Shown here: piece after piece, positions 1 to 64,000 of the stretch
Layout of the letters: the number at the start of each line of letters is the position of its first letter
Position numbering within the stretch: the stretch's first letter is position 1
DNA from: a virus
Virus record (IMG/VR): IMGVR_UViG_3300027712_001108
Span: 32,001 to 96,000 of that record
Direction: 5' to 3' (one strand)
Length of the DNA: 64,000 nt
Program-made: the position numbers and the translations under genes
The notes under the pieces: model-generated
Told to the model about the DNA's origin: nothing
Database searches by the model: none
What the model saw: the letters and a program-made list of their open reading frames with translations, nothing else

Positions 1-647
1 CCTTTTTTCCATTTATACACACTTTCTACGGTGAGATACTGGAATACTTCGTATCCGGTTAATGGATAAAAATCTCTTTTATAAGTGTCGTCGTCTATTG
101 AATACAATTCATTTGGTTTAATATCATTCGCACGTATCCAACTCCACGGATCTTTATGCCCACTGCGTTCATTAAATACATAAGTTTGGCTGTCGTAATC
201 TTCGAACGGAATTATGAGTGTCCACGCAGGATTAGGTGCTATTACCATGTTAGGTTGTTCGGCGTCATTATGTAAACCATATGGAAATCTGCTATCTAAC
301 ACATGTATATGACTTGCTTTTACACCGCTGCCAAATGTAGCTTCTAGTTTTGGTTGCAGAATATCAACCAATGGTTTCCACTCTGGTTTGTTGTAAAAGT
401 TATCAAATACATAATAATGTGCAGTAGTATGATTGGTGTCTCCCATAAATTTTAATGCAAGAGGTGCCATACATGTGTCATGTCCATACAAGACTTTATC
501 AGATGCAGCAGCTTTTTCAAACTCATGTAATTCTGAATCCGACAAAAAATTATCAATTATCTTACTATCAAATATAGAATTTTTATAATAATCTGAATAG
601 ATATATTTTTCTAAATACTCTTTATCTTCTAATCTTTCAAATGACAT
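1..647 (-). CDS. hypothetical protein, possibly 2OG-Fe(II) oxygenase-like (runs off the window edge)
   Basis: ATG at 647 with AAGGA SD; open to base 1 (MSFERLEDKEY...PYGLHNDAE...WTLIIP); contains an HxD motif. Confidence 0.55.
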   Translation of the reverse strand, partial: MSFERLEDKEYLEKYIYSDYYKNSIFDSKIIDNFLSDSELHEFEKAAASDKVLYGHDTCMAPLALKFMGDTNHTTAHYYVFDNFYNKPEWKPLVDILQPKLEATFGSGVKASHIHVLDSRFPYGLHNDAEQPNMVIAPNPAWTLIIPFEDYDSQTYVFNERSGHKDPWSWIRANDIKPNELYSIDDDTYKRDFYPLTGYEVFQYLTVESVYKWKK

Positions 648-671
648 AATTATTCCTTAAATTTTACGTAT

Positions 672-2765
672 TTATATTGTTTTATTACCATCAAATTTAT
701 TTATATTGCACTCTAGATTGAATTCCTCCCAGTCAAAGCTCATGTTTTGTTTAACACATTCTTGATATTTAACTCGGTCGTCACTTCTTGTAGTTTCGTG
801 TGTAAATTTATGCTTTAGTTTGAAACTTAAATTGCCAATATTATCAACACTGCAATTGAATTCGCTATGGTATGGACTTGCAATAAATCCACCAAATTCT
901 GGCACATCTAGCTCTGGGTTACTAATCATATTAAAATCAAACGCACCGTATATTTTATAAAATATCCACGGTATTACTAGATATTCATTTGCTATGCTTG
1001 TGCTTAGTTTATTTTTATCAGTATTGAGTTTAGAATATTCATCATAATATGGTGTAAAATAATCAAAGTTTTGATTGGATTCTTGCGGTATATACTCAAC
1101 AGGTTGAATTGTGGTGTTGTAATTAAATTTATAAAAATCGTTTATGTTTTTACGATTCTGACCATTCATTAATGTAGCACCTGCATGATCTTGCATTATT
1201 CTTAGCCATATATTCATAAACTTCAATCTTATAAATCTATGAATAATGGTGTTTTTGTAATCAGCAGTATACCAATTGCTCATAAATGTATTATCCCATG
1301 GAGTGTCAATCCATTGTAAATTATATTTTTTCCAATTGACATTCAAATCACTGAATGCTGCATCTCCGCAAGTCATTCCAGGGCTAATAGCATATATCCA
1401 TTTACGAGTATTATGTAATACATGCAAACTGTGTAACCACTCACTAGGACCTTCGCTTGGAAATCCAACCACCCAATTCACATGACTACTTACTCCTGCG
1501 GCCGCAGCATCTCGCAGATTATTTTCAATTTCCCATACTTTGATATTTTTCTTCATATCATTTAGAACTTTTTCGCTGCCACTTTCTACACCAAAGCTTA
1601 GACTAATGCAACCACTTTTTACAATATCATTGAACATTACGGCGTCCATACGACCGTCGCAGCGTGCATAGCTATTCCATCTGACATCTAACTTACGTGC
1701 GATTATTTCTGCAATCAAATTCTTGAATTCTTTTAAATTACCATTTGCAAGGCTATCAACAAACCAAAATCTGTTAATTCCGTATTTTTTAACTTGATAT
1801 TCCATTTCGTCTGCTACGCGATTGCTTTCACGCCATCTGTATCTCCAAAAATGTGTTTCTGCACAAAATGTACACTTAGCAACACATCCTCTACTGGTTT
1901 CTATACTTACACCGTCGGAGTGTTGGTAGTCATTTAGTGTATAATCATCATAATCAGGAAACGGAAGCGTGTTCAAATCTAAACTGCTTTTTAATCCGCC
2001 TAATACTATCATATCGTCCGATTTTGGCAACACATTGTAATTTTCAAGTAATGTAAGTAATTCTTGTTCGCCTTCGCCTTTTATACAAAAATTAATCAAT
2101 CCGCGTGGAAACTTATGTGTTTCATATATTAAACTTTCGAACCAGGTATTAAAAGCCTCGGGACCGCCAACCATAATGACTTTTTCGGGCGATAATTCTT
2201 TAATACGTCTAATCATATATAAACTTGGCAATAAATTTGTCAAGTAAAGACTAAATCCAATAAAATTACTGTTGTCTGCCAGTATTTTGTGTATATATTC
2301 ATCTAATAGAGATTTGAGGATAGGATGTACTTCTTGATCATATACAGGTTGTTCCCATTTATAATAATTTTTACTTTCCCAATAATCTACTTTATATTCT
2401 TCTATTAGATACTTGTATGCATTTACATTAATGTCATGTACGGTTACATTATAGCCATAATATCGTAATAGTCCCGTTAATCTTGCAATGTTATACGGTG
2501 GAAAAATAACACCCCATGCAGGTGCCATAACCAAGCTAACAGTATCATTATTCAAGAGACTTGCTTTATACTCTGACCAATATGTATAACCTCTCTTATT
2601 TTTTTTACGATTATCAGACCAATAATTTACTAATCTGGGTTTAACAGCTAAATCGCCAAGATGACTATTAGCATGATTAATAGCCTTTCTGTCTTTTTCT
2701 ATGATATGAAGTAAAACTTGATCTCTGTCTTCACTTTGCAATTCGTTGTTGTCAGTTATTGCCAT
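672..2765 (-). CDS. B12-binding radical SAM protein
   Basis: N-terminal cobalamin-binding-like domain (GGP, GEGE), SRGCVAKCTFC, GVESGS. Confidence 0.9.
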   Translation of the reverse strand: MAITDNNELQSEDRDQVLLHIIEKDRKAINHANSHLGDLAVKPRLVNYWSDNRKKNKRGYTYWSEYKASLLNNDTVSLVMAPAWGVIFPPYNIARLTGLLRYYGYNVTVHDINVNAYKYLIEEYKVDYWESKNYYKWEQPVYDQEVHPILKSLLDEYIHKILADNSNFIGFSLYLTNLLPSLYMIRRIKELSPEKVIMVGGPEAFNTWFESLIYETHKFPRGLINFCIKGEGEQELLTLLENYNVLPKSDDMIVLGGLKSSLDLNTLPFPDYDDYTLNDYQHSDGVSIETSRGCVAKCTFCAETHFWRYRWRESNRVADEMEYQVKKYGINRFWFVDSLANGNLKEFKNLIAEIIARKLDVRWNSYARCDGRMDAVMFNDIVKSGCISLSFGVESGSEKVLNDMKKNIKVWEIENNLRDAAAAGVSSHVNWVVGFPSEGPSEWLHSLHVLHNTRKWIYAISPGMTCGDAAFSDLNVNWKKYNLQWIDTPWDNTFMSNWYTADYKNTIIHRFIRLKFMNIWLRIMQDHAGATLMNGQNRKNINDFYKFNYNTTIQPVEYIPQESNQNFDYFTPYYDEYSKLNTDKNKLSTSIANEYLVIPWIFYKIYGAFDFNMISNPELDVPEFGGFIASPYHSEFNCSVDNIGNLSFKLKHKFTHETTRSDDRVKYQECVKQNMSFDWEEFNLECNINKFDGNKTI

Positions 2766-3985
2766 TCTGTTACCAATTGTGCCAAAGTTGGATGTACATC
2801 GTTGATACTCTGATTTCGTAGTTTATCATATGCAACGGTTCTAATTGCAAACTTTTTTTGTAACTCTTTAATATTAGATAACGTATTAGTATTGCGTAAT
2901 CTGTGAATAGTAGCGTTTATTCTAAAAGCATCGAGCTGGTCTGGTGTAAAATCAGCTGATGCGAGTTCTATTTTATTAGCTATATTCAACCGCTCTTCTA
3001 ATGGCAATATATCAATTTGCAGATCAGCAGGACTGTCTACAAAGTTAAAAATTAAATTACCGTTTTTACCGTTGTCTTTCCAATAATTTATAATGTTAAC
3101 TAAGTCATATGCATTATACGCTTGCACAGTTGCTAATAAATGAGTCTTAACTGACATACCCAGATACTTTTTGTATGCAGCAGAAAGTTTTGTCCAGTCT
3201 GCGCCATATCTAATGTAGTCATTAGTATATCCGACACCATCTATACTAAATTGAATGTCTACATTTTTAAACTGCTCTAACCATTTTAATACCTTGCCTT
3301 GCATTCTGGTGCCATTTGTAGTGATATCTAAATGCAAATGCGTATTGTTGGTATCTATGCAATATTTTAATAACTTGATAACACCTGTCATAAAGAACGG
3401 TTCACCGCCTGCTAATTTAAGTGTTTTTAAATGTGGTAACCATTCTGTTATTTCACTAAACAGTTTGTCATTTTCAATCCAGTCGTTGACTTCGAACCAA
3501 GTTTCGCCTGTGATATTTTTTAAAAATGGGTTATCTTTATGTTCGTTTGCAATAGTACTGCTGACACCAACAAAACACATCCTGCAACCAAGATTACAGA
3601 ACCTGCCTGGGCGCCAGTCTACCCAATGAGGAGTCTTGTTGCTATTGCCGTATTTTACATCAATATCCCAATCTGCTGCGGCATTAAACCATCCATTATG
3701 TATCATCCTATCGCTACCGCCGCCCGAGTCTTCCTCTAATTGGTAGCACTTATTACATTGTTTAACAGGTTTACCATCCAACATATCTTTACGAATTTGT
3801 TGGTATACATCTCCGGTCCATACCGCATTCATACTGGTTTTAGTAATATCCTCTGACACAGGATATTTCCAGTCTCCGACGCAGCATACATTTGCATGAC
3901 CGTTAGTTGATATGTGCATGTGATTAAATGGTAGTATGCAAAAATACTTGTTGTTTTTAATATGATCTTTCCAACTATCTGTCAT
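2756..3985 (-). CDS. radical SAM protein with N-terminal Twitch/SPASM-like domain
   Basis: FCILPF...CC...CNKC; CNLGCRMC; GGEPF; SIDG. Confidence 0.9.
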   Translation of the reverse strand: MTDSWKDHIKNNKYFCILPFNHMHISTNGHANVCCVGDWKYPVSEDITKTSMNAVWTGDVYQQIRKDMLDGKPVKQCNKCYQLEEDSGGGSDRMIHNGWFNAAADWDIDVKYGNSNKTPHWVDWRPGRFCNLGCRMCFVGVSSTIANEHKDNPFLKNITGETWFEVNDWIENDKLFSEITEWLPHLKTLKLAGGEPFFMTGVIKLLKYCIDTNNTHLHLDITTNGTRMQGKVLKWLEQFKNVDIQFSIDGVGYTNDYIRYGADWTKLSAAYKKYLGMSVKTHLLATVQAYNAYDLVNIINYWKDNGKNGNLIFNFVDSPADLQIDILPLEERLNIANKIELASADFTPDQLDAFRINATIHRLRNTNTLSNIKELQKKFAIRTVAYDKLRNQSINDVHPTLAQLVTEWQ

Positions 3986-5646
3986 TTTTGTTTACCTGTT
4001 TTATCTAGTTTGACTTTTTTACTTCTTGCAGAAACATCTAAGTGATATTGAATTATATCGCTTATACCAGACAAACTTTGTCTCCAGTTTTCATTTCTAA
4101 TTTTATCAAGTGCATCTTGTCTGGTAAAATATCCTTTGAACTGTGTGTCATCTGGACTTACTTCATTCATGTGTGTTAGTACACTACGTAAAGTTTTTTC
4201 TGTTTTTGTACACCACGCAATATCATTGTTCCATCTGCGATATATTTCATCTATGAAATTCTCATATAAATTGTCAATCATAACTTTAATACCGACTGGC
4301 AAATTTTGAATATTGTAAAATTTTGGCCAATATAAATTGTGTACTACAACATTAGGATTAATACGGTTAAATTTCTGTTCTTTAATCCACCATATCATAT
4401 CTAATAAATGTACTACATTCATTACACTTAATGTAAGCGTGAAACTAGCAGTTGTGTTTTTTAAACGAGTATCTGTGTCAACTTTTCTAATATTGCGTTC
4501 AACAGTGTCCCATTTTGCAGGATGCCTTATATACTCGAAGTGCTCAAATATGCCATCTATACTCATACCCAAATGTACTTCTTTGAAAACATGCCATTTT
4601 TCAAAAATATTGTTGGGAATTCCTGCCATGTTTGTATTGTATTCAACTGTTACATTAGCAGCAACTTGCTTCTCAATCATAAAATCTAATAATTCTCTGT
4701 GTTTTATGTTAACGGTTGGCTCTCCACCTGTAAAATAAAACCGATCGATTGTGTCAATGTTACGTTGTATTTCCTCAAATAGTGGACTGCTGTCTACCCA
4801 ATCGAATATTTTTGCAACTTTGGGCCTGCCATTTATTACATCTATAGTAATAGGATTGCCGCTCTTAGTAGGGAATGTATTACCGAGTCCTAGTGCGATC
4901 CAGTCGCTATACCACTGATCGCTGTCTGATGGGCCGCATGTTCTACATTTTATGTTGCATTTATTACCAAATCTCAAATCCCAATATTTGATTGGCATCG
5001 TAGTATTGTTTATAGTACCATCTAACGATGTATCATTTATTATAGTTTCAATATTAGAATTGAATATTGCATTATGTTGTTGTCTTTTACTTTCTATACC
5101 ATTTTGTTCTTCATCCCAACACAGTTTACATACATTATGACGTTTACCTTCTAACATTCGCTGCCTAATAATTTTCCAATTTGGTGCATTGCGATTTGCA
5201 CCTATATCGTCTGCCATTGTTAGTAGTTCGCCGTCATCTTTTCGTATCTCACCAAACGGTAATTCAGAATCATCATATATCATTTGACAACACATACGTA
5301 CACTACCATCACTATTAGTAGCAGCATGTACCCAAGGCAATACACAAAAACTATCTTTGAATTTAGGGTCTGTTTGAATAGACCATGATTTTCTTGCTTT
5401 TATTAATTCGTCTCGTGTTCTACCTAATCGTCTCATGACAATTTCAAACACATCATCTGTTGCAACTTTATTAAATATGCATGCCTCTATCACTGCATCG
5501 TCTGTGTCGTACATTGCAATTATTTTTAGATTTTCGACTGGACATTCGGGATCTGTGACCATTTGAATACGTTCTTGCATACTTCTAAAAATACTAGGAT
5601 CCAAATTGAACCTATCCTGTTTATGTTCTACATCATTTGTATTCAT
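3982..5646 (-). CDS. radical SAM protein with Twitch/SPASM-like domain
   Basis: CNIKCRTC, GGEP, SIDG; extra N-terminal extension. Confidence 0.9.
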   Translation of the reverse strand: MNTNDVEHKQDRFNLDPSIFRSMQERIQMVTDPECPVENLKIIAMYDTDDAVIEACIFNKVATDDVFEIVMRRLGRTRDELIKARKSWSIQTDPKFKDSFCVLPWVHAATNSDGSVRMCCQMIYDDSELPFGEIRKDDGELLTMADDIGANRNAPNWKIIRQRMLEGKRHNVCKLCWDEEQNGIESKRQQHNAIFNSNIETIINDTSLDGTINNTTMPIKYWDLRFGNKCNIKCRTCGPSDSDQWYSDWIALGLGNTFPTKSGNPITIDVINGRPKVAKIFDWVDSSPLFEEIQRNIDTIDRFYFTGGEPTVNIKHRELLDFMIEKQVAANVTVEYNTNMAGIPNNIFEKWHVFKEVHLGMSIDGIFEHFEYIRHPAKWDTVERNIRKVDTDTRLKNTTASFTLTLSVMNVVHLLDMIWWIKEQKFNRINPNVVVHNLYWPKFYNIQNLPVGIKVMIDNLYENFIDEIYRRWNNDIAWCTKTEKTLRSVLTHMNEVSPDDTQFKGYFTRQDALDKIRNENWRQSLSGISDIIQYHLDVSARSKKVKLDKTGKQK

Positions 5647-6484
5647 TTAAAAACCGTCTTTCCATAATAGAAGTGTTATTTTCTATCCATTTATTAGTAT
5701 TGCGTATGCAGTGTTTAATGTCTAAATTATTAATATATGGCAATATTGTATTCCAAAATTCTGTACTATCTGTTACAAGACAGTCTACTGGTATAGTTTG
5801 GTAATTGTCGTATATCATAGAAAGATATTTAGGTAGCACATTACTTTCGTAAGCAATTGCATCACCTTGTGTGGTTACATAATGATATATGTCGTCATTA
5901 TGCGTAATTGTTACAGGTTGGCGTGATTTGTATTGTGTATTAACAATATGTAACTCGTGTTCCCATATCCACGTATATTTTTCAGCCCAGTTTTTAATAG
6001 TATTAAGTGTATTTGAATCATTTGTGTTGTTTACTGTGCGTTTTATGTACTCAAATGTTACATCTTGTACGTTAACACGGTTTAATAGTTTTGCAAATGT
6101 TAATTTTGCAAAATACGAATACTCTTGCTTAACAACTAAATGTAGCACTTTGAGATTGGGTAAGAATTTCCAATAGTATTTTGCAAAATATAAACTTGGG
6201 TGATCTTTGATAATGTAACTACCATTGCCTATTAATTGTGTATATTGATCTGACATTAATTTACATTGCCATGTTGATGAATTGTCTGGATCGCTCCACA
6301 TAGTTGCATAGTCTATTATACATGTAGTATTGGTTAGGTTTCTTTCTGTATTAGTTTCGCTTAATACTGGATTAATACTATTGCTATTAGCAGCAATGAT
6401 GTTTGTTAAAAACTCGCCGCCTGTACCGCTACTGTACAAAATTAAAATAGGATTGGATTCATTTATATCAGAAATAGTTAACAT
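5633..6484 (-). CDS. hypothetical protein, sulfotransferase-like N-terminal loop
   Basis: ILYSSGTGGEFL resembles a PAPS-binding loop; in operon. Confidence 0.5.
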   Translation of the reverse strand: MLTISDINESNPILILYSSGTGGEFLTNIIAANSNSINPVLSETNTERNLTNTTCIIDYATMWSDPDNSSTWQCKLMSDQYTQLIGNGSYIIKDHPSLYFAKYYWKFLPNLKVLHLVVKQEYSYFAKLTFAKLLNRVNVQDVTFEYIKRTVNNTNDSNTLNTIKNWAEKYTWIWEHELHIVNTQYKSRQPVTITHNDDIYHYVTTQGDAIAYESNVLPKYLSMIYDNYQTIPVDCLVTDSTEFWNTILPYINNLDIKHCIRNTNKWIENNTSIMERRFLNEYK

Positions 6485-6502
6485 GCAAAATTAATCCTAA
6501 CT

Positions 6503-7762
6503 TTATTGATTTCTGAAAAATTCTATTTCGTTATCGCTATATTTAACCAGTGAACTGCTGTCTTTGATATCGCGTATGGGCACAAGACTCAGCATGCCTT
6601 TCATACGATTATTAGCACCCGGTTTGTGCAGTAGATCCAGTGCTAGAATTTTATCACGCAGTTGTTGCGCACGATCTAGATAACCAGGAGGTGTCATTAA
6701 TTTGATTTCAAGCCAATGGTCGCCGTCTACACGATCTTGATGCTGCATCATTATTTTGCAGTTCTCAATAAACCTGTCCTCGTTGCCCTTGTACAAATCC
6801 ATACTGGCAAAATGTGCGCTCATATTGATGCTGTTTACATACTGTACAGCTTCTGTCCAAAATTTAGTACTTCTGCTGCCGTTTGTAGTGATTAATACCC
6901 ATTGGTTACGGCTTTTCAAATGTCGAAGTATATCTACAAAACGTGGATGCATTGTGGGTTCACCGCCACCAAAGTTCCAACGTATGGATGCACCTTTGCT
7001 CCATTGGTCTATAGTCATATCTATAGTACGTATAATAACTTCATAGCTGGGAAACTCTTCTTTGTTGTTATGTACACTGGGCCAGCAATATGCACAATCA
7101 TAATTACAACGTCTGCTTATGTCCCATAACACCTGATATGGTATTTCAAAATTCATTTCTACAGCAGAAATGTTGTCGCCGATGGTATTGACAAAGTTAC
7201 CTACCCTGCTAGTACCAGCATAGCCGTTTTGTGTGACATCTAGGTATTTTAGATAGTCGTCGGATTTGGCTTTGCTGAGAATAACATCTGCACCACAGCC
7301 GCAGTGGTCAAATTTACAAGTAGCATATTCTTTAGGTACTTCGAACCCTTCAAATATATTGCCTATATAGCCCCATTGCTTGCCAATGCCTTCTTCCAAT
7401 GTCAAGTGACTACGGAAACCGTTGCCGCTCATAGCAAACTCTTTTTTAAGCTGCTCTTCCTTTTCAATAAACAGCTCAGGGCTTAAATCACCATGGTCGA
7501 AGTGAAACTTCTTATTGAATTCTTTCCATCCTGGCCTATTAAAACGATCCAATTTGGTACTGGCACAATTTGCAATCCAAATATTGCCATCGTAGTCAAA
7601 ATACAATCCGCGAACACCTGCACTGCATTTCCACCCGTTCCAACTGTTGTAGCCTCGTGCAATAGCTTCATCTACACTTACTCGTAGAAATTTGCCATGC
7701 TCGTCATACATACGAAGCTGCTTGTTATCTAGCGGAATATCTGGATTATTGGTAATTGGCAT
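6503..7762 (-). CDS. radical SAM protein, domain-permuted
   Basis: N-terminal WNGWKCSAG...CKFDHCGC module, then CNYDCAYC and GGGEP. Confidence 0.88.
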   Translation of the reverse strand: MPITNNPDIPLDNKQLRMYDEHGKFLRVSVDEAIARGYNSWNGWKCSAGVRGLYFDYDGNIWIANCASTKLDRFNRPGWKEFNKKFHFDHGDLSPELFIEKEEQLKKEFAMSGNGFRSHLTLEEGIGKQWGYIGNIFEGFEVPKEYATCKFDHCGCGADVILSKAKSDDYLKYLDVTQNGYAGTSRVGNFVNTIGDNISAVEMNFEIPYQVLWDISRRCNYDCAYCWPSVHNNKEEFPSYEVIIRTIDMTIDQWSKGASIRWNFGGGEPTMHPRFVDILRHLKSRNQWVLITTNGSRSTKFWTEAVQYVNSINMSAHFASMDLYKGNEDRFIENCKIMMQHQDRVDGDHWLEIKLMTPPGYLDRAQQLRDKILALDLLHKPGANNRMKGMLSLVPIRDIKDSSSLVKYSDNEIEFFRNQ

Positions 7763-8766
7763 TATTCGTCCTCTACAACTGCATAACTATCTGTCGGTAA
7801 TATTTTCTTGCACATTATATCAAAATTGCAATGACACATGTTTTTGTTACATCTAATAGGACCAGTTGGCCAGCGTATACTATCCGGTGTTTTAATATTG
7901 CCAAACACTCCGCCTACTCTACACCAACCTCGCATAATAGAGCCGTCAAAGTCTACGACAAACTGTTCTACCCCTGCCCAGCAATCCCAGCCTTCCCAAT
8001 TATTAGATTTGTCATTGATAAATCTGTGCGCACTGCGATTTTGCACAAGTTCGTTGATATCATCTATCATATCCATGCTGCCGCGATAGACTTTCCAGTG
8101 CTTGTCGTATTGAATCTTGCTGCTTAAATTATCCCATTGACGATCTATATATGCAGTTTGTTCATCTGTATATGTGTATAGTGTATCGCCGAAATCTATT
8201 ATTAATGGTTGCAGTGCAAGACTTATATTGCTAACATTAACAAGTTCTTCTGCTACAGCTACACATTTTTTCCATATCTCGGGATCCCAGTGCATCATAA
8301 TATTACAGTGTGTTCTGCAATATTGACTCATAAGTTTAACCACTTCGACAAAATGCACAGCATCTCCCTGTTCAGGATGAAAACTCAAACATATATGATC
8401 AAACAGTGTTTTGTTTTTCTCCCACCATCTGATAGTTCTACTGCTGTTACTGATAAAACCTATGTCGTGTCCTATGTGCTTTATATACTCTGCACACTTT
8501 ACAAAGTCCTTCCATAACGTAACTTCGCCGCCGGTGAATTCAAAATATATTTTACGAGGTGTATAATGTTCTACTACATTGTCAATGAATCGTTTTACAA
8601 CGTCGTAGTCGTTCCAACCAAAACTACCGTCATTTAAGCTGCTGGGACAATAGCTGCATTTGAAATTGCACATATTGCCAAGATTCCAGTTAACTACTAC
8701 CCAGTCTTCACAGCCATCGTGATGGTGAGCTAATCTATTGTAAAAATTTTGTGGACCAAGTGGCAT
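7762..8766 (-). CDS. radical SAM protein with C-terminal Twitch-like domain
   Basis: CNFKCSYC, TGGE; C-terminal WEGWDCWAG...CHC; likely start MPLGP. Confidence 0.88.
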   Translation of the reverse strand: MPLGPQNFYNRLAHHHDGCEDWVVVNWNLGNMCNFKCSYCPSSLNDGSFGWNDYDVVKRFIDNVVEHYTPRKIYFEFTGGEVTLWKDFVKCAEYIKHIGHDIGFISNSSRTIRWWEKNKTLFDHICLSFHPEQGDAVHFVEVVKLMSQYCRTHCNIMMHWDPEIWKKCVAVAEELVNVSNISLALQPLIIDFGDTLYTYTDEQTAYIDRQWDNLSSKIQYDKHWKVYRGSMDMIDDINELVQNRSAHRFINDKSNNWEGWDCWAGVEQFVVDFDGSIMRGWCRVGGVFGNIKTPDSIRWPTGPIRCNKNMCHCNFDIMCKKILPTDSYAVVEDE

Positions 8767-8788
8767 GATAATCTTTCTGTTTAAATTA

Positions 8789-9970
8789 TTATATATCGAG
8801 TACAGTTCTGTTTCTCGTATCACCATAATGTACAACAGTTATACCATTCTGTGCATTCGCTGTTCGCCAAGGATCTATTACAACACTACCTGGTGCCATC
8901 ATGTTTAGTATGTTGGTATAATCTCTCTGGTGTCCCAACAAGTATGTAGACGGGTTTTCTCTATCTACATTGTCATAGCTAATATCAGCACCTAACTGAA
9001 CACAGTAGTGTCCCACCAACATGCCATAACTACCATCTGTGTAAGGCACACCGGGTTTAAAGCTTTTGCCTAGTATGTGTACAGGTAATCCGTACTTGAC
9101 CAATGCGTGTGCTAGATTTTCTGCCTGTACTTCCCTTGCACGCATAATAGAATCGAACAGATCGTAACCAAGATTTAATTCTTCTGCAAGCCATCGCAGT
9201 GCAATATTATCACGAGGATGACAGGGTCCGCCATCACCCATACCGGGTTTCATATATGCAGGGCCCATGATACGATATGTGCTGTCTGCCAATGCTTTTG
9301 CAACTACATCTACATTCATATGCCCTATGCGTTCTGCTACATCTTGTATCATGTTTACTAGACTAAGTTTGGCAGAAATAAAAGTATTGTAGAATATTTT
9401 AGTGCTTTCCATTTCTTCCCACGTACCTGTCACAGTTCGTGCAGTTCTACCTGATACGTGTTCGTAGAATGTTAGCAGCGAGTTTACAGTATCGGTATAT
9501 TCACCATCTGCTGTGCCAACCATAATCATTTCGGGATCGCAGAAATCTTCTGCTACTGTACCCATTGCTATAAGATAAGGATTGTATATCAACTGTGCAT
9601 TGGGTATAACAGGTGCCAATAGTCTTCGTACTGTACCAGGCAACACTGTGCTGATTAATACAACTGTATTGTTTGAATCCACATACTGATTAATTTCGGT
9701 CAATACTGAAATTACATACGAGTAATCAAAGTCTTTGTTTTCAAGATGGCTGGTTGGTTTGCTGCCATCGTAATTGGGATCATGGGGTGTTGGCACAGCA
9801 ATAAAAATCAATTTACTATTTGATACTAGGTATTTGAGATCATTTGTTATATTGACAACATTGCTTGTAAACGGTTGGATATCATATCCAATAACAGAAT
9901 GTTTGGATGCCATTGCTTCTGCAACAGGCATGCCTAGCTTGCCTAAACCTATAAATCCAACAGTTGCCAT
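8789..9970 (-). CDS. ugd: UDP-glucose/GDP-mannose dehydrogenase family protein
   Basis: GLGKLG Rossmann motif, IAVPTP, STV.PG, GGPCHPRD catalytic Cys. Confidence 0.88.
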   Translation of the reverse strand: MATVGFIGLGKLGMPVAEAMASKHSVIGYDIQPFTSNVVNITNDLKYLVSNSKLIFIAVPTPHDPNYDGSKPTSHLENKDFDYSYVISVLTEINQYVDSNNTVVLISTVLPGTVRRLLAPVIPNAQLIYNPYLIAMGTVAEDFCDPEMIMVGTADGEYTDTVNSLLTFYEHVSGRTARTVTGTWEEMESTKIFYNTFISAKLSLVNMIQDVAERIGHMNVDVVAKALADSTYRIMGPAYMKPGMGDGGPCHPRDNIALRWLAEELNLGYDLFDSIMRAREVQAENLAHALVKYGLPVHILGKSFKPGVPYTDGSYGMLVGHYCVQLGADISYDNVDRENPSTYLLGHQRDYTNILNMMAPGSVVIDPWRTANAQNGITVVHYGDTRNRTVLDI

Positions 9971-10014
9971 TATATTACCCCGTGTACAGTACTACAGTAT
10001 AATGCAATAACTCG

Positions 10015-10119
10015 TTATCTGTATATAAATGGATCGCGTTTACGCAATTCTTCTATGCGTTTTTTAAAGGCTTTTTTATCTTTGTAACGTTTAATAAGAC
10101 GTTTAATCCAGTTGAACAT
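10015..10119 (-). CDS. small basic protein (34 aa)
   Basis: MFNWIKRLIKRYKDKKAFKKRIEELRKRDPFIYR; fills the operon gap; AAGGA SD. Confidence 0.6.
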   Translation of the reverse strand: MFNWIKRLIKRYKDKKAFKKRIEELRKRDPFIYR

Positions 10120-10120
10120 G

Positions 10121-11380
10121 TTATAATCCTTTGTTGTAAATTGACATAAATTTATCGTATGCAGGCGTAGTAAACCAGTTCCTGCTAAGGAACCATTGCT
10201 GATTGTGATGACAGATTTCTTTCACTTGCTCTAGCCAACTCCATTTGTCTTTCACATAACTGATGTTTTGTAAATTGCGTACAATAGCAGAAACTCTATC
10301 TGCAAATGGTGCATCGTCGTAGCTTTCATCCCATAGTGTGTCAAATGTTTCAAACCCCCACGACTTTAATTTAGCCAAAGTTCCAGGGTGTGCCAACAAC
10401 ATAAATGGTTGCTGCGCCCATAACGGCTTCCATAATTTTTCACTAATAAACAAGTTATGCGGTTCATCAAATGCATGTGTTTCTGTTACCACACTTGCCC
10501 AACTGTTGAGATAGATACTGGGATTAATCTGCATGGCTTTGTTGTTGTCAAAATCTGCATCATCCACTACCAAAGGCAGCACAGCATTGGCTTTGTCTAT
10601 TACACTTTGTGGCACATCATGCCGTGTCCAAAAATCATATACCAGCTTGTTGTGGCTTATCATTCCCTGTAAATGCAAATCCTGCTCTATTAAACGCATT
10701 GCCATAACTTCTCTGTGATTGCGACTAACACGATTCAAACAGTTAAACAGTTTTACTGTATGTGGCCGTTGTTTGGCTTGTCTGTGATCATCCCATGTCA
10801 CTGCTGTGCTACGACGCAAATTCAATTGCTGCATATACATCAAATGTGGAAACCCAATGACGCCAATGCGTTCTCGTATACTGTGACTATCGCACCACTC
10901 TGCATAGCCGCGTTCTTCTAAATCATTGCCACTTAAAAACAGCATACTTGCGGCGGGTATTGCATTATCGTTACATAGTTTATGTAGGTATGCATATAGT
11001 TTGGTATCATAGAACCCTTCGTTTAGATTGTCTACAACCAACAATGCACGACCTGCACGAGCATCGTCTAACACCACACTTGGTACAAAATTAATAAATG
11101 GTTCGTATCCAAATTCATTACCAGGCCACCCTGTCCAGTAACCAGCATCGTTCCATGTGCCTATATTATATGCATATCTCTCGGGTCTGTTATCCAATCC
11201 ACTATGATGCCAATGATGATCGGGTCTATCCCACCAGTTTAATCGCCAATAGTGAAACATATTAGCTACAGGAAAACGACCCGACTTTAATTCCCATCTG
11301 GGCCCGTGTGTGGTATGCGGGCATGCTGTCATAGTCCTAAAGCGTGCAGGGTCGTCAAATACCCAATGTACTGCTGTCAT
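10121..11380 (-). CDS. putative glycosyltransferase-like protein
   Basis: FNCLNR...R; VTET...ISEKLWKP...PF; GFETF..DESYD motifs; paralog of 38566..39609. Confidence 0.55.
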   Translation of the reverse strand: MTAVHWVFDDPARFRTMTACPHTTHGPRWELKSGRFPVANMFHYWRLNWWDRPDHHWHHSGLDNRPERYAYNIGTWNDAGYWTGWPGNEFGYEPFINFVPSVVLDDARAGRALLVVDNLNEGFYDTKLYAYLHKLCNDNAIPAASMLFLSGNDLEERGYAEWCDSHSIRERIGVIGFPHLMYMQQLNLRRSTAVTWDDHRQAKQRPHTVKLFNCLNRVSRNHREVMAMRLIEQDLHLQGMISHNKLVYDFWTRHDVPQSVIDKANAVLPLVVDDADFDNNKAMQINPSIYLNSWASVVTETHAFDEPHNLFISEKLWKPLWAQQPFMLLAHPGTLAKLKSWGFETFDTLWDESYDDAPFADRVSAIVRNLQNISYVKDKWSWLEQVKEICHHNQQWFLSRNWFTTPAYDKFMSIYNKGL

Positions 11381-12621
11381 GGTCTTAACTGTGCCAATCT
11401 AGGCAAATAATCCTGCATTTTACGTGATTTTAATTGGTCAAGTAGATCAGCATCGTGCCAAAACTGCTCCCATGAATCTTCAGGCCAGTCTTTGAAATTG
11501 TATATTACCATGTCTGTTGCAGCCGTATCCATGTAATTGAGCGCACCTTGCCAACTGCTATAGTTACGTTGAGTTTCGTGTCCCAACAGCGACTGTTCTA
11601 CTTCTGCACGTATTTCCCGTTTGGCATGTCTGGGTAATAATCGTACATCTTGATATGTGGGTTGATAGACAATGTTCACAAACGGCAAGCCTGCAAAACA
11701 CTGTTGCTGGGTAGTCCATTCAATAAGTTCTGCAACGTTGAAACAATTGTAAATTCCAAACGTGGTATGCAGTTCCAACTTGATATTAGGTGCTTGCAAT
11801 TCTGCAATCCGCTGTAGGTTATGACTGATAATACGCCAATCGCTGTTCTGTCGTATATAATCATTGGCAATACCCACAGCTTCTACGCTGACATTGATGT
11901 TTACCCATTGGAATGATTGCCACATTTTTAACAGCTTTGCAGGTACATGTGTGAGATTGGTATTGTAACTGATCTGTTGAAACTGTGCCAATCCCTGATC
12001 GATGCAGGACTGTAATATATCCATATGCTGTTTGACAATCAGTGGTTCGCCACCTAAGAAATTCATATGCGTAACAGAAGGTAAACTGCGATTTATCAAC
12101 TCTATTGCACCTGGGTCTTCGAACCATATTTGATGCGCACTGCGAGGATCTGCTTCAACTGATTCCCACCTGCCCAGTTTGGCCAGATCATTTTGCCACA
12201 AATGACTGTTCATCCAGTTACACATCCTGCAAACCAAATTGCATTTATTACCAAATGTAATATCCAAATATTGTATTTCGGCACCTGTTAGCAGTGTGCC
12301 ATCTGCTGCAATTGGTTTGGCCGTAGGCAGTATTCCATCTTTGGTATATACATCGTTCCATATTTGCCTAAAGCTAACACCGCCGTTATCTTCTATTTTC
12401 CAACATTTGCTGCAAGTTGGATGACGTTCACCTGCTTGTATAGACAATCTAACTGCTTTGTGTAGTTGACTGTTTAGTACATCCAATGGATCTGCACAAT
12501 CGTTGACAAATGGTTGACTGTAATCTTCCCAATGTCCGTGATTGTTGCAGCAGAGTCTAGGACGGCCAGGGCCATCCAAACTCAAACTGTTGTAAGGTAA
12601 TACACAAAATACATCTGTCAT
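11377..12621 (-). CDS. radical SAM protein with Twitch-like domain
   Basis: CNLVCRMC, GGEP. Confidence 0.9.
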   Translation of the reverse strand: MTDVFCVLPYNSLSLDGPGRPRLCCNNHGHWEDYSQPFVNDCADPLDVLNSQLHKAVRLSIQAGERHPTCSKCWKIEDNGGVSFRQIWNDVYTKDGILPTAKPIAADGTLLTGAEIQYLDITFGNKCNLVCRMCNWMNSHLWQNDLAKLGRWESVEADPRSAHQIWFEDPGAIELINRSLPSVTHMNFLGGEPLIVKQHMDILQSCIDQGLAQFQQISYNTNLTHVPAKLLKMWQSFQWVNINVSVEAVGIANDYIRQNSDWRIISHNLQRIAELQAPNIKLELHTTFGIYNCFNVAELIEWTTQQQCFAGLPFVNIVYQPTYQDVRLLPRHAKREIRAEVEQSLLGHETQRNYSSWQGALNYMDTAATDMVIYNFKDWPEDSWEQFWHDADLLDQLKSRKMQDYLPRLAQLRP

Positions 12622-13601
12622 GCTCGCTGCCTTTTGGGTATACTCATGTCAGTTCCGCAATGACAATGTGTACGTGGACAAACAACTGTACTGTATAAAT
12701 GATTCAAATTCAATGGTGTGTTCATATTGCCAATAACACCCGATACTCCGCAACTACCCATTGTAATATCACCATTTATTGCTATGTTAATGCTAGTACC
12801 AATATCACATTGCCAACCCAAAAAGAAATTGCGTCGTTCGGCAGTAAGACGATTGCTGTTCACAGGCCGTACCGTGCCGTCTGCATAGTGTTCTACTACT
12901 AAACTGTGTCCTGCACGGTTATCTGGTGTAGGCAATGACTGCTTGCTACGGTTGCTGTTCTTCATTAACCATTCGACTTTTGCAGGATCGTCATATGCAT
13001 ATGGATCGGCAGCAGTACTCATTTCATCTAGTATAGGTACATATTCCATTGTGACATTTTGCATAGTTGCCCATATCTCATCTGCACGTTCCAACATGTG
13101 ATCCCAATGTGATTCTGCCATCATCATACGAACAGCAAGATAGTTTACTTTGTCTTGTAGAAACTGTGCAGTTTCCAAAAATCTATCATGCTTTACCCAG
13201 CCAGGGTGGTAACTGGCAACCACATCATCGAACCTATGATAGTTACGTTCCCACCATACCAGAGGCTTTGACAAATTGGTATTGATTGCCAATGTGACTT
13301 TGTCTGGCAATATATTAGACAAATAATCGCATATAGGTAATAGAGCAGGCCAGTGGGTGGGTTCGCCGCCGCTAAAGAATACTTTTACTTTGCTGTATTG
13401 TTTGCCTGCTAATCCGTGAATCAGTGTATCCAAATTGCTAAGGTAAACTTCAACATTTAAGTTGGGTGTGTCTCCGCCCCAATTACCAGGATTGCAATAA
13501 CCACATCGAAAATTGCAAGTGTTACTGGTTTGCCATGTAATATTGAGTGTGAGTCCGTCTTGTGCTTCTATGGCAACTAATGCATTGTTTTCTAATATCA
13601 T
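12618..13601 (-). CDS. radical SAM protein with C-terminal Twitch-like domain
   Basis: CNFRCGYC, SGGEP; C-terminal GWQC...CHC. Confidence 0.9.
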   Translation of the reverse strand: MILENNALVAIEAQDGLTLNITWQTSNTCNFRCGYCNPGNWGGDTPNLNVEVYLSNLDTLIHGLAGKQYSKVKVFFSGGEPTHWPALLPICDYLSNILPDKVTLAINTNLSKPLVWWERNYHRFDDVVASYHPGWVKHDRFLETAQFLQDKVNYLAVRMMMAESHWDHMLERADEIWATMQNVTMEYVPILDEMSTAADPYAYDDPAKVEWLMKNSNRSKQSLPTPDNRAGHSLVVEHYADGTVRPVNSNRLTAERRNFFLGWQCDIGTSINIAINGDITMGSCGVSGVIGNMNTPLNLNHLYSTVVCPRTHCHCGTDMSIPKRQRA

Positions 13602-14872
13602 TTGTTAGTATTAATACCATTTTTTAATTGATCAATCAAGTCTGGCCACAATACAGAATGGTCCATACTGTGCATGCTGTCGTTAACCGCCAACCAGTCA
13701 ATCAGCCGTTGTTGTGCTACGGTAGTAGCAGTTGTTTGTGACAACAACGTGGTACTCATATAATCTAAACCGTCGTGAAAATTACAATGACCGCCTCTGA
13801 CTATGGGTCGCAATGCAGTACGTAATTTGGTAATCGCTGCTGTACGATACTCTATTGGTATAACTTTGGCACTGAGATGATGCGGAAAGTCCAACATAAT
13901 AGGATACCATATGATATTTTTATCGTAGTCTTCTGCCATGTATATCAGCCACTGAATCAATGGTTCTATACTGTTGTAATTAAGGGCACCTACTACTGTG
14001 TACACTTTGAGTGTTTTTGCCACGTCATGCTTTAGATATTTTTCAAAATTACGAACTTTTTCTGTCCATACTGTGGGATAACGTATGTATTCGTCTATTT
14101 TATTCAAACCGTCTATGCTGATTTGAACTTCTGTGTTTTCGAATTTTGCAAGCCTGTCTAACAGTTTGTAATTCCACACTGTGCAATTGGTAGTAAAGCT
14201 GATATGGCATGTGGTATTGCCTGCATCCAACAGTATATCAAGGTACTGATAGATATTTGCATCCATAGTTGGTTCGCCGCCTGTTATATACAGACGTTTA
14301 AGAGTGGGTGCCATTTTGCGAAAATTTAGTTTGCTTTGTTCTGTGTTTATATAGCCATTATCTGCATACTCCACAGTTGTTTCACTGCGCCATTGGTTGT
14401 CTAACCATTCCGGCAATGCTGTATTTTCTATGGCATGTTTACGTTCTTCAGCTATTTTGCTACTGCTTCCACTCCAGCATGTAACGCATTGCAAATTACA
14501 AACAGTACCCAAACGTAATTCCAAACTGTCTGGCATGTCTGTGGCAACTGTGCGCAAGTCTTGCGCCAGTGTTGCAGCATAGTCACGGTTGGCGTGTGTA
14601 CGAGGACTGGGATTGCCAGCTGCTTCTATATTGTTACAGACTTTACAGTCTTTAACTCGTTCTCCTGCTAACATGCGTTCTCGTACTGCCTGCATATATG
14701 CGCCGTTCCATATATCATCCAGTGACTGGGTATTCCATTTTGCAGTGGTATAATCCTGATTGCGAATAACAATGTTGTCACTGATGTTGCAACAGAGTTT
14801 GCATTCTCCCTGAGGGGTCGTGTTGATATTACGCCACGCCAATGCACACAGGCTATCAGATTGCATGGTCAA
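13598..14872 (-). CDS. radical SAM protein
   Basis: CNLQCVTC, GGEP, SIDG. Confidence 0.9.
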   Translation of the reverse strand: MTMQSDSLCALAWRNINTTPQGECKLCCNISDNIVIRNQDYTTAKWNTQSLDDIWNGAYMQAVRERMLAGERVKDCKVCNNIEAAGNPSPRTHANRDYAATLAQDLRTVATDMPDSLELRLGTVCNLQCVTCWSGSSSKIAEERKHAIENTALPEWLDNQWRSETTVEYADNGYINTEQSKLNFRKMAPTLKRLYITGGEPTMDANIYQYLDILLDAGNTTCHISFTTNCTVWNYKLLDRLAKFENTEVQISIDGLNKIDEYIRYPTVWTEKVRNFEKYLKHDVAKTLKVYTVVGALNYNSIEPLIQWLIYMAEDYDKNIIWYPIMLDFPHHLSAKVIPIEYRTAAITKLRTALRPIVRGGHCNFHDGLDYMSTTLLSQTTATTVAQQRLIDWLAVNDSMHSMDHSVLWPDLIDQLKNGINTNK

Positions 14873-16064
14873 TGCCCCTTAATTCTGGAAAGATATCTCG
14901 CCAACTTTCGTGACGAATTTTGTCTAATTTTGCAGTTTGATGTGCCCACAGATGCAGCAATTCGCTGTCATCTTGCTCATTCATAAATGATATTATACCA
15001 GTGAACGCAGCTATGGTTTTATCTGCTGCTCCATTAGTTGACAACCAATCACAATGTCGATTTATTTTATCAGTTACACGTTGCTTTATCTGTTCGGGTA
15101 GTACTCGTGTGCTAAAATATCGCGGACTTGTCAGTTGATTAATGCGTATATTATCAATGCCAACCAGTTCATGCTGCACCCAATCTTTGTGAAAATCACT
15201 AAGGTGTTTGACATTTAACAAACTAACAGTGGGAGTTATTTCAAAATATACATGGGGTAATTCTTGTAACATGCGTTTGCGATTGGCAACAACATCTTTC
15301 CATATCATGTTCTTACGTATATACTCGCCGCGTTCTCCACTACCATCAAGACTTGCAGCCACTTGTAAATTAGGGAATTGTCTCCATAATTCAAACAAGT
15401 CGCGTTGTTTGTAATCCAGTTTGGTGAAATTGGTAGTATAGTTGAGTTTTACATCTGTTTTACCTATGCTGATCCAATGATCCAGTATACGATAGTGTTC
15501 TTCAGTCATAAGACTTTCACCACCTGCAAAGTACACTTCTTCAGTTGTAGACAAATGTGGTAACAGTTGCTCCCAAAAATCATCGCCTTGGTTTATATTC
15601 AATATTCGCGGTGCGGTATGGGTATGATCCAGTGTAACTGCATCGTCGTACCATGCACTACTCAACTGCGGGCCGCATGTTCTACAACGTAGATTACATA
15701 TATTGCTAAATCGCACATCAAAGTATGCAAGATTTACTTTTTCAACAGAGCCATCTTCTGCTGTGCTGTCTACCACAGGTTGATGATGTGCATATGCTTG
15801 ATTGCTGTTGTTACGCAGTGTAAATGTGCCGTGACGTTCCACATCATAACAACGATTACATGATGCAGATTCTTTACCTGCCAACATGTTTAATCGCAGT
15901 TCTCGCATGCGTTCACTATTCCATATGTCTTTGATAGTAGAGTCATTGGTATTGCCAATGGTCCAGTTTGTATCGCTCATGCAGCAGGGGAATACATCTC
16001 CATTAGGCCACATATGCATATGCACCCAGGGCATCATACAAAACACCTTATTGTCGGTAGTCAT
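14856..16064 (-). CDS. radical SAM/SPASM-like protein
   Basis: FCMMPW...PCC...CNRC; CNLRCRTC. Confidence 0.9.
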   Translation of the reverse strand: MTTDNKVFCMMPWVHMHMWPNGDVFPCCMSDTNWTIGNTNDSTIKDIWNSERMRELRLNMLAGKESASCNRCYDVERHGTFTLRNNSNQAYAHHQPVVDSTAEDGSVEKVNLAYFDVRFSNICNLRCRTCGPQLSSAWYDDAVTLDHTHTAPRILNINQGDDFWEQLLPHLSTTEEVYFAGGESLMTEEHYRILDHWISIGKTDVKLNYTTNFTKLDYKQRDLFELWRQFPNLQVAASLDGSGERGEYIRKNMIWKDVVANRKRMLQELPHVYFEITPTVSLLNVKHLSDFHKDWVQHELVGIDNIRINQLTSPRYFSTRVLPEQIKQRVTDKINRHCDWLSTNGAADKTIAAFTGIISFMNEQDDSELLHLWAHQTAKLDKIRHESWRDIFPELRGIDHAI

Positions 16065-17440
16065 TCAATTTTTCCACATTCGTTATAGAAATCAACCAGT
16101 TCCGGAAATGTATCTACAAACTTGGTATTTCTGCGTTTATCATGCTCAGTGAACCATGCATAAAAATCTCTGCGACCTGTATACAGTTTGTCACTGCTAT
16201 AATTAGTCGTCTCCATATACCGTACCACACGACGAAATTTATCTACTTCTAAACTGCCAAATAGATTCTTATCCATGTCATCTTCGTTGGCTTCCATAAA
16301 TGCAAGACATTCATGCAAGTATGGCAAGAATTCTGCTTTGGGTAGCAGGTTGATATCGTACTGCAACGGTTCTCTTAGATATGGAGTATCAAAGCGTACA
16401 TTGCGCATGGTTCTACGCTGTTCTGTCGGCGGCGGCGCATACTGCGTTCTCCATTCCAACATTTTAGACAACAGCAATTTAAAACGCGGTACACTGAGTA
16501 TATTGTAAGTCATCATCATACTAACTGCTTGACCAGACAGTGTCATGTATGTGTTTAAGTTCTGTTCCCACTGTGTTATATCAAGTCCTGTGCGTATATA
16601 CTCTGCTTGCGTTCCCCATGTATCAATACTGGTAAACAGTGTAAAGTCTTTGATACACTTGCGGTCTATTAGATCTTTGATTTTGTTAGCAAGACGTGTA
16701 ACCAGTATGGGTTTTACACCCAGGTTGCTGTTTATGTTGAGTTCTAACTTGGGCATTGGGTTGTTAGACAAATCCTCTAGCAGTGTCCATGTGCTTTTGT
16801 GCAGCAAGGGTTCACCGCCTGTTATACGCAGAATATTAACACTGTTGCGCACACTGGGCCACCACTTCCACCATGCATCTACAAACGGATTAGATTCCTC
16901 TTCGAAGATGGTCATCCAATCTATATCGCAGCGATGATTGGTTACCATGTCGTATGGACCGTGATCGCGTATCTCATTATAGAACTTGCTGGATGCCTTG
17001 GGATGGCAGTAACCGCATTTGAAATTGCATTCGTTGCCAAAGCTGACTTCTATGTATTCTGGTGCAACAGGAAAGTCGGCACCTTTGGCTTTGATCTCGT
17101 CGTAGCGGTCCTGCCTAAAGATACTGCTGTTGCGTATGTGTCTATCGCTGATCAAATCCTTGTCAAGATTTTCAATGTTCCAGCAGTATTGGCATCCGGC
17201 TGGCTTGCGCCCGTTCAACAATGCTCTACGTTCTGCTTTCTTTTCTTCTGTATTGTGTAATGCACTGGGATCCCACCCTATTCTTTTCTCATCTATCTTG
17301 TGAGGTGCAGGATGATAGCAACTGTGTGTTTCACCTGTCTGCAAGTATATAGTGGTATGATGCCATTTGGCCATGCAGAATGTTGGACTGATGGCATCCA
17401 TCAGAGGTCTGAGTTCATCTATTCGTTTTCTATCTACCAT
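16061..17440 (-). CDS. radical SAM protein
   Basis: CNFKCGYC, GGEP; likely start MVDRK. Confidence 0.88.
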   Translation of the reverse strand: MVDRKRIDELRPLMDAISPTFCMAKWHHTTIYLQTGETHSCYHPAPHKIDEKRIGWDPSALHNTEEKKAERRALLNGRKPAGCQYCWNIENLDKDLISDRHIRNSSIFRQDRYDEIKAKGADFPVAPEYIEVSFGNECNFKCGYCHPKASSKFYNEIRDHGPYDMVTNHRCDIDWMTIFEEESNPFVDAWWKWWPSVRNSVNILRITGGEPLLHKSTWTLLEDLSNNPMPKLELNINSNLGVKPILVTRLANKIKDLIDRKCIKDFTLFTSIDTWGTQAEYIRTGLDITQWEQNLNTYMTLSGQAVSMMMTYNILSVPRFKLLLSKMLEWRTQYAPPPTEQRRTMRNVRFDTPYLREPLQYDINLLPKAEFLPYLHECLAFMEANEDDMDKNLFGSLEVDKFRRVVRYMETTNYSSDKLYTGRRDFYAWFTEHDKRRNTKFVDTFPELVDFYNECGKIE

Positions 17441-17575
17441 AACCTTAGTATATAGGTTGGACCACAGATATGCTACCAACCCAACAATAATTTTTGTCAG
17501 CTCTTGTAAATATACCACTTATGTATATATATAATGTATTCAAATAAAGTTTATGTAACAAGATGACAAAATCAC

Positions 17576-17604
17576 TTGACAATTTTCATACAAACTGCTA
17601 CTGT
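17576..17604 (+). promoter_or_regulatory. sigma70-type promoter for the sigma factor gene
   Basis: TTGACA-17 nt-TACTGT. Confidence 0.6.
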
Positions 17605-17655
17605 GACATCGGCTAACCGACACAATAAACATCAAAGCAACGGAGCAAAGTTCAT

Positions 17656-19119
17656 ATGGTAAAACCAAACAAATCTGCATCGACTAGTACTGCAAATGGC
17701 CCGCAGTTCAAAGAATTAGATCCAGTACGCATTTATTTGAAAGATGTAGGTAAAACTCCACTGCTGAATCATGCTAAAGAAATTGAACTTAGCAAAACTA
17801 TTGAAAGCAGCAAGCAGACTATTATGGATACGCTGTTTGCAATTCCCATGACTGTGCGCACTATTGATATATGGATTCAGGAAATACTAAACGGTGAACG
17901 ACCAGCAGACGAGATTTTTGATGTAGAACTGCAAGCGGACGGCACATTGTCACAAGAGCTAGTAGACAAGTTGACAGAAGTCAGAACAATGTGTGCAGAA
18001 TATCTCAGCAACACTGCTGGTAAAATTACCAAAGTTCAACTGCTTGACACGTTTAATGAATTGCATTTATTGCCATCCAGTATGACTACAATGATGACAA
18101 GTTTGCAAGACATCAACAAGAAATTACTCGAAGGCGACGGCGCAATTATGCGTATGGCAATTGACTGCGGAATTGATCGCACAGAGTTTATCAATTGCTA
18201 TGTGGGGCATGAAGACCTGCTGTGGTTAAGCGGCAAGCAAGGCAAAGGTTGGGATCGGCTTCATCGCAAACACAATGAATTAATGAACTATGTTGGCATG
18301 ATGCAAGAGCAAGCTGCTAATGCAGGGCTATCTGTGAATGAACTGCGCACCGCAGTGAGAGTACTGCGTAGTCAAGCCAAAATCAAAGATGAAGCAATCA
18401 GTCATATGGTAAATGCCAATTTGCGTTTAGTTGTAAGTGTTGCTAAAAAATACAATCAACAGGGCAATAGCCAACTGTTGGATCTGATTCAAGAAGGCAA
18501 TATTGGCCTAATCAAAGCAGTTGAAAAATTTAAATGGCAATTGGGTTATCGTTTCAGCACTTATGCAACTTGGTGGATCAGGCAGGCAATTATTAAAACT
18601 GCAACTGAAAGCAATCGTACTATTCGTATTCCCAGTCATGTTCTTGATACTATCAAAAAAATAAACTCTGCTACTAAGGAATATTTCTACAGCAATGGAC
18701 GCGATCCCAGTAATGCGGAGTTGGCAAAAATCCTCAACTGTGATGAGGACAAAATTGCACGTACCATGCGTGTTGCCAAAGATCCAATCAGTTTGGAAAC
18801 TCCAGTGGGCAATGAGGATGAAGGCAAGCTAGGCAATCTTATTGAAGATACTGAATCTGAAAATGCATTTGAACAAATTGCAAGAGCAGATTTCAATAAA
18901 GTAATTGGCGATGCACTGGAAGGTCTTAGTAGTAGAGAAGAACGTGTGCTGCGTATGCGATTTGGCATAGGTACAATGCGTGAATACACACTGGAAGAAA
19001 TTGGATTAAAGTTCAATGTTACACGTGAACGTGTGCGACAAATTGAAAACAAAGCACTAAGCAGACTTAAACATCCGCAGCGTGCCAAAGACTTACAAAA
19101 CGCAATTACAAATCAATAA
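17656..19119 (+). CDS. rpoD: RNA polymerase sigma-70 factor, RpoD-like, lacking region 1.1
   Basis: DPVRIYL, ANLRLVVSVAKKY, DLIQEGNIGL, FSTYATWWIRQAI, TRERVRQIE. Confidence 0.93.
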   Translation: MVKPNKSASTSTANGPQFKELDPVRIYLKDVGKTPLLNHAKEIELSKTIESSKQTIMDTLFAIPMTVRTIDIWIQEILNGERPADEIFDVELQADGTLSQELVDKLTEVRTMCAEYLSNTAGKITKVQLLDTFNELHLLPSSMTTMMTSLQDINKKLLEGDGAIMRMAIDCGIDRTEFINCYVGHEDLLWLSGKQGKGWDRLHRKHNELMNYVGMMQEQAANAGLSVNELRTAVRVLRSQAKIKDEAISHMVNANLRLVVSVAKKYNQQGNSQLLDLIQEGNIGLIKAVEKFKWQLGYRFSTYATWWIRQAIIKTATESNRTIRIPSHVLDTIKKINSATKEYFYSNGRDPSNAELAKILNCDEDKIARTMRVAKDPISLETPVGNEDEGKLGNLIEDTESENAFEQIARADFNKVIGDALEGLSSREERVLRMRFGIGTMREYTLEEIGLKFNVTRERVRQIENKALSRLKHPQRAKDLQNAITNQ

Positions 19120-19123
19120 TAAT

Positions 19124-19162
19124 AAAAACACCCTATGCATTGCTGCGTAGGGTGTTATTTTA
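19124..19162. terminator. bidirectional intrinsic terminator
   Basis: AACACCCTATGCA/TGCGTAGGGTGTT hairpin with A/T tails between convergent genes. Confidence 0.75.
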
Positions 19163-19810
19163 TTGTCCTGACAGTCTCGGCCATCTGCATGCTTTACCAT
19201 TATTAACAAGTTTGGTAAGGGCAGCTTTTTGGTTTTTTGCGTTAATTTGTTCAGATGTCAATGCAAATATACCAGATTTATTTTCTTTAGCCCACTGCCC
19301 ACCTTTTTTGCCACCGATTTTACCTGCAAGCGCAGCATTGCCTGATTTAAATCCTGCGCCACGCTCTGCGGTTTTCTTACCACCTTGCGATGCTATCTTA
19401 ATTTTATCTTCTTTAGACAATCCATGTATACCAGACTTGGTGTTAACGGCATTACGACCGCTAATTTTTCCAGCAGCTGATCTGTGTAGTGCAGCCAATT
19501 CAGGATTGTTTTTAATCCAATTTAGTAGTCCGATGCCATTGTTTATGTTATTGATAGCAGATTTGCGGCCATTTTCTTTAGCCATCTGTATCCAGTCATC
19601 TGGCGGTATTTTCATTCTAGCTGCAATCATAACACATGCATAATAATCACATTGTAATTTATGTATGTCATAATGTTCTTGCAAGGTTACAGCTTGCAAG
19701 TTAGCAGGGTTGTTATTATGATGGTTGCCGTCTATGTGATGAATATCAATACCAGCTAGCAGTGAAACGCTATGAAAGTCTTCGTATATTTTTCTATAGT
19801 TTTTTGACAT
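19160..19810 (-). CDS. HNH homing endonuclease-like protein
   Basis: IHHIDGNHHNNNPANL...EHYDIH; basic GK repeats. Confidence 0.8.
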   Translation of the reverse strand: MSKNYRKIYEDFHSVSLLAGIDIHHIDGNHHNNNPANLQAVTLQEHYDIHKLQCDYYACVMIAARMKIPPDDWIQMAKENGRKSAINNINNGIGLLNWIKNNPELAALHRSAAGKISGRNAVNTKSGIHGLSKEDKIKIASQGGKKTAERGAGFKSGNAALAGKIGGKKGGQWAKENKSGIFALTSEQINAKNQKAALTKLVNNGKACRWPRLSGQ

Positions 19811-19835
19811 AGTACTTGTGTGTTCCCACAAGTAT

Positions 19836-20369
19836 TTATGCTCCTAATCTATGATTAATAACATCCCAATCAATTATTTGCCAAATCTTTTTAAGATAAT
19901 CATCTTTATCCCATTTATAATCGTAGAATGCGTGTTCCCACATGTCTATGGGCAGCAACACATCTTTTACTATTTTATGATTCTTAATGGTTTTTATAGT
20001 ACCGTTTTTAGCCAAGTATACCCAGCCAGATCCCTGTATGGTTTTGGCTGCGGCAGTCATAGCACGTTTGAAATCTGGAAAATCGTTGTGTACACTTTCT
20101 ATCAATTCCAAACTAGCACCACGTGGCTTGTTGTTGCTTCGGGGTGCAGCGAATTGTGACCAATATATACCGTGTAAGAACGCACCTGCTTCGTTAAACG
20201 CAGGATCTCCTTCACTTTTGTTAAATCTATCAACATACCCTTTGGTAAGATGATCGTAATGATAGATTACAGCTTCTTTACTTAGAACGGGTTCTAATGC
20301 ATCGCGTGCATACGGCAACGGTTCCAGTGTTAGCTTTTTAGCAGCTTCTGATAATTGTGCAAGTTTCAT
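19836..20369 (-). CDS. sod: Fe/Mn superoxide dismutase
   Basis: LPY...ALEP, HYDH, QGSGW, DMWEHAFY. Confidence 0.9.
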   Translation of the reverse strand: MKLAQLSEAAKKLTLEPLPYARDALEPVLSKEAVIYHYDHLTKGYVDRFNKSEGDPAFNEAGAFLHGIYWSQFAAPRSNNKPRGASLELIESVHNDFPDFKRAMTAAAKTIQGSGWVYLAKNGTIKTIKNHKIVKDVLLPIDMWEHAFYDYKWDKDDYLKKIWQIIDWDVINHRLGA

Positions 20370-20460
20370 GCTGATATTTATAACAATTGTGCATTGTAAT
20401 TTGGCATTATATTATAATGTGTAACATAATGATTTTAATATAACAATTTGGAGCAACGTT

Positions 20461-20676
20461 GTGACGAAGCCAACTACTAAAAATCGTGTCTACATTGAAT
20501 GCAGTGAGACTGAAAAGAAAGTTAAAGGTCGCATTATTAGAAAAGAAGATGCTGTTATGGAAGTGGAATCTCCAACAGGTCATATATTGTTAATGCATCG
20601 TAAAAACAAACGCAGTCCATTTATCACACGCATGGGACAATTGGAATTTTACAGCGACGGTAAAGAAATCAACTAG
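20461..20676 (+). CDS. hypothetical protein
   Basis: GGAG SD, GTG start, 71 aa. Confidence 0.6.
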   Translation: MTKPTTKNRVYIECSETEKKVKGRIIRKEDAVMEVESPTGHILLMHRKNKRSPFITRMGQLEFYSDGKEIN

Positions 20677-21034
20677 CGTCGTAGGTTGTACCAGTGAATA
20701 TAAAACTGCACTGACCTTTTAGGCTTTCTACGATTACAGTTTCGCCAGCTGATATACACAGTTCTTGCCATTGCGCCATATGGTTCGGTGGCATCACTGT
20801 GTCAAACGACACATAACTGGCGATACCGGAACCGCCCACTTGACCAAGCGCAATTTTTACAAAATCACAATCTCTACCGTAATCTGCTGTAAGGTCGCCG
20901 GCATTTACCATAGCATTGCCCTGATTAACAACCAACAATTGTCCACGCACACCCAGGTTAGATACAGAGCCCGTATACATCACAGTAGGCGATCTTGCGG
21001 TTGGTTTGTTTTCTGCTACGATTTGCTGTGTCAT
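20669..21034 (-). CDS. hypothetical protein
   Basis: GAGG SD, 121 aa. Confidence 0.65.
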   Translation of the reverse strand: MTQQIVAENKPTARSPTVMYTGSVSNLGVRGQLLVVNQGNAMVNAGDLTADYGRDCDFVKIALGQVGGSGIASYVSFDTVMPPNHMAQWQELCISAGETVIVESLKGQCSFIFTGTTYDAS

Positions 21035-21060
21035 GTGTACCTCTCTAGTATTTAATCCAG

Positions 21061-21726
21061 TTAGACGAGGCCTGGGCGCACCAAGTTGTGTGTAAATGCA
21101 AATGTACCAAGATGTACCAATTTGTCGCTAAACGTTTGATCAATCCATACAGTATGGCCCAATGCACGAGCCTGTTGACAAAAGTAAAAATCTTCACCCA
21201 TGTGATCATTGGATTTTTCAACCCAAACAGTTTGAAATCGAGGCAATGTCATCTGCTTAACAACGTCAGTTTTAACCAGCATACACCCCATACCCACTGC
21301 ATCAACTGCAACTAGCTCATCGTTGGCAGGATCATTGATCAAATAGCTGTGCCAATTATGCATTTCTGTATAAGCAACTGTTTTGTGTGGGTATTGCCGT
21401 GTAACGTAATTGCCTGCGACAATGTCTACATCATGTGATAACAGACGTTCTACTGTATCTGGTGGGAACATCATATCACTGTCAAGCCACAGTATATGAG
21501 TACTACCTGCATCTAGTGCCATATTGACCAGTTGATCACGCTGATTGACAATCAGTGTACCCATGCAAAAATGATGCAGCACATCTATACCAGTTGCTTG
21601 GCAATACTGAATCATTTTTGCTAGATCAAATGCAAATGCACTGTGCAACATATCTCTACAAGGTACGCAGATACTGACTTGTGCTGGTTTGGTTTTGGCT
21701 GTAGCCTGTCGTAACATGCTGCTCAT
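21061..21726 (-). CDS. glycosyltransferase family 2-like protein
   Basis: WLDSDM DxD motif, GMGCML, GEDFYFC. Confidence 0.8.
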   Translation of the reverse strand: MSSMLRQATAKTKPAQVSICVPCRDMLHSAFAFDLAKMIQYCQATGIDVLHHFCMGTLIVNQRDQLVNMALDAGSTHILWLDSDMMFPPDTVERLLSHDVDIVAGNYVTRQYPHKTVAYTEMHNWHSYLINDPANDELVAVDAVGMGCMLVKTDVVKQMTLPRFQTVWVEKSNDHMGEDFYFCQQARALGHTVWIDQTFSDKLVHLGTFAFTHNLVRPGLV

Positions 21727-21782
21727 ATATTGCCTCGTTGCAGATATGTTAAATTATAATGGCATATTGTACTACGTCAATG

Positions 21783-21992
21783 TTATACGTAGTTGAACGG
21801 ACCCTGACGTCCACCAAAAGTGGCACTGAGCGGGGTTATTTGTCCAGCTGTTCTCAATCCGCTTTTAGTAACACCCAATACACTATTCAAGCTGACACCT
21901 GTAGCCGCAGCAGGTAATACGCCCGCTGTATAAGCTGCCCAGACACCGCCCATGTTAATAATAGTGCCTGTTGCTGGTATAGCTGTTACCAT
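21783..21992 (-). CDS. small hypothetical (virion-associated?) protein
   Basis: GAGG SD; G/A/T-rich. Confidence 0.6.
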   Translation of the reverse strand: MVTAIPATGTIINMGGVWAAYTAGVLPAAATGVSLNSVLGVTKSGLRTAGQITPLSATFGGRQGPFNYV

Positions 21993-22055
21993 TGCGACCT
22001 CATGTCATACTATGCTTAGCATACTTATTTGCACAGCATTTGTCTATATCTGCTA

Positions 22056-22457
22056 TTACCAAGTAGATAGCGGTGCTCGTTTCCATGTATTTGCACTTAT
22101 GCATACGTATACATAGTTGCTGTCGTATCCAATCTGTCCAGGTGTTCCTGCACTAGATGCAGTTAACGGTGCGTTGCCTACTGCAACACCCGTTGGACCA
22201 GTTGCACCTCTGGATCCGGTTGCACCAGTATTGGTTGCTGTGCCAGCTACACCAGTTGAACCTCTTGCACCCGTGGGTCCAGTTGCACCAGTATTAGCTG
22301 CTGTACCTGCTGCACCGGTTAATCCTGCGGGGCCAGTGGGTCCAGTTATCGTACTATTTGCACCTGTTGCTCCCGTTGGTCCACCAGCTGGGCCAGTAGG
22401 CCCGCTTGGTCCAGTTGCACCTTGCACATCTATCAAAGGATAGGTATATACACTCAT
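22056..22457 (-). CDS. collagen-like protein
   Basis: G-X-T repeats; C-terminal [13 protein letters not shown] fibre motif. Confidence 0.8.
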
Positions 22458-22506
22458 TAGTTGCCTGCCAGTTCTTAATGTATGGATATTTATCAATAAA
22501 TATGGT

Positions 22507-22995
22507 ATGGCACTTTACAACAATCTCATCACTCCACCTGGTGTAAACATACGTACTGATTACAGTACCACCTTTAACTATGCAATTCCGCTAATGCAGA
22601 CGGATTGCTGGCCTGTTCAACTGACACCTCCGCACATACAACCGTGGCAACAGGTGGTGATAATCAGTCAACAAAATACATTTTGGTCACAACAGCAGGG
22701 CACGATGCGTGCATGGCTAAGTTTAAATCCCAACGGTATCAATGTAATACCCAGTGTTATACGAAATCGTACAGTACACTTGCAAGGCATAGGATCCAGT
22801 TGGTGTTTCTATGCAGATACATTGCCCGTGGATCAAGTAAATACTGCACAAATACAATTTGCAGTGCCGCCAAATCCGCAAGGCGATGGTGGCAATATGG
22901 GATATTTCTTCAACATTCAAAACTTAGACGGACAAGAAAACGCCTACTATCTACGTTTTGAATTTTCAGGACACGGCGGCACATATCTAACTTAA
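22507..22995 (+). CDS. hypothetical protein
   Basis: 162-aa ORF just after an ATAAATA motif. Confidence 0.65.
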
Positions 22996-23035
22996 TTGTG
23001 CTTGACGCAGCAACGACGTTACGCTACAGTCATGT

Positions 23036-23851
23036 ATGAGCAACATTTCGAACTTCCTCCAATCTGTTACTGTGCTTGACACAGAAACCACACATCTTTT
23101 GCCCGAACAGGCAGAAGTTGTAGAAGTAGCAGGTGCCGTGTTTGATGGACAGTCTTGGGCTGCAACAAACCTCCTGCTCAACGCAAAAAACGGTATCCCG
23201 CCTGAAGCCAGTGCCAAGAACAACATTGGGCCGCGGGATATCAAAGATCAGCCGTATTGGGATCAAAGCGAAAGCAAAATCAAAGACTTGCTACACTGGG
23301 ATCATAGTACGTACTTCGTAGCACACAATGCTGCATATGACCGTACTGTTATCAAAACAGCATGGGCAGCTATGGGTAATGCTCAAGATGTGGCAGTATG
23401 CGAGGATCAATCTCGTTGGATCTGTACGCTGCGACTGAGCAAGCAAATATTGGACCATAATTTTCCCAACATACAATACAGTCTCAACTATTTGAGATTC
23501 TTGTTGGATCTTGATCTGCCGCAGTTCCATAATGTACACCGTGCAGATGCAGATGCAGTTACCTGTGCAATGCTGTTACAGGCCTTGGTTGGGTATGCAA
23601 TCGAATTGGGATTGGTCACTGATGCGCCGGATCTAGGCGAACAGCTTGCCAAACTGTGTTGGGGACCTATTGCTGTTAAGACATGGCCGTTTGGTAAACA
23701 TCGTGGTGCATTGCTAGCAGACATTCCCAATGACTACTATGTGTGGGCGTTGAAAAATGTCAACAGTCTGCAAGCCGGGAACAGTGATTACGACCCCGAT
23801 CTTGCAGAAAGTGTCAAGCAATTGCTAGAGCAGAGACGCCGAAAGTCTTGA
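23036..23851 (+). CDS. DEDDh 3'-5' exonuclease, ExoX-like
   Basis: LDTETT, VAHNAAYD, HRADAD; C-terminal WPFGKHRG...IP.DY..W. Confidence 0.88.
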   Translation: MSNISNFLQSVTVLDTETTHLLPEQAEVVEVAGAVFDGQSWAATNLLLNAKNGIPPEASAKNNIGPRDIKDQPYWDQSESKIKDLLHWDHSTYFVAHNAAYDRTVIKTAWAAMGNAQDVAVCEDQSRWICTLRLSKQILDHNFPNIQYSLNYLRFLLDLDLPQFHNVHRADADAVTCAMLLQALVGYAIELGLVTDAPDLGEQLAKLCWGPIAVKTWPFGKHRGALLADIPNDYYVWALKNVNSLQAGNSDYDPDLAESVKQLLEQRRRKS

Positions 23852-24323
23852 TTGGTATGGGGCGACGTGACAATGTTTTACACATGTGTACTCGTTCGCC
23901 CCATCCATATTCTTCACGATGGGTTTCTTTAAATCCCCATTCACTGTATATTTTTAGATTGCGTGTCATCAAGCTGTTGGTGTAGAGCTTTATGCGATAA
24001 AGTTTTAACAGCTTTGCATAATGTTCTGCAAACTTCAATGTCTTACGTCCAAGACCCTGTCCTTGCTGACCGGGATCTACACACAATGCCTGTATCATAA
24101 CGTGATCGGCACAGGGTGTTAGAACTACCATTGCAGGTGGTTCATCACCATCATCCAATAGCCAAAGATTACCTTTGGCAACATGACTATCAAAATCTTC
24201 TAAAAATGTAGGCGGTGTTCTACCTAGCAGCGGAATGTATGCGCTGTAGGCATGGTAGACAATTCGCCATATGTGTGGCATATCGTCGAAGGTTGCTTGG
24301 CGAAATAAAGGCGAGTTGTACAC
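23814..24323 (-). CDS. GNAT acetyltransferase
   Basis: VDPGQQGQGLGR acetyl-CoA motif; N..IY..WGF. Confidence 0.85.
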   Translation of the reverse strand: MYNSPLFRQATFDDMPHIWRIVYHAYSAYIPLLGRTPPTFLEDFDSHVAKGNLWLLDDGDEPPAMVVLTPCADHVMIQALCVDPGQQGQGLGRKTLKFAEHYAKLLKLYRIKLYTNSLMTRNLKIYSEWGFKETHREEYGWGERVHMCKTLSRRPIPIKTFGVSALAIA

Positions 24324-24438
24324 GGCATGCTTAACCCCTTTTCCTGAATCACTTGTATACCCAGGTCCTATAAAGTGATGTATTTATTATTTTTATCACT
24401 GTGACGTTATAATACATACTACCTGGGAGATAATCAAG

Positions 24439-25104
24439 ATGTCTGAAAGAAAAGTCAAAGTTGCTGTGTTGTTCAGAGGACCTGTGCGTCCTGATATTGC
24501 AAGTGTGTCATCGCGTTGCAATGAATTTATGTCACAGTTTGCCAATGTGCAAAATGTAGAGTTTGTCACATATCTTGCAACATGGCGCCAATGGCGAGAT
24601 CATCGTGCAAGTGACTTGATACATCTTGATCAATTTGACAACGTAATCATGCAGACCGAACCCACAGATGCACAAATTGCTCGTGCAACTGGTATTAAAA
24701 ACTTGCCCAATGGTGCAGAGATACGTCCAGTGTTCAACATGTATTATCAAAGTAAAACAGCATTAGATGTTATACATGCAGCAGATGATTATGATTACAT
24801 TGTCCACAGCCGTACAGACATGCGAATGGTAATGGGCGAAACAATGGCAGAATGGTTTGATAATGCTGCATATACTGCACCACATGTGCATCCTCATCCT
24901 TGGATGTGCGATCAGTTTGGCGTTGCTCCTGCTGCTATGATGTATGCAGCATGGAATTATGGTAGTATTGCACAGTTGGGCAAAGACATAGAAGCTGCTG
25001 ATATTCCCGAACGAGTCTTACAAAATAGAATAGATGCGCTGGGTATACCTGTTAAAGCACCCAAGTATCTGCTGTGGGATCTGGATCCGCGCCGCAATCA
25101 GTAA
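24439..25104 (+). CDS. hypothetical protein (possibly glycosyltransferase-related)
   Basis: YDYIVHSRTD motif; 221 aa. Confidence 0.55.
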   Translation: MSERKVKVAVLFRGPVRPDIASVSSRCNEFMSQFANVQNVEFVTYLATWRQWRDHRASDLIHLDQFDNVIMQTEPTDAQIARATGIKNLPNGAEIRPVFNMYYQSKTALDVIHAADDYDYIVHSRTDMRMVMGETMAEWFDNAAYTAPHVHPHPWMCDQFGVAPAAMMYAAWNYGSIAQLGKDIEAADIPERVLQNRIDALGIPVKAPKYLLWDLDPRRNQ

Positions 25105-25199
25105 CTGTGCTTCTTTGTATTTTCATCTGTATGATAATCATAGTCTGGCCTAAACTTGCTCATTTCAGTTACAACTAAATTGGGTTTGATAAGTTTAAA

Positions 25200-25393
25200 C
25201 ATGGTCATATTCGTTTATAGTAGTTGACTCAATACTTACAACGTATTACAATGCATGGTACGAGGAACAACGCATATTGAAAGAATATGCAAATTTCAAG
25301 TATAAGCCTACAAAACGATTCGGTGGATGGGGAGAGTGCTTGCGATATCCTGTGAACATCCGTAACAGCAAGATACAAAAGCCTTTGGAATAA
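25200..25393 (+). pseudogene. remnant of a homing-endonuclease-like C-terminus
   Basis: start-less frame ...NAWYEEQRILKEYANFKYKPTKRFGGWGECL..., resembling the C-termini of phage GIY-YIG-like proteins. Confidence 0.35.
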
Positions 25394-25418
25394 GGTATCA
25401 AGGAGGAAATAGCAGACG

Positions 25419-25768
25419 ATGGCATACGTAGTTACTGATAATTGTATTAAATGCAAATATACAGATTGTGTCGCAGTCTGCCCGTAGCGGTAGATTGTTT
25501 TTACGAAGGCGAAAACATGCTGGTAATCAATCCCATTGAATGCATAGATTGCGGTGTTTGTGAACCTGAATGCCCTGCCGGTGCAATTAAAATGTATACA
25601 GAAGCCACACCAGAACTTAAACCGTGGTTGAATCTCAATACCAAATACAGTGCATTATGGCCTAATATTGCAACTATGCGCAGACATGAAGAAGGTGCCG
25701 AAGATTATGACGGTGAGCCGGGTAAACTCAACAAATACTTTTCGCCCAAGCCGGGAACTGGAGTTTAA
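25419..25768 (+). pseudogene. fdxA: 7Fe ferredoxin FdxA, frameshifted by a 5-nt insertion
   Basis: [22 protein letters not shown], then TAGCG (25485-25489), then [29 protein letters not shown]; AGGAGG SD. Confidence 0.85.
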
Positions 25769-28700
25769 CTCCAGTTACCGATAGTTACGTTGCTGCCCAG
25801 TGTACTAGTATTGCCAACTGGGTAAATTCGCATCCATGAGCCGGGTGCTACTGCATAAGCAGTAGGTGTGCCGCTGTCCAATGTAATTTGTGGAGTTAGC
25901 GTACCGCCAGTACCTATGCCCACCATACCGGTGATCTGTATCAAGAAGTTTTGGCTACCATTGGCAGGCGCAGCCGTGATTGTAGTCATAGTGCTGAAGT
26001 TGGTTCTAAGGTTTGAATTCATCATACTGCTTGCAGCAATAGTTACGTTGCTAGCACCAAGCTTACTGATAACAGCATAATCGTGCTCTACTGGCACGGC
26101 AGTACCACCCAAACTGTATTGCAATACAGAACCGTTTGCACCCGCTTTACCGATGCTGGCCACAATCTCATACCAGTAACGAGTACCGCCAGTTACTGCA
26201 ACACTTTGTCCAAACAAGCTATTAGTTACAGGCTGTGCTGCCAGTGGTAATGCACGTAATGCACCAAGTTGGAAATACTGTGCAGTAGTTATAACACCTC
26301 GCTGTGTACCACTGGGTGTTGCATACATGCTGTAGCCATCGTATTCAATCGCACCTGCTACAGCAGCAGCCTTAACAGGGCCGCTGTTTAGATTAATAGG
26401 TGCAGCCGCGGTAGATCCGGCCGACACTGTTAGATTGCCCACATAGACATTGCCAGCTATGCCAGCACCGCCGTTCACTACCAACGCACCTGTGCCAGTG
26501 CTGGTGCTGGGTGTGGCATTGCCCACAGTTAAATTACCAACCAGTACAGGGCCAGTTAGATAACTGGCCACATTGGTATTACTGTATGGTGCTGCTAAAC
26601 CTGTCAAGCTGCTACCATCTCCGTAAAACTTAGTAGCATATACACTGGTGTTGGCATTGACACTGCCAATAACCAAATTGCCAGCGCCTTGTATAGCAGC
26701 ATTGCTGACAATGCTTGCAGCTTGTAATGTGCTTGAAAGATTAAGCGTTTGAGCTGCTATGGCAGTGTTGCTGACCAGTGCATTGACAGTTGCAGTGCCA
26801 ACGCTTTGTATTGTAGTGTTACTGCTGATGCTAGCAACTTGTGCTGCACCTGACAAGTTAAACGTTTGTCCTGCTATAGCACTGTTGCTGACAATGCTCT
26901 GTGCTGTCATTATTGTAGCAGCAGTTATAGTAGTATTGCTGAGTATCTGTTGTCCACGTAATACAGTGCTTGCATTTATATTAGGCGATGTTACTGATGT
27001 GTTACCAGTTATTGCTGGTGCGCTGACACTTGTACCTGCTTGTATAGTTGTGTTGCTATAGATAGCTGCAAGCTGTGCCAAGCCCGATGTGTTTAGTGTG
27101 CTGCTGAAGATATTGGTATTGCTGATTAAACTGCTAACCTGTGCAACACTGGTGCTATTAAATGTAGCAGTGGTCATGTTAACATTGTTGATCAAGCTAT
27201 TGGTTACAGCAGTACCAACAACGTTGAAGGTGTTGGTAATAGTCTGTAGATTGACTGTTAAACTGTTGACCTGCGCTGCTGCTATCACGTTGAGAGTGTT
27301 GGTCTGTATGCCAGTGTTATTGACCAAGCTGTTGGTTATTACTGTATCACCCACGTTCAGCGTGTTGGTAGTAGTCAATAAATTGGTAGTAAGACTATTA
27401 ACCTGTGCAGCACCTGTTACATTAAGTGTGGCACTTTGTATACCAGTGTTGTTGACTATGGACTGGGATGTTAATGTGCCAATGCTTTGTATAGCAGTGT
27501 TGGCTATCAAACGATCTACTCTAACAGTACCAGTGCTTGTAATTGTACCTGTAGTCACTGATAAGTTGCTAATAAACTGATTTACCTGCGCTGCGCCTGC
27601 CACTGTTAGTGTTTGTGCAAATGCACTGGCATTGGTCACAGTGTTTTGAATATAAGCAGTACCGCCTATATTCAAACTATCCGCAAAACCTGCGCCGCCT
27701 AGCACACTGAGATTGCTAAGCACACCAACCTGTGTGATACCCAGTTGTGATGCTTGTATGACCTGCCCTACTATGGTATTGGCAGTGATGCTGCCAGTGG
27801 CTGAAATATTGCCTACACTTATATTACCTATGAATGCGCTGGTGCCGGATACTTGCAGTTTGTTTATACCATCGTCTACTGAGCCAAGTACCCAACGGCC
27901 GTTGCTGATCAATCCAGCTACGTTGGCAGATTGTATACCGCCAGTGGTGAATACAATTTGCTTGCCAGGCTTGGCAGTGCTTATTACCAAATTGCTGTCA
28001 CTGCTGTAAAGATAACCATCCAGTGCCTTTTGTGCGCTGTATTGTACAGAATTATAGGTACTGTTGTTGATACCCAGGTCCACATAGTTGATGCTATCTG
28101 TGCCAGTATCTGCTGTAGCTATAAAATCGCTGCTGGCAGCAGGATCTGCCAATATGTTTTGCACAGTTACTTGAACTGTGCCTGCTGACGTACCAGTTAC
28201 CTGTAAGTTGGCATTGGCAAAGTCTGCCAAGGGTTCTATACCAATCTGTAAATTGCCAGTGATATACGCTGTGTTGGCATGCAGATCACCGCCGACACCA
28301 TCACCTATATAGACATTGCCCTGTGCATAGAGATCAGTGTTGAAGTTCCAGCCGGGAGGGCTAGCACTATACAGCATGCTCACAGCAATTTGACTGTTGC
28401 CTAACACAAATCCGCCTTGATCAATCAAGTTGGTAGTTGTGGCACCATTGCCTGCATAGATAACTCTGTTGGTAACCTGTAGATCTGTAGACTGTGTTGC
28501 GCTGATGTTGCCAGTGACAGTGAGGTTGCCCACAGTGAGGTCATTGAAGAATGGATTGCTGTTGGTATTGAGATTCTGTGGCAAGCTCAGCGTGACGTTG
28601 CCGCCTAGTCTATTAACATATACTTGATCTTCTGTGCCTGCTATGTCCAGTACGGCGCTGGTAGTGAGGTTAATACCGTTGTTGACTGCTGCGGTGACTG

Positions 28701-29688
28701 ACAGACCAGTGCCGGGATTTACATAGCTGACACCTGCCGTGGTGACATTGCTGCCATCACTGAACACGATGCCTTTGAGTGCAGTGACATTGCCTGCAAA
28801 TGTAGTGCTGCCGTTTATCTGACTGCTGCCACCGCTGATGCTGAGACCGTTGCTGGTTATGCTACCATAGCTGACGACATTGCCGTAGGTGACCACATTG
28901 CCATATGTGGTGTTAGTACCGTAACTGATGCTGTTGCCTGTGACAGTGAGATCTGTACCAACCAGCACGTTGCTAACAAGTTGGATACCAGCACTGTCAA
29001 ATGTGGCTATTTTAGCAATGACGTTGCTGCCCACTGCTGTGGTCCAGATTTGAACATTGGTGCCTTTGGCCAATTCAGTTTGAGCTTCGGTCGCAACCAA
29101 GTCAACACGAGCAGTGCTGATACTGGCAAATCCGTTGCTACTGTAAGGGTTGGCACCCAATCGTGATATGATATCACCGGCTAGAGTTTGTAATGGTACC
29201 GCAGCGGTACCGCGTGCTCGTCGTCCTATAAATGCTGAATAGGCATTACTACCATATGAATCATTGTATACTCGTGACGGGCTCGTATCCAATCCTGTCA
29301 ATTGCAGCATTACACCAGTATTTCGAGGTTGGCTCTGGTCGCCGGTAATGTTGCCTATGATCTGCACAGCAGCAGTCAGTGGGTTTATGCTAACGTTGCT
29401 GCGCACAGTCATGACGCCTGTTGGGTCCACGTACAGTGTGTTGTAAAGCTGGCTTTCGTTCTGTATCTTTAATCCGCCACGACTGAATGTAATCGCATTG
29501 CCTGTATTTTCAATTCGTATTGGTGGTACAGATGGATCCGGGTCGCTTACTACTATGCTGCTAGCACCAACATATAGATTGCCAAATGTCTGGACAGGCG
29601 AGCCCAGCGATAACACGTTGCTGCTAGATGGCAACAAACTGCCAGTTATAGAAGTATTACCGATCAGCTTATTAGTGATATAGCTCAT
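25765..29688 (-). CDS. large virion fibre/tail-associated protein
   Basis: 1307 aa, S/T/N/G-rich beta-repeats, [12 protein letters not shown] motif. Confidence 0.75.
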
Positions 29689-29689
29689 G

Positions 29690-31756
<2,067 letters not shown>

Positions 31757-31796
31757 TTATATATAACTACCTGTATAAACACTGATAAATATCCAC

Positions 31797-32531
31797 ATGC
31801 TATTGATAACAAGTGGATGTAGTTTCAGCGAATGCCTAAGTGATTATATCGACACTTGGCCTCGGCATCTCGCTAAAGCATTGAGGTCTATACATATATC
31901 ATGTGGATTAGGATCACAAGGTAACGGGCTTATCAGCAGGAAATTACTGTACCAAGTATATACTGCATTGAAATCACACAGTGCTGACGATATTTTAGTA
32001 GGTATTATGTGGTCTGGAACAAGCAGATGGGAATGCTATCAAGAGCCAAAACCTGTTTTTGATAAAAATACGGATGGCTGGCAACACAACCCAACTGCTG
32101 TAGCAGACAACAGCCACGGCGGATGGATCATTGCCAATCACTGGTGGAAACATACGGTGTCTGATACATATTATAAAAACTATTACGATCCGGTGTACAG
32201 CCAAATACAAACACTGGAACATGTGCTAAGAACACAATGGTATCTCGAACAACATAACATCAAATACTTTATGTCATCTATGAATGGCAGTGTATTTCCA
32301 GATGATCTGTTGCAAAATCCCGAATGTCGTCATTTGACAGAAATGGTAGATTGGAACACATTTTTACCATGTGTCGGAGAGTATGAGTGGTGCAGAGACA
32401 ATACTGCATATTCGTTTAAACCCAACGATGATCATCCAACTAGCGAAATGCACGGAGAATTTGTGGACCGTATGATCATGCCATGGCTCAGAGCACAGGG
32501 TTATTTAGACAACGCCACTGCCATTTTATAA
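31797..32531 (+). CDS. SGNH-like hypothetical protein
   Basis: GCSFSE...TWP...GN...DDHP. Confidence 0.6.
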   Translation: MLLITSGCSFSECLSDYIDTWPRHLAKALRSIHISCGLGSQGNGLISRKLLYQVYTALKSHSADDILVGIMWSGTSRWECYQEPKPVFDKNTDGWQHNPTAVADNSHGGWIIANHWWKHTVSDTYYKNYYDPVYSQIQTLEHVLRTQWYLEQHNIKYFMSSMNGSVFPDDLLQNPECRHLTEMVDWNTFLPCVGEYEWCRDNTAYSFKPNDDHPTSEMHGEFVDRMIMPWLRAQGYLDNATAIL

Positions 32532-32728
32532 GAATCCCAGGCCAATTTGACATTGGGATCTGAATTCCTCAACTGTTGTTCATGTAGTTCAGCTGAGCGA
32601 TGGTCTTCTACCCATTTTAACAGATCAGCAAGATAGGGACTTGCAGCGATTCTCAACTCGGTTCCGCCGTATACATCCTGTTGTTGAGTTGTTATATAAA
32701 GATCGCCGTATAAATTTTTGATAGACAT
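32501..32728 (-). CDS. hypothetical protein
   Basis: AGGAG SD, 75 aa. Confidence 0.55.
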   Translation of the reverse strand: MSIKNLYGDLYITTQQQDVYGGTELRIAASPYLADLLKWVEDHRSAELHEQQLRNSDPNVKLAWDSYKMAVALSK

Positions 32729-32815
32729 GCTGCATTACTCCTGTTATAGAGTGTACGTACAACGAATACCGCAGTCAACCAACACTAAATATCCTGTTAA
32801 CACAAAGTAAACGCG

Positions 32816-33871
32816 ATGCGATATTATGAAATAGCAAACACTGCTAGTCTTGAAATGCTAGACGAAGGGTGGATTTCCAAAGCTGCAAAGTGGGCGGCTG
32901 CGGGTGCAACAGCCGCAGCATTGGGATATGTAGCAGGTGACATTACCAAACAGCCAGGCCGTGATATACAGCAAACACCTGATAGTATCGCACAGCAAAT
33001 GGATTATGCAAATAATACAGCATTGGACGAACCTGCAGGACCGTCTAGCTTGGCACCTACTACATCGCCTCGTCCTAAGGCAAGACCCGCTGATTTAACA
33101 GGCAACTCTACGCAAGGTAATACAGTAGATGTACAAACGCCAGGTCCTGACACAGTTAGACCAAAATTGAGACCCGACGATACAATAGATGTACAAACGC
33201 CAGGACCAGATACTGTCAGGCCACGGCCACGTCCAGATACTGACCTAAGTAAAATTCCGCCACCCACAATGCCACAGGACGTACTGGTTTCTAGATTGGC
33301 AACCGCAGATGCCAATGTAAAAGTAAACAACATCAGCAATAATAAAGACATAGAAAACATGTTGATAACAACTGCAACTTCTGCAGGTATAGTAGATACT
33401 GAGTTACAGGCATTTTTGGCACAGGCATATCATGAAAGCCGTAATTTTACATCAACTGTAGAGCAACGGTACGGCAAAGGCAAAAACTATTTTAAACGTG
33501 CATATGACATACGATATAACCCTGTTGCAGCAACGAGACTGGGAAATATAAAACCAGGCGACGGTGAAAAATTCAAAGGTCGTGGGTATCTGCAAATTAC
33601 GGGACGTTTTAATTATTCAAAAGCAGCCAAGGCTCTGGGGTTGCCACTGTTAGAACAACCAGAACTGTTGGAAGATCCAAAAATAGCTGCCGCAGTATCG
33701 GTATGGTTTTGGAAATGGCGAGTGCGAGCTCGCAGTTCAGGCGACTGGAACAATGTGCAAGAAATCACCAACATTGTTAATGGAGGCGACACCGCAGTCG
33801 ATGACCGAGGCGAACTGTTTGATGCGTATGGACATCTAAGATCGTTAAAACGCGAAACAAGACCTGATTGA
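32816..33871 (+). CDS. GH19 lysozyme/chitinase-fold lysin
   Basis: FLAQAYHES, FKGRGYLQITGRFNY, IVNGG; Pro/Arg linker with two 20-aa repeats. Confidence 0.88.
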   Translation: MRYYEIANTASLEMLDEGWISKAAKWAAAGATAAALGYVAGDITKQPGRDIQQTPDSIAQQMDYANNTALDEPAGPSSLAPTTSPRPKARPADLTGNSTQGNTVDVQTPGPDTVRPKLRPDDTIDVQTPGPDTVRPRPRPDTDLSKIPPPTMPQDVLVSRLATADANVKVNNISNNKDIENMLITTATSAGIVDTELQAFLAQAYHESRNFTSTVEQRYGKGKNYFKRAYDIRYNPVAATRLGNIKPGDGEKFKGRGYLQITGRFNYSKAAKALGLPLLEQPELLEDPKIAAAVSVWFWKWRVRARSSGDWNNVQEITNIVNGGDTAVDDRGELFDAYGHLRSLKRETRPD

Positions 33872-33920
33872 CAACGCTGCATCTTATCGCTATATTACTA
33901 ATGTAGACGAAAAAGAATAC

Positions 33921-33997
33921 GGGGGGTTAGCTCAATTGGTTAGAGCGCCGGACTCATAATCCGTAGGTTGCCAGTTCAAGTCTGGCACTCCCTACCA
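33921..33997 (+). tRNA. tRNA-CAT (Ile2 or Met)
   Basis: cloverleaf, CT-CAT-AA loop, CCA. Confidence 0.9.
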
Positions 33998-34002
33998 AAC
34001 TT

Positions 34003-34077
34003 GCGTGTATGGTCCAGATGGATGGGCACGGGACTCTAAATCCTAGGAGGCAGGCTCAATACCTGTTATACGCACCA
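34003..34077 (+). tRNA. amber suppressor tRNA (anticodon CTA)
   Basis: acceptor GCGTGTA/TATACGC, loop CT-CTA-AA, T arm GCAGG/CCTGT, A73-CCA. Confidence 0.85.
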
Positions 34078-34110
34078 TAAATAATTCAGTGTTTAAGGAG
34101 AAATAACACC

Positions 34111-34719
34111 ATGTCGTAGATTGAAATTGCCTGTACCGAGTTAGTATTCCACTTTAATAAAAAACACTTAGAAGATCCCACTATTCCAATGTGGGTTGTT
34201 AAGACCAAAGGTGAGACGTATTACGTCCATCATGTCAGCAGTGACATGCCATGGTCTACAAAAGAAACTCCCAACAATAACAGTACCAAAGGCAGCATTA
34301 AGTTTAAACGGTGTCATCTTGTTATTGATGACAACAATGACGCTACTATCAAGCCGTTGACAATGAGCGATGCTATACGTCTCAAAAAGACAGAGCCCAA
34401 GAAAATACGACTGATTATGGATTATCGCAAACAGATAGACGAATTTGTTGAATACTGCGATGAACAAGAGATTTGGCATGATGGGGTTCACATACTGCCG
34501 GGTAGCTGTGGTTCGAGATTCTATGCAACCGATATCAAAGAAGATGACCTGCTGCTTACTCGCATGCGGTTCCCACCTAAGATGTTCCGTGAACTGATGC
34601 CCAATGAATATCTATATGCGTACTACGATAAAGTAGGACCTGATGTAGAACCACCAGATTACGACGACGATTACTACGATGACGACGAAGACGAAGATGA
34701 CGATGAGGACGCAGCCTAA
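34111..34719 (+). CDS. hypothetical protein with in-frame TAG at codon 3 (readthrough candidate)
   Basis: AAGGAG SD, ATG TCG TAG ATT...; frame continuous with ORF 34189..34719; acidic tail ending -AA. Confidence 0.75.
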
Positions 34720-34848
34720 ATCGTCAAAACTGTGTCAACCAAAGAAAAATAACGTTTTTTCACGTATTTGGTTGACACTTTTATAATTGGCTGTATAAAT
34801 AGATATGTTGTAAGCAAAAATGGTTTTGCACAACAAACAAGGTTACAA

Positions 34849-34989
34849 ATGCAACTCACGCTTTCCATCAATACTTTTACACAGCACGGCTATCAAGCCA
34901 AGCCGTCAACATGGCTAGTTGCTGTTGATAGTATGAATTGTGAAGATCGCGCAATTGTATCAACAGACGGGGTGTCAAGGGAAACCTAG
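34849..34989 (+). CDS. putative leader peptide (46 aa, TAG stop)
   Basis: downstream of TTGACA/TATAAATA promoter (34772-34801) and directly upstream of a terminator. Confidence 0.45.
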   Translation: MQLTLSINTFTQHGYQAKPSTWLVAVDSMNCEDRAIVSTDGVSRET

Positions 34990-35017
34990 CAGCGTAAGCA
35001 GCAAAGTTATACCAAAG

Positions 35018-35051
35018 CACCCCGGGAATCGAAAGATTCCTGGGTTTTTTA
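35018..35051 (+). terminator. intrinsic terminator / attenuator
   Basis: CCCGGGAATC-GAAA-GATTCCTGGG followed by a T-tract. Confidence 0.85.
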
Positions 35052-35103
35052 TTAGGCAACAGGCATTGCCCAAACAGTGTCGCAGATGTTGCTAGTGTGG
35101 GAT

Positions 35104-35286
35104 ATGAGGGAACGTGGCCCTCACCGGACGCACTTAAAATGTTCTGGTAAACGGGCGGCCTTGGTGATGGAACTCCTTGTGTGGAGCGAAAAACCCAAGT
35201 TGATAGACGAGCACATCAGCCATCTAAAGTTAGAGATGGTGTAGTTGATGTGCTTCTCTATACACAGTAGGGCGAGCCTACTGTGG
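35104..35286 (+). ncRNA. candidate structured RNA
   Basis: GC-rich stems GAGGG/CCCTC, CCGGA/TCTGG, GCACATCAGC/GTTGATGTGC, CACAGTAGG/CCTACTGTG. Confidence 0.45.
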
Positions 35287-35356
35287 ATGATTAATTGACA
35301 TATTGCCCAGGGTCCTGTAATAAATATCAAACACGAATTTGCAACAGGGATGTATT

Positions 35357-35584
35357 ATGGAAGATATTGGCAGACTTAGGAAGCTAAGCGGATTGAACGA
35401 AAGTGTGTATGCCGATGAAGCCATGCAGCATATAGAAAAGCTGATACATAAAATCAAACGTATACCCGACGATTTTATATATTTTGCAGCAAATTTGGAT
35501 CAATCCCAAGACCAAACTCACATACTTGAATTAGTAGCTAGAAGCCTAGAAAATGCTGCTGCTAAAATAAGAAATAATTCGTAA
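35357..35584 (+). CDS. hypothetical protein
   Basis: MEDIGRLRKLSGLNE start; after an ATAAATA motif. Confidence 0.6.
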   Translation: MEDIGRLRKLSGLNESVYADEAMQHIEKLIHKIKRIPDDFIYFAANLDQSQDQTHILELVARSLENAAAKIRNNS

Positions 35585-35597
35585 TCAGTATGATACC

Positions 35598-36200
35598 GTG
35601 GTATTATACTATATGATAGACAGATACATACCCAAGTTTCTAGACATACTGTATGATCCCACTGTGCTACAAGCAGTGCGGTTAGAAGAAATCAGAGATG
35701 CATTTCACTCTAACCAAATAATCAGTAAGAATTGTGCTATTGCTGCATTTGACAGTTTGCCTACAGCAGACAGAAATGTGTTGTACATTGGCTCATGGAT
35801 TGGATTTTTGACGCACTATATCTGCGACAACTATCCTCACTGCACAGTAACAGAACTAGACATTGATGTAAGATGTAAACTCATTAGCCAACGGTTTAAT
35901 GAACGGTTTACAAACTATATCAACAGTTATACAAGTGATGTAGAGTGTTTTGGTTACCTCAATAACTATGACACTGTAATCAATCTAAGCTGTGAACATA
36001 TTAGCAGCAACTGGATTGACAAACTACAAAAAGGCACTACATTAGTGCTACAAACGAATAACTTCAAAATTCCAGAACATGTTAACACTTGTGAAACACT
36101 GGATGAAATGCGCGAAAAATATCAGTTGAGTGAAACATACTATGCGGAAGCAACTGTGTTAAATGCGTATACAAGATTTACACTGGCTGGCAAACGCTAA
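35598..36200 (+). CDS. class I SAM-dependent methyltransferase-like protein
   Basis: VLYIGSWIG, ELDID, INLSCEH. Confidence 0.7.
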   Translation: MVLYYMIDRYIPKFLDILYDPTVLQAVRLEEIRDAFHSNQIISKNCAIAAFDSLPTADRNVLYIGSWIGFLTHYICDNYPHCTVTELDIDVRCKLISQRFNERFTNYINSYTSDVECFGYLNNYDTVINLSCEHISSNWIDKLQKGTTLVLQTNNFKIPEHVNTCETLDEMREKYQLSETYYAEATVLNAYTRFTLAGKR

Positions 36201-36215
36201 TCAGTGATATTAATT

Positions 36216-36289
36216 GGCCGGGTGGCGGAATGGCTACGCAGTGGATTGCAAATCCATGTACGGGGGTTCGATTCCCTCCTCGGCCTCCA
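36216..36289 (+). tRNA. tRNA-Cys(GCA)
   Basis: cloverleaf, U73-CCA. Confidence 0.95.
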
Positions 36290-36390
36290 ATGTACAGTAG
36301 TTGTAGAGTTAAGCAGCGCACCCTACGTCTTTGGGATAGCGGGCGATGGGCACGACTACTGTGCGCTAAACACTGTGTCAAAAAAAGGCA

Positions 36391-36419
36391 TTGACGCGAT
36401 ATTAACAAGGTGCTAAGTT
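36391..36419 (+). promoter_or_regulatory. sigma70-type promoter of the tRNA operon
   Basis: TTGACG-17 nt-TAAGTT, A-tract upstream. Confidence 0.65.
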
Positions 36420-36437
36420 ACTTGAGTAGACAAAAAC

Positions 36438-36462
36438 GAAACGGTTTACATGCTCTTTGAAA
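36438..36462 (+). promoter_or_regulatory. boxA-like antitermination element
   Basis: TGCTCTTTGAAA; 21-nt exact repeat at 59282-59302. Confidence 0.7.
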
Positions 36463-36485
36463 CTGTTAGAGAATACAGATGAAAT

Positions 36486-36714
36486 AATTCTGTTTTCACA
36501 TGCACACAACGGCGTAGGCCACGCCAATGTATGGGATAACAGCTCAGCTAGTGATATAGCAGAGTTAGCGGTTCGAGTCCGCATAGTGTGCAGTTGTAAA
36601 CAGAAACAATTCTGTTTTCACATGTTATATAGGACGGTGGTTCGAATCCATCCTTGGGGTACGCCCCGAGTAGCTGTAGTGGTTAGAGCAAGTATAACAG
36701 TTGAAAACAGAATT
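36486..36714 (+). ncRNA. two tandem stem-closed modules carrying tRNA-like arms (second is a permuted tRNA mimic)
   Basis: repeat AATTCTGTTTTCACATG...CAGTTGWAAACAGAA enclosing TTCGA T-arms. Confidence 0.7.
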
Positions 36715-36889
36715 AGCGATTGTTGCTAGTCAGTTCCAACAACATCAAATGGTTGGACCTTGTAGATATAAGGTTACTGATAGCTAACAAAAAGTTAACT
36801 ATGATTATACACGGTAATAAAGTGTTCCATATCTTTTTTAACATCGTGTATTTATAAGGTCTGATATAGCATATCGCTATAAAAAGTTT

Positions 36890-36966
36890 TGCGGGGTAGA
36901 GCAGTCTGGTAGCTCGCTTGGCTCATAACCAAGAGGTCAGTGGTTCAAATCCACTCCCCGCAACCA
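36890..36966 (+). tRNA. tRNA-Met(CAT), initiator-like
   Basis: TGCGGGG acceptor, GAGCAG..GGTAGCTC D arm, CCA. Confidence 0.9.
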
Positions 36967-37073
36967 AGCTAAACTAGCGCAGGTGGACAACACCGTAAGT
37001 CGCAAGCTACACGGTACTGCTTACTCGTAGCAGCTAAGTCGGCCTGTTGAGGTTAGAGCCAAACACACAACGT

Positions 37074-37151
37074 TCCTTCTAAGCTATCCAGGTGATGGTG
37101 CTCGGCTGTTAACCGAGAATAAGGCTGGTTCGAGTCCAGCAGAAGGAGCCA
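37074..37151 (+). tRNA. tRNA-Asn(GTT)
   Basis: U1-A72, G73, CT-GTT-AA; atypical D arm. Confidence 0.88.
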
Positions 37152-37333
37152 AATACAAACGGTACTTGCTTGAGGCCAAGTGGCTAAGTCCCAGTGGAGC
37201 AAGTTAAATCGCCTGTAAGGGTAGAGCCAACCACATAGTGCTATACATTCTGCGGTGTGTATGGCAGGGTAGGTGACGCAACGCTTTATAAAATATAACA
37301 ATATTCACAGCGGTGTCCCTACCTACAATATAC

Positions 37334-37423
37334 GGAACGGTGGCCGAGAGGCTTAAGGCAAGCGGTTGCTAACTGCTCGAGGGTGAGAGCCCTCCGTGGG
37401 TTCGAATCCCACCCGTTCCGCCA
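37334..37423 (+). tRNA. tRNA-Ser(GCT)
   Basis: long variable arm, G73-CCA. Confidence 0.95.
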
Positions 37424-37431
37424 AATAACAT

Positions 37432-37532
37432 GGGGTCGCACCGGCGCTGAAATCGCCTTACAGTAAGGGCAATGCCGGGAATGGAAATAGCGGCGATTGA
37501 TTGGACATTCGATAAGGTCCTCGACTCCACCA
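37432..37532 (+). ncRNA. tRNA-like RNA with Ala acceptor (G3:U70) and no canonical D/anticodon arms
   Basis: GGGGTCG/CGACTCC-A-CCA; T-like arm GGAC-ATTCGATAAG-GTCC. Confidence 0.6.
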
Positions 37533-37586
37533 AATTATGCTATATGGGCATGTGCCCAATAGGCGTAAGGCAAGCGGTTGCCAACT

Positions 37587-37769
37587 AATTGATCGGTATG
37601 CTGGAAATGGTATACAGGGGTGCGGGCTAAGCCAACAAGGATAGGGTGTGTAATGCTAATAAGCACCTTTGCGCTCGTTGATGTTTAACATCCGATGGTG
37701 AAACCTACCTGTACTGGACAGCGCAACGTAACAGTACAATATGGGTTCGATCCCCATTGCTGATCAATT
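37587..37769 (+). ncRNA. tRNA-like RNA with ~110-nt central insert
   Basis: GATCGGTA/TGCTGATC stem, Leu-type D arm, ATGGG-TTCGATC-CCCAT T arm; no CCA. Confidence 0.6.
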
Positions 37770-37778
37770 AAACTAATT

Positions 37779-37862
37779 GGGCATCAGGTCACAAGGTGTG
37801 ACAAGGGACTGTAACTCCCTCGGGGAAACCCACGCCAGGTTCGATTCCTGGGATGCCCACCA
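37779..37862 (+). tRNA. tRNA-Tyr(GTA)
   Basis: CT-GTA-AC loop, variable arm, CCA. Confidence 0.9.
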
Positions 37863-37951
37863 TTACTTTGATGATACACTTTGAGTAGCAGGACAACATG
37901 TTTCGGACTGCGGGTTCAGGCGAGGTGGAAAGTGTATCTTCCAAGTAATAT

Positions 37952-38030
37952 GGGGTTGTAGCTTAATACGACAAAAGCGGCCTGGATTGGGGCGAGATGC
38001 GGGTATGCGTTAGTCCCGTTGACTCCACCA
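37952..38030 (+). ncRNA. aberrant tRNA-like RNA with Ala acceptor
   Basis: GGGGTTG/TGACTCC-A-CCA; 6-nt anticodon loop; 11-nt T loop. Confidence 0.6.
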
Positions 38031-38041
38031 AAATCTATTTA

Positions 38042-38118
38042 CGTCCAGTAGCTCAGTTGGTCAGAGCACACCCCTGATAAGGGTGGGGTCGATGATTCGA
38101 ATTCATCCTGGACGACCA
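38042..38118 (+). tRNA. tRNA-Ile(GAT)
   Basis: cloverleaf, CCA. Confidence 0.93.
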
Positions 38119-38136
38119 AACAATGAAATGCAATAC

Positions 38137-38210
38137 GGCCCCATAGATTATGGATAGATCGCTGCCCTTTCAAGGCGGAGAAACGGGTTTGAGTCCCGTT
38201 GGGGCTGCCA
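38137..38210 (+). tRNA. tRNA-Glu(TTC)
   Basis: cloverleaf, CCA. Confidence 0.9.
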
Positions 38211-38221
38211 AATTATAACAA

Positions 38222-38377
38222 TGCGTGTGATGGCGAAATGGTAGACGCAGCGGCAGGTGAGGCCGTGGGGCTCTGCTGATAAACATTGAGCGAATGGTAG
38301 TAGGTGCGCAACGAATCCGCTAGCAATAATATGTGTAAGGTATCCCACTGTAGGTTCGAGTCCTGCTCACAGCACTA
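38222..38377 (+). ncRNA. tRNA-like RNA with large central insert
   Basis: TGGCGAAATGGTAGACGC D arm; GTAGG-TTCGAGT-CCTGC T arm; imperfect acceptor. Confidence 0.6.
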
Positions 38378-38383
38378 AAATAT

Positions 38384-38458
38384 GCAGCCTTAGCTCAGTG
38401 GTAGAGCAACACCTCGACACGGTGAAGGCCAAAGGTTCAAATCCTTTAGGCTGCACCA
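38384..38458 (+). tRNA. tRNA-Val(GAC)
   Basis: cloverleaf, CCA. Confidence 0.92.
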
Positions 38459-38484
38459 TATTAATATAATGTACACTACAAATT

Positions 38485-38561
38485 GGCCTGTTAGTCGAGT
38501 GGTTTAAGACGCTTGCCTGTCACGCAAGAGAGCACGGGTTCGATCCCCGTACAGGTCGCCA
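38485..38561 (+). tRNA. tRNA-Asp(GTC)
   Basis: cloverleaf, G73-CCA. Confidence 0.94.
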
Positions 38562-38565
38562 AATT

Positions 38566-39609
38566 TTATGCAAACTGGTATAAATCTGCAAATGCTGTAT
38601 GTTTGTGTACGTCCCATATATTGTAGTAAAATTGTAAGCTGATATCCGTCCAACATATATTTGTTAATTCTGGTTTTCCTATGCCAGTTTTAACGATATC
38701 TAACATTCGTGCATAGTTTCTTAACGCTTTAGGACGTACTAACATATAAAGATCTTGTAAGTTTTCGCCTTCTAACTTTTTCATCTGCTCCATTACTGCA
38801 ACACATCGCTGTTTCCAATCCAGTATTGAATCGAATCTATAATCAAATACTTCATCATATAATTCTATACCAAGTGTTTGTAAGAATTTGTAATATCCAG
38901 ATGTTGCGAATGTTAAAAATGGTCGCTGATGGTAAATGGCCATCCAGGTTTTTTCAGTAACCATTATCTCATCGGTAACAGTTTCTGATATAAAACTAAA
39001 AAGACTATCAGAAAATTGTGGTGGCGGCGTTTGATTTAACGACATGTTTGCATCATTGGCAATATTAGTATTTTGCCATGCCGCTTCCAATACCAACCTG
39101 TCCGGCATCCAATATTTAAAATTGTACGGCCTATTGTTAGCTTCTGCTTCCAGCAGTGTCATGTTCCAAGACACATAGTTGTTGTCGATCATATTGAAGT
39201 ACGACATGTGATCTATAAACATACATCTGTTATGTCGGGGTTTACTGTTTAGAGATGTAAACAGTTTGTTTATAGGTAACTGATGTCCTAGCGGGGCGAT
39301 ATTGTTATCAATCGAGTGCTGTATGACAGATGATGCAAAAAACATAGTCCATGGTTTAACGCAATCTAAATCAGCAAACCTTGCATCGTGGTAATGTAAT
39401 GGAGAACATCCTGTAACTGAAAGGGATATATTGTTACCTGTGCAATAATTGTGCAAAGATACAGTATCATCATAACCCCACAAAAACTCAGGATACGGAT
39501 CATATGGTGTGAATACTACTACAGTATCTAAATTCGCAGTGTTGACAATTTTGTTGTACAAGTCGGCGTTTGTTAGACCGTAGCCATTAACTATCAATAA
39601 TGTTGACAT
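38566..39609 (-). CDS. putative glycosyltransferase-like protein (paralog of 10121..11380)
   Basis: FTSLNSKPRHNR, SET...TEKTW...RPF; start MSTLL. Confidence 0.6.
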   Translation of the reverse strand: MSTLLIVNGYGLTNADLYNKIVNTANLDTVVVFTPYDPYPEFLWGYDDTVSLHNYCTGNNISLSVTGCSPLHYHDARFADLDCVKPWTMFFASSVIQHSIDNNIAPLGHQLPINKLFTSLNSKPRHNRCMFIDHMSYFNMIDNNYVSWNMTLLEAEANNRPYNFKYWMPDRLVLEAAWQNTNIANDANMSLNQTPPPQFSDSLFSFISETVTDEIMVTEKTWMAIYHQRPFLTFATSGYYKFLQTLGIELYDEVFDYRFDSILDWKQRCVAVMEQMKKLEGENLQDLYMLVRPKALRNYARMLDIVKTGIGKPELTNICWTDISLQFYYNIWDVHKHTAFADLYQFA

Positions 39610-39672
39610 GATATACCTAATCGTGTATGTATTAGTATACGCATAAAACGACAAACACATAATAAGAATTAT

Positions 39673-39747
39673 TGGATCGTCGCCAAGTGGTAAGGCCGCG
39701 GTTTTTGGTACCGCTATACGGAGGTTCGAATCCTCCCGATCCAACCA
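39673..39747 (+). tRNA. tRNA-Gln(TTG)
   Basis: U1-A72, cloverleaf, CCA. Confidence 0.93.
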
Positions 39748-39809
39748 TTAAATATTAGTAAAGCAACGACGTTAAATGGTATAAATAATATTATAATCGG
39801 AGTAATATT

Positions 39810-40355
39810 ATGATACCTATTAGCGAATATATGAAATTGTCAAGAGACGACAGACGTGTACATCTTAAATTAAATGAACCGTGTGATGTTCGAGGCATAC
39901 GATATTCGTATAATTTGATAGGATTAGTTGCGTACTATATTAATACAAGTGTGCCGCAAAAAGGCGACAATGCAATAGTTTGTCATGCCTGTAATAATTC
40001 AGGTTGTTCAAATCCCAATCATTTATATTGGGGATCTTACAAAGATAATCATTCAGATCAAGTAGAATCTGGTACATGGCAATCACCATATGCACGTACT
40101 GTTAACAAATATGGAATTGATACTACAATCTCTATGTTAACTAAATCCGGTAAAGAAGGTGGTAAAAAACTATTAGGTCGTAGTAAATCGGACAATCATA
40201 AGAAAAGTTTGTCCAATTCTCAATATGGTACAATGTGGATAACAAATGGCATCGATAATAGAAAAATAAAAAAAGAGCAGGATGTAATACCAGAGGGATG
40301 GTATAAAGGTAGAATTCAACCACCAGCCAATCATATAAATACAGTATGCTTATAA
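39810..40355 (+). CDS. HNH homing endonuclease
   Basis: CHACNNSGCSNPNHLYWG..KDN; C-terminal WITNG...GWYKGR. Confidence 0.85.
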   Translation: MIPISEYMKLSRDDRRVHLKLNEPCDVRGIRYSYNLIGLVAYYINTSVPQKGDNAIVCHACNNSGCSNPNHLYWGSYKDNHSDQVESGTWQSPYARTVNKYGIDTTISMLTKSGKEGGKKLLGRSKSDNHKKSLSNSQYGTMWITNGIDNRKIKKEQDVIPEGWYKGRIQPPANHINTVCL

Positions 40356-40657
40356 GAGAAATACTGTCAGAATTAACATTCATGGGTAGTCCTTGCACAA
40401 AGGATTGCAGCGGACACAAAGCCGGTTATGAATGGGGAATCAAACGACGCGGTAAGATTGCCAACAGTTGGAGCAACAGTTTCAACAATGGCACAAACAT
40501 TGCTGCACAGAAGATCGCAGCCAGACCACAAGGTGGTGGTAAGTTGCCTCAACACCTAAGCCAAACTCCTGCTGCGATACGCAAGCGTCAACAACGCAGT
40601 GTTATCAAACAAAATCGGGTTGCACCGCCTGCACCACCACAGAAACCCATAGCATAA
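40346..40657 (+). CDS. hypothetical late protein
   Basis: MLIREILSE start after TATAAATA; CTKDCSGHKAGY motif. Confidence 0.7.
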   Translation: MLIREILSELTFMGSPCTKDCSGHKAGYEWGIKRRGKIANSWSNSFNNGTNIAAQKIAARPQGGGKLPQHLSQTPAAIRKRQQRSVIKQNRVAPPAPPQKPIA

Positions 40658-40737
40658 TTAATACCAGCGACATCTAAATCTTGTAAATCATATTATGAGA
40701 TTGCATTTGGTGTTTACAGTAAGTATAACTAATACAT

Positions 40738-40814
40738 CGGAGTGTAGCTCAGCTTGGTAGAGCGCTTGGTTTGGGACCAAGATGTCGTGGGTTCAAATCC
40801 TGTCACTCCGACCA
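40738..40814 (+). tRNA. tRNA-Pro(TGG)
   Basis: cloverleaf, CCA. Confidence 0.95.
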
Positions 40815-40984
40815 TTTTAAATCTGAGGTAACGATGTCCAAGTCCAGTCTCGAATATGCAGAATTGTCGGGTATAAACATATGCCTAATGAAGTTAAGCG
40901 TTAAGAAAGATAGGACCAAAGATGAAGAAATCGTATTAAACTGGCTTAAAGCCAGATCAGATTATCTTAAAAATTTGTAATCAT

Positions 40985-42463
40985 ATGGATATTGTAATTT
41001 GTATTTTGCCAAAGATAGAGCCTAGTGCTCCGTCTGTTGGTCCTTCTATTTTAAAAAGCCATTGTATTGCAGCAGGATTTTCCTGTAAGGTGGCGGATTT
41101 TAATATAGAATTGTACAACTCTATACCAACTGATATGCAAAGTATATGGCATAGCAACGATAGTGTATTTGATAATATGCACGAGTGGTTGCCGTTATAT
41201 GAACAGACATTTAAATCTACATTTGAACAGTTTGCAGATAGACTGATAGCAGAAAACTCAACATGGATAGGACTAAGTGTATTCAGTATCAAAAGCATGT
41301 TGCCTGCAATAGAGTTGATTAAACTAATCAAACATAAGAAACCAGAACAAAAAATTGTTGTTGGTGGCGCCGGTATCTATAACGACATAACTGCGCTAAC
41401 CGCAGCAGGTGCAGACCACTGGATAGTAGGCGACGCCGAAGAAAGCATTGTGGAATTGTTAAAAGGCAATATGTCTTTTAGAGGTATAGACAACACACAT
41501 CCTTACCAAATAGACGATTTGGATTCAGCTTCCATTCCCAACTATGACGACATAGATTTTAGCCAATATGCGAATTCTAATAACAGACAAGTATATATAA
41601 CAGCAAGTAGAGGCTGTATTAGAGACTGCACATTTTGTGATGTTGCATCAATGTGGCCTAAATTTAGATTTAGAAGCAGTGCAAATGTAGTAGACGAAAT
41701 CATACAACTGCGCCAACGATACGACATTAGAAATTTCTATTTTACAGACAGTCTTATAAATGGCGGTGTTAAAATATTCAGGGATATGTGCGCAGTATTG
41801 GCACAATACAGGCAAGAAACTGGCAGCGACTGGACATTGGGTAGCCAATTCATATGCAGATCTGCTGAACAGATGCCGCCAAACGATTATGATTTAATGA
41901 AAGCAGCGGGATTTTCTTGGGTTGCAATAGGTATAGAATCTGCCAGTCAAGCTGTGCGAGATCATATGAGAAAAGGATTTACCAATGAAGATATGTGGTA
42001 CACATTCGATCAGTTACATCGGGTTGGTATAAATCTAAACATACTGCTAATAGCTGGATACCTTACAGAAACCAAAGCTGATTTTGATGAAACTCTTGAC
42101 ATGATACATCGTTTAGCTAGGGAAGATTACCTAAGCAACATAGATGCCATTAATATATTTGAAGCAATCATTTTCAAAAAAACACCGTCGTATGATATAA
42201 GCAAGCAGCTTGGTGTTATAGATATAGACAATGACACATGGCATTTGCCAGACAATACCAACAATTTAAGAGTGAGAGTTGTTCGTACATTAAAAGCGTA
42301 TACACTGATAGAACGGTACAGAGGCGATGACAAAATGTTCTGGCTTGCCAAATCTGTAATACATTCTTGTACAACTCGTTACAAAGAACTAACCGGTCGC
42401 GATTTACCAACTGATATACTAAACTATGACGAATCGCTAGAATATAACCAATTGCCTTCGTAG
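40985..42463 (+). CDS. B12-binding radical SAM protein
   Basis: SRGCIRDCTFC, GIESAS; stop codon inside tRNA-Arg. Confidence 0.9.
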   Translation: MDIVICILPKIEPSAPSVGPSILKSHCIAAGFSCKVADFNIELYNSIPTDMQSIWHSNDSVFDNMHEWLPLYEQTFKSTFEQFADRLIAENSTWIGLSVFSIKSMLPAIELIKLIKHKKPEQKIVVGGAGIYNDITALTAAGADHWIVGDAEESIVELLKGNMSFRGIDNTHPYQIDDLDSASIPNYDDIDFSQYANSNNRQVYITASRGCIRDCTFCDVASMWPKFRFRSSANVVDEIIQLRQRYDIRNFYFTDSLINGGVKIFRDMCAVLAQYRQETGSDWTLGSQFICRSAEQMPPNDYDLMKAAGFSWVAIGIESASQAVRDHMRKGFTNEDMWYTFDQLHRVGINLNILLIAGYLTETKADFDETLDMIHRLAREDYLSNIDAINIFEAIIFKKTPSYDISKQLGVIDIDNDTWHLPDNTNNLRVRVVRTLKAYTLIERYRGDDKMFWLAKSVIHSCTTRYKELTGRDLPTDILNYDESLEYNQLPS

Positions 42464-42529
42464 CTCAATGGATAGAGCAGCAGACTTCGAATCTGTAGGT
42501 TGGGAGTTCGAGTCTCTCCGAGGGTGCCA
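42454..42529 (+). tRNA. tRNA-Arg(TCG)
   Basis: cloverleaf, CCA. Confidence 0.93.
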
Positions 42530-42593
42530 TTTCGATCTATGAACATCGGTTCATCCTGTATCAGTAAGCAGGCGACGTACATGAGAGGACAAT

Positions 42594-42863
42594 ATGAAAA
42601 CGTTAGAAGAGAAAGAAGCATTTTATGCAAAATGCGCAGAGATACTAAACATACCGCATGTGTTTCATGTTCCAGTTCGTAGAAAAACACGATGGAACAC
42701 ACGCTTCTTAGGCAACGGTAGATACCCAGGCTTTGGACTAGTTCAATGCTATGGCTGTGTGGTACGAGTTGTTAGTAAACGTGGAACACGAATATTCAAA
42801 GACTATGATGAAGTCTACGAGTATTTGACCACAGTAGTACACGCATCAGCAACGGTAATTTGA
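42594..42863 (+). CDS. hypothetical protein
   Basis: GAGG SD, 89 aa. Confidence 0.65.
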   Translation: MKTLEEKEAFYAKCAEILNIPHVFHVPVRRKTRWNTRFLGNGRYPGFGLVQCYGCVVRVVSKRGTRIFKDYDEVYEYLTTVVHASATVI

Positions 42864-42913
42864 TTAAGTATGTTCATACGTTATACTCTATAATCTAACA
42901 TAGAGGACTTCTA

Positions 42914-43822
42914 ATGAAAAAACTTATTGCACTTATTATAATTGCTGTATTGGCAATTGCTGCATGGTATTATCATCCAAAGACTATGCAGCTTTATACC
43001 AGTAATACGTTTACTCCTAGCTTTGTTGTAGACTATGCAAAATGTGGTACCTATCCTGTAATTTCCGGTGCCAGTGTTACGTTTGGATCAGGCTCCACAT
43101 GTGCTGCGGGTCGTGTTGTATCACAGCATGGTTATACAAATATTACCAAAATAACAGCTACTATTGACCTTAGCAAGGTTACACAGAATTATGTTAATGC
43201 GGCTGTGTATATGGTAGAGGATCCAACTAAACCTTCTACACAGCCATCAGGTAGCAATTATTGCGATGCAGGTGGCAACAACAACAATTGGAACTGTAGA
43301 GAACTTGATATTATAGAGACTAATGGGAACAAAATAACACAGACTACCATGCATTTGGGATCTGGCGGCAGCAGTGCACCGCAACGCTATGAATATAGTT
43401 TTTCAGATACTGCCAACACGTCGTGCTTTAATTACAGCAACATGAAAAACGACCCTGCCGCCGGTACACACAGTTTAGTAGACATAATTGATATGTCAAA
43501 ACCATTCCAAATGACTACGGTGTTTGACTATACCACACCCGGTATGACAGTAACATACAGTCAAAACGGTAAAAGCGTAGTTGTGTATGATACCGCAGAC
43601 GGCAGTGGTGCAGAAGGCAGTGGTACACTGGATATGAACGACTTGATCAACAGTATGGCTGTGGGCTATTGGTTAGAGCTTAGTTTTTGGCAAGGCTACA
43701 GCCCAACTGGTCCAAATGGTACATGGTGGAATGGTTCATGTAGTTGGGGCAGTCTTTGCAACAGCAGTGGGCAATACTGGACTATTACTGATATAGTAGT
43801 AACAGCAGATAGCGAAATTTGA
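42914..43822 (+). CDS. secreted GH7/GH16-like (clan B) glycoside hydrolase
   Basis: signal peptide; YCDAG...CRELDIIETN; IDMSKPF; LELSFW. Confidence 0.65.
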   Translation: MKKLIALIIIAVLAIAAWYYHPKTMQLYTSNTFTPSFVVDYAKCGTYPVISGASVTFGSGSTCAAGRVVSQHGYTNITKITATIDLSKVTQNYVNAAVYMVEDPTKPSTQPSGSNYCDAGGNNNNWNCRELDIIETNGNKITQTTMHLGSGGSSAPQRYEYSFSDTANTSCFNYSNMKNDPAAGTHSLVDIIDMSKPFQMTTVFDYTTPGMTVTYSQNGKSVVVYDTADGSGAEGSGTLDMNDLINSMAVGYWLELSFWQGYSPTGPNGTWWNGSCSWGSLCNSSGQYWTITDIVVTADSEI

Positions 43823-43848
43823 TAACTAAAATTAGAAAGGAGGCAAAC

Positions 43849-44007
43849 ATGAAACAGAATAAACTTGTCAGTAAACTGTATCGTGCTTGTCTCGACCACG
43901 ACGAGAAGACCCTTGACAAACTTCGCAAGATGGAGTTTAAGAAGATCTTTAAGCACCGAGCCGAGAACAAGCCGTTCGGTACTAATTGGACCGTAGTAAG
44001 GTTCTAA
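43849..44007 (+). CDS. small hypothetical protein
   Basis: AGGAGG SD, MKQNKLV start. Confidence 0.6.
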   Translation: MKQNKLVSKLYRACLDHDEKTLDKLRKMEFKKIFKHRAENKPFGTNWTVVRF

Positions 44008-44015
44008 ACAACAAT

Positions 44016-44093
44016 GGGCCTGTAGTGTATCGCGGTGTACACGCTAGCCTGAAAGGCTAGAAAAGGATGTTCGAGTCAAGCCCCGGCCTACCA
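44016..44093 (+). tRNA. tRNA-Phe(GAA), atypical
   Basis: CTAGC-CTGAAAG-GCTAG; imperfect T and acceptor stems; CCA. Confidence 0.7.
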
Positions 44094-44230
44094 AAAACGT
44101 ATAAGTAACAATTAGATAGCATCAAAAGGGAAACAGATGCCAAACGACGGTCATAGTAACTAGCCATCAAGAACAGTTGGTATGATCGTCGTACCCGTGC
44201 TCTTGATGGCCTAAACATCAAGGAGCACCA

Positions 44231-44560
44231 ATGAACCAAGTTATATATAATGGATTCGATTTGCTTAGCAATTGGATAGCTAGAACAACTGGTAAACCGC
44301 AGGCATTCTTAATAGCCTGTGCAGTTGTAATTTTTTGGGCTGTAACAGGTCCGTTATTTGGATTTAGCGATACGTGGCAGCTGGTAATCAACACCAGTAC
44401 TACTATTATTACATTCTTAATGGTATTCTTGTTGCAGAATACAGGTAACAGAACTATTGAGGAAATGCATGCTAGACTACGGGGTATGGAGCAGCAAAAT
44501 TCTCAAATAATTGCTGCACTTAACCAAATAACTGTTGACCGTATGTCAATAGATGTGTAA
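44231..44560 (+). CDS. low-affinity iron permease family small membrane protein
   Basis: GPLFGFSDTWQLVINTSTTIITFLMVFLLQN signature. Confidence 0.85.
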   Translation: MNQVIYNGFDLLSNWIARTTGKPQAFLIACAVVIFWAVTGPLFGFSDTWQLVINTSTTIITFLMVFLLQNTGNRTIEEMHARLRGMEQQNSQIIAALNQITVDRMSIDV

Positions 44561-44589
44561 ATTATATACACAACAAAAGGAGTCGTGTT

Positions 44590-44769
44590 ATGAAACGTAA
44601 ACAGCTAAAAGCGCCTAAACCGCGCAATCCCATTGTTAATATTGTCATGTTCCGCAGCGGTGCCGGTGTACATGACAAGCCCAACAAAGCCAAACGAGCA
44701 GCTAACAAAGTTGCTATGAAAAAGCAGGTCAGGGACAGTTTTGACCCTGACCGCAGTTTTGCAGCATGA
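44590..44769 (+). CDS. small basic protein (59 aa), ArfA/BrfA-like candidate
   Basis: AAGGAG SD; PRNPIV...GAGVH; hairpin in the 3' end of the CDS; C-terminal FAA. Confidence 0.6.
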   Translation: MKRKQLKAPKPRNPIVNIVMFRSGAGVHDKPNKAKRAANKVAMKKQVRDSFDPDRSFAA

Positions 44770-45851
44770 CAGATACTAAACCATTTTGTTCTGCACCATG
44801 GACAAGTATTCAACATGGCTCTGTACTTCATCAAGGTGGTACATGCCCATGCTGCGAGTGGAATGGTAAAATATACAAAGGCGGTATTAAACAGTATTTG
44901 GAATCAGACTGGCTGCGCAGTGTTAAAGAAACCATGCAATCATATGACATGGATATAATCAATTCAACTTGTAAATCTTGTTTAGAAGTCGAAAAGCTAA
45001 ACATGCGGTCTAAGAGAAATCTAATAGACAACTGGATCGAATCTACCACTCTTGAATTTGACAAAATTGGATTAGTGGATTATCGGGCTAGCAATTTATG
45101 CAATTTAAAATGCAGAATGTGTTTTCCCAGTAACAGTTCTATGATTGCCAAAGAGATGAATATAGACATAGATAACAGCAACAATTTCGTTGATGATATT
45201 TACGAATATGATTTAAAAGATGTTGCTATTGTTAATATCGTAGGCGGCGAACCCAGTATAGATGATAAAGTTTTTAAGTTCCTAGATTGGTTAATTCTAA
45301 ACAACTGGCATGAACAAATGGAGTTGACTATTACAACTAATGCAACAAATACCAATAAAAACTGGATTGATCGCATTTCGAAATTTAAAAGATTAAATGT
45401 TATAATAAGTGTAGATGGTATAGGTGATGTATATGAATATATTAGAACAAATGCCAAATGGGACAGTGTAAGTAAAAACATATCCGTATACGAATCTATG
45501 CCAAATATTAGTGTAGCTTTTCAAATAACAGGCAGTATGTATAATATACCTGTAATAGAAAAATGGTTACCATGGTTTTTAGATAAGGAATATGCAAACA
45601 TATATCCGGTAGAAAGCCAACTGCATTTGACATTGGCGGCATTATCACCGGATATTAAACAAGAGAAAATTGCGTATTTAAAAACCATAAACTCTCATAT
45701 GGCAGCATCTACTATACAGATGTTAGAAAATGCAACATATGACAAGGCGGTACATTGCGCATTCGTTGATGATACTAATAAGTTAGACGGCATACGACAA
45801 ACAGACATTACCAGTATTGATACTGTTTTCGAACGAATACTGCGCCCGTAG
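44766..45851 (+). CDS. radical SAM protein with Twitch-like domain
   Basis: CNLKCRMC, GGEP; stop codon inside tRNA-Lys. Confidence 0.9.
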   Translation: MTDTKPFCSAPWTSIQHGSVLHQGGTCPCCEWNGKIYKGGIKQYLESDWLRSVKETMQSYDMDIINSTCKSCLEVEKLNMRSKRNLIDNWIESTTLEFDKIGLVDYRASNLCNLKCRMCFPSNSSMIAKEMNIDIDNSNNFVDDIYEYDLKDVAIVNIVGGEPSIDDKVFKFLDWLILNNWHEQMELTITTNATNTNKNWIDRISKFKRLNVIISVDGIGDVYEYIRTNAKWDSVSKNISVYESMPNISVAFQITGSMYNIPVIEKWLPWFLDKEYANIYPVESQLHLTLAALSPDIKQEKIAYLKTINSHMAASTIQMLENATYDKAVHCAFVDDTNKLDGIRQTDITSIDTVFERILRP

Positions 45852-45918
45852 CTTAGTTGGTCTAAAGCAACCGACTTTTAATCGGTGATCCTGGGTTCAA
45901 ATCCCAGCGGGCACACCA
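45842..45918 (+). tRNA. tRNA-Lys(TTT)
   Basis: cloverleaf, CCA. Confidence 0.93.
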
Positions 45919-45995
45919 TTATTTTTTTATATAACACTATTATACTTTTAAATACTGTTATCATTGACACTGCTGTCGTATAGATTGAATAGATA

Positions 45996-46949
45996 ATGAA
46001 ACTTAACTTGCCTGATCATAGACTATTTAAAGATTTCAAACATATTAATCTTAACGTGGATCTAACATTATGTTGGACACCTGCTGCTGGCGGTCATTTT
46101 ATTTGTAATGCAATTTCAGATGTTAAAAATATACCAAATTCAGTGAATGAATATGGACACAGTGATTCATTATGGAACTATATGGATTTATATAACATAG
46201 AACATGAAAATATGGTCGAGTATCTTGATACAGTATATGATATTGCAAGCAACTTAGACTTTTCAAAAAAACGTATGGTATTGCGGTCTCATGGGTATCC
46301 TTTGTTATTATCTAACATTGTCAACTATAGTTCTAAAGAAATAGTAATCATACATCCAGATGAGGAAAGCAAATATTTACTATCTATATTATCAGCAATT
46401 AAACATAACTTCAATCCTGTATTAGATATCAGTGCTATTGTAGATCTAGTAGATAGGGTACAGAAGTCCAATATCAAAGTACATGCAGACGATCTAATAC
46501 TATTAACTGAACAAATTGTAACGTATATTGATCGCAACGTTGATATAAACACTGCTGGGATAATATGGTATTATTTTTTACATTGCAAAAAACATAATTT
46601 AATATCAACAAAATCAATCTTCAATGACTTTATAAAAGATTTATTTAAGAATTGTATTATGTATGATAATATTACACCTGATTGCGGACTGACAGATATA
46701 GTAGAATATCTGTCACAGTTTGGTAATTGTAAGGTTATAAATTACATAGACCTATTTTTTAAATTAAAAATACCATCAGATGGACTGCTAGCTAAATTAG
46801 ATAAAACAGAAATATATAACTACAGTAAAGCAAATTTAAAGTTAATAATTAAGTTTTTATCATTGGTAGATGACACGGAAGCTGCTAAAATAAAAGACTA
46901 CATTGCTGCATTTAAACATTATTTAGAAGAAAGTATACGTTCAGTATAA
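45996..46949 (+). CDS. hypothetical protein, sulfotransferase-like loop
   Basis: WTPAAGGHFI. Confidence 0.55.
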   Translation: MKLNLPDHRLFKDFKHINLNVDLTLCWTPAAGGHFICNAISDVKNIPNSVNEYGHSDSLWNYMDLYNIEHENMVEYLDTVYDIASNLDFSKKRMVLRSHGYPLLLSNIVNYSSKEIVIIHPDEESKYLLSILSAIKHNFNPVLDISAIVDLVDRVQKSNIKVHADDLILLTEQIVTYIDRNVDINTAGIIWYYFLHCKKHNLISTKSIFNDFIKDLFKNCIMYDNITPDCGLTDIVEYLSQFGNCKVINYIDLFFKLKIPSDGLLAKLDKTEIYNYSKANLKLIIKFLSLVDDTEAAKIKDYIAAFKHYLEESIRSV

Positions 46950-47117
46950 ATTCAGGAGAACTCGATTGACTGTAGAAGAAAGATTGGCAAAATTAGAAGC
47001 AATCGTTGAATTGCTCATTGACGATCCTGTAGTTAGACATAAAATTGAAGTTGCTAGATTGAAGTCTGGTAGTAACAAGAATCCTCTTAGATTCGAAATA
47101 AAGGCAAATTATCAATA

Positions 47118-47519
47118 ATGATTGAATGTTTGATCATGGGAGACAGCATTGCTGTTGGCATTGCACAGCAACGCACCGAATGCGTAGTTGAAGCCAAAGC
47201 TGGTATCAACAGTATGGATTATGTTAACGGACTGTACTTTTTCTATGCAGTACCTAAAGCAAAGACCACTGTAATCAGTCTTGGTAGCAATGATCGGGAT
47301 ACTAGCGAAACATACCCTGTACTGGTCACGCTGCGCGATGAAATCAAAGGCTCCGTGCTTTGGATCCTGCCTGCAAAACAAGACGAAGTACGCAATATCA
47401 TGCTAACTATTGCACGCGAACGTGGCGATGCAGTTGCAGATACTCGTGCATGGCCATTGTCACTGGATGGTGTTCATCCTACTACAAAAGGATACCAAGG
47501 ACTTGCAGAGTCCTTTTAA
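47118..47519 (+). CDS. SGNH/GDSL hydrolase
   Basis: GDSIA, LGSND, DGVHP. Confidence 0.85.
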   Translation: MIECLIMGDSIAVGIAQQRTECVVEAKAGINSMDYVNGLYFFYAVPKAKTTVISLGSNDRDTSETYPVLVTLRDEIKGSVLWILPAKQDEVRNIMLTIARERGDAVADTRAWPLSLDGVHPTTKGYQGLAESF

Positions 47520-47526
47520 AGACAAT

Positions 47527-47603
47527 GCATCCGTAGCTCAACTGGATAGAGCGTGGGCCTACGAAGCCTGAGGTTGGGAGTTCGAATCTCTCCGGGTGCA
47601 CCA
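47527..47603 (+). tRNA. tRNA-Arg(ACG)
   Basis: cloverleaf, CCA. Confidence 0.95.
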
Positions 47604-47608
47604 ATAAT

Positions 47609-47698
47609 GGATGGGTGTTAGAGTGGTTGATTATGCACCCTTGGAAAGGGTGTCTGGATGCGAGTCCAGCGAGGGTTCGAATCCCTCCTCGTCCGCCA
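47609..47698 (+). tRNA. tRNA-Ser(GGA)
   Basis: long variable arm, G73-CCA. Confidence 0.92.
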
Positions 47699-47717
47699 TA
47701 TAAAAGGTAAGTTAGCT

Positions 47718-47990
47718 ATGACAATATACAAACATGTTTATCTTGCTGCATCATGGACAGATGACGATTTGGATCGCATACGAGAATTACGCAAAACTCA
47801 TGCACAGCAAGAAGGCAATGCAGATTTACCTAAAGACGTTCGAAAAGATCATCAACGCCATGTGAAAGCCTACACTATATTGTTAGAATACTTTTATGGT
47901 ACTGGGCGTTTTGCCAACACTAACAATAGTGCTGCTTTATGGCCAGATGAGTTAGAAATACATATGCAGATTGCACTATCGCATCTGTAG
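47718..47990 (+). CDS. hypothetical protein
   Basis: start MTIYK; TAG stop. Confidence 0.6.
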   Translation: MTIYKHVYLAASWTDDDLDRIRELRKTHAQQEGNADLPKDVRKDHQRHVKAYTILLEYFYGTGRFANTNNSAALWPDELEIHMQIALSHL

Positions 47991-48007
47991 AATAACAGAG
48001 ATACATA

Positions 48008-48134
48008 GAACTGATGCCAGAGTCTGGTTTAATGGAACTGTGGAGAACGCAGTGGCCTATGCGCTGACACATACGGTTTTAAAGCCGGTAATCTGTTATA
48101 GCAGGTCCGTGGGTTCGAATCCCACTCAGTCATG
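48008..48134 (+). ncRNA. Ser-type tRNA-like RNA with expanded variable region
   Basis: D arm CCAGAGTCTGGTTTAATGG, ACTGT/GCAGT stem, ~55-nt variable region, GTGGG-TTCGAAT-CCCAC; no CCA. Confidence 0.55.
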
Positions 48135-48413
48135 TAAAAATAAACGTGTGATAAACAGGGGGTTGCCTATGTTACAGCGCCAAGCGAGAACCAAGTACTA
48201 AAACTTTGGTACGATATACAACACACTATACCAGTCTACTGGTCTAGTAAAGAATCAATTAAACAGTTCAAAACTGCCAGCGAACACATGCAAAAGCATG
48301 GAGTAAACTATCGTATGAACAACAAGGATGGGTATGCGAATGCATATCACAGCTTGAATAATATTGATATCATTCAGTAAATATGCTAGATTTAATATAG
48401 TAGGCATGACAAT

Positions 48414-49307
48414 ATGAAAAACTATGTACTAGTTAGATTTATGGGTGGTAGTGGCGGTGAACGAATTGCCAGTATAGCAGCATATTATTTGGATCAAGAA
48501 TACCAGTCGATAGTTACTAGTCATAACAGGTTTATGTTCAACGATTTGTTTAATACTGCGCTTCAGCTAGAAGCACCATCCGATGATCTAGTTAATAAAC
48601 TTAATATACCAAACACATATTGGTATAATATGGATGCTGAGATGATAAGCACTGTTGTGGAAAGTTTTAAACAACAACACCCGTTTAGATCAGTCGGTAA
48701 AACGCATTATCATTTTGATAAAAACTTAGATTATTCAGTTGCATTTAAAGGATTTAAAATACTAGATTTAAAACCCAGTCATAATAAATTGTGGTTAATA
48801 AATGCATTGCAATTATATAAAACTGCATGCAATATAGAAACTACACAATTATCACATAACGGTATATATACAGGCAAATTCTACCATGCAATAACCGATC
48901 ATTTTAATACACACGGATGGTGGCCTGAATATTGGATGTGGTATGGCCCTATACCATGGAACGAGTTCATAGATAAAGTTTGTTTAGATATCGTATCTGA
49001 ATTAGAACACAACACTGTTATTAGTACACCAGGCATGTTATTAGAATCTGCAAATATAGTAACAGATATTAAATTATCATGGACAGACGAGTTTTGTAAA
49101 TTTATTGGTATATCTGAATTAATACCGGAACATCGCGCAGAGATGGTTGAATGGGTAACCGGTAATTTAAAAATACTAGAACATTTAGGACTAGCTGATA
49201 AAATCAATGAAAATTTATCAGCAACAGAACAGGTACAGTTATTGAAATCTACATTTGTACCTATATATGATGATATCATATATGAAAAGTTCAACATACG
49301 TATATAA
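48414..49307 (+). CDS. hypothetical protein, sulfotransferase-like loop
   Basis: VRFMGGSGGERI, KTH. Confidence 0.55.
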   Translation: MKNYVLVRFMGGSGGERIASIAAYYLDQEYQSIVTSHNRFMFNDLFNTALQLEAPSDDLVNKLNIPNTYWYNMDAEMISTVVESFKQQHPFRSVGKTHYHFDKNLDYSVAFKGFKILDLKPSHNKLWLINALQLYKTACNIETTQLSHNGIYTGKFYHAITDHFNTHGWWPEYWMWYGPIPWNEFIDKVCLDIVSELEHNTVISTPGMLLESANIVTDIKLSWTDEFCKFIGISELIPEHRAEMVEWVTGNLKILEHLGLADKINENLSATEQVQLLKSTFVPIYDDIIYEKFNIRI

Positions 49308-49313
49308 CATTAT

Positions 49314-49390
49314 GCGCCGATAGCTCAGTGGTCTAGAGCAGGGAGCTCTTAACTCCAAGGTCGTGGGTTCAAATCCCACTCGGCACACCA
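49314..49390 (+). tRNA. tRNA-Lys(CTT)
   Basis: cloverleaf, CCA. Confidence 0.93.
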
Positions 49391-49420
49391 ACAATGAACG
49401 CAAAGGAACACGCAATTGGG

Positions 49421-49696
49421 ATGTCTTACCACGAACTAGATACGTATATCCGTTCCAACACAGATCGCTACAGACTGTATGATTGGCAACAGATAGAACA
49501 GATGCGTAATGATCTAGCTGCATACGGCAGTGAATTAAGTTCACTCAGCCTTAGAAGAGCGCAAGACAGTGAACTTGTTGATGCTGTAATCAAATTACGA
49601 CAGGAATTACGCGACGAGAAGAACTATGCGTTAAGTGATAGATTGCGTGATATACTAACAGCATCGGATTATAATATAGCCGATGTTAAGAAATAA
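49421..49696 (+). CDS. small protein with CysRS C-terminal-like helix
   Basis: LRQELRDEKNYALSDRLRDIL. Confidence 0.55.
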   Translation: MSYHELDTYIRSNTDRYRLYDWQQIEQMRNDLAAYGSELSSLSLRRAQDSELVDAVIKLRQELRDEKNYALSDRLRDILTASDYNIADVKK

Positions 49697-49698
49697 AA

Positions 49699-49902
49699 TT
49701 ACATTCCAAGCAGTGTTTTTATCATTGGCAGAAGATGATCTAGCACAGTAAGAGTCACTACCATGGCAATAACTGAAATGGATATCCAGTTTTTACGTCG
49801 ACTGTCGCTTATCAGCGTAAAGGCAACCATTTCGTTGCCTAGCAAACGGAATACCATTTCTAAACGCTCCGGTGGTTCCGGTGGTGTAAAATTTTCATTC
49901 AT
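49699..49902 (-). CDS. small membrane protein
   Basis: AAGGA SD, MNENF start, one TM helix. Confidence 0.55.
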   Translation of the reverse strand: MNENFTPPEPPERLEMVFRLLGNEMVAFTLISDSRRKNWISISVIAMVVTLTVLDHLLPMIKTLLGM

Positions 49903-49931
49903 AGCTATTCCTTTTGAATATTTATGAATAT

Positions 49932-50007
49932 CCCTAGATAGCTCAGTTGGTAGAGCACGTGCCTGAAGAGCATGGTGTCGGCGGTTCGAGTCCGTCTCTA
50001 GGGGCCA
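49932..50007 (+). tRNA. tRNA-Phe(GAA)
   Basis: cloverleaf; G73. Confidence 0.92.
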
Positions 50008-50056
50008 ATTACAATTTTTATGAAAACAATTGCATTTTCTTAAAAATATAATAAAT

Positions 50057-50085
50057 CTGTTATCGTTTTTACATAAAACTGTTAC
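50057..50085 (+). promoter_or_regulatory. Pho box-like element
   Basis: CTGTTAT-N4-TTTACAT-N4-CTGTTAC at 11-bp period upstream of pstS. Confidence 0.55.
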
Positions 50086-50145
50086 ATTAATACCACATAC
50101 TTGTAATGAAGGGAAGGCCTTCATTGCCATGTATAGGGGAATTTA

Positions 50146-51135
50146 ATGAAAATATTAGCACTAAGCGTTGCGCTTACACTAGCAGCATTCACGACTGCGT
50201 CTGCCAAAGACGTTGTACAATTAACAGGAAGTTCTACAGTTTTGCCATTTGCCACAATTGCTGCTGAAGCATTTGGTGAAAATTACAAATTTGGCACGCC
50301 AATTGTTGAAGGTGGTGGTACTGGTGCAGGTATTGCAAAGTTTTGTGAAACTGATGATGCCGAATCAGTTGATATTGCTGATGCATCACGCAAGATGAAG
50401 TCAGGCGAATTGTCGCTGTGCCACAAGAACGGTGTTAGTAAAGTTCTTGAAGTGCGTATTGGCTATGATGGTATCGTATTTGCATCTGCTGCAAGCGGGC
50501 CAGAGTTTGCCTTTACTCCCAGTGACTGGTTCAAGGCACTGGCTGCTGAAGTTGACATAGACGGCAAGCTAGTACCCAATCCCTATACCAAGTGGAACCA
50601 AGTTGACCCCAAGTTGCCCGACCAAGAGATTTTGGTATTCATCCCAGGTACCAAACACGGCACACGCGAAGTATTTGACCAAAAGGTCGTCACCAAAGGT
50701 TGCACAGTATTCAAATCTGACAAACTGTTCAAAGCCCGCGATGGCAAGGCAGATGGTTGTACTGTACTGCGTAAAGATGGTCGTGCTGTGGAGATTGACG
50801 GCGACTACACCGAAACTCTAAAGCGTCTCGAAGCCAACCCAACATCTATGGGTGTATTCGGCTTGTCGTTCTATGAGAACAATACTGACAAACTGCGTGT
50901 GGCTACCTTCCAGGGTGTGGTTCCTAATAAAGAAACCATTGCTGCTGGCAAGTATGCAGTATCACGTCCGCTGTTCATGTATGTTAAGACACAACATTTT
51001 GGTACTACTCCTGGTTTGAAAGAGTTTGTACAATACGTTGTATCTGACGAACTGGCTGGCCCAAATGGCGTTATGGTAGAAGCTGGGCTTGTAGCTGATC
51101 CCAAGCTAGCAGAGACTCAAGCAAAAGTTAAGTGA
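50146..51135 (+). CDS. pstS: phosphate ABC transporter substrate-binding protein
   Basis: signal peptide, GSSTVLP, GGGTGAG, DASR, YAVSRPLFMYVK. Confidence 0.92.
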   Translation: MKILALSVALTLAAFTTASAKDVVQLTGSSTVLPFATIAAEAFGENYKFGTPIVEGGGTGAGIAKFCETDDAESVDIADASRKMKSGELSLCHKNGVSKVLEVRIGYDGIVFASAASGPEFAFTPSDWFKALAAEVDIDGKLVPNPYTKWNQVDPKLPDQEILVFIPGTKHGTREVFDQKVVTKGCTVFKSDKLFKARDGKADGCTVLRKDGRAVEIDGDYTETLKRLEANPTSMGVFGLSFYENNTDKLRVATFQGVVPNKETIAAGKYAVSRPLFMYVKTQHFGTTPGLKEFVQYVVSDELAGPNGVMVEAGLVADPKLAETQAKVK

Positions 51136-51145
51136 TTGACCAACG

Positions 51146-51171
51146 GATGGTGCTCTACACAGGGCACCATC
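51146..51171 (+). terminator. hairpin after pstS
   Basis: GATGGTGCTC/GGGCACCATC. Confidence 0.55.
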
Positions 51172-51260
51172 AACTACAATAAAATAGCCAAACAGTATTG
51201 ACATATACTACACAATAGTATACTTACTGTGTTACAGATACACACAGTTGGAGATATACG

Positions 51261-51593
51261 ATGCCTTGCAGCGATGGCGGATACAGCGACGAAGTTCGTG
51301 TTAGCCGAGATGAAGTTCAAGAACATACAATGTTGGAAGCTGCCATGTGCGGTATACTTACCGTGCTTGCAAAAAATGATTCTAATAACGACTTGGATTA
51401 TTTTTTCAAGAATGTCGATTGGAAAGAAGCTGGAGTCAAACGTAAGACACTTGAGATGTGGTGGCGTAAGCACAAGAAGCAAGATGAAGAACGTCGTGCT
51501 CGCGAAGCTGCTGCCCGCAACAAAGAACAACTCAAAGCCAGTGCAATCAACAAACTCACTGCGGAAGAACGTGCTGCACTGGGACTTTTGTAA
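51261..51593 (+). CDS. hypothetical protein
   Basis: GGAG SD; C-terminal KLTAEERAALGL. Confidence 0.65.
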   Translation: MPCSDGGYSDEVRVSRDEVQEHTMLEAAMCGILTVLAKNDSNNDLDYFFKNVDWKEAGVKRKTLEMWWRKHKKQDEERRAREAAARNKEQLKASAINKLTAEERAALGLL

Positions 51594-51614
51594 CAAATCA
51601 AGAAAGATAGACGC

Positions 51615-52130
51615 ATGAAATACTTGGCATTTTTAGACATAGATGGTGTTTTTACATCTGCTCGTGTACAATATGCGTCTGCAAACTCCAATGATATGTG
51701 GAACAAATTCGACCCCACTGCAATCGAGTTTATGAACAAGTTGCACGACAGAGTCAAGGATCTGCATTTTGTTTTGATTTCAACATGGAAAGAACACTTG
51801 CGCGAAGCTGATGAACAAACTGCGCATTGGATAATTGCAGCTTTTCGTAATGCAGGATTTCGCGGCGAATTTGCATCGCCGTGGAAGACCAATCCTGACA
51901 ACTTTGCTCGCTTTTATGAGAAAGGTATGACTCGCGCCAATGAGATCAAAGAATATCTAGAAGTGTATGCACCAAGTAATCAAGACTATATCATCTTTGA
52001 TGACAACGACTACGGGTTCGAAACTGTACTTGGTAAGAATCGCTGGGTGCATACCGACGGAAACAATGGTATCCTGTTGAAACACATGTACAATGCCATG
52101 AGCATTGTAGGTGAATGGGATACAAAATAA
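51615..52130 (+). CDS. HAD-like domain protein
   Basis: FLDIDGV, ISTWK, IFDD. Confidence 0.75.
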   Translation: MKYLAFLDIDGVFTSARVQYASANSNDMWNKFDPTAIEFMNKLHDRVKDLHFVLISTWKEHLREADEQTAHWIIAAFRNAGFRGEFASPWKTNPDNFARFYEKGMTRANEIKEYLEVYAPSNQDYIIFDDNDYGFETVLGKNRWVHTDGNNGILLKHMYNAMSIVGEWDTK

Positions 52131-60547: not shown

Positions 60548-61225
60548 ATGCGTATCAACGAAATCTTAAACGAAGCAGAAACACCAAAAGTGGACATAGA
60601 GCATTATGGAAATTGGACAATAAGCATGAGCAAAGATCCAGTTATAATGAAAGCCATAACCGGAGACACGGCACAATTTGTTGCAAAAGTCACTAATAAA
60701 CGTCGTCCGCAAGCTGTGTTTTTTGGAGTAGGTACTACTCAGGGTGCAGCCAGAGACGATGCCATGTCAAAAGCTGTTGACCAAGAACGTCCAGACATGC
60801 ATGTAAAATATTCTTTAATACAAGGCAAGCTAAACGTACCGTTTTTTCGCGAATATTCTTCAGATAATCGTAATACGTATGTTAAATTCATAAAAGATGA
60901 CATCGGTAACACATCACTTGTGTTAGCAAACGACCAGTATGCTAGAGAATTTGGTAAATCATTATCAGAGTTGGGATTCAGTAGATGTACGCCGACACCC
61001 AATTTTGGTATGAATTTCACTATAACAGGCGATATGTTGTCAACTTATGGTCTTATACCTAATATGCGATATTCATTGAGCGCATATGACACAGACAATG
61101 ACGGCAATCAATTGTTTCAGTTAATACCCGAATCAAGATCACAAGGTCCGTGGGATAAGATGATTATGCGCACACCGGGACTTACTATTGCTGCAATACC
61201 AATGCGCGACACAATAAATAAATAA
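60548..61225 (+). CDS. hypothetical late protein
   Basis: MRINEILNE start; CTAAATA upstream. Confidence 0.7.
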   Translation: MRINEILNEAETPKVDIEHYGNWTISMSKDPVIMKAITGDTAQFVAKVTNKRRPQAVFFGVGTTQGAARDDAMSKAVDQERPDMHVKYSLIQGKLNVPFFREYSSDNRNTYVKFIKDDIGNTSLVLANDQYAREFGKSLSELGFSRCTPTPNFGMNFTITGDMLSTYGLIPNMRYSLSAYDTDNDGNQLFQLIPESRSQGPWDKMIMRTPGLTIAAIPMRDTINK

Positions 61226-61432
61226 TTGTGATATTATCTAACTGATATCTAACATAAATTTTTAAGTATTTTGCATGATTAATGTCTCAGTTGATCCATT
61301 AAAAATATCTAGCAGCATGCGTTGACAGACTGCTGGTCCTCGAACACACTATGCATGTGATGTTTCTAATCGGACACATATACCGGTAGCAACTCATTAC
61401 ATAGCACAACAGTACAAAATGGAGAACCAAAA

Positions 61433-62665
61433 ATGTCAAGTGCAACGACTCTTGTCGCTAATAACACACAGGTAAATGCGACTGCTATAACAACTGCAAC
61501 GGCAAGTTCTAAGCAGAACTATGCTGCTGTTCGCAATAAACGCTTTTCTAATAAAAAAGGTATTAGTGTAAGTATTGATAAACGCTGGAACGATACTATT
61601 GCAGCATTACCTGCCAAAGAGCAAGCATCAATCAGTCAACAATTAACCAATGCTGTTGCAGAGTTTCGCAGACGTATGCCTCATGTAAAATCCTGGACAG
61701 ACTTGGATTTGGTAGAGGCTAAATCACTGATGATGAGTACCGTATATATCGACATAACTATCCAGCGTCTGCCAGACCCCGACTGGATATTGAAAATCAT
61801 AAACAAGTTTAAAGAATCCATGGTGACACCAATTGCAGTGTATAAAGACGAACACGGCGTATATCATGCTCGCGACGGACAGCATACTTTGATTGTGTTA
61901 TGGATTATTGCTACTAAAATTCTTGGCATTAATCCCGACAATGTGCAAATACCTGTCAACATTTACAAAGACAAGACCCGTGCAGAAGTTCGTGAAAATT
62001 TTATCAGCTCTAACAGCGACGGCAAATTGCAACTGGATGCATTTGATATCTACGAGCAAAAAATCTGCGGCGTTCGTGTAGACGGTAGCAAAAACCCGGA
62101 CTGGCTGCAAACAGAACTCAAACAACGTCATATTGAAAACAATGGCATGTTTGTAACAGCTAAAAAGTTTGGCGATGCCGACGAACCGGGTGCAATTAGT
62201 CGTTTACACGAAATTAATAAAATGCAAGCTGTTGCGGTAAAGAACTGCTGCGAGTATCTTAAGATAGTAGGATGCAACAACCGTGCAGTAGAAGAAAAAG
62301 AAATGGTGATGATGGGTCAGTTTTTTGATCGTTGTTATCATGCAGAACAAAACTACAAAACCAATAAGAAAGACCAATTACCAAATGTAGTTGTAACGCC
62401 ATCTTTTATAAAAGATCTTGCAACTACTACTACAAAATTATGGAATGCAGATTTTAAACCAGACAGTAAGTTTTGGAAAAAAGGTGCAGTTGCATATGTT
62501 AATTGGCATACATCTGTAGACATTAAAACCAAAGCCAAGTTTATGCCTGAACCTGTACACGGTATGCCATTTATGTTAGCATGTCTAGATAAACATTTTT
62601 CATATGCTATTCCACTTAATAGCAGCACATCAGAGTTTACCCCCGCAGAAAAGGATCTATTCTAA
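61433..62665 (+). CDS. ParB/DndB-like (DGQH) domain protein
   Basis: IQR..D, PIAV, DGQHT. Confidence 0.6.
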   Translation: MSSATTLVANNTQVNATAITTATASSKQNYAAVRNKRFSNKKGISVSIDKRWNDTIAALPAKEQASISQQLTNAVAEFRRRMPHVKSWTDLDLVEAKSLMMSTVYIDITIQRLPDPDWILKIINKFKESMVTPIAVYKDEHGVYHARDGQHTLIVLWIIATKILGINPDNVQIPVNIYKDKTRAEVRENFISSNSDGKLQLDAFDIYEQKICGVRVDGSKNPDWLQTELKQRHIENNGMFVTAKKFGDADEPGAISRLHEINKMQAVAVKNCCEYLKIVGCNNRAVEEKEMVMMGQFFDRCYHAEQNYKTNKKDQLPNVVVTPSFIKDLATTTTKLWNADFKPDSKFWKKGAVAYVNWHTSVDIKTKAKFMPEPVHGMPFMLACLDKHFSYAIPLNSSTSEFTPAEKDLF

Positions 62666-63147
62666 TGCTGTATGCAGAATATGACATTGTAAAATCCTCA
62701 GCAGTATTACGCACAGAAGTTGGTAATGTTTGTACTGTACCAGGGTGTAAAGAGCATATTACCCAAATGCGAGGTCCAGGCAGTAGCGTGCTGTGCAGAA
62801 ATCATCAACTCTATATGAGAGAGTACGGCGGTATGGGACGTATAGATAGACCGTGGACGTTTCATCGTAAACGATTTTGTATCGAATGTGGATTTAATCC
62901 ATACGAAGATACCAAAAATAAGTATTTTTATTTAAAAGATATAAATCCAGATCTCTGGCACAGGTTATGCAGAGGTAAACTAGTTGGTGATCATATAATC
63001 AGACCATCAGAGGGCGGCACAGATGAAGAGGATAATATACAAACATTGTGCAGACTTTGCGATAGTGATAAGACTACTATTAACGAAGACTGGCGTAAAG
63101 GCGACAAACGGCGACTAGACGAAGATAATAATGTAATAGACGATTGA
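62665..63147 (+). CDS. HNH/zinc-binding protein
   Basis: CIECG...DHI....GG....NIQTLCRLC. Confidence 0.8.
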   Translation: MLYAEYDIVKSSAVLRTEVGNVCTVPGCKEHITQMRGPGSSVLCRNHQLYMREYGGMGRIDRPWTFHRKRFCIECGFNPYEDTKNKYFYLKDINPDLWHRLCRGKLVGDHIIRPSEGGTDEEDNIQTLCRLCDSDKTTINEDWRKGDKRRLDEDNNVIDD

Positions 63148-63226
63148 GTAAAATGTCTATATGACTACTTTTACTATTGATGTATATAGATACATCTTAT
63201 ATAATTAACACATACGGAGAAATATC

Positions 63227-63436
63227 ATGGCTAAAAAATCTATCACTAAAATCAGTGACAAGCTGGTCAAAGTAAACGAAAATTTCACTGTTAACATCTA
63301 CGACAACGGTTTTATGATCGAAGTTGGTGGGCGTGACAGAGAAGACAACTGGACCGCGGTAAAACTTATGGTTAACAATATAGAAGAACTTGTTACACTT
63401 ATCCGTGAAACAGTCGAAATGGAAATTAGTAACTAA
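63227..63436 (+). CDS. hypothetical protein
   Basis: GGAG SD; YDNGFMIEVGGR. Confidence 0.7.
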   Translation: MAKKSITKISDKLVKVNENFTVNIYDNGFMIEVGGRDREDNWTAVKLMVNNIEELVTLIRETVEMEISN

Positions 63437-63444
63437 CACACACA

Positions 63445-63534
63445 GGAGGGATGGCCGAGAGGTTGATGGCTCTAGTCTTGAAAACTAGCGAGGGTGAAAG
63501 CCCTCCGTGGGTTCGAATCCCACTCCCTCCGCCA
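63445..63534 (+). tRNA. tRNA-Ser(TGA)
   Basis: long variable arm, G73-CCA. Confidence 0.95.
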
Positions 63535-63548
63535 ATAATAATGCCAGC

Positions 63549-64000
63549 ATGACAAAGTTTTGTATACACAGCAATGCTGGCATCAGTTTAGTATCTGCAA
63601 CTGGTAAATTGATGCCGTGCTGTAAGTATAATGCAGATGACAATATCAGCAGCATTTACAACGTAACTACATTAAACGGGTTACATGACACGCCGCAATA
63701 TAAGCAGATGCAAGCACAGCTAAATGCTGGCATTTTTCCCACAGGTTGCAACTATTGCAAGACTACAGAAACTGCTGGTAGACAAAGTCGCAGACAACAT
63801 ACAAATCAAATGTATGACGATTTGAATATGTACGTACCAGGCCATGTGCAAGACATGGAAATTGCACTGGACTATACTTGTAACATGATGTGCAGAATGT
63901 GCAATCCAGGTGCTAGCAGCAAATGGAATATTGCACAATCTGTAATAAAGCAATTTGCAGAGCAGAAGATTGAATTAGATGGCAATAACAAATACCGTTC
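63549..64000 (+). CDS. radical SAM protein (3' truncated by the window)
   Basis: MTKFC...PCC...CNYC...CNMMCRMC. Confidence 0.85.
   Translation, partial: MTKFCIHSNAGISLVSATGKLMPCCKYNADDNISSIYNVTTLNGLHDTPQYKQMQAQLNAGIFPTGCNYCKTTETAGRQSRRQHTNQMYDDLNMYVPGHVQDMEIALDYTCNMMCRMCNPGASSKWNIAQSVIKQFAEQKIELDGNNKYR

What the first reader, a model, noticed from the sequence alone, without database searches (positions are those of the whole stretch)
34003..34719. Amber-suppressor tRNA coupled to an adjacent gene with a TAG at codon 3
Seen: a full tRNA with a CUA anticodon ends at 34077. 33 nt later comes AAGGAG-N10-ATG TCG TAG ATT GAA..., and the frame stays open for about 200 codons (in frame with ORF 34189). 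The extension reads like protein (IEIACTELVFHFNKKHLEDPTIP). Other long ORFs in the window have no internal TAG, so this is not genome-wide recoding. Inference: a gene-specific readthrough switch in which the full-length protein is made only when the phage suppressor is charged and outcompetes RF1. The -AA C-terminus resembles a ClpXP degron, which would suit a sensor or regulator.
Basis: partly seen in the sequence, partly recalled or inferred. Interest (0 to 1): 0.92.

Follow-up and report, generated by a model that had tools for sequence, protein, structure and literature searches.

The report
Stop-codon-gated phage gene with own tRNA
A large freshwater phage that otherwise uses the normal genetic code carries a tRNA that reads the UAG stop codon directly in front of a conserved gene whose third codon is UAG, and thousands of relatives keep this pairing, so the protein is very probably made only when the phage's own tRNA overrides the stop.

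Summary
A tRNA with anticodon CUA lies at 34003-34077. It is followed by AAGGAG, ATG 34111 and TAG 34117, then 199 open codons ending at 34719.

The stretch between the TAG and the first later Met is coding: it belongs to a conserved domain and shows strong three-base periodicity.

- Of 83 related loci, 78 keep a stop near codon 3, and it is always TAG.
- At least 62 of the 80 metagenomic (IMG/VR) loci have a CUA tRNA within 3 kb upstream on the same strand.
- The tRNAs show compensatory stem changes around an invariant UCUAA.
- At least 2026 protein clusters belong to the family.
- This genome has only one such gene and uses TAG as an ordinary stop, so it is not recoded.

In two jumbo phages an early stop in a neighbouring PTH2 gene matches the phage's suppressor: TAG with CUA, TGA with UCA.

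Best reading: a single-gene translational gate opened by a co-transcribed suppressor tRNA.

The protein's function stays unknown. Its N-domain has no known fold relative, its C-domain is ferredoxin-like, and its tail is acidic. The ClpXP-degron idea fails, because the -AA end is unique to this copy.

This scan had already noted the same pairing on other DNA. I found no paper describing it. Nothing here is experimental.

The parts
33868..33896 (+). Sigma-70-like promoter (TTGACA, 17 nt, TATATT) in front of tRNA-Met, tRNA(CUA) and the gated gene.
   Evidence: 11 of 12 consensus matches. This is a consensus match only; that it drives co-transcription of the three genes is inferred.
33921..33997 (+). 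tRNA-Met (CAU), 5 nt upstream of the suppressor tRNA.
   Evidence: 68.4 bits.
34003..34077 (+). tRNA with anticodon CUA (amber suppressor type), CCA encoded, T-loop CUCAAUA.
   Evidence: RF00005, 41.1 bits against a gathering score of 29. (ARAGORN cloverleaf); in 44 homologous tRNAs, 17 of 19 pairs show compensatory changes and UCUAA is invariant.
34096..34101 (+). Shine-Dalgarno AAGGAG, 9 nt before the ATG.
   Evidence: A purine-rich box at the same distance is conserved in 51 distinct relatives.
34111..34113 (+). Start codon ATG.
   Evidence: In most TAG-bearing relatives the nearest ATG with an SD lies two codons before the TAG.
34117..34119 (+). In-frame TAG at codon 3, the gate, followed by A.
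   Evidence: TAG in 51 of 51 distinct contexts, with a purine after it in 51 of 51. Confirmed in contigs from other samples.
34111..34719 (+). Full coding sequence of the gated protein: 202 codons including the TAG, stop TAA at 34717-19.
   Evidence: Codons 4-26 are coding: site entropy 0.38/0.26/1.18 bits at codon positions 1/2/3, against about 1.74 at all three phases in the leader.
34111..34356 (+). N-terminal beta-rich domain (residues 1-82, motif FHFNKKHL..P..PMW), the conserved core of the family.
   Evidence: pLDDT 93 when folded alone. No convincing PDB match. It occurs alone, with this C-domain, or behind a ~100-aa extension of unknown kind.
34393..34638 (+). C-terminal alpha/beta domain (residues 95-176), ferredoxin-like.
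   Evidence: best Z 7.1, rmsd 3.1, 79 residues aligned (a mitoribosomal protein). S10, ACT and RRM-type folds follow at Z 5-6. This is a common fold, so it gives no function.
34639..34716 (+). Acidic C-terminal tail (18 D/E in the last 30 residues).
   Evidence: acidic tails with aromatic residues in nearly all members; the final -AA only in this copy.

Best explanation
This is a two-part translational gate. A promoter-like site at 33868 precedes tRNA-Met, tRNA(CUA) and a 202-codon gene, which probably form one transcript.

Ribosomes start at ATG 34111 behind a strong Shine-Dalgarno box and meet UAG as the third codon. If release factor 1 wins, only a dipeptide is made. If the phage's charged tRNA(CUA) wins, the ribosome goes on and makes the whole protein. 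Output therefore follows the amount and charging of the phage's own suppressor relative to RF1. The gene stays silent until that tRNA has been made and matured.

Selection keeps the stop itself, not a particular residue.

The product has three parts: a beta-rich N-domain with no known relative, a ferredoxin-like C-domain and an acidic tail. Its biochemical role is unknown. My best guess is that it acts in the same pathway as the PTH2-type peptidyl-tRNA hydrolases, which in other phages are gated the same way and share its operon. That would mean it handles tRNA or by-products of readthrough.

Shown by comparison: the anatomy, that the extension is coding, that TAG is conserved, and the linkage to the tRNA. 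Inferred: co-transcription, suppression in vivo, the inserted residue (possibly Lys) and the purpose.
For: - **The stretch after the TAG is translated.** Nine of the family's invariant residues (E5, V12, F13, H14, F15, N16, K17, H19, L20, D22, P26) lie before Met27. Across 45 distinct sequences, codons 4-26 show site entropy of 0.38/0.26/1.18 bits, 8292 synonymous against 4720 non-synonymous codon differences, and no stop.
- **No canonical start lies between the TAG and Met27**. The codon after the TAG varies: ATT, GTA, ATC, AAC, ACT, GTT, AAA.
- **The stop is always TAG.** This holds in 78 of 83 loci and 51 of 51 distinct contexts, although TAA is the commonest stop in this genome. Meanwhile the codon before the TAG takes 12 forms.
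- **Database relatives carry the same TAG.** Members that read MSQIE... carry TAG at the Q ('with_TAG=Q').
- **The CUA tRNA is linked.** It lies on the same strand within 3 kb upstream in at least 62 of 80 IMG/VR loci and is often the only tRNA there. In several others it was missed or misparsed by ARAGORN, or lies further away in the contig.
- **The tRNAs are under selection.** 17 of 19 stem pairs show compensatory changes, UCUAA is invariant and CCA is encoded.
- **Stop type follows suppressor type.** The PTH2 gene of phage Phosso has TAG at codon 4, and that phage has two CUA tRNAs. Its orthologue in Atu_ph07 has TGA at codon 7, and that phage has a UCA suppressor (PMC6102473).
- **The context favours suppression.** A purine follows the TAG in 51 of 51 contexts. 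That this helps amber suppression in E. coli is my own knowledge (Bossi 1983; Miller and Albertini 1983).
- **The gate is gene-specific.** This gene is the only candidate in the 158-kb record.
Against: - Nothing is experimental. Expression, charging and the decoding efficiency of the tRNA are all unknown.
- TAG also ends 14 of 166 long ORFs of this phage, and presumably many host genes, so a strong suppressor should carry a cost.
- Three relatives (L006, L022, L066) have no TAG in this gene yet keep a CUA tRNA nearby. The tRNA is therefore not there for this gene alone.
- One short contig (L042, 11.5 kb) showed no CUA tRNA.
- This tRNA scores only 41 bits and has an odd T-loop (C54).
- The protein's function is unknown, so the purpose of the gate is unproven.
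Confidence: 0.85

Rival explanations
1. The three codons ATG-NNN-TAG form a mini-ORF. The real protein is started afresh at the codon after the stop (mostly AUU) by a terminating ribosome, without any suppression.
For: The codon after the TAG is ATT or ATC, both weak near-cognate starts, in 40 of 51 contexts. In TAG-less members L022 and L066 an ATG sits exactly where the TAG sits elsewhere, so a protein beginning there works.
Against: Eleven of 51 contexts have GTA, GTT, AAC, ACT or AAA after the TAG, and none of these is a start. A mere termination signal would drift among TAA, TGA and TAG, yet it is TAG in 51 of 51. This reading does not explain the linkage to a CUA tRNA or the TAG/CUA versus TGA/UCA match in the PTH2 genes.
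Confidence: 0.05
2. The early TAG is a neutral relic. An ancestor read TAG as an amino acid throughout (code 15); its descendants returned to the standard code and this one codon was left behind, tolerated because the tRNA is still present.
For: Phage-encoded CUA tRNAs are typical of recoded phages (bioRxiv 10.1101/2021.08.26.457843). The gene callers of public databases translate these short contigs with TAG=Q.
Against: A relic would sit at varied places and be lost often, since most single changes of TAG give a sense codon. Instead it sits at codon 2-6 in nearly all of more than 2000 clusters, while its neighbouring codons turn over. The PTH2 family shows the same early placement independently. 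No other in-frame TAG was found in this genome.
Confidence: 0.05
3. The pair is a selfish or addictive module. The TAG ties a useful gene to the tRNA so that the tRNA cannot be lost, and the timing or level of expression has no regulatory meaning.
For: In this genome the tRNA's only visible client is this gene. The pair travels together and is often the only tRNA in a locus. Its neighbours differ between phages.
Against: This does not explain why the stop is always placed at the very start, in a context good for suppression. The tRNA persists where this gene has lost its TAG. This reading overlaps the gate reading: the mechanism is the same and only the selective reason differs.
Confidence: 0.04
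4. The TAG is an assembly or sequencing error or a pseudogene lesion, and the true gene starts at Met 34189.
For: Under table 11 the listed ORF starts at 34189. Some database entries are called from that Met (many representatives begin at profile position 27).
Against: The TAG is present in contigs from other samples and in 78 independent loci. There is no Shine-Dalgarno box before 34189. Residues before Met27 are invariant across the family.
Confidence: 0.01

Closest known systems
Stop-codon-recoded phages with phage suppressor tRNAs (TAG read as Gln, 'code 15': crAss-like, Lak, Garnet, Topaz; bioRxiv 10.1101/2021.08.26.457843; PMC9523058)
   Same: A phage-encoded tRNA(CUA) reads UAG in phage genes while the host uses the standard code. 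The proposed use is to make expression depend on the phage's tRNA.
   Different: In recoded phages, many genes, mostly late ones, carry many in-frame TAGs and TAG is given up as a stop. Here one gene per genome carries one TAG, always at about codon 3, and TAG still ends 14 of 166 long ORFs. These tRNAs resemble tRNA-Lys more than tRNA-Gln (weak).
prfB (release factor 2) autoregulation through an in-frame UGA at codon 26
   Same: An early in-frame stop makes the yield of the protein report the balance between termination and continued decoding at that stop.
   Different: prfB escapes by a +1 frameshift and its product is the factor that reads the stop. Here the frame is kept, escape is by a dedicated tRNA, and it is unknown whether the product acts on termination.
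Programmed readthrough in phage Q-beta (A1 protein) and in RNA viruses
   Same: A stop codon is decoded at a set frequency to give a longer protein.
   Different: In those cases the stop ends a complete protein, a host near-cognate tRNA reads it, and both products are used. Here the stop is at codon 3, so failure gives only a dipeptide, and the virus brings a cognate tRNA.
Amber-gated PTH2-type peptidyl-tRNA hydrolase genes beside phage suppressor tRNAs
   Same: The design is the same: SD, ATG, one to six codons, a stop matching the phage's suppressor, then a conserved domain with no start of its own. The two gene families share an operon in three loci.
   Different: The protein family is different: no Pfam, PHROG or PDB sequence match. 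In this genome the PTH2 gene (G000:101420-101761) starts normally and only the present gene is gated.
Laboratory amber-suppression gates (orthogonal tRNA(CUA) with a TAG-bearing reporter or essential gene, used for genetic code expansion and biocontainment)
   Same: The logic is the same: protein is made only if both the tRNA and the mRNA are present. An early TAG followed by a purine is also what engineers choose.
   Different: This one is natural, widespread and ancient. The tRNA is presumably charged by a host synthetase with a standard amino acid.

Membership tests
Amber suppressor tRNA (functional tRNA with anticodon CUA) | Cloverleaf that reaches the Rfam tRNA gathering score. | tested here: met
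   41.1 bits against 29. ARAGORN cloverleaf at 90% threshold. ARAGORN at default settings misses it.
Amber suppressor tRNA (functional tRNA with anticodon CUA) | CUA at positions 34-36 of a 7-nt loop, with U33 and a purine at 37. | tested here: met
   loop CUCUAAA. UCUAA is invariant in 44 homologues.
Amber suppressor tRNA (functional tRNA with anticodon CUA) | Stems kept by compensatory changes across relatives. | tested here: met
   17 of 19 pairs have sequences with both sides changed. G1-C72 is invariant.
Amber suppressor tRNA (functional tRNA with anticodon CUA) | Aminoacylated, and decodes UAG in vivo. | not testable with these tools
   Needs a reporter assay, a charging assay or proteomics.
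Stop-codon-recoded phage (genetic code 15) | Many genes with in-frame TAG; TAG abandoned as a stop. | tested here: not met
   one gated gene in 158 kb; TAG ends 14 of 166 long ORFs. The record is about 30% of the genome, so the rest is unseen.
Stop-codon-recoded phage (genetic code 15) | Phage-encoded suppressor tRNA. | tested here: met
tRNA-Pyl (ARAGORN's label for any CUA tRNA) | Pyl-type shape: one base between the acceptor and D stems, a small D-loop without GG, a 6-bp anticodon stem and a 3-nt variable loop (features from my own knowledge). | tested here: not met
   two bases after the acceptor stem, GG in the D-loop and a 4-5-nt variable loop. I did not search for PylS.
prfB-type autoregulatory in-frame stop | An early in-frame stop inside the gene. 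| tested here: met
   TAG at codon 3.
prfB-type autoregulatory in-frame stop | The product acts on decoding of that stop, closing a feedback loop. | not testable with these tools
   The protein has no known family or fold relative.
PTH2 peptidyl-tRNA hydrolase (PF01981) | Match to the Pfam PTH2 profile. | tested here: not met
   no Pfam family at E up to 1. The neighbouring or co-operonic genes in L006 and Phosso do match.
   -AA in 1 of 55 aligned members and 1 of 121 database members. The preceding residues are acidic (DEDAA), not hydrophobic.

The most novel reading that the evidence does not exclude
The tRNA(CUA) and its codon-3 UAG client form a natural, self-contained sensor of the balance between suppression and termination. 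Its outputs are this protein and, in other phages, PTH2-type hydrolases from the same operons. They tune or clean up after stop-codon readthrough during infection. That would be a phage translational control circuit of a kind not yet described, and the long-missing job for 'orphan' suppressor tRNAs in phages that use the standard code.
Probability: 0.3. Interest if true: 0.9.

Novelty: new variant of a known kind. Interest (0 to 1): 0.8.

Why it matters
Suppressor tRNAs turn up in many phages that use the standard code, and no target has been known for them. This finding gives them a concrete, conserved client.

It also shows a way of controlling one gene that is neither whole-genome recoding nor classical readthrough: a one-codon lock at the very start of a gene, opened by a tRNA made from the same transcript.

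The family is large, with at least 2026 clusters at 90% identity, 147 representatives at 50% and 349 IMG/VR loci. It is unannotated, and under table 11 it is called too short or not at all, so gene callers mis-handle it systematically.

The design is a natural counterpart of the amber-suppression gates used in synthetic biology. A reporter assay could test it in a day. At least two cultured phages carry it: Rhizobium phage RHph_I1_18, and Sinorhizobium phage Phosso for the PTH2 version.

Tried and rejected
- **Function by sequence.** No match for the protein in Pfam (E up to 1), PHROGs (E up to 1) or PDB sequences (best E 0.31).
- **Function by fold.** The Foldseek PDB search of the whole model had nothing at E <= 0.001. 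VIA-wide on the whole model matched only the C-domain, at Z <= 7.1, a common ferredoxin-like arrangement. For the N-domain alone, VIA-wide gave best Z 3.8 (scattered OB folds and ADP-ribosyltransferases, all weak) and Foldseek PDB gave best E 0.17. BFVD found only one unnamed family member.
- **ESM Atlas.** The fold search did not answer twice.
- **Fused forms.** Among longer proteins only one 510-aa hit appeared, which tells nothing.
- **Origin of this tRNA.** It has no close paralogue among the genome's 34 other tRNAs; best identity is 71%.
- **Release factor or class IIb synthetase genes.** None in the 158-kb record, but the record is only about 30% of the genome.
- **RNA structure around the TAG.** Nothing stands out: z = +1.1 for 34078-34200, so no readthrough-stimulating fold is evident.
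- **PTH2 next to the gene.** Seen in only 3 loci and not general.
- **Conserved neighbours.** These are a Zn-ribbon protein, AhpC-like and CMD-like proteins, and the gp23 capsid protein; none points to a function.
- **Literature.** Five searches and two papers read found no description of a codon-3 amber gate. The library lacks most subscription journals.

Full report
**1. What is in the window**

Rfam's tRNA model matches 34003-34074 at 41.1 bits, against a gathering score of 29. ARAGORN misses it at default settings. At 90% threshold it draws a 75-nt cloverleaf at 34003-34077 with anticodon CUA, U33, A37, discriminator A and an encoded CCA.

A tRNA-Met lies 5 nt upstream, at 33921-33997. A near-consensus promoter-like site (TTGACA, 17 nt, TATATT) lies at 33868-33896.

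Thirty-three bases after the tRNA come ATG 34111, TCG and TAG 34117. AAGGAG sits 9 nt before the ATG. The frame then stays open for 199 codons to TAA 34717. Under table 11 the ORF is listed only from ATG 34189, which has no Shine-Dalgarno box.

Contigs from two other freshwater samples cover the TAG without any difference.

**2. The stretch behind the TAG is protein**

A tblastn search of cultured phages matched residues 7-81, well upstream of Met27. IMG/VR holds 349 relatives, and I kept the best 80 (44-86% identity, full length).

In the alignment of 55 members, nine of the invariant residues lie before Met27: E5, V12, F13, H14, F15, N16, K17, H19, L20, D22 and P26. Over 45 distinct sequences, codons 4-26 show:

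- site entropy of 0.38/0.26/1.18 bits at codon positions 1/2/3;
- 8292 synonymous against 4720 non-synonymous codon differences;
- no stop codon.

The leader upstream of the ATG is flat at about 1.74 bits.

**3. The stop is conserved as a stop, and always as TAG**

Of 83 loci, 78 have an in-frame stop one to nine codons after an ATG that has a Shine-Dalgarno box. It is nearly always codon 3, and in all 78 it is TAG.

In 51 distinct contexts:

- TAG is invariant;
- the codon before it takes 12 forms;
- the codon after it takes 7 forms;
- the base after the TAG is a purine in all 51, A in 45 of them.

From my own knowledge, a following purine is the context that favours amber suppression in E. 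coli.

The large protein collection holds at least 2026 clusters of the family. Their N-termini read MSQIE or MAQIE. Two look-ups showed that this Q is a TAG that the database's gene caller read as Gln. The profile search found 147 representatives at 50% identity. Many are called only from position 27, which is how a table-11 caller truncates these genes.

**4. The tRNA travels with the gene**

A CUA tRNA lies on the same strand within 3 kb upstream in at least 62 of the 80 IMG/VR loci, and it is often the only tRNA there.

The remaining loci break down as follows:

- L004 and L041 have it directly upstream, but ARAGORN missed or misparsed it.
- L025 has one that ARAGORN labels Arg(tct); by likeness to L033's tRNA I take it to be CUA.
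- L005 and L034 have it just outside the fetched flank. L011 has it 50 kb away.
- Four loci have almost no upstream sequence.
- In L012 and L044, and at the matching site of L032's contig, a CUA-type anticodon loop followed by a T-arm motif is present, but ARAGORN draws no clean CUA tRNA there. L036 gave a CUA tRNA-like call only at the lowest threshold. These remain unverified.
- One short contig, L042, showed none.

Across 44 distinct tRNAs, 17 of 19 stem pairs show compensatory changes. UCUAA is invariant, G1-C72 is invariant, and CCA is always encoded.

With the anticodon masked, the tRNAs are closest to phage tRNA-Lys. Fifteen of 45 best matches are Lys, although Lys accounts for only 7 of about 170 references. 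The mean best score is 27.2 for Lys against 16.1 for Gln. This is a weak lead that Lys, not Gln, is inserted.

**5. The genome is not recoded**

In the whole 157,923-bp record this is the only gene with SD-ATG-x-TAG followed by a long frame that lacks a nearby start. CheckV estimates that the record is about 30% of the genome. TAG ends 14 of 166 long ORFs.

**6. A second client family, and a match between stop and anticodon**

In L006 the family member has no TAG. The gene directly upstream of it is PTH2-like and starts ATG-AAA-TAG.

In the jumbo phages Phosso and Atu_ph07 the N-domain is the C-terminal half of a 176-aa protein, two genes after a PTH2 gene.

- **Phosso:** its PTH2 really starts ATG-AAG-TAT-TAG, 54 codons before the annotated Met. 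The Pfam domain begins before that Met. The phage has two CUA tRNAs.
- **Atu_ph07:** its orthologue has TGA at codon 7. Its published tRNA set holds a UCA opal suppressor (PMC6102473).

So the early stop follows the suppressor's anticodon. This is hard to explain unless the suppressor reads it.

Earlier notes of this scan report the same pairing for both families on other DNA. I reached the PTH2 cases independently and then found that those notes agree. In this genome the PTH2 gene (G000:101420-101761) starts normally.

**7. The protein**

AlphaFold2 gives a confident two-domain model, with pLDDT 86 for the whole protein and 93 for the N-domain alone.

- **N-domain (residues 1-82):** beta-rich, with no convincing relative. 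VIA best Z is 3.8 and Foldseek best E is 0.17.
- **C-domain (residues 95-176):** a ferredoxin-like alpha/beta sandwich, best Z 7.1, with S10, ACT and RRM-type folds at Z 5-6. That is a common arrangement and says nothing about function.
- **Tail:** acidic with aromatic residues in nearly all members. The final -AA is unique to this copy, so the degron idea fails.

The N-domain also occurs alone (for example the 82-codon gated gene of RHph_I1_18) and behind a ~100-aa extension of unknown kind, so it is the functional core.

Its invariant His, Lys and Glu residues (H14, K17, H19, H41, K51, E52, K60) would suit an enzyme or a nucleic-acid binder. That is only an impression.

**8. How it most likely works**

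Ribosomes load at the strong SD and ATG and reach UAG after one translocation. RF1 then releases a dipeptide, or the phage tRNA(CUA) inserts a residue and the protein is made.

Because the stop sits at codon 3, failure costs almost nothing and leaves no truncated protein. Because the tRNA is probably cut from the same transcript and is stable, the gate should open as the tRNA accumulates.

Selection for the stop itself follows from two facts. It persists across sequences only 45% identical, although most single mutations of TAG would free the gene. And the neighbouring codons turn over while it stays.

The purpose is unproven. The link with PTH2 genes suggests work on tRNA or on by-products of readthrough. 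A feedback sensor in the manner of prfB is the boldest reading that the data allow.

**9. Caveats**

- Nothing here is experimental.
- A strong suppressor should be costly, since TAG also ends ordinary genes.
- Three relatives lack the TAG yet keep the tRNA, so the tRNA has other uses or other clients.
- I found no publication of this design in five searches, but the library is incomplete.

Noticed in passing
L006:2523-2640 (IMGVR_UViG_3300045994_000055): A second ATG-CAA-TAG-ATT start lies 108 nt upstream of, and in frame with, the PTH2-like gene's ATG-AAA-TAG. The frame after that first TAG runs across a hairpin (AGCCCGG...CGGGCU) followed by U6, which looks like a terminator. This may be an amber-dependent attenuator in front of the PTH2-like gene and the present family's gene. 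The fold z-score is only -1.6.
   Followed up: partly
window 34003-34077; L004:2893-2967; L071:2883-2957; G004:325756-325830: This lineage of CUA tRNAs has an unusual T-arm: stem GCAGG/CCUGU and a loop with C or another base in place of U54. ARAGORN misses or misparses these tRNAs at default settings, so annotation pipelines will overlook such suppressors.
   Followed up: partly
window 33921-63534: A 30-kb array of 32 tRNA genes, all on the + strand. Interspersed ORFs include a His-Me/HNH-type endonuclease-like gene (39810-40355) and two radical-SAM proteins, one with a B12-binding domain (40985-42463, 44766-45851).
   Followed up: no
window 32816-33871: A 351-aa protein with a glycoside hydrolase family 19 (chitinase-like) domain, probably the endolysin, ends in TGA just before the promoter-like site of the tRNA and gated-gene unit. 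Upstream on the minus strand are a collagen-repeat protein (29690-31729) and a 1307-aa ORF, which look like tail-fibre genes.
   Followed up: no
L012, L030-L032, L036, L044 (for example G009:8102-8128, G006:11543-11569): A subgroup of loci has, in place of a standard CUA tRNA, a shorter tRNA-like sequence (...GAGGCUGAGUGGUUCACACGGGCUUCUAAAACCCAUGAU.GCAGGUUCRA...). It has a CUA-containing anticodon loop that ARAGORN cannot fold into a normal cloverleaf.
   Followed up: partly
L001:1477-1814 (Rhizobium phage RHph_I1_18, MN988519.1 about 10911-11248): In this cultured phage the gated gene has only the N-domain (82 codons), is unannotated, and lies upstream of the tRNA(cta), which is annotated 'tRNA-Pyl'. 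The order is the reverse of the window's. The gene has ATG-TAG with a second ATG four codons further up.
   Followed up: partly
L009:1971-2777 and 18 other loci; L006:1617-2501: A ~270-290-aa protein with a C-terminal zinc ribbon and no other known domain sits between the CUA tRNA and the gated gene in 19 of 54 distinct loci.
   Followed up: partly

What the first reader, a model, noticed from the sequence alone, without database searches (positions are those of the whole stretch)
36608..36714. Circularly permuted tRNA mimic with a sealed acceptor end
Seen in order: variable loop AGGAC, T arm GGTGG-TTCGAAT-CCATC, acceptor 3' strand CTTGGGG, TACG tetraloop, acceptor 5' strand CCCCGAG, TA, D arm GCT...TGG...AGC. 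The anticodon stem is replaced by a long closing helix. The tRNA elbow is intact, but there is no anticodon and no CCA. Inference: an elbow decoy for tRNA-binding or tRNA-cleaving proteins, or a processing signal.
Basis: partly seen in the sequence, partly recalled or inferred. Interest (0 to 1): 0.82.

Follow-up and report, generated by a model that had tools for sequence, protein, structure and literature searches.

The report
Phage tRNA mimic on carrier helix
Inside the tRNA gene island of a giant freshwater phage lies a ~107-base RNA gene that copies the top half of a tRNA, as bacterial YrlA "Y RNAs" do; it sits on a conserved double-stranded stalk that related phages use to display dozens of other small RNAs, and no Ro60-type partner gene is in the DNA held.

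Summary
Positions 36608-36714 (+) fold (z -5.6) into a 13-bp and an 8-bp closing stalk, a variable loop, a T arm, a 7-bp acceptor-like hairpin capped by UACG, U8-A9 and a D arm.

This layout is already described for bacterial and phage YrlA Y RNAs ("circularly permuted tRNAs with closed acceptor stems"; crystal structure 6CU1). Rfam YrlA matches full length, but at 27 bits against a cut-off of 69.

Fourteen such elements from three contexts covary strongly. All 7 acceptor pairs, 3 of 5 T-stem pairs and the 15:48 Levitt pair show changes on both sides.

The new parts are these:
- The stalk is a conserved carrier (UUCUGUUUUCA, then CA, ... then GY, then UGAAAACAGAA). It occurs in 42 distinct units from about 40 phage contigs, with at least 35 different interiors, and often lies 3-8 nt before a tRNA.
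- The YrlA Ro60-binding motif is absent.
- No TROVE or DUF2828 Ro60-like gene is in the 158 kb held (about 30% of the genome), nor in two complete carrier-bearing genomes.
- The closest orthologue does lie 2.7 kb upstream of a DUF2828 Ro60 homologue.

Expression, processing and the partner are unproven. Earlier notes of this scan report analogous carrier RNAs on other phage DNA. My verdict is a new variant of a known kind.

The parts
36608..36620 (+). carrier outer helix, 5' strand AAUUCUGUUUUCA
   Evidence: pairs with 36702-36714 in the MFE fold; same 13-17 nt in 42 distinct units on other phage contigs
36621..36622 (+). 5' half of the tandem mismatch (CA, facing GU 36700-01: C.U and A.G)
   Evidence: unpaired in the fold; CA/GU or CA/GC in 39 of 42 units, although the search pattern fixed most of this
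36623..36630 (+). inner helix 5' strand UGUUAUAU, in the place of the anticodon-stem 3' strand
   Evidence: covaries among orthologues (columns 20/99, 21/98, 24/95, 25/94 of A1)
36631..36635 (+). variable loop AGGAC (G46, C48)
   Evidence: C48 can form the Levitt pair with G15; the 15:48 pair covaries, CG 9 and UA 4 of 14
36636..36652 (+). T arm GGUGG-UUCGAAU-CCAUC
   Evidence: the T stem is 100% paired in 14 homologues and 3 of 5 pairs change on both sides
36653..36670 (+). sealed acceptor hairpin CUUGGGG-UACG-CCCCGAG (7 bp, tetraloop)
   Evidence: 7 of 7 pairs show changes on both sides across 14 homologues; the loop varies from 4 to 8 nt with no CCA
36671..36689 (+). U8-A9 and D arm GCUG-UAGUGGUUA-GAGC (G18 G19 present; G13.G22 mismatch; extra U before A14)
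36692..36699 (+). inner helix 3' strand GUAUAACA
36700..36714 (+). 3' half of the mismatch (GU) and carrier outer helix 3' strand UGAAAACAGAAUU
36486..36605 (+). unit 1: second RNA on the same carrier (identical 17-nt 5' strand; 3' strand CAGUUGUAAACAGAA), with a different cargo that includes a T arm at 36568-36582
   Evidence: (z -4.3)
36445..36474 (+). weak sigma-70-like promoter match (TTTACA-18-GAGAAT) just upstream of unit 1
   Evidence: not above the shuffle expectation, so a lead only; similar TTGACA...ACAGAAG flanks precede carriers elsewhere

Best explanation
This is a gene for a small non-coding RNA of the YrlA (bacterial Y RNA) design, a circularly permuted tRNA top half. The T arm, the 7-bp acceptor-like hairpin closed by UACG, U8-A9 and the D arm can form a tRNA elbow. 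The RNA's own 5' and 3' ends form a 13-bp and an 8-bp stalk where the anticodon stem would be. The stalk is a shared carrier. Its outer 13 bp and a tandem C.U/A.G mismatch are conserved in sequence across a lineage of freshwater phages, which use it in tRNA islands to hold at least 35 different interiors, often directly before a tRNA gene. Most likely working: the RNA is transcribed with or beside the tRNA operon and is freed by tRNA-processing nucleases (RNase P at the next tRNA, perhaps RNase III or another enzyme in the stalk). It persists as an L-shaped RNA that can be neither charged nor decoded. It then offers a tRNA elbow to proteins that read elbows, while the sequence-conserved stalk is the handle for a second, still unknown factor. 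That makes it an adaptor or decoy built like a Ro60-YrlA particle. Shown here: the fold, homologues, covariation, modularity and the RNA strand. Inferred: transcription, processing, the partners and the biological role.
For: - Fold: z -5.6. Rfam YrlA aligns over model positions 1-114 (27.1 bits, E 7.6e-5 in the genome).
- Published description: YrlA RNAs are called circularly permuted tRNAs with closed acceptor stems, with an L-shaped crystal structure; they are modified by TruB and DusA, and the 7-bp-stem version is cut by RNase P.
- Covariation: 14 elements of this layout from Rsr-linked, DUF2828-linked and stalk-type contexts are 92% paired, against 52% or less when the partners are slid. 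The covariation score is 0.73 against 0.20, with 0 of 500 shuffles as high. All 7 acceptor pairs are compensatory, and the Levitt pair is CG 9, UA 4.
- Orthologues on the same stalk occur in L136, L223/L244/L251 and L242/L243. Their loop indels of 1-2 nt exclude coding.
- Carrier: 42 distinct units with 35 distinct inner helices. The non-Watson-Crick changes in the outer helix are 12 G.U wobbles on the + strand, 0 A.C and 3 U.U, so selection acts on the + strand RNA, the strand of the tRNAs.
- 17 of 44 units end 3-8 nt before a tRNA.
- The carrier was absent from 120 unrelated phage tRNA-array loci under the relaxed test (the strict regex had found one unit, in L053). It is essentially absent from 185,579 prokaryotic genomes.
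Against: - No expression or end data. The only RNA library holding this DNA gives contigs that stop before the element.
- No Ro60-type gene (TROVE, DUF2828/DUF7788, or my own profile) and no RtcB or RNase III in the 158 kb held.
- The YrlA 5' motif GNCGAAN0-1G is absent, and the Rfam score is far below the gathering cut-off.
- The D arm deviates (G13.G22, displaced A14).
- The conservation of the stalk is partly built into my searches, which used its sequence as the probe.
- A sequence-identical inverted repeat near homing-endonuclease genes could also be kept at the DNA level.
Confidence: 0.5

Rival explanations
1. It is a true Y RNA, the partner of a phage Ro60-like (DUF2828-vWA) ring protein whose gene lies in the roughly 70% of this genome that is not held. 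The stalk or its flank is the Ro60-like binding site, and the tRNA-like head recruits an effector, as in Rsr-YrlA-PNPase.
For: The closest orthologue (L251:2180-2286; same stalk, same cargo, same place after tRNA-Cys) lies 2.7 kb upstream of a DUF2828 gene on the same strand, and two stalk hairpins follow that gene. DUF2828/DUF7788 proteins are full-length homologues of phage TROVE-vWA Rsr: hhalign probability 96.5%, E 1e-9, 371 columns, shared VDVSGSM site. Ten of 39 carrier-bearing records encode one, and in 5 of 6 loci a carrier lies 240-1100 nt downstream on the same strand. Sealed-acceptor mimics also occur in DUF2828 phages behind a CAGCAA motif (L033, L060).
Against: Two complete carrier-bearing genomes (518 kb and 195 kb) have neither TROVE nor DUF7788. 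Of 80 DUF2828 loci, only the 80%-or-more identity branch has this stalk (6 of 9, against 0 of 71). A different motif (UUUAGGNUNG-GUUCAGCAA) recurs beside DUF2828 in both branches and is absent from this genome. The co-occurrence may therefore only reflect a shared phage lineage and the crowding of tRNA islands.
Confidence: 0.15
2. It is only a processing and stability cassette. The 23-bp stalk is an RNase III-type (or other nuclease) site that punctuates the long tRNA-island transcript or protects its 5' end. The interior, here a tRNA top half, has no role in trans or merely attracts RNase P and tRNA chaperones to the precursor.
For: The helix has the length of an RNase III substrate, with an internal mismatch like phage T7 and rRNA processing stalks (established knowledge). 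Units abut tRNA 5' ends. The interiors are extremely diverse, and 19 of 44 lack any T-loop. Earlier notes of this scan reached this reading for analogous stalks.
Against: RNase III needs little sequence, yet the outer 13 bp are kept identical across different phages. The cargo itself is conserved, with covariation and intact tertiary-contact nucleotides across orthologues, which a mere spacer would not need. No RNase III gene is in the phage DNA held, so a host enzyme would have to act.
Confidence: 0.2
3. It is a relic or a DNA-level element: either two decayed neighbouring tRNA genes (T arm of one, D arm of the next), or an inverted-repeat cassette spread by homing endonucleases, with the RNA fold incidental.
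For: Tandem tRNAs are a known false positive for YrlA models, and L091 is such a case. GIY-YIG SegE-like homing endonuclease genes lie near carriers in 14 of 33 loci. A relative in run X9 has unit 1 joined directly to a tRNA without unit 2, so the cassettes shuffle.
Against: All helices are perfect or compensated, and there is no flanking tRNA half. Compensatory changes run across contigs. Wobble pairs occur only on the + strand. An acceptor strand starting C1 is atypical for bacterial tRNAs. Copies within one genome carry different interiors and show no target duplications.
Confidence: 0.08
4. It is a circularly permuted tRNA gene that matures into a working tRNA, as in Cyanidioschyzon merolae: the ends are joined and the acceptor loop is opened.
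For: Gene order: 3' half, linker, 5' half. The 7-bp acceptor stem could be opened by RNase P, as in M. smegmatis YrlA.
Against: No anticodon-loop sequence and no bulge-helix-bulge motif; the junction is a 2x2 mismatch inside a 21-bp helix. The same helix closes non-tRNA interiors. The phage already has tRNAs for all 20 amino acids. Bacteria lack the splicing endonuclease (established knowledge).
Confidence: 0.02

Closest known systems
YrlA Y RNAs of bacteria and mycobacteriophages (Rfam RF02553; Chen et al. 2014, PMC4201824; structure 6CU1, Wang et al. 2018, doi 10.1101/312249)
   Same: Same topology: terminal stalk, variable loop, T arm, closed acceptor stem-loop, U8-A9, D arm. Same elbow nucleotides and covarying Levitt pair. 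Modular build of a conserved stem plus an effector head. Often tandem with a second, shorter RNA (yrlB-yrlA; here unit 1 and unit 2). Some lie next to tRNA genes.
   Different: No GNCGAAN0-1G motif. No Rsr within 4 kb or anywhere in the 158 kb held. Scores 27 bits against the cut-off of 69. The T and D stems are not the near-invariant YrlA sequences. The stalk is a different, longer, sequence-conserved helix shared with many unrelated interiors.
Mycobacterium smegmatis YrlA (7-bp acceptor stem)
   Same: A 7-bp acceptor-like stem, which Chen et al. name as the feature that lets RNase P cut it and CCA be added in vivo.
   Different: Here the loop is a tight UACG tetraloop, and orthologue loops carry no CCA. 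Cleavage is untested.
Handle RNAs beside phage DUF2828 (Ro60-like) genes, known to me only from this scan's earlier notes and
   Same: Phage tRNA-island RNAs with one conserved handle and swappable interiors, some of them permuted tRNA mimics (L033, L060).
   Different: That handle is a short clamp helix plus (A/U)CAGCAA. This one is a 13-bp UUCUGUUUUCA helix plus a tandem mismatch, and it is found only in one lineage.
Phage T4 stable RNAs rnaC and rnaD (species 1 and 2) of the T4 tRNA cluster (my own knowledge, not tested)
   Same: Small stable non-tRNA RNAs encoded among phage tRNA genes, with tRNA-like parts and unknown function.
   Different: No sequence or Rfam relation was found. They have a different topology.
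RNase III processing stalks (rRNA operons, T7 early sites) and the intervening segment of two-piece tmRNA genes (my own knowledge)
   Same: Long 5'/3' helix with an internal mismatch that brackets a functional RNA within a polycistronic precursor.
   Different: Those helices are not sequence-identical between unrelated cargos. Cleavage here is not shown.
Permuted tRNA genes of Cyanidioschyzon merolae (my own knowledge)
   Same: The 3' half is encoded before the 5' half, joined through the acceptor ends.
   Different: Those mature into real tRNAs through a bulge-helix-bulge motif. Here there is no anticodon loop and no such motif.

Membership tests
YrlA (RF02553) | tRNA-like domain in permuted order: T arm, closed acceptor stem-loop, D arm, closed by a terminal stem | tested here: met
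   covariation
YrlA (RF02553) | Tertiary-contact nucleotides of the elbow (T-loop UUCRANY, G18 G19, U8, 15:48 Levitt pair) | tested here: met
   UUCGAAU, GG, U8 and G15/C48 are present; A14 is displaced by one extra U and 13:22 is G.G
YrlA (RF02553) | Score at or above the Rfam gathering threshold (69 bits) | tested here: not met
   27.1 bits; the phage relatives, including the Rsr-linked ones, score 34-47 bits
YrlA (RF02553) | GNCGAAN0-1G motif near the 5' end (proposed Rsr contact) | tested here: not met
   The 5' strand is AAUUCUGUUUUCACAUGUUAUAU; the motif is defined
YrlA (RF02553) | Encoded within 4 kb of a Ro60/Rsr (TROVE) gene on the same strand | tested here: not met
   No TROVE in the 158-kb record or in 37 carrier-bearing records. 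The record is only about 30% complete, so absence from the whole phage is not shown. The orthologue in L251 is 2.7 kb from a divergent Ro60 homologue, DUF2828.
YrlA (RF02553) | Bound by Rsr; modified by TruB and DusA | not testable with these tools
   needs biochemistry
Canonical or permuted tRNA gene | Anticodon stem-loop with a 7-nt loop; free or processable acceptor end with CCA | tested here: not met
UUCUGUUUUCA carrier-stalk RNAs (provisional family defined here) | 13-bp outer helix of that sequence, tandem CA/GY mismatch, covarying inner helix, variable interior, + strand of a phage tRNA island | tested here: met
RNase III processing stalk | Cleavage by RNase III within a helix of about 20 bp or more | not testable with these tools
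   The helix length fits; there are no end data

The most novel reading that the evidence does not exclude
The UUCUGUUUUCA stalk marks an undescribed scaffold-RNA family of freshwater phages that does not depend on Ro60. One sequence-conserved helix with a tandem mismatch, read by its own still unknown protein or nuclease, displays interchangeable heads. These include a YrlA-type tRNA top half, heads with one to three T arms and non-tRNA folds. It would be a phage toolkit for engaging or diverting host tRNA-handling machinery.
Probability: 0.35. Interest if true: 0.8.

Novelty: new variant of a known kind. Interest (0 to 1): 0.6.

Why it matters
YrlA-type tRNA mimics have so far been defined by their linkage to Ro60, and what their tRNA-like head binds is still unknown. 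Here the same head appears without the Ro60-binding motif, on a different and widely shared stalk, in phages of which at least two complete genomes lack any Ro60 homologue.

If real, the tRNA-elbow head would be a portable module that phages graft onto different handles. Phage tRNA islands would then hold families of display RNAs as well as tRNAs. That gives a concrete way to find the elbow-binding effector, by pull-down with two different handles carrying one head. It also bears on the long-open question of the small stable RNAs in phage tRNA clusters.

Tried and rejected
- RNA evidence: of 21 runs, one lake metatranscriptome (X9) and X16 were laid. Their contigs cover 36150-36605, leave 36618-36869 uncovered and cover from about 36870 on. 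Contigs cannot show transcription or ends, so there is no verdict.
- Cultured phages: blastn of both units and of a relative against 50,697 INPHARED records gave no match.
- Prokaryotic genomes: two pattern scans gave one true unit, on a 743-bp contig binned with an Emticicia MAG, and one chance match in Sutterella.
- Other Rfam families in 36300-36890: only chance-level hits (RprA on the minus strand, microRNAs, snoRNAs). The other full-length YrlA hits in the genome (14-15 bits) overlap adjacent tRNAs and are the known tandem-tRNA artefact.
- Promoters and terminators: 2 promoter-like sites against 1.4 expected and no terminator, so this is not evidence.
- Neighbouring ORFs 34189-34719, 35598-36200, 42594-42860 and others: no Pfam or PHROG family.
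- ORF 36457-36729 (90 aa, TTG start) spanning both units: rejected as coding, because orthologues differ by 1-2-nt indels and by paired substitutions.
- AlphaFold model of the DUF2828 protein from 6 sequences: pLDDT 46, unusable, so no fold search was run. phmmer and profile searches against PDB found only weak vWA hits. Profile-profile comparison settled the homology instead.
- DUF2828 as the stalk's partner: considered, but the wider DUF2828 family carries a different motif.

Full report
**Setting.** The window is bases 32001-96000 of a 157.9-kb IMG/VR virus record judged about 30% complete. It is a fragment of a very large freshwater phage (runs). It carries 31 tRNA genes on the + strand, covering all 20 amino acids, and a GOLLD RNA.

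**Observation.** Folded alone, it gives the same structure as the minimum-energy and the centroid fold:
- a 13-bp outer helix (AAUUCUGUUUUCA / UGAAAACAGAAUU);
- a 2x2 mismatch (CA / GU);
- an 8-bp inner helix;
- AGGAC;
- the T arm;
- a 7-bp hairpin closed by UACG;
- UA;
- the D arm.

The energy is -42.4 kcal/mol against -22.5 +/- 3.5 for shuffles (z -5.6). ARAGORN finds no tRNA here. The D arm has a G13.G22 mismatch and one extra U before A14. The other elbow nucleotides are in place: UUCGAAU, G18 G19, U8, G46 and C48.

**What it resembles.** At permissive thresholds, only Rfam YrlA (RF02553) matches end to end (model positions 1-114, 27.1 bits, gathering score 69). Chen et al. 2014 and Wang et al. 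2018 describe YrlA as a Y RNA whose effector module is a tRNA-like domain. [quoted passage not shown] The L-shaped crystal structure lacks a free CCA. The architecture is therefore known. By the authors' own criteria, membership also needs a GNCGAAN0-1G motif near the 5' end and a Ro60/Rsr gene within 4 kb on the same strand. Neither is present here.

**Homologues of the tRNA-like head.** A structural pattern scan of IMG/VR, filtered for a self-complementary acceptor, found the same layout in other phages. All hit YrlA at 34-47 bits. They fall into three contexts:
- Classical: a TROVE gene next door (L050, L078, L028).
- In tRNA arrays of phages without TROVE. Some of these encode a DUF2828/DUF7788 protein (L033, L060) and carry a (A/U)CAGCAA motif at their 5' side.
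- Mounted on the same stalk as the window's element (L136, L223 = L244 = L251, L242, L243).

On an alignment of 14 such cores:
- 92% of cells pair, against 52% or less with slid partners.
- All seven acceptor pairs and three of five T-stem pairs change on both sides.
- The tertiary 15:48 pair switches between G:C (9) and A:U (4). The window's own row is counted as unpaired at the aligned columns, because an extra U shifts A14 and G15; read one base on, it gives G15:C48.
- No shuffle of 500 reaches the observed covariation.

The sealing loop varies from 4 to 8 nt and never holds CCA. This is a selected RNA structure, not debris. One- and two-base indels among the orthologues also rule out the 90-codon ORF that spans it.

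**The stalk is a shared carrier.** Directly upstream, 36486-36605 is a second structured unit (z -4.3). It has the identical 17-nt 5' strand and a near-identical 3' strand, but a different interior with its own T arm. Searching IMG/VR with the 5' strand gave 42 distinct units, with 35 different inner helices, on about 40 contigs of 4-518 kb. The interiors range from permuted tRNA heads, through one to three T-arm hairpins, to folds with no tRNA feature.

My probe fixed most of the outer-helix sequence, so its invariance is partly by construction. Three features are not by construction:
- The matching 3' strand is present at 67-214 nt.
- The inner helix covaries.
- All 12 transition-type departures in the outer helix are G.U wobbles on the + strand and none is A.C. 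This points to selection on the + strand RNA.

Seventeen of 44 units end 3-8 nt before a canonical tRNA, so RNase P would set their 3' ends. Most units are preceded by a half-site, (G)AAACAGAAG, that can pair with the 5' strand. The stalk was absent from 120 unrelated phage tRNA-array loci under the relaxed stalk test, although the strict regex had found one unit in L053. It is also absent from cultured phages and, bar one 743-bp contig, from 185,579 prokaryotic genomes.

**Partner search.** TROVE is absent from all 37 carrier-bearing records, four of them complete. A gene-cluster comparison of the loci turned up a 476-aa DUF2828+DUF7788 protein. Profile-profile comparison shows it to be a full-length homologue of phage TROVE-vWA Rsr (probability 96.5%, E 1e-9, 371 columns, shared MIDAS motif). 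This confirms a lead from earlier notes of this scan.

Ten of 39 carrier-bearing records encode this protein, and stalk units sit 240-1100 nt after the gene in five of six loci. In L251 the orthologue of the finding lies between tRNA-Cys and tRNA-Gln, 2.7 kb upstream of that gene on the same strand.

Four results count against this protein as the stalk's partner:
- Two complete carrier-bearing genomes lack it.
- Only the 80%-or-more identity branch of 80 DUF2828 loci has the stalk: 6 of 9, against 0 of 71.
- A different motif, UUUAGGNUNG-GUUCAGCAA, recurs beside DUF2828 in both branches and is absent from this genome.
- The 158 kb held has no match to DUF2828, DUF7788, my own profile, RtcB or RNase III.

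I therefore treat the Ro60-like link as a live rival, not as the explanation.

**Mechanism.** Best supported: a stable, uncharged, L-shaped RNA released from the tRNA-island transcript. Its head presents a tRNA elbow and its conserved stalk is a second recognition surface, so it would be an adaptor or decoy built like a Y RNA. The fold, the selection, the modularity and the strand are shown. Transcription, cleavage sites and partners are inferred. The only RNA library with this DNA gave contigs that say nothing on these points. That laying did show a relative in which unit 1 runs straight into a tRNA without unit 2, so the cassettes are exchanged.

The rivals are a pure processing stalk, a bona fide DUF2828 Y RNA, a relic or DNA-level repeat, and a permuted tRNA gene. 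They are weighed in their own sections.

**Novelty.** The head is a known kind. The stalk family and the absence of Ro60 do not appear in Rfam or in the papers I could search. Earlier notes of this scan describe analogous, though sequence-different, carrier families in other phage genomes.

Noticed in passing
window 36486-36605: Second RNA on the same carrier stalk, directly abutting the finding. Its interior has a hairpin GGCGU-AGGCC-ACGCC, a D-arm-like AGCUCAGCU stretch and a T arm (36568-36582) just before the inner helix's 3' strand. In a relative (run X9) this unit is followed directly by a tRNA instead of unit 2.
   Followed up: partly
window 60012-60465: GOLLD RNA (217 bits) with a tRNA-Arg(TCT) gene embedded at 60077-60147.
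   Followed up: no
window 34003-34074: A tRNA called by Rfam (41 bits) but not by ARAGORN. Another first-stage note reads it as an amber suppressor.
   Followed up: no
window 51615-52130: The ORF carries the HAD domain of 'Swiss Army Knife' RNA-repair proteins (HAD_SAK_2, E 1.6e-15), inside the tRNA island. Three radical-SAM genes also lie between tRNAs: 40985-42463 (with a B12-binding domain), 44766-45851 and 56809-57978 (with SPASM).
   Followed up: no
L251:5001-6428 and flanks (also L252-L330): DUF2828+DUF7788 proteins are full-length TROVE-vWA (Ro60) homologues (hhalign 96.5%). Beside them a motif UUUAGGNUNG-GUUCAGCAA recurs, often right after a tRNA 3' end, and a variant lies about 90 nt before the gene's start codon.
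   Followed up: partly
flanks of carrier units, e.g. L231:1375-1404, L218, L183; window 36470-36487: Most carriers are preceded by a half-site (G)AAACAGAAG that can pair with the carrier's 5' strand UUCUGUUU. A subset also has TTGACAATTTAGAA further upstream. This could be an alternative pairing or a promoter.
   Followed up: no
L150:3706-4362 and homologues in 14 of 33 carrier loci: GIY-YIG (SegE-like) homing endonuclease genes sit between carrier units and tRNAs.
   Followed up: partly
L334 (743-bp contig binned in an Emticicia MAG): It holds a true carrier unit followed by tRNA-Met. It is probably a phage contig, and only a weak hint at a Bacteroidota host.
   Followed up: no
L060:4214-4281: Sub-threshold match to the HDV-like ribozyme family of F. 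prausnitzii (38.4 bits, cut-off 44) inside a phage tRNA array.
   Followed up: no
L009:11300-11430: A sealed-acceptor tRNA mimic (CACG loop) on a different, G+C-rich closing helix, in a phage contig without TROVE or DUF7788. This may be a fourth kind of handle.
   Followed up: partly
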